NCBI GenBank assembly: GCA_046497275.1
Contig: JAWOFX010000187.1
Coordinates: forward strand, 1 to 14,513
DNA from: Promethearchaeia archaeon
GTDB taxonomy: Archaea; Asgardarchaeota; Lokiarchaeia; Sigyniarchaeales; SOKP01
Direction: 5' to 3'
DNA length: 14,513 bases
In this document: positions 1 through 14,513 of the stretch, in pieces
How positions within the stretch are numbered: the stretch's first letter is position 1
Layout: every line of letters begins with the position of its first letter
Made by a program: the position numbers and the translations under genes
Notes under the pieces: generated by a model
Seen by the model: the letters and a program-made list of their open reading frames with translations, nothing else
Database searches by the model: none
Told to the model about the DNA's origin: nothing

Positions 1-3000
1 GTTTAGTTCTGCTGATAAAGTATTCGGAATAAAGAATGCATCAATATTTCCTGTAGCGAATTGATATTCATATATTCCTGTTTGAATCTCATCTAAAGGA
101 TAGCTGGTTCCATCAATGGTTAAACTCACATCTGCATTGGTTAATAATTGACTTCCATTGGTCGGATCTCTCAAGGTGATACGGATAGTTAAGGTTTCTC
201 CTTGGACAATATTTGTTTTTTTATTTGGAAGATCTGTAGCCTCAATCACTCTTTTCTGTATATTTAGAGTATAATGACCTACTCGTAATTCATAATTATC
301 CCTCTTTATATAAATCCATATGGAATACTCTCCTAATTCTCTAGTTTCTGTATCAAAATCTAAAACATATAGAGAATCCTCATTTTCAATTAAATCTCCG
401 ATTCCTTGATCACTTGTTGAATACCATTCATAATAGGCAGTTTGAGCTTCCGATATTCTATTCCCCGTTAAATTATCTTTATATTCAAATGTAAAATTTC
501 TTGCTTCAAATATCCATATCTCTGGAATATCTTGAATCTGTTTTTCTCCATTAATGGTTGTTGGACGTTCTAAAATCTTTAAATTGAAATAATCCTCTTT
601 TGACTCATAACTTTCGCTAGAGACACTTAATTCAATTCTATATTCTGCCGCATCCGCCAATGAAGTATTAATGTTAATGTAATAGTATCCGGGATTTTCT
701 GGATCTTCTAATGCATTACCAAAACCATAATCCCATTCATATGTAAACATTTCTGCTGTTAATAGTACATGTTCTCGTGTATTAAAATAGCCTAAGGAAA
801 CATTTATTACTTCACCATAATACTGTTCAATTTTTCTAGATTCTAATGGTTCAAATGTTTCATAATCATATATAGAGATATTAGTTGGTATTTCGTTTAT
901 ATATATAGGTATTAATAGTGCATCAGGAGGTGTATAACCTGTCTTTTCCGCAGTTATTATTATATAATATGACTTTCCTCCTTTTAGATTTACTTCACTG
1001 GTATTTAAGGTTGCATCAAATATACCAGAAAACTCTTCATATCCACTAAGATCTATGATTGGTCCATAGGGACTCCATCCTGCGTCTCTAAATTGCATAT
1101 TAATACTATCAGGAGTAGCTAAATTAGTAGTTACATTAATTGTAGTTGTGAAATTTAAAGTGATCGTTATATTATCACTCCAATATACATCGGAAGTGAA
1201 ATTTGAAGGATTCAATGAAATCAAATTTAAATTGGTTTGGAAATTCTCAATATTTAATCGTACTTCTAAATTATAAAATGATTGGTAATCTAATGTAATA
1301 TTATAACCTTCATTTTGTCCATAAGTTATGTCTTCTACATCAAAATCGTAATTTGCATCATAAAACTCTACTAAAACCGTATAATTTCCCCACTCGCCTA
1401 CTTTATTATTAAATCCATAGAAACGTGCTAAACCACTTTCGTCTGCACTTATCATTGCGACGGGTGTATCACTAGTAGGATTACCAGTACTATTATACAC
1501 CTTAACTAGAGCATTCTCAATAGGATCTCCACTTTCCCATTCTGTCACATTGAAATCGATTTTCGAGAGATTTATCCCAACATGTATATCAGTAGATTCT
1601 ACATATACCAAACTTACTGTACCATTAGCTCCTGAGCTATCATGTTTTTCTAAAATTAATTCTATTTTTTCTATATTTTTAGTGTAATTATATTCAAAGG
1701 AATAAGCATCTTTATTATCTGATGCTGAAAATTCACTAGTATGTACACTCGTCCATGAGGATTCTCCAGCATATTGTACTCGTACTTTAAATTCAGTTAT
1801 ATAATCTACAACACCACTTAAACTTATATTAAATTGTGAAATGTAATTGCCAGAATCAGGTGAAAATTCTTCATTTGCTTCCACATAATTTACATCGATT
1901 ACTTTTATATAAGAAAAATCATCAACATTTTTCGATTCTTGAGTGTATTTGGGTTTATCGGGGTATGTTCGGCTAACTGACCCGGTATTGACCATAAGAT
2001 GATTTTTATTATAATTAGATCCTTTTGGTAATTTAGTAGAATCAAAATAGACAGAGTAATTATATGCAGATTGATTAATCCATCTAATTGCTGCTAAACC
2101 TTCATTAAGAGAAACATTTCCAACAATCTCACTCTGATTGTAAAGCTCTACAAATCCATAATTTAAAGCATCTCCATCATAATCTGTTGCATTAAAATTA
2201 ATTGTCCACAAGTTAGTTTGGACTACTAATTCATGTTCTATTTTATTTTGATTTTCTAAATAAGCAACTGTTTCGGTTTTTCCTCCGATAATACCATTTT
2301 GAGTATACTCAACTGTTATATTATAGACTCCTGTTGGAATATTATTAAAAGTGATTTCTCCATATTCATTTGTAGATGCATTTTGATTGAGAAATGGTTC
2401 AGAATTATTTGAGATATATACTTGAGCATTTGGGATTCTAAAACCATCAATATCAACACAAGTGACTTTAAGTTCAGCATATTCAATGATTCCAACAGAA
2501 AATGAAGGCTCAGTTTCCGAATATTTTTTATTCCAAAGATATTCTGTTGGTATAGGGTACACTTTTCCACCATCTGCTGGGTCCCATCCAAGTCTTGAAA
2601 CGGCGCCTCCCCCCTTTTCATACCATTCATATTTGATTGGAACAACGGAAGAGAAAGAATAAGATCCCGAATGTTCACGTGGAGCTTGATCAAACCAAGC
2701 ATCAATAACCTGTGTTTCATTAATCCATAAGCGGCTACCGTCATCTGTATATACATAGAAAATATGATTTCCAGATCCTTTATTTCCAATCCAACCTTCC
2801 CATCTTATACTCACATAATCGGCTAGGTTTTCCCAAGAATTTTCGGAATTTATCACCACTGTTCCACTACCCCAATTAAAATCCACATCTTCATAGGTAT
2901 CAGTACCCTTATATGTTTGAAAATTTATTCCTGCATAGTAAAAATATCTTAATCCAGAATCCATGGTGTTATCGATACTACTTTCATCCACTGCCGCATC

Positions 3001-3456
3001 ATTACCAAAATACATATATATTTTTTCAGTTCCAGAGATGGAGGGAACCCTTACCCAAATAGTACTTTCCCCCCCCGAGACATCCATCTTTTGGATCCAA
3101 TAACCTAGTTCATCATTTGAAGAATTAACAAAACGAATATCTTTTCCAGATGCATCAAGATATCCTTCTTCATACCATCCTGTTAGATTTAATTTAAGTT
3201 CAACTTGATAATCAGATAAATCCCCGCCGGTTGAGGTGATATTTATGGGTACTCTATATTGCCAGCTATAATTCCACCATTGATCTTCTCCAATTCCTTG
3301 ACTCATAACAATCGGATTATCAATTGGACGATAATTATTGGATGAATCACCACGATTTAATGAAATCAATGATATAAAAGTCGGTAGTGTAATAATCAGT
3401 ATTAAAAGAACTAAAAAGAATGTCTTTGTTATTTTAAATGAATTTTTTCTTTTCAT
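1..3456 (-). CDS. Large secreted/cell-surface protein, 3'-partial (>=1152 aa): N-terminal signal/TM segment, DUF2341-like domain, PA14-like domain, then beta-sandwich/Ig-like (carboxypeptidase regulatory-like) repeats
   Basis: Manually translated; open from ATG at 3456 to the window edge with no stop, so it is absent from the ORF track. It begins MKRKNSFKITKTFFLVLLILIITLPTFISLISL (basic then hydrophobic). WWNYSWQYRVPINIT...DIRFV...YWI...IWVRVP...YMYFGN is DUF2341-like. VDFNWGSG...SIRWEGWI...FYVYTDDGSRLWINETQVIDAWFDQ...IKYEWYEKGGGA is PA14-like. Roughly 30 N-x-S/T sequons counted by eye. AAGGT lies 9 nt upstream of the ATG. Confidence 0.88.
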   Translation of the reverse strand, partial: MKRKNSFKITKTFFLVLLILIITLPTFISLISLNRGDSSNNYRPIDNPIVMSQGIGEDQWWNYSWQYRVPINITSTGGDLSDYQVELKLNLTGWYEEGYLDASGKDIRFVNSSNDELGYWIQKMDVSGGESTIWVRVPSISGTEKIYMYFGNDAAVDESSIDNTMDSGLRYFYYAGINFQTYKGTDTYEDVDFNWGSGTVVINSENSWENLADYVSIRWEGWIGNKGSGNHIFYVYTDDGSRLWINETQVIDAWFDQAPREHSGSYSFSSVVPIKYEWYEKGGGAVSRLGWDPADGGKVYPIPTEYLWNKKYSETEPSFSVGIIEYAELKVTCVDIDGFRIPNAQVYISNNSEPFLNQNASTNEYGEITFNNIPTGVYNITVEYTQNGIIGGKTETVAYLENQNKIEHELVVQTNLWTINFNATDYDGDALNYGFVELYNQSEIVGNVSLNEGLAAIRWINQSAYNYSVYFDSTKLPKGSNYNKNHLMVNTGSVSRTYPDKPKYTQESKNVDDFSYIKVIDVNYVEANEEFSPDSGNYISQFNISLSGVVDYITEFKVRVQYAGESSWTSVHTSEFSASDNKDAYSFEYNYTKNIEKIELILEKHDSSGANGTVSLVYVESTDIHVGINLSKIDFNVTEWESGDPIENALVKVYNSTGNPTSDTPVAMISADESGLARFYGFNNKVGEWGNYTVLVEFYDANYDFDVEDITYGQNEGYNITLDYQSFYNLEVRLNIENFQTNLNLISLNPSNFTSDVYWSDNITITLNFTTTINVTTNLATPDSINMQFRDAGWSPYGPIIDLSGYEEFSGIFDATLNTSEVNLKGGKSYYIIITAEKTGYTPPDALLIPIYINEIPTNISIYDYETFEPLESRKIEQYYGEVINVSLGYFNTREHVLLTAEMFTYEWDYGFGNALEDPENPGYYYININTSLADAAEYRIELSVSSESYESKEDYFNLKILERPTTINGEKQIQDIPEIWIFEARNFTFEYKDNLTGNRISEAQTAYYEWYSTSDQGIGDLIENEDSLYVLDFDTETRELGEYSIWIYIKRDNYELRVGHYTLNIQKRVIEATDLPNKKTNIVQGETLTIRITLRDPTNGSQLLTNADVSLTIDGTSYPLDEIQTGIYEYQFATGNIDAFFIPNTLSAELN

Positions 3457-3652
3457 AAACTTCTTACCTTTTTATAAATAGATTTTATTGATACTTCAAT
3501 GTGTTATAAAGTATTTTTATCTATTGTACAAATTCAATTTTTTTTTATAAAATTTAAGTTACAAAACTAATTAGAATTCAAATATTAAAATCTTTATATT
3601 AGCAAAACATATATACCCATAAAATAAGATTGTTTTTAAAACAAATTTAGAA

Positions 3653-4288
3653 TTAAATTTCTTTTATCAATTCTAAGAAAATTCTTCTTTTCTTAGGAGT
3701 ATCGGGATTATCAATGATAAAGCCACCTTCAAATTCAGTTTCTTGAATTATAATACTATTTATTCTTTTTAATATAGTATCATTTTTGGGGTAAAATTGA
3801 AAAACAATTTTTGAACCAAGTTTTAAAATTTCATAAAATGATTTAATAAGATTTACAAAATTTTTTTCAGTCTTTTTATCAAAGAGACCTCGATAAACCC
3901 ATTGAAGAGCAGATATTGACAATATAGCATCAAATTGTTCTGGTTTAAAAGGAGGATAAGACATATCTGCCACTATGGGATTCAAATCCTGTAAATTATG
4001 AACATATAAGAATTCAGATATAATATCGAAAGCAACTATTTTAAAACCTAATTCTTTCAGATAAAATGAAGCAAACCCCGGACCGCATCCTGCATCTAAA
4101 ATCAAAGCATTTGTAGATTTTAAATTCAATATTTCTAAAGCCCTTATAGTAATCTTAGTCTGAATTCTTTGCATATTTTTTGAATACGCATAATCCTCCA
4201 GGGTCTTATCTTTAAAATAATCAAAAACACTATCAAATTTTTCTTCCGGACGTTCTCTTTTCACATCGAAAGAATATTCATCATTCAT
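3653..4288 (-). CDS. Class I SAM-dependent methyltransferase, Bud23/WBSCR22-like (putative SSU rRNA m7G methyltransferase)
   Basis: Motif I ILDAGCGPG, plus family-like segments RPEE, MQRIQTKITIRALEILNL, PF..EQFDAILSISALQW, QFYPKND and F.GGFIIDNP..PKK. These match my recollection of yeast Bud23 (RPEE; VQHIQAKMTLRALELLNL; SFDAAISISAIQW; QFYPKND; FSGGLVVDDP). Confidence 0.82.
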   Translation of the reverse strand: MNDEYSFDVKRERPEEKFDSVFDYFKDKTLEDYAYSKNMQRIQTKITIRALEILNLKSTNALILDAGCGPGFASFYLKELGFKIVAFDIISEFLYVHNLQDLNPIVADMSYPPFKPEQFDAILSISALQWVYRGLFDKKTEKNFVNLIKSFYEILKLGSKIVFQFYPKNDTILKRINSIIIQETEFEGGFIIDNPDTPKKRRIFLELIKEI

Positions 4289-4451
4289 GACATATAAAGA
4301 TAATAATTATATAATTTTCAAAAAAGTTTATACTTCACATCTTTTAATTATTATCTTTAATCATAAACTAAATCAAAAATTTTATTATTTTTAACTCCTT
4401 ATAAAATTTAAGATTTTGATAAAGAATTATTAGAATACACGTGAAAACACT

Positions 4452-4751
4452 ATGTCTGATAAAGAAGATAAACTCTTAGTTCGTAGAGATACCCTAAATT
4501 TGAGAAGAAAATATGGGAGGACTCAAAGAGTAAACATTATTGAGAGAGACGCCTATATTCCAAGTGGGTTAGAAGATGATATCAAAAAAGATATAACAAA
4601 TCGAAAGGCTATATTAGCCTCTGATATTGCTGTAAAATATGATATCCGAGTTTCAACAGCAAAAAATTTGCTTGAAAAATATGAAGAACAAGGACTCGTT
4701 AAACTTTTTGATCCATCGTTAAAATTAAAAATTTATATTCCAACTTCTTAA
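4452..4751 (+). CDS. rps25e: 30S ribosomal protein S25e (eS25)
   Basis: 99-aa basic protein with a winged-helix pattern (KAILASDIAVKYDIRVSTAKNLLEKYEEQGLVK...KIYIP) typical of archaeal/eukaryotic eS25. Confidence 0.88.
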   Translation: MSDKEDKLLVRRDTLNLRRKYGRTQRVNIIERDAYIPSGLEDDIKKDITNRKAILASDIAVKYDIRVSTAKNLLEKYEEQGLVKLFDPSLKLKIYIPTS

Positions 4752-4870
4752 AGTTTCTCCTTGATTTTCAAAATTAGATTTAATAAATTTTTTCAGAATT
4801 TCATTATTAATTATTGTTCTCTTTATTACTTACAACAAATTTTATTTTATATTTTACTTTTATAATTATT

Positions 4871-4973
4871 GCAGATGTAGCCTAGCCTGGTAAGACGCCG
4901 GCCTCGAGAGGTTCCTATACCTAAGAAAGCCGGTGCGTGAAAGCGCGCGAGGGTTCGAATCCCTCCATCTGCG
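4871..4973 (+). tRNA. tRNA-Ser(CGA) with long variable arm and a canonical 37/38 intron; CCA not encoded
   Basis: Acceptor stem GCAGATG/CATCTGC with discriminator G; anticodon stem CCGGC/GCCGG; anticodon CGA at 4905-4907; variable arm GCGT-GAAA-GCGC; T arm GAGGG-TTCGAAT-CCCTC. Confidence 0.96.
4909..4927 (+). other. 19-nt tRNA intron with relaxed bulge-helix-bulge (BHB) motif
   Basis: Bulges AG^A (4907-4909) and AA^A (4926-4928); central helix CTCG/TAAG with one C-A mismatch; intron stem GGT/ACC. Removal gives the 7-nt loop CTCGAGA. Confidence 0.88.
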
Positions 4974-4978
4974 TTTTT
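4974..4978 (+). terminator. Oligo-T tract directly after the tRNA, possible archaeal terminator or processing signal
   Basis: TTTTT immediately follows the discriminator base. T tracts are common in this AT-rich DNA, so support is weak. Confidence 0.35.
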
Positions 4979-5000
4979 AATTATATAAGGAGAGAAAATA

Positions 5001-6065
5001 ATGATTGATGAATTAGTAATAGTTGGTGAATTACATCAAGATTTATATTATGAGAGTAATTTCTATGAGGATTTAGTTAATAAAATAGTAGATAAATTGA
5101 TTAATTTCATTAGATATAATCCTGATGATCTTATAAACCGGAGATTACTCAATAAAATAGTTAAATCAGCTTATTCTGATTTGCCTAAAAAAATTCTTTG
5201 TGATTCTAATATACAAAGAGGAGGAAATGGGAATAATTCGGCAGAATGTCTTGCAAAATTGGAGATGCCCGTTAAATTAATTTCAGTAACTGGAAAAGGA
5301 GTATCTTGGATGGTTGATGAATTAAGTCAATTAGGAATCAATACAGAAAATATATATCAAATCGAACAGAAAAATCCGATAAGTACCATAATAAAATCTG
5401 CTTTCACCACGAAAATATACCTATCTCCAAACCTTAAAGAAAAGATGAATTTTGAAGGCAAAAATTTGGAGGAATCTTTGTTCAAAGATGCAAAACTTAT
5501 ATTTATTACTCCATATGCTCAAAAATATAGCGAAATATTAGAAAAAGCTTCAAAATTAAATAAAATCATAGCAATTACCATTGAATATCAAAAAATAAAT
5601 AATAGTGAACAATTCAGAGAATTGGTTAAAGAAAAAACTGATTTACTATTTATCAATTTAAGTGAAGCTAAACTGATTTTTGAGAATCAAAATATTGAAG
5701 GAATTGATTCTAAACTAAAAAATTTTTCAAATATTCGGATTTATACTGATGGAAAAAATGGATCTTATATTTTTTCAGATTATATTAGAAATGTATTCAT
5801 TCCAACGAAAGAGGTGGAAGTTATCGACAGGACAGGCGCAGGAGATTCTTATGCCGCTGGATTTCTCGCAAAGTTCTCTAATTTTTTTGAAAGTAAAACC
5901 CAATTAAGAAAAATTCTATCTAATGATAAGAAGGAAGAGTTTAGGTCTAAATTAAAAGAATGTGGTAAATATGCCACCTTCACAGCAATGTATAAAATAT
6001 CTCATCAAGAGGCACCTACAAAAGATGAACTGAAGAAATTTATAACAGAATTAAATAATCAGTAG
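5001..6065 (+). CDS. PfkB/ribokinase-family carbohydrate kinase
   Basis: Signature 1 RGGNGNNSAECLAKL and signature 2 DRTGAGDSYAAGF (catalytic Asp present); N-terminal VIVGELHQD; AGGAG upstream of the ATG. Confidence 0.92.
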   Translation: MIDELVIVGELHQDLYYESNFYEDLVNKIVDKLINFIRYNPDDLINRRLLNKIVKSAYSDLPKKILCDSNIQRGGNGNNSAECLAKLEMPVKLISVTGKGVSWMVDELSQLGINTENIYQIEQKNPISTIIKSAFTTKIYLSPNLKEKMNFEGKNLEESLFKDAKLIFITPYAQKYSEILEKASKLNKIIAITIEYQKINNSEQFRELVKEKTDLLFINLSEAKLIFENQNIEGIDSKLKNFSNIRIYTDGKNGSYIFSDYIRNVFIPTKEVEVIDRTGAGDSYAAGFLAKFSNFFESKTQLRKILSNDKKEEFRSKLKECGKYATFTAMYKISHQEAPTKDELKKFITELNNQ

Positions 6066-6079
6066 AAAAAAGGAAAAAA

Positions 6080-7015
6080 CTATTGAATAATTTGATAAAT
6101 AATGTTTTCCATTTCAGGTTTTGCTGCTTCAATCTTATTTAATACTTCTACAGTTTGACCTAAATCCTCTTTATTCTCTTCAATGATGATTAATAAATAA
6201 AAATCTAAATTTCCGAAGGTTAGAACTTCAACCACTCCAGAAAATCTCCTTCCATCTTCAAACTTATCTGAAAATTCATACATAGTTTTATTCTCCGATA
6301 TTATTCTCTTTTGAGTTTCAAGATATGCATCATAAATTCTCATTTTTTCATGTATTTGAAGATGAGGCTTATAATACTCTCCAATTGTTATACCTTTTGC
6401 ATCGAATAATGCCATTAATATCGCATCGTAATTTTTACTAATTTCTTGGAATAATTGAGATACGAGTTCTAGTTTGCTAAATAAGAGAGATAACCCACTC
6501 GAAAATGCATCCATAATCGATTTTATATCGTAGATAGTTGTTTCAAAAAAGAAAATATCGAAATCATTAGAATATTTCGTTAAGGCTTGTTTTAATGTTA
6601 ACACTTTTTGATTTATATCTTTATCATTAACAATTTCGGGATCAAATTTATGAAATAAAACTGCCATTGGAGGGTTTTGTTTTATTTCTTTAAAAAATAA
6701 TAACACTTGGTCTAAATAGTCAATTGACTCAATATATCTGTCAGGATCTTGTACATCTATGACGTAAAAAATTAAATCGGTCCCTCCTAAATATTTCCCT
6801 GGATTTTTTAAATACTGTTCCCTATATTGCTCTTGACCTCCAAAATCCATGCTCACGAGTTCTAATCCTAAAAATTTGAATGTATCTCTATCAATTCTTC
6901 TTGTTGGTAATAATTCCATTACTTCCTCTTCAAACCCAAATCTTTTAGTTACTGAAATAATGAATGAAGTCTTCCCCGCGTTATCGAGCCCTAAAAAAGC
7001 AACTTTTTTTGCCAA
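6080..7015 (-). CDS. Rag/Arf-like small GTPase with C-terminal roadblock-like domain
   Basis: G1 GLDNAGKT, G2 PT, G3 DFGGQ, G4 HKFD and G5-like TTIYD (Rag-type HKxD/TSI). C-terminal ~130 aa contains roadblock-like LFQEISKNYDAILMALFDAKGITIG. TTG start with a strong SD. Confidence 0.88.
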   Translation of the reverse strand: MAKKVAFLGLDNAGKTSFIISVTKRFGFEEEVMELLPTRRIDRDTFKFLGLELVSMDFGGQEQYREQYLKNPGKYLGGTDLIFYVIDVQDPDRYIESIDYLDQVLLFFKEIKQNPPMAVLFHKFDPEIVNDKDINQKVLTLKQALTKYSNDFDIFFFETTIYDIKSIMDAFSSGLSLLFSKLELVSQLFQEISKNYDAILMALFDAKGITIGEYYKPHLQIHEKMRIYDAYLETQKRIISENKTMYEFSDKFEDGRRFSGVVEVLTFGNLDFYLLIIIEENKEDLGQTVEVLNKIEAAKPEMENIIYQIIQ

Positions 7016-7020
7016 AATTG

Positions 7021-7030
7021 TCCCCTCCTT
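7021..7030 (-). promoter_or_regulatory. Shine-Dalgarno motif for the GTPase gene
   Basis: AAGGAGGGGA on the minus strand, 5 nt upstream of the TTG at 7015, supporting the non-ATG start. Confidence 0.7.
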
Positions 7031-7200
7031 TTAATTATTATTTTTCAATAAAAGTCCCGATTTTCTAAATTTAAGTATATTAATAGTAATAAGATAATTT
7101 AATATTTACTTTTAAAATAATTGCAATAAAGAAGATTTATAAATAATTATATTTTCAAAAAAATCTTTAAAATTGGTTAATCAAAATAATTTTATTCATT

Positions 7201-7482
7201 TTAGCCACCACTAATAGGAAAAGATAAATAAATTTTATCCCCATCTTTAAGATTGGTTTTATAATTTTTTTTATGTTTTATATCTTTTCCATCTAAAAGA
7301 ATAAGAATCTGTGGATGCAACTTGGTTTTTGAATCGTTTAATAAGTTTGAATTGAGTTTATCTTTATAATCTTCGATGAATTGATGAATTACTTCTTCAA
7401 TGTTATTTCCCTTATATTCAAGTTTAGTTTGCCCCGTTTTTAGAGCAAAAATATTCAATAAATTTAAAGTTACCTTGACCAT
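7201..7482 (-). CDS. MoaD/ThiS/SAMP/Urm1-family ubiquitin-like sulfur carrier or protein modifier
   Basis: 93 aa with a beta-grasp pattern (VKVTLNLL...ILILLDGKDI...LKDGDKIYLSFPISGG) and a C-terminal diglycine. Confidence 0.92.
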   Translation of the reverse strand: MVKVTLNLLNIFALKTGQTKLEYKGNNIEEVIHQFIEDYKDKLNSNLLNDSKTKLHPQILILLDGKDIKHKKNYKTNLKDGDKIYLSFPISGG

Positions 7483-7614
7483 TCCATAAAAATGAAAATT
7501 CTTTGAAATATAAATTTATTTTTTATAATAAATCTAAAAAATATTATATATGTTTACATAGTAAAGCTTTTCGATAATTTCTTCATTTAATCTAAAAATA
7601 CATTTTAAAAATGA

Positions 7615-8835
7615 TTATTTAATAATGTATTGGCTCGATTTATCGATTGCATCTCGAATAAGTGATTTGATTTTTAAAGAATTATACATTTTTTTCACAG
7701 TCTCTGAATCAAATTTTTGGTTTGTTGGTTTGAATTTACAGTAGTCAATGTGATTCAGATTATTTGAAATCTCTTTTATATCCTTTTTAATTCTTTCAGA
7801 ATCAAACCCTACCAGAGGGGTAAAGATAGGATGCTGAGAAAAGAGATAATTAAGGGATATAGAGTCTAAATCAATCTCATCGTTACAAGAATTTAAATTA
7901 TTAAAATTAAGTCCATCAGAGAATCCTCTAATATATTTTATTTTAGTTTGAAAATCCTCACTTAATTTAGCTATAATTTCAAATCGGATTAATCGACAAA
8001 GAGAACAAAGATATTCTTTTTGTCCTAGTTCTTCCTCTACAAAATCTAATATCGGTAAAAGATTTATTATTATAAGACTAAACTTAGAAAACGGAGTGTA
8101 ATTAAAAATCTCTTCCCAATTAGCAATCCTTTTATCTACTAAATCTTCTGTCTCTGAAATATTAAATAATACTGGATATATTACACAACCTCGCCGCATT
8201 AGTAAAAATCCTGCAATTAAATCACTCAAACGACCGATATCCATGACTCCAATTTTTTTTTTATATTCTATTGGCAACCCCTCCCATTTTGTTTCGATTA
8301 TATCAGTAAAAAGATAAGAAAATTGGTTTCTAACTTCAATATATATTATTTTATTGGGATTGCTTAAATTAACTTTTAAGTTTAAATGCGAGAAATTATC
8401 TAAAAGAATTTTTCCAACTTTCTCTGCGACATCCTGAGAACTAAAGTTATGTTTTCCGGATCTTTTTACTCTTAAAGCAAAACTATCATCTTGCTTGAAA
8501 ATTAAATCACCTATTTCAATCGCTCTCTCAGAGATATTTTGTATTCTATTTGATGTTCTTAGGGCAGCACTTAAAGAGTGTACACCAAATGCTTTAGATA
8601 TAACCTTTATAGCTTCTTTGATAAATTCATGTTTAAAAAAAAAGAGGATTCTAGCCGAATCATCAGTGATTTGATATTTTGTATAAGGTATTTTTTCTCT
8701 TTCCAACATATTTTGAATATTTTTAATCAAGATTTTTAGCATTCTCATCTTAACTTTCATTGATTTTAACCAGATCTCTCCACTATATCGAACTAAGATT
8801 AGATTGTATGATTTATGGAAAGTGATTTGTCTCAT
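7615..8835 (-). CDS. thiI: ThiI-like (THUMP + ThiI domain) tRNA sulfurtransferase homolog with a degenerate PP-loop
   Basis: N-terminal ILVRYSGEIWLKS; THUMP segment SFALRVKRSGKHNFSSQDVAEKVG...VNLSNPNKIIYIEVR; LMRRGC; CSLC; YCKFKP. The SGGxDS motif is replaced by IGRLSD, so the symbol indicates homology only. Confidence 0.82.
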   Translation of the reverse strand: MRQITFHKSYNLILVRYSGEIWLKSMKVKMRMLKILIKNIQNMLEREKIPYTKYQITDDSARILFFFKHEFIKEAIKVISKAFGVHSLSAALRTSNRIQNISERAIEIGDLIFKQDDSFALRVKRSGKHNFSSQDVAEKVGKILLDNFSHLNLKVNLSNPNKIIYIEVRNQFSYLFTDIIETKWEGLPIEYKKKIGVMDIGRLSDLIAGFLLMRRGCVIYPVLFNISETEDLVDKRIANWEEIFNYTPFSKFSLIIINLLPILDFVEEELGQKEYLCSLCRLIRFEIIAKLSEDFQTKIKYIRGFSDGLNFNNLNSCNDEIDLDSISLNYLFSQHPIFTPLVGFDSERIKKDIKEISNNLNHIDYCKFKPTNQKFDSETVKKMYNSLKIKSLIRDAIDKSSQYIIK

Positions 8836-8860
8836 TTTATTAAATAAATAAGGTTTGAAA

Positions 8861-10456
8861 TTATGTAAAAATATTTATTGAATATCTCCCTAAAATTTTT
8901 CTTTGATTAGTTCTTAGATTTTCCTCAGTTACTTCTACTAATCCATCCTTATATACGTCAATTTCAATAAAGTTTTCATCAAAATGATTCTTCTGTAAAT
9001 TTCCTCCGTTTGAGACCAATGAATTCTCAATTTTCAGGTTAAAAGATACGCTTGGTGTACTATTTAAAATTAGATCTATCTGGGATAAAGCTAATTGTGA
9101 TAGAACATCACCTGCATCCGTTAATTCTGTCCTCCATATACTTAATGGTGTTGGGATTAAACTATGAAAACATGCAAACCCACATATTTTTTCTTGACTG
9201 AATTTTAATACTTTTTCAATTAATAATCTTAATTTTTTCCTGCCAATGAAACCGATCGTAGAATCTTGCGTGCTTGAATTAATACCTTGGAAAAATAATT
9301 TTTCACTTTTATAAGACGGATCAAGGGGGCCAATATATTCTTGCCAATAATCCCAAGTCGGAGGATGTGAATCACTATATCCAGGAATGATAATGCTAGG
9401 ATAATTTAATTTATCAAACTTTTCCTTTCCAATTATTATCTCTTGTTCATACCCATTTTTAGTGAGATTTCCATTATGAACTACTAAATCAACTTCAGGT
9501 ATTTTGTTTATTTTATCAATTACCTTATCGATACTGGCCCTTTTATTAACATCCTTTTTGCTGATTAGAGTATTCGATAATTGAATAATCTTACAAGAGG
9601 GTTTTTCCTTATCTCTAATTTTTCTTGGATAATAATATTTGATTTCTCTATTTATTTCTTTTTTATATTGAGAATCCATTACTGGAAAAATTCGAAATTT
9701 TATTTCACTATTTTCTATGTCAATCACATTATATGTGAAAAGTTCTCGATACCTGGTTTTATTACAAGAGAAAGTTCCAGCGTTGAAAATAAACAGATCT
9801 TTCTCTGGAGAAGCTAGATTATATAAATTTGAAATATGTCGATGTCCATTAATCACTAAATCTGCCCCCGTTTCTAAAAGCATCTTCAACATATCGCCAG
9901 AATCATCAATCGCTGATCGCTCCTTGCCTGTTTTGGGAATAGGAATAGTTTGATGATGGAAACAAACAATTTTTATCTTATTCTCTCTATCCGCTTTTTG
10001 TAATTGTGTTCTTACTGACTTGATGGTGTTTTGATGAATGATACCACTCGCTAGATCTGGTTTTGTACTATCTATTCCAAGAACATATATATCATCATCT
10101 TCAAATTCAAAATGTCTTGGACCGATAATCTCTTCAAATAAAAGATAACCTACATTTAAAGCATCATGATTTCCAATAATGTAATGCAGTGGAGCATTTG
10201 ATGCAGGTTGGAACTTATTCATTTGCGTTAAAGCATGTTCATAGTCTAAAAGTGTTCCACTCTGAGTTAAATCCCCCAGATGAAGATATAAACTAACATC
10301 TCTTATTTTATTTATCTTTTCTATACCTGTATTAAATGCATGTAGATTAAATTCCGTTCCATGACGAGTAATATGAGTGTCAGAGAAAATGACTAATCTT
10401 TTCTTTTGATTTGTTCCCTTATCAGTTTTAACAATTGATTCTGTCATAATTTTCAT
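8861..10456 (-). CDS. Tandem calcineurin-like metallophosphoesterase (Icc/CpdA-like): intact N-terminal domain, degenerate C-terminal domain
   Basis: Domain 1 has SDTH, LGDLT, GNHD, CFHH and GHRH. Domain 2 equivalents are SNTL, NGNLT, PGYSD, CFHS and NSTP. Confidence 0.9.
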   Translation of the reverse strand: MKIMTESIVKTDKGTNQKKRLVIFSDTHITRHGTEFNLHAFNTGIEKINKIRDVSLYLHLGDLTQSGTLLDYEHALTQMNKFQPASNAPLHYIIGNHDALNVGYLLFEEIIGPRHFEFEDDDIYVLGIDSTKPDLASGIIHQNTIKSVRTQLQKADRENKIKIVCFHHQTIPIPKTGKERSAIDDSGDMLKMLLETGADLVINGHRHISNLYNLASPEKDLFIFNAGTFSCNKTRYRELFTYNVIDIENSEIKFRIFPVMDSQYKKEINREIKYYYPRKIRDKEKPSCKIIQLSNTLISKKDVNKRASIDKVIDKINKIPEVDLVVHNGNLTKNGYEQEIIIGKEKFDKLNYPSIIIPGYSDSHPPTWDYWQEYIGPLDPSYKSEKLFFQGINSSTQDSTIGFIGRKKLRLLIEKVLKFSQEKICGFACFHSLIPTPLSIWRTELTDAGDVLSQLALSQIDLILNSTPSVSFNLKIENSLVSNGGNLQKNHFDENFIEIDVYKDGLVEVTEENLRTNQRKILGRYSINIFT

Positions 10457-11190
10457 TCCTCTTTAATTTTAGCAGGTCTACCTTTGTATTTTTTATTTTT
10501 TACCATGGATTGCTCATAATTAGTATAAGAGAGAGCATTTAACATAACATTTTCCTCAATTGTAGTGCCGGGTAATAAAACACATTTTGCACCAATTATT
10601 ACATTATCCTTTATTAAAATATTTTTAATTATAAATTTATCTTGTTCAATTCCGAAACTTAATATCGTAGATCCCATTCCAATTATTATATTTTTTCCAA
10701 TCTCAATAAACTCAGATGAAATCCATGCGTTATCGCAAATCGCATTCTTGCCAATCTTTACTCCAAAAAACCTTAATGTAAACCGATTTTTTAACCATGG
10801 GAAAGGATTAGTCGCTGTCAGATATAAAGGCCATTTTTTAATTATATTACGGATATTCCAAAAATAATAAGCTCTATCATTAATATTCCTCTTAAAAATC
10901 CCCTCTCTGGGAAAATACACTAAATTACATATATTTAATATCAAATATGAAATTAAAATAGCAGCTAGCTGAAGAGTATATAAAGAAATAATTAAGTTCA
11001 ATGGAATTAAGAGCCAAAATAGTAAATATAGATTTTCTCTCCAAAAAATAAAGATATAGGTGTATTCAATTAGAATCAATGGAATAAAACTTAATGTAAT
11101 TATTAAAAAATAAACAGGCAAAAATCTAAAACGCAATCGCTCATCTACAGGTGTAGGTGAATCACCTTTTAAACTTGCAGGTTGAAACAT
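10453..11190 (-). CDS. Membrane-anchored left-handed beta-helix (hexapeptide repeat) acyltransferase-like protein, paralog B
   Basis: Two N-terminal hydrophobic segments, then LRFFGVKIGKNAIC...IEIGKNIIIG...IKDNVIIGAKCVLLPGTTIEENVML hexapeptide repeats. Its stop overlaps the next start codon (ATGA). Confidence 0.85.
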   Translation of the reverse strand: MFQPASLKGDSPTPVDERLRFRFLPVYFLIITLSFIPLILIEYTYIFIFWRENLYLLFWLLIPLNLIISLYTLQLAAILISYLILNICNLVYFPREGIFKRNINDRAYYFWNIRNIIKKWPLYLTATNPFPWLKNRFTLRFFGVKIGKNAICDNAWISSEFIEIGKNIIIGMGSTILSFGIEQDKFIIKNILIKDNVIIGAKCVLLPGTTIEENVMLNALSYTNYEQSMVKNKKYKGRPAKIKEE

Positions 11191-11212
11191 ATAACTATTT
11201 CCGATTTTTTTA

Positions 11213-12037
11213 TTAATCTTTATTTAATTTTTTAGTTTTTTCTGCTTTTACACGAGATTCCTCAACAGAACTTATTGGAAATGAATAAGTTGCGGGAGTT
11301 CCTATATGTATCAGATCCCCCTCTAAAACTTGATCTAATTCTGTATAACTATTTGCTCCCAGAACAGCTCCCTCTTTTATGATTGTTCCTGGTGTTACTA
11401 TTGTATGAGGTCCAACAATGCAATTCTTTCCAATATTTATTTTTTTTATGATCACTTTATCATGATAAATTAAGTGAGAAAATATACTTACATTCAATGA
11501 AGTCATTGAATTATCTCCAATTTCTATTAATTCTGGATCTATATATCCTTCATAGGCAACAACACTCCTCCCAATATGAACCCCAAAAAACCTATATACA
11601 AAAATATCTGCCCATGGAAATGGTATAGCTCTTGCTACCCAGATAGGAAAATAAGAGGTCCAGAATCTTCGGTGCATATATTTCCAATCTTTACTATCCT
11701 TTAGAAATATTCCTTCTCTCGTTGGATGTAAATAGTTGAGAATTCTAAAAATAATTGCTGAAAAAACCATTGTTATGGCGAAGAATAGAAAAATGTTCCC
11801 ATAAACACTTAAAGGCACTAATAACCAATACCACCACTCACCTCCAGGCCAAAACGGTATAAAATTTTGTCCCGTTAATGTAAAATATAAGGCATTTAAG
11901 AACCAGAGATTTATCAGAATTAAAACAGTACTGGAAAAAAATATTTCGAGGACAATAATTAATGAAAATGGAGTTTTATACACTCCAGAAGTTGAGATTA
12001 TATCATTTTCTCCCACTTTATTTTTCTGAATTTCCAT
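11213..12037 (-). CDS. Membrane-anchored left-handed beta-helix acyltransferase-like protein, paralog A
   Basis: Two TM segments, REGIF motif shared with paralog B, and YRFFGVHIG...DPELIEIGDNSM...FSH...INIGKNCIVGPHTIVTPGTIIKEGAVLGANS repeats. Confidence 0.87.
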   Translation of the reverse strand: MEIQKNKVGENDIISTSGVYKTPFSLIIVLEIFFSSTVLILINLWFLNALYFTLTGQNFIPFWPGGEWWYWLLVPLSVYGNIFLFFAITMVFSAIIFRILNYLHPTREGIFLKDSKDWKYMHRRFWTSYFPIWVARAIPFPWADIFVYRFFGVHIGRSVVAYEGYIDPELIEIGDNSMTSLNVSIFSHLIYHDKVIIKKINIGKNCIVGPHTIVTPGTIIKEGAVLGANSYTELDQVLEGDLIHIGTPATYSFPISSVEESRVKAEKTKKLNKD

Positions 12038-12249
12038 TAAACTTACTTTTCCTATCGAAATTTAATTCTTAATAATACTACTAGGAATGGTTAAATATAA
12101 ATTATAGAATATTTATTACTTTTTTAGATGGTTGTGATTTCACCAATCTTTATGAACTAGTATCATTAAACTTAAAAAATAACTAAAGAATTAATTTATA
12201 TAAATACCTTTAAAAAATAATACAACATAAGAATCAAAAATCAAAGCGA

Positions 12250-13215
12250 GTGGAAATAAATATGTCGATTGATTGGCAAAAAGCCGAGGAGAGGCCCGAT
12301 AAGTCCCAAAAGGTTGATGGTAAAGCTCTTTTAGATTTACGTGCCAAGATTAACGATCTAGAGAAGCAATTAGCAGAAACAAAAAATAACTTATCAGAAA
12401 CGGAAGCTGATTTAACTTCTACTAAAAGTGAATTGGAACAGAGAACAAACAATCTCGAAACCACTAAAAATGAATTAGAACAGACTAAGAACGAGTTAGA
12501 ACAAACAAAGCAAAAATTTGAAGTAAAAACCGCTGAACTTAACTCATCTATAGCGCAAAAAGACCAGAGAATCGAAGAATTAAATTCACAAGTTACTGAA
12601 TTAAATCAAAAAATTGAAGATTATAATCAAACTCTTGGAGACCTCGAAGAGAATTTAAACCAACTTTCAGAGTTGTCTAAAAATTCTCAAGAAAGAGCAT
12701 CTACTCTTGAATCTGAATTATCTCAGGTTAAACAAGAATTAAGAGAAGCGAATCAAGATATTGAATCCAAAGAGCAGAAAATATCTGAACTCGGATCCAA
12801 GGTTGAGCAATTAAGTTCTGAACTGGATACAACTCAGAGAGAAAAAGTTTCATTTGAAACTAAAGCTGGAGATTTAGAAAGTACCCTTACCCAAAAAGAG
12901 GAGGAGATGGCAGAATTACACGAAGCGTTAGAAGAGCAAAAAGAAGCGATCAATGCTCAAGCAGCGAAGATAGAAGAACTCGAAACAGAATTAAGTGAAT
13001 ATAAACCTCCTGAAATTGGCTCGGGTGGATTTGATGCCGAAGAACGTATCACATGCCCAATGTGTGGGGCAGTAGGACAAGATATTAAAACTGTAGAGGA
13101 TAAATCTAAAGTTTTGAGTTATGTTGGCCACATACCCATGTATGCAAAAACTGTTTTCTAACTCAGAAAACAATTGTATAAACATGTGTGTAAAAAATGT
13201 GGCTATGAGTTTTAA
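12250..13215 (+). CDS. Long coiled-coil protein with C-terminal CxxC...CxxC zinc ribbon, proposed as join(12250..13149,13180..13215), 311 aa (307 aa if ATG 12262 is the start)
   Basis: About 230 aa of heptad-rich E/K/Q/L sequence, then CPMCG at about 13114-13128 by translation order (ITCPMCG). The track ORF stops at TAA 13159-13161, but the same frame resumes with KHVCKKCGYEF* (13180-13215), which supplies the missing second Cys pair. Confidence 0.85.
12421..12525 (+). repeat. Degenerate 21-nt (heptad) tandem repeats encoding TK(S/N)ELEQ
   Basis: actaaaagtgaattggaacag (12421), actaaaaatgaattagaacag (12463) and actaagaacgagttagaacaa (12484), with more diverged units at 12442 and 12505. Confidence 0.75.
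13150..13179 (+). other. Candidate 30-nt archaeal BHB-type mRNA intron carrying an in-frame TAA
   Basis: Central 4-bp helix GCAA (13144-47)/TTGT (13174-77); bulges AA^A (13148-50) and AT^A (13178-80); perfect 8-bp intron stem TGTTTTCT/AGAAAACA; exon-exon helix CATGT (13137-41)/ACATG (13182-86). Canonical cuts restore the reading frame. Confidence 0.72.
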
Positions 13216-13763
13216 CTAAACCATTTTTTTCATTCTTTTCTTTTTTAAAAACTCTACAATCATTAGAGATTTTTTATTAGAAAAATTTTTTTTATGAAAT
13301 TTTTTTTTGAGTTTATTAATCTTGATGAGTATAATTCTTCTGGAGAGATTAATTGATATTATCATATCCATTTTTATCAAACATATACCAAATGTCAAAT
13401 ACCTCGATAAGATTGTCCTTTTTTAAAGTCCTCTTTAAATCCTCAGTTTTTAATAATGTGATCTTTTTATTTTTCAATTTTTTTTCCTTTTTTGACATTT
13501 CTTTTGAATGATAATATCCTTTCTTTCTTTTTATCTTTCAATACTTTTAAATCTCCTACTAAATTAATGTACTTTTCATTATAATTCAGTAAGGAACTAT
13601 TTAAATAACTTTAAAATTTACACTATGATTTGAATTAATAAGATCTAAATGTTTTAGTTAAAATTTTTTATTTCTTTCTTTTCTTTTAATGATTCTATTT
13701 CTAAAGCATAGATATCTGTTTGTTTAATCAAAAAAGAAAATAAAAAAAAATTAATAATATGGA

Positions 13764-14513
13764 TTAGACAATATTGTTATAATAATCATATGTGTTGGTT
13801 CCACTGTCAGAAATAGGTGTTTCGCATGAGAGAAAAGTGTTACCAACAATAGTATTTTCATCACAGTGTGAAGTACTAATCCTAACGCCATACCCGATAC
13901 CACTACCAGCATTGGTATAATTATAGATTAAATTTCCCGTAAGAACATTGAAATCTGATCCCGTATAAATATAAAACGCATATAAAGTATAAGGAGAGTT
14001 AGGATCTAATCCTCGGATTGAATTACCTGAAAAAGTGGAATAATCAGTAGCAACTCGAATAGCATAAGGATTATTACCATAAAGTACATTATTAGATACG
14101 GTACATTGATCCCCTAAAACATAAATCCCAATATGACAATAAGCTACATAATTATTATCACAAGTACTGGAATCCCCGTATAAAAATATTCCCTCACCTT
14201 GGGCTCCATCATCACAATAAAGAACCGTATTATCAGAGACATGTGTAGAATGTGCTGAAGAGGAGCAAAAAATTCCATATAGAACCTCAGTAATATAGCA
14301 ATTACTTACCCATACATCAGCACAGTCAATATATATTCCTCGTCCATTTCTACCAGCATCACCGAAAATTTTAACATTCTCAATATATGAGAACGTATCT
14401 GAGACGAATATGATATTTATGCTAGTACCAATTATATCCGTGGCGTCTATCGTAAGATCCCTAATAATACATGATTGAGTTATCTCAATCCGGATAGCAC
14501 TTCGATCTCCATT
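13764..14513 (-). CDS. Right-handed parallel beta-helix repeat protein (NosD/pectin-lyase-like), 5'-partial, 249 aa visible
   Basis: Manually translated; open from the window end to TAA at 13764-13766. Repeating PbH1-like units: GIYID..VWVSNCYI, GIFC...VSDNTV, GIFLYGD..TCDNNIV, GIYVLGD.CTVSNNVL, TFSGNSI, VLTGNLI, TIVGNTF. Absent from the ORF track because the start lies outside the window. Confidence 0.88.
   Translation of the reverse strand, partial: NGDRSAIRIEITQSCIIRDLTIDATDIIGTSINIIFVSDTFSYIENVKIFGDAGRNGRGIYIDCADVWVSNCYITEVLYGIFCSSSAHSTHVSDNTVLYCDDGAQGEGIFLYGDSSTCDNNYVAYCHIGIYVLGDQCTVSNNVLYGNNPYAIRVATDYSTFSGNSIRGLDPNSPYTLYAFYIYTGSDFNVLTGNLIYNYTNAGSGIGYGVRISTSHCDENTIVGNTFLSCETPISDSGTNTYDYYNNIV

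What the first reader, a model, noticed from the sequence alone, without database searches (positions are those of the whole stretch)
13137..13215. Candidate BHB-spliced mRNA intron interrupting a zinc ribbon in an Asgard protein-coding gene
Seen in sequence: after ...PMYAK the frame reads TVF*LRKQLY and then continues in the same frame as KHVCKKCGYEF*. Deleting exactly 13150-13179 (30 nt) gives YAKKHVCKKCGYEF and completes a CPMC...CKKC zinc ribbon. The region folds with BHB geometry: 4-bp central helix G13144-C-A-A13147 paired with U13174-U-G-U13177 (one G.U), two 3-nt bulges (AAA 13148-50 and AUA 13178-80, both ending in A), a perfect 8-bp intron hairpin (13152-59/13165-72, loop AACUC) and a 5-bp exon-exon helix (13137-41/13182-86). 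Imperfections are a C.A mismatch next to the 5' bulge and a bulged A13142. Cutting after the second nucleotide of each bulge, the archaeal EndA rule, removes precisely the frame-restoring 30 nt. Established: EndA splices BHB introns in tRNA and rRNA, and crenarchaeal cbf5 is the classic mRNA example. Inference: this is an mRNA intron in an unrelated Asgard gene. The stop inside it would make splicing an on/off switch for the Zn-binding C-terminus.
Basis: partly seen in the sequence, partly recalled or inferred. Interest (0 to 1): 0.92.

Follow-up and report, generated by a model that had tools for sequence, protein, structure and literature searches.

The report
tRNA-type mini-intron in Asgard protein gene
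A 30-base hairpin insert carrying a stop codon splits the zinc-binding tail of a Loki-type Asgard archaeal protein; it has the RNA shape that the tRNA-splicing enzyme cuts, so it is very probably a real protein-gene intron, one of at least a dozen I verified in this genome.

Summary
Bases 13150-13179 (30 nt, in-frame TAA at 13159-61) interrupt a coiled-coil/zinc-ribbon gene. Removing exactly these bases gives ...MYAKKHVCKKCGYEF, the form found uninterrupted in about 125 orthologs across the order.

The RNA folds as a slightly relaxed bulge-helix-bulge (BHB). The standard EndA cuts, after the second base of each bulge, remove exactly the 30 nt.

Five metagenome contigs carry an intron at the same site:
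- Their lengths are 29, 30 or 31 nt, so stop-codon read-through cannot explain them.
- All have a 4/4 central helix in the register fixed by the protein.
- Four hairpin pairs and one central pair show compensatory changes.

Other genomes carry different 30-nt inserts at two further sites of the same 45-residue domain.

In this genome I verified the same ~30-nt architecture in the only EF-1alpha gene, RpoA', a TFS-like gene, iorB and others. The genome encodes two EndA paralogs and two RtcB ligases.

No RNA data exist, so splicing itself is inferred. This scan reported the same kind of intron before, in rpl11 of another Loki-type genome. I found no paper on BHB introns in Asgard mRNAs; the known precedent is crenarchaeal cbf5.

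The parts
12262..13149 (+). Exon 1 of a Promethearchaeota-specific coiled-coil protein. It has 296 codons, from ATG 12262 to ...GHIPMYAK, and contains the first zinc knuckle CPMC.
   Evidence: ORF. Orthologs start MSIDW.... Only coiled-coil Pfam noise was found. Atlas clusters are uncharacterised Promethearchaeota proteins. Against the sister species pN is 0.155 and pS 0.74.
13150..13179 (+). The 30-nt mini-intron. Boundaries 13151-13180 give the same product.
   Evidence: Absent from about 125 orthologs, and its removal restores the invariant YAKK..CxxC. Homologous 29-31 nt introns lie at the same site in metagenomes.
13159..13161 (+). In-frame TAA inside the intron. It would end translation of unspliced mRNA at ...YAKTVF.
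13180..13215 (+). Exon 2: KHVCKKCGYEF plus the TAA stop. It supplies the second zinc knuckle CKKC.
   Evidence: C55 and C58 are invariant in 17 orthologs
13144..13147 (+). 5' strand of the 4-bp central BHB helix (GCAA, exon 1). It pairs with 13174-13177.
   Evidence: 4/4 pairs in all six site-C variants; pair 3 changes A-U to G-C in L037
13148..13150 (+). 5' bulge AAA. Predicted cut after A13149.
   Evidence: The cut rule is quoted from PMC2738675.
13152..13172 (+). Intron hairpin: 8 bp (13152-59/13165-72) with the 5-nt loop AACUC (13160-64).
   Evidence: Four pairs have compensatory double changes among homologs.
13174..13177 (+). 3' strand of the central helix (UUGU, intron).
13178..13180 (+). 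3' bulge AUA. Predicted cut after U13179. It is followed by the single pair A13181-U13143, with A13142 unpaired.
13132..13141 (+). 5' strand of the exon-exon helix: 13137-41 pairs with 13182-86 and 13132-35 pairs with 13188-91.
   Evidence: helix 1 is 100% paired in 5 sequences. This flank is identical in carriers at synonymous sites that vary in intronless orthologs.
13182..13191 (+). 3' strand of the exon-exon helix (exon 2).

Best explanation
Bases 13150-13179 are an archaeal bulge-helix-bulge (BHB) intron in a pre-mRNA.

Proposed mechanism:
1. After transcription, the last bases of exon 1 (GCAA) pair with the 3' end of the intron (UUGU).
2. The intron body forms an 8-bp hairpin, and the two exon ends pair with each other.
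3. This presents two 3-nt bulges on opposite strands, 4 bp apart.
4. The hetero-oligomeric splicing endonuclease EndA cuts after the second base of each bulge, that is after A13149 and after U13179.
5. RtcB joins the exons and probably circularises the intron.

The mature mRNA encodes a 307-residue coiled-coil protein whose C-terminal four-cysteine zinc ribbon (CPMC...CKKC) is complete. Unspliced mRNA would give a protein that ends at ...YAKTVF and lacks the second zinc knuckle.

Shown here: the structure, its conservation and covariation, the exact restoration of the conserved protein, the presence of the enzymes, and the same architecture in essential genes of this genome.

Inferred: that cleavage and ligation really occur and that EndA is the enzyme.

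The intron is most likely a neutral or selfish, recently gained element that is spliced constitutively, not a regulatory switch.
For: (1) Orthologs. Across 154 genomes of the order, about 125 orthologs are uninterrupted over the 62-residue C-terminus, at 79-92% identity to the predicted spliced product. Only 6 carry an extra 30 nt with a stop. Y49 A50 K51 K52 C55 C58 are invariant in 17 aligned orthologs.

(2) The same site in other DNA. Five metagenome contigs have an intron exactly between YAK and K.
- Two are near-identical to the window. Their only two differences lie at unpaired positions (13173 and loop base 13162).
- Three are divergent, with lengths 30, 29 and 31 nt.
- All six variants have a 4/4 central helix in the register fixed by the protein junction and a 5-nt loop.
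- All give ...MYAKK[H/N]VCKKCGYEF after removal.
- For the 29-nt variant the BHB fold is the minimum-energy fold.

(3) Covariation.
- 97.8% of cells are paired.
- 4 pairs change on both sides (2 of 500 shuffles reach this; slid controls give 0-1).
- In L037, central pair 3 changes A-U to G-C through an exon synonymous site plus an intron base.

(4) Other sites in the same domain.
- Site B (HIP|MYAK; G149, G098) has perfect central helices and two compensatory hairpin pairs.
- Site A (CP|MC; G007, G064) has the same geometry but a weaker central helix.

(5) The gene is alive. Exon 1 against the sister species, which carries the same intron, has pN 0.155 and pS 0.74 (dN/dS about 0.06). Exon 2 is intact.

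(6) The genome has the machinery.
- Two EndA-domain genes are present. One is closest to the catalytic subunits of crenarchaeal heterotetrameric EndA (3P1Z_B, 3AJV_B).
- Two RtcB genes are present.
- Asgard EndA is reported as the (alpha-beta)2 type with the loop that gives relaxed BHB specificity (PMC5829648).

(7) The same ~30-nt architecture interrupts other genes of this genome at textbook motifs.
- The only EF-1alpha gene: GHIDHG|32 nt|KSTMMG, a frameshift. The region is uninterrupted in 35 relatives, including the sister species at 100% identity.
- RpoA': GHFGH|30 nt|IELARP.
- A TFS-like gene and iorB.
- ABC Walker B, a small GTPase DxxGQ motif, a DKHS|TGGV phosphorylase, lsrF, and a UbiA-type prenyltransferase.
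Essential genes cannot all be dead, so some removal mechanism must exist.

(8) The insert is present in independent assemblies: G000, G002, Ga0102944 and Ga0209918.
Against: - There is no RNA evidence of any kind: no spliced reads, no circular intron, no cleavage assay.
- The 3' side is not a clean 3-nt bulge. After AUA there is one U-A pair and an unpaired A, which can also be read as a 2x4 internal loop.
- The unconstrained fold prefers a 6-bp helix with a 2-nt bulge and is 3 kcal/mol more stable.
- There is a C.A mismatch at the base of the hairpin.
- The site-A introns in other genomes have only 2 of 4 central pairs, so not every insert of this class is a convincing BHB.
- My own genome-wide BHB scans could not separate real introns from chance in this AT-rich genome.
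Confidence: 0.85

Rival explanations
1. The insert is removed from the RNA at these positions, but by an enzyme or pathway other than EndA/RtcB, for example another structure-specific nuclease that recognises the hairpin.
For: Several inserts of the class deviate from the canonical BHB: site A has a 2/4 central helix, and sites B and C have a 4-nt 3' loop. All have a very uniform ~30-nt hairpin with a 5-nt loop, and EndA is not known to require that.
Against: In independent cases the junctions fall exactly where the EndA rule predicts, after the second bulge base with bulges 4 bp apart: site C x6, site B x2, EF-1alpha, RpoA', TFS and iorB. Relaxed motifs are cut by hetero-oligomeric EndA in cbf5 (PMC2738675). 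No other candidate enzyme is known.
Confidence: 0.06
2. The insert is a non-spliced disruptive insertion. The gene then makes a truncated protein without the second zinc knuckle, or is a young pseudogene.
For: The internal TAA would end translation. The protein is of unknown function and has several paralogs, so its loss could be tolerated.
Against: - Exon 2 is intact and encodes the invariant residues.
- The gene is under purifying selection in two species that both carry the insert.
- Four divergent lineages keep an insert at this site, with compensatory changes that preserve the structure and an intact exon 2.
- The same kind of insert sits in the single EF-1alpha gene and in RpoA'.
Confidence: 0.05
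3. The ribosome deals with the insert during translation, by stop-codon read-through (a 10-residue insertion) or by programmed bypassing as in T4 gene 60 or the yeast mitochondrial byps.
For: An AAA codon precedes the insert and an AAA follows it. A hairpin and a stop lie in between, which superficially resembles a take-off/landing arrangement.
Against: - Homologous inserts of 29 and 31 nt at the same site shift the frame, so read-through fails.
- Hopping from AAA 13147-49 to AAA 13180-82 would give YAK-HVC, one lysine short of the invariant YAKK.
- The stop is three codons after the putative take-off codon, not adjacent to it.
- Sites A and B and EF-1alpha have no matched codon pairs.
Confidence: 0.02
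4. The insert is an assembly or binning artefact.
For: The genome is a draft MAG of 188 contigs.
Against: The same insert is present in at least four independent assemblies (G000, G002 = SHMW01 isolate BC3, Ga0102944, Ga0209918), with two single-base variants.
Confidence: 0.01

Closest known systems
BHB introns in the cbf5 (pseudouridine synthase) pre-mRNA of Desulfurococcales and Sulfolobales (Watanabe 2002; Yoshinari 2006; Yokobori 2009, PMC2738675)
   Same: [quoted passage not shown]
- A mostly relaxed BHB at the exon-intron borders.
- Cuts predicted between the second and third bulge bases.
- Dependence on a hetero-oligomeric EndA.
- Patchy presence and absence among related species.
   Different: - A different gene (a coiled-coil/zinc-ribbon protein of unknown function) and a different phylum (Promethearchaeota, Asgard).
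- Here the same gene has three separate intron sites in different genomes.
- The host genome carries the same kind of intron in at least a dozen genes that I verified, including EF-1alpha and RpoA'. In Crenarchaeota cbf5 is essentially the only case.
- cbf5 splicing was shown by cDNA and cleavage assays. Here it is inferred.
Archaeal pre-tRNA and pre-rRNA BHB introns cut by EndA and joined by RtcB
   Same: - The same motif geometry: two 3-nt bulges 4 bp apart, flanked by helices.
- The same predicted cut positions.
- The same enzymes, both encoded in this genome.
- Asgard tRNA genes are known to be heavily interrupted and to gain introns repeatedly (bioRxiv 10.64898/2026.10.13.758758).
   Different: - The host RNA is an mRNA, so the exon helix is built from codons and uses synonymous sites.
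- There is no tRNA body to help recognition.
- The intron carries a stop codon or a frameshift.
HAC1/XBP1 mRNA splicing in eukaryotes (Ire1 cleavage, tRNA ligase/RtcB joining)
   Same: Non-spliceosomal mRNA splicing at stem-loop structures, with RtcB-type ligation. Removal changes the C-terminus of the protein.
   Different: A different nuclease (Ire1, not EndA) and a different motif (twin 7-nt loops). That system is regulated by stress. No regulation is shown here.
Translational bypass elements (T4 gene 60; mitochondrial byps of Magnusiomyces)
   Same: Short structured inserts with stops inside coding sequences that do not appear in the protein.
   Different: Those elements stay in the mRNA and need matched take-off and landing codons. 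That feature was tested here and is not met.

Membership tests
Archaeal BHB (EndA-dependent) intron | Two 3-nt bulges on opposite strands separated by a 4-bp helix | tested here: met
   The helix GCAA/UUGU is 4/4 paired, with bulges AAA and AUA. The 3' side is relaxed: one U-A pair and an unpaired A follow the bulge. All six site-C variants are 4/4.
Archaeal BHB (EndA-dependent) intron | Flanking helices on both sides of the motif (h and h') | tested here: met
   An 8-bp intron hairpin and a 5 + 4 bp exon-exon helix. Both are conserved: 100% and 95% of cells are paired.
Archaeal BHB (EndA-dependent) intron | Cuts between the second and third bulge bases give a functional, conserved product | tested here: met
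   Removing 13150-13179 gives YAKKHVCKKCGYEF, identical to the ortholog consensus. The rule is quoted from PMC2738675.
Archaeal BHB (EndA-dependent) intron | Structure maintained in evolution by compensatory change | tested here: met
   4 pairs changed on both sides (2/500 shuffles; slid controls 0-1). There is a further central-helix compensation in L037 and 2 compensatory pairs at site B.
Archaeal BHB (EndA-dependent) intron | The host encodes a splicing endonuclease able to cut relaxed BHB, and an RNA ligase | tested here: met
   Two EndA-domain genes (C46, C168) and two RtcB genes. The C46 product is closest to the catalytic subunits of heterotetrameric EndA. Substrate range was not tested.
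Archaeal BHB (EndA-dependent) intron | The intron is actually excised and the exons ligated (spliced RNA, circular intron, in vitro cleavage) | not testable with these tools
   No transcript data are available. The protein database search returned only three distant hypothetical proteins.
cbf5 intron family | Located in the cbf5/dyskerin homolog and homologous to the crenarchaeal cbf5 introns | tested here: not met
   The host gene is a Promethearchaeota-specific coiled-coil/zinc-ribbon protein. It works like the cbf5 intron but is not a member of that family.
Programmed translational bypass | Matched take-off and landing codons that give the conserved protein, with a stop next to the take-off codon | tested here: not met
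   Hopping AAA to AAA would lose one invariant Lys. The stop is 3 codons downstream of the take-off codon. Sites A and B and EF-1alpha have no matched codons.
Stop-codon read-through or recoding | The insert keeps the reading frame in all carriers | tested here: not met
   Homologous inserts are 29 and 31 nt. The EF-1alpha insert is 32 nt and the iorB insert 31 nt.
Self-splicing group I/II introns | A ribozyme core recognisable by covariance models | tested here: not met
   The Rfam scan of the window finds only one tRNA. 30 nt is far too short for a ribozyme core.

The most novel reading that the evidence does not exclude
This locus is one visible tip of a lineage-wide population of ~30-nt BHB mini-introns that are actively colonising protein-coding genes of Loki-type Asgard archaea. 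The evidence in hand:
- Three independent insertion sites lie within one 45-residue domain.
- Presence differs between sister species.
- Essential genes such as EF-1alpha and RpoA' are hit.

If so, the closest archaeal relatives of eukaryotes routinely depend on the tRNA-splicing machinery to make translatable mRNAs. The 117-nt block of identity around the intron between two otherwise diverged species would then hint that such introns spread between genomes by recombination through their exon flanks.
Probability: 0.6. Interest if true: 0.92.

Novelty: new member of a known kind. Interest (0 to 1): 0.8.

Why it matters
Protein-gene introns removed by the tRNA-splicing endonuclease have so far been documented essentially for one gene, cbf5, in Crenarchaeota. 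Here the same mechanism appears to serve an unrelated gene in an Asgard archaeon. The surrounding evidence shows that this is not an oddity of one gene: the same genome has such inserts in its only EF-1alpha gene, in RNA polymerase A' and in other genes.

If confirmed by RNA data, three things follow:
- Standard gene callers systematically mis-annotate these genomes, producing truncated or split essential genes.
- mRNA maturation in these archaea includes an obligatory splicing step.
- The relatives of the eukaryotic ancestor tolerate and accumulate introns in coding sequences, which bears on how intron-rich genes could arise.

This locus is a good test case. It offers four divergent natural alleles of one intron (29-31 nt) plus intronless alleles, ready for cleavage assays.

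Tried and rejected
(1) De novo genome-wide BHB scans. I tried a strict motif, a hairpin-based motif, ORF rescue, and a codon-usage filter.
- Hit counts per intron length follow the chance expectation of a 30% GC genome, with no peak at 30 nt.
- They did recover several convincing cases by eye.
- I could not derive a reliable total number of mRNA introns.

(2) Internal control comparing frame-restoring with non-restoring junctions between adjacent coding segments. The result was 86 against 74 and 71. The excess of about 13 is too small to be significant.

(3) BLAST of the intron against its own genome. There is no second copy, so it is not a sequence-repeat family.

(4) Search for protein records that might come from spliced transcripts. 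It returned only three distant hypothetical Promethearchaeota proteins and gave no RNA evidence.

(5) Pfam on the protein. It returned only coiled-coil noise and sub-threshold zinc-ribbon hits, so no family name can be given.

(6) Fold search of the AlphaFold model of an intronless C-terminal domain. pLDDT is about 86-91 for residues 21-62. The matches are only weak (E > 0.5, TM 0.4-0.47), though nearly all are zinc-ribbon proteins (Rpp21, Rpb9, TFIIS, ZifS). This is consistent with a zinc ribbon but is not proof.

(7) The built-in ARAGORN call finds no tRNA in the window, because it does not allow introns. Rfam, and ARAGORN with introns allowed, find tRNA-Ser.

(8) Regulatory-switch reading. 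I considered it and set it aside for lack of any evidence.

Full report
**What is in the sequence**

The + strand ORF 12250..13161 (likely start ATG 12262, since orthologs begin MSIDW) encodes a long coiled coil followed by ...ITCPMCGAVGQDIKTVEDKSKVLSYVGHIPMYAK. It then reads TVF and stops at TAA 13159-61. The same frame continues LRKQLYKHVCKKCGYEF and stops at 13213-15. Deleting 13150-13179 gives ...MYAKKHVCKKCGYEF. The region folds better than all 200 shuffles (z = -3.8). However, the unconstrained optimum uses a 6-bp helix with a 2-nt bulge, and the BHB conformation lies 3 kcal/mol above it.

For a 30-nt spacing, a 4/4 central helix plus a near-perfect hairpin plus a 5-bp exon helix occurs at 126 of 7.7 million positions of this genome. 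Here it coincides with a junction defined independently by protein homology.

**Who it belongs to**

The window is a whole 14.5-kb contig of a 3.85-Mb, 98.9%-complete MAG. Named relatives are Promethearchaeota (Loki-type Asgard) MAGs. The protein has no Pfam family, only coiled-coil noise. Its look-alikes are uncharacterised Promethearchaeota proteins. An AlphaFold model of an intronless ortholog's C-terminal 62 residues is confident for residues 21-62. It weakly resembles zinc ribbons such as Rpp21, Rpb9 and TFIIS.

**Orthologs**

I searched the predicted spliced C-terminus against 154 genomes of the order. About 125 orthologs are uninterrupted (a 186-nt span, 79-92% identity). Only six have a 216-nt span with an internal stop. 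In 17 aligned orthologs C20, C23, Y49, A50, K51, K52, C55 and C58 are invariant. So the 30-nt removal recreates the family consensus exactly, while the unspliced reading loses K52 and the second CxxC.

The six carriers fall into three different insertion sites within the same 45-residue domain:
- Site C, YAK|K: G000 and its sister species G002.
- Site A, CP|MC: G007 and G064, from two genera.
- Site B, HIP|MYAK: G149 and G098, from two genera.

Site-B introns have perfect central helices (UUCC/GGGA and UUCC/GGAA) and two compensatory A-U to G-C changes in the hairpin. Site-A introns have the same 7x7 geometry but only 2 of 4 central pairs.

**The decisive comparison**

A degenerate pattern scan of metagenome contigs looked for YAK, a 24-36 nt gap, then K(H/N)VCKxCGY. 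It found five more carriers of a site-C intron.
- L033 and L035 are near-identical to the window. They differ within the intron only at 13173, the base opposite the C.A mismatch, and at loop base 13162. Both positions are unpaired.
- L034 (30 nt), L036 (29 nt) and L037 (31 nt) have different intron sequences.

In all six variants the register dictated by the protein junction gives a 4/4 central helix, a 5-nt loop and a 7-8 bp hairpin. After removal the translation is ...SYVGHIPMYAKK[H/N]VCKKCGYEF*. For L036 the BHB fold is the minimum-energy fold. The 29- and 31-nt lengths shift the frame, which excludes read-through and a tolerated 10-residue insertion.

On the five sequences that align in register:
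- 97.8% of cells pair.
- Four hairpin pairs change on both sides (2 of 500 shuffles reach this; slid controls give 0-1).

In L037 the third central pair is G-C instead of A-U, through a synonymous exon change (GCA to GCG) and an intron change. Carriers also share the exon flank at synonymous sites that vary freely among intronless orthologs. This fits selection on the exon-exon helix.

**The gene is alive**

Between G000 and G002, both carriers, exon 1 has pS 0.74 and pN 0.155 (dN/dS about 0.06), and exon 2 is intact.

**An unexplained detail**

13120-13236 is 99% identical between these two species, although synonymous sites elsewhere in the gene are saturated. The block extends beyond the paired region and into the 3' untranslated region. 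RNA-structure constraint explains part of it. Recent gene conversion or transfer of the intron with its flanks may explain the rest.

**The genome context**

First-stage notes of this scan pointed to similar inserts elsewhere in this genome.
- The only EF-1alpha gene is split in its P-loop by 32 nt (GHIDHG | KSTMMG). It has central helix AUGG/CCAU and bulges UAU and AAA, and the standard cuts restore DHGKST. The same 77 N-terminal residues are uninterrupted in 35 relatives, including the sister species at 100% identity.
- RpoA' has 30 nt with a TAA between GHFGH and IELARP.
- A TFS-like gene has a 30-nt insert and iorB a 31-nt insert, both showing the same pattern.
- My scan recovered further cases at textbook motifs: ABC Walker B LDEPT|TGVD, a small GTPase WDIGG|QQRF, DKHS|TGGV, lsrF IAGG|KKIPE, a UbiA-type DxxxD|KINRP, and others.

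All are 29-32 nt. All have a 4-bp central helix, A-rich 3-nt bulges and an 8-10 bp AU-rich hairpin, and the window's insert has the same build.

The genome encodes two EndA-domain proteins. One is closest to the catalytic subunits of crenarchaeal heterotetrameric EndA. It also encodes two RtcB ligases. The literature reports (alpha-beta)2 EndA with the specificity-relaxing loop in Asgard archaea (PMC5829648). It also reports two paralogs in most Asgard genomes, together with heavy and repeatedly gained tRNA introns (bioRxiv 10.64898/2026.10.13.758758).

**Mechanism and rivals**

The best explanation is EndA cleavage after A13149 and U13179 followed by RtcB ligation. This follows the rule documented for cbf5, where cuts fall between the second and third bulge residues, the motifs are mostly relaxed, and the introns are 16-44 bp (PMC2738675). 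I put this at 0.85.

Remaining alternatives:
- Excision by another enzyme (0.06).
- A non-spliced disruptive insertion (0.05). Selection, covariation and the interrupted essential genes argue against it.
- Translational bypass or read-through (0.02). The 29/31-nt alleles, the missing lysine, and the lack of matched codons exclude it.
- An assembly artefact (0.01). The insert is in four independent assemblies.

The polymorphic distribution looks more like recently gained neutral or selfish elements.

**Novelty**

Five searches of the paper library found no report of BHB introns in Asgard mRNAs. The known mRNA precedent is cbf5 in Crenarchaeota. Asgard tRNA introns are described. This scan itself reported the same kind of intron earlier, in rpl11 of another Loki-type genome.

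As a mechanism this is a new member of a known kind. As a phenomenon, with at least a dozen verified genes including essential ones in the closest archaeal relatives of eukaryotes, it would surprise specialists. What is missing is any RNA-level evidence.

Noticed in passing
window 13120-13236 versus L013 (G002:C56): A 117-nt block (intron, both exon flanks, stop codon and the start of the 3' UTR) is 99% identical between two species whose copies of this gene are otherwise saturated at synonymous sites (pS 0.74). It extends beyond the paired region. It could be recent gene conversion or lateral transfer of the intron with its flanks, or RNA-level constraint.
   Followed up: partly
L018:1565-1594 (G007) and L030 ~190-219 (G064); L031 and L032, minus strand (G149, G098): The same zinc-ribbon domain carries different 30-nt stop-containing inserts at two other sites in other genera. 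Both sites have the same local target CCAA|TGT (Pro-Met codons). Each site occurs in one genome of genus g2 and one of genus g11, while most members of both genera lack it.
   Followed up: partly
G000 contig C83 ~19112-19143 (+) and ~1644-1673 (+): The only EF-1alpha gene has a 32-nt frameshifting insert in the P-loop, and RpoA' has a 30-nt insert with a TAA. Both carry BHB-type mini-introns. The EF-1alpha intron is absent from the sister species.
   Followed up: yes
G000 C130 ~8760-8790 (+); C140 ~93-123 (+); C59:8285-8316; C45:12870-12898; C171:12136-12166; C98:30530-30559; C111:36426-36455 (-); C105:26519-26548 (-): Further 29-32 nt BHB-like inserts lie at conserved motifs: a TFS-like gene, iorB, ABC Walker B, a small GTPase, a DKHS|TGGV phosphorylase, lsrF, a UbiA-type prenyltransferase and a thiolase-like gene. 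I checked them by motif continuity only.
   Followed up: partly
window 4871-4973 (+): tRNA-Ser(CGA) with a 19-nt intron at or near position 37/38. It is the only Rfam hit in the window, and the intron-blind ARAGORN call misses it.
   Followed up: partly
whole genome G000: ARAGORN with introns allowed finds only 26 tRNA genes (14 with introns, some doubtful) in a 98.9%-complete genome. Many tRNA genes are probably hidden by non-canonical or multiple introns.
   Followed up: no
G017:C144:5327-5515 and G001:C390:2829-2993: The EF-1alpha N-terminus of G017 and a paralog of the zinc-ribbon family in G001 each show an internal TAA in the match. These may be further mini-introns.
   Followed up: no
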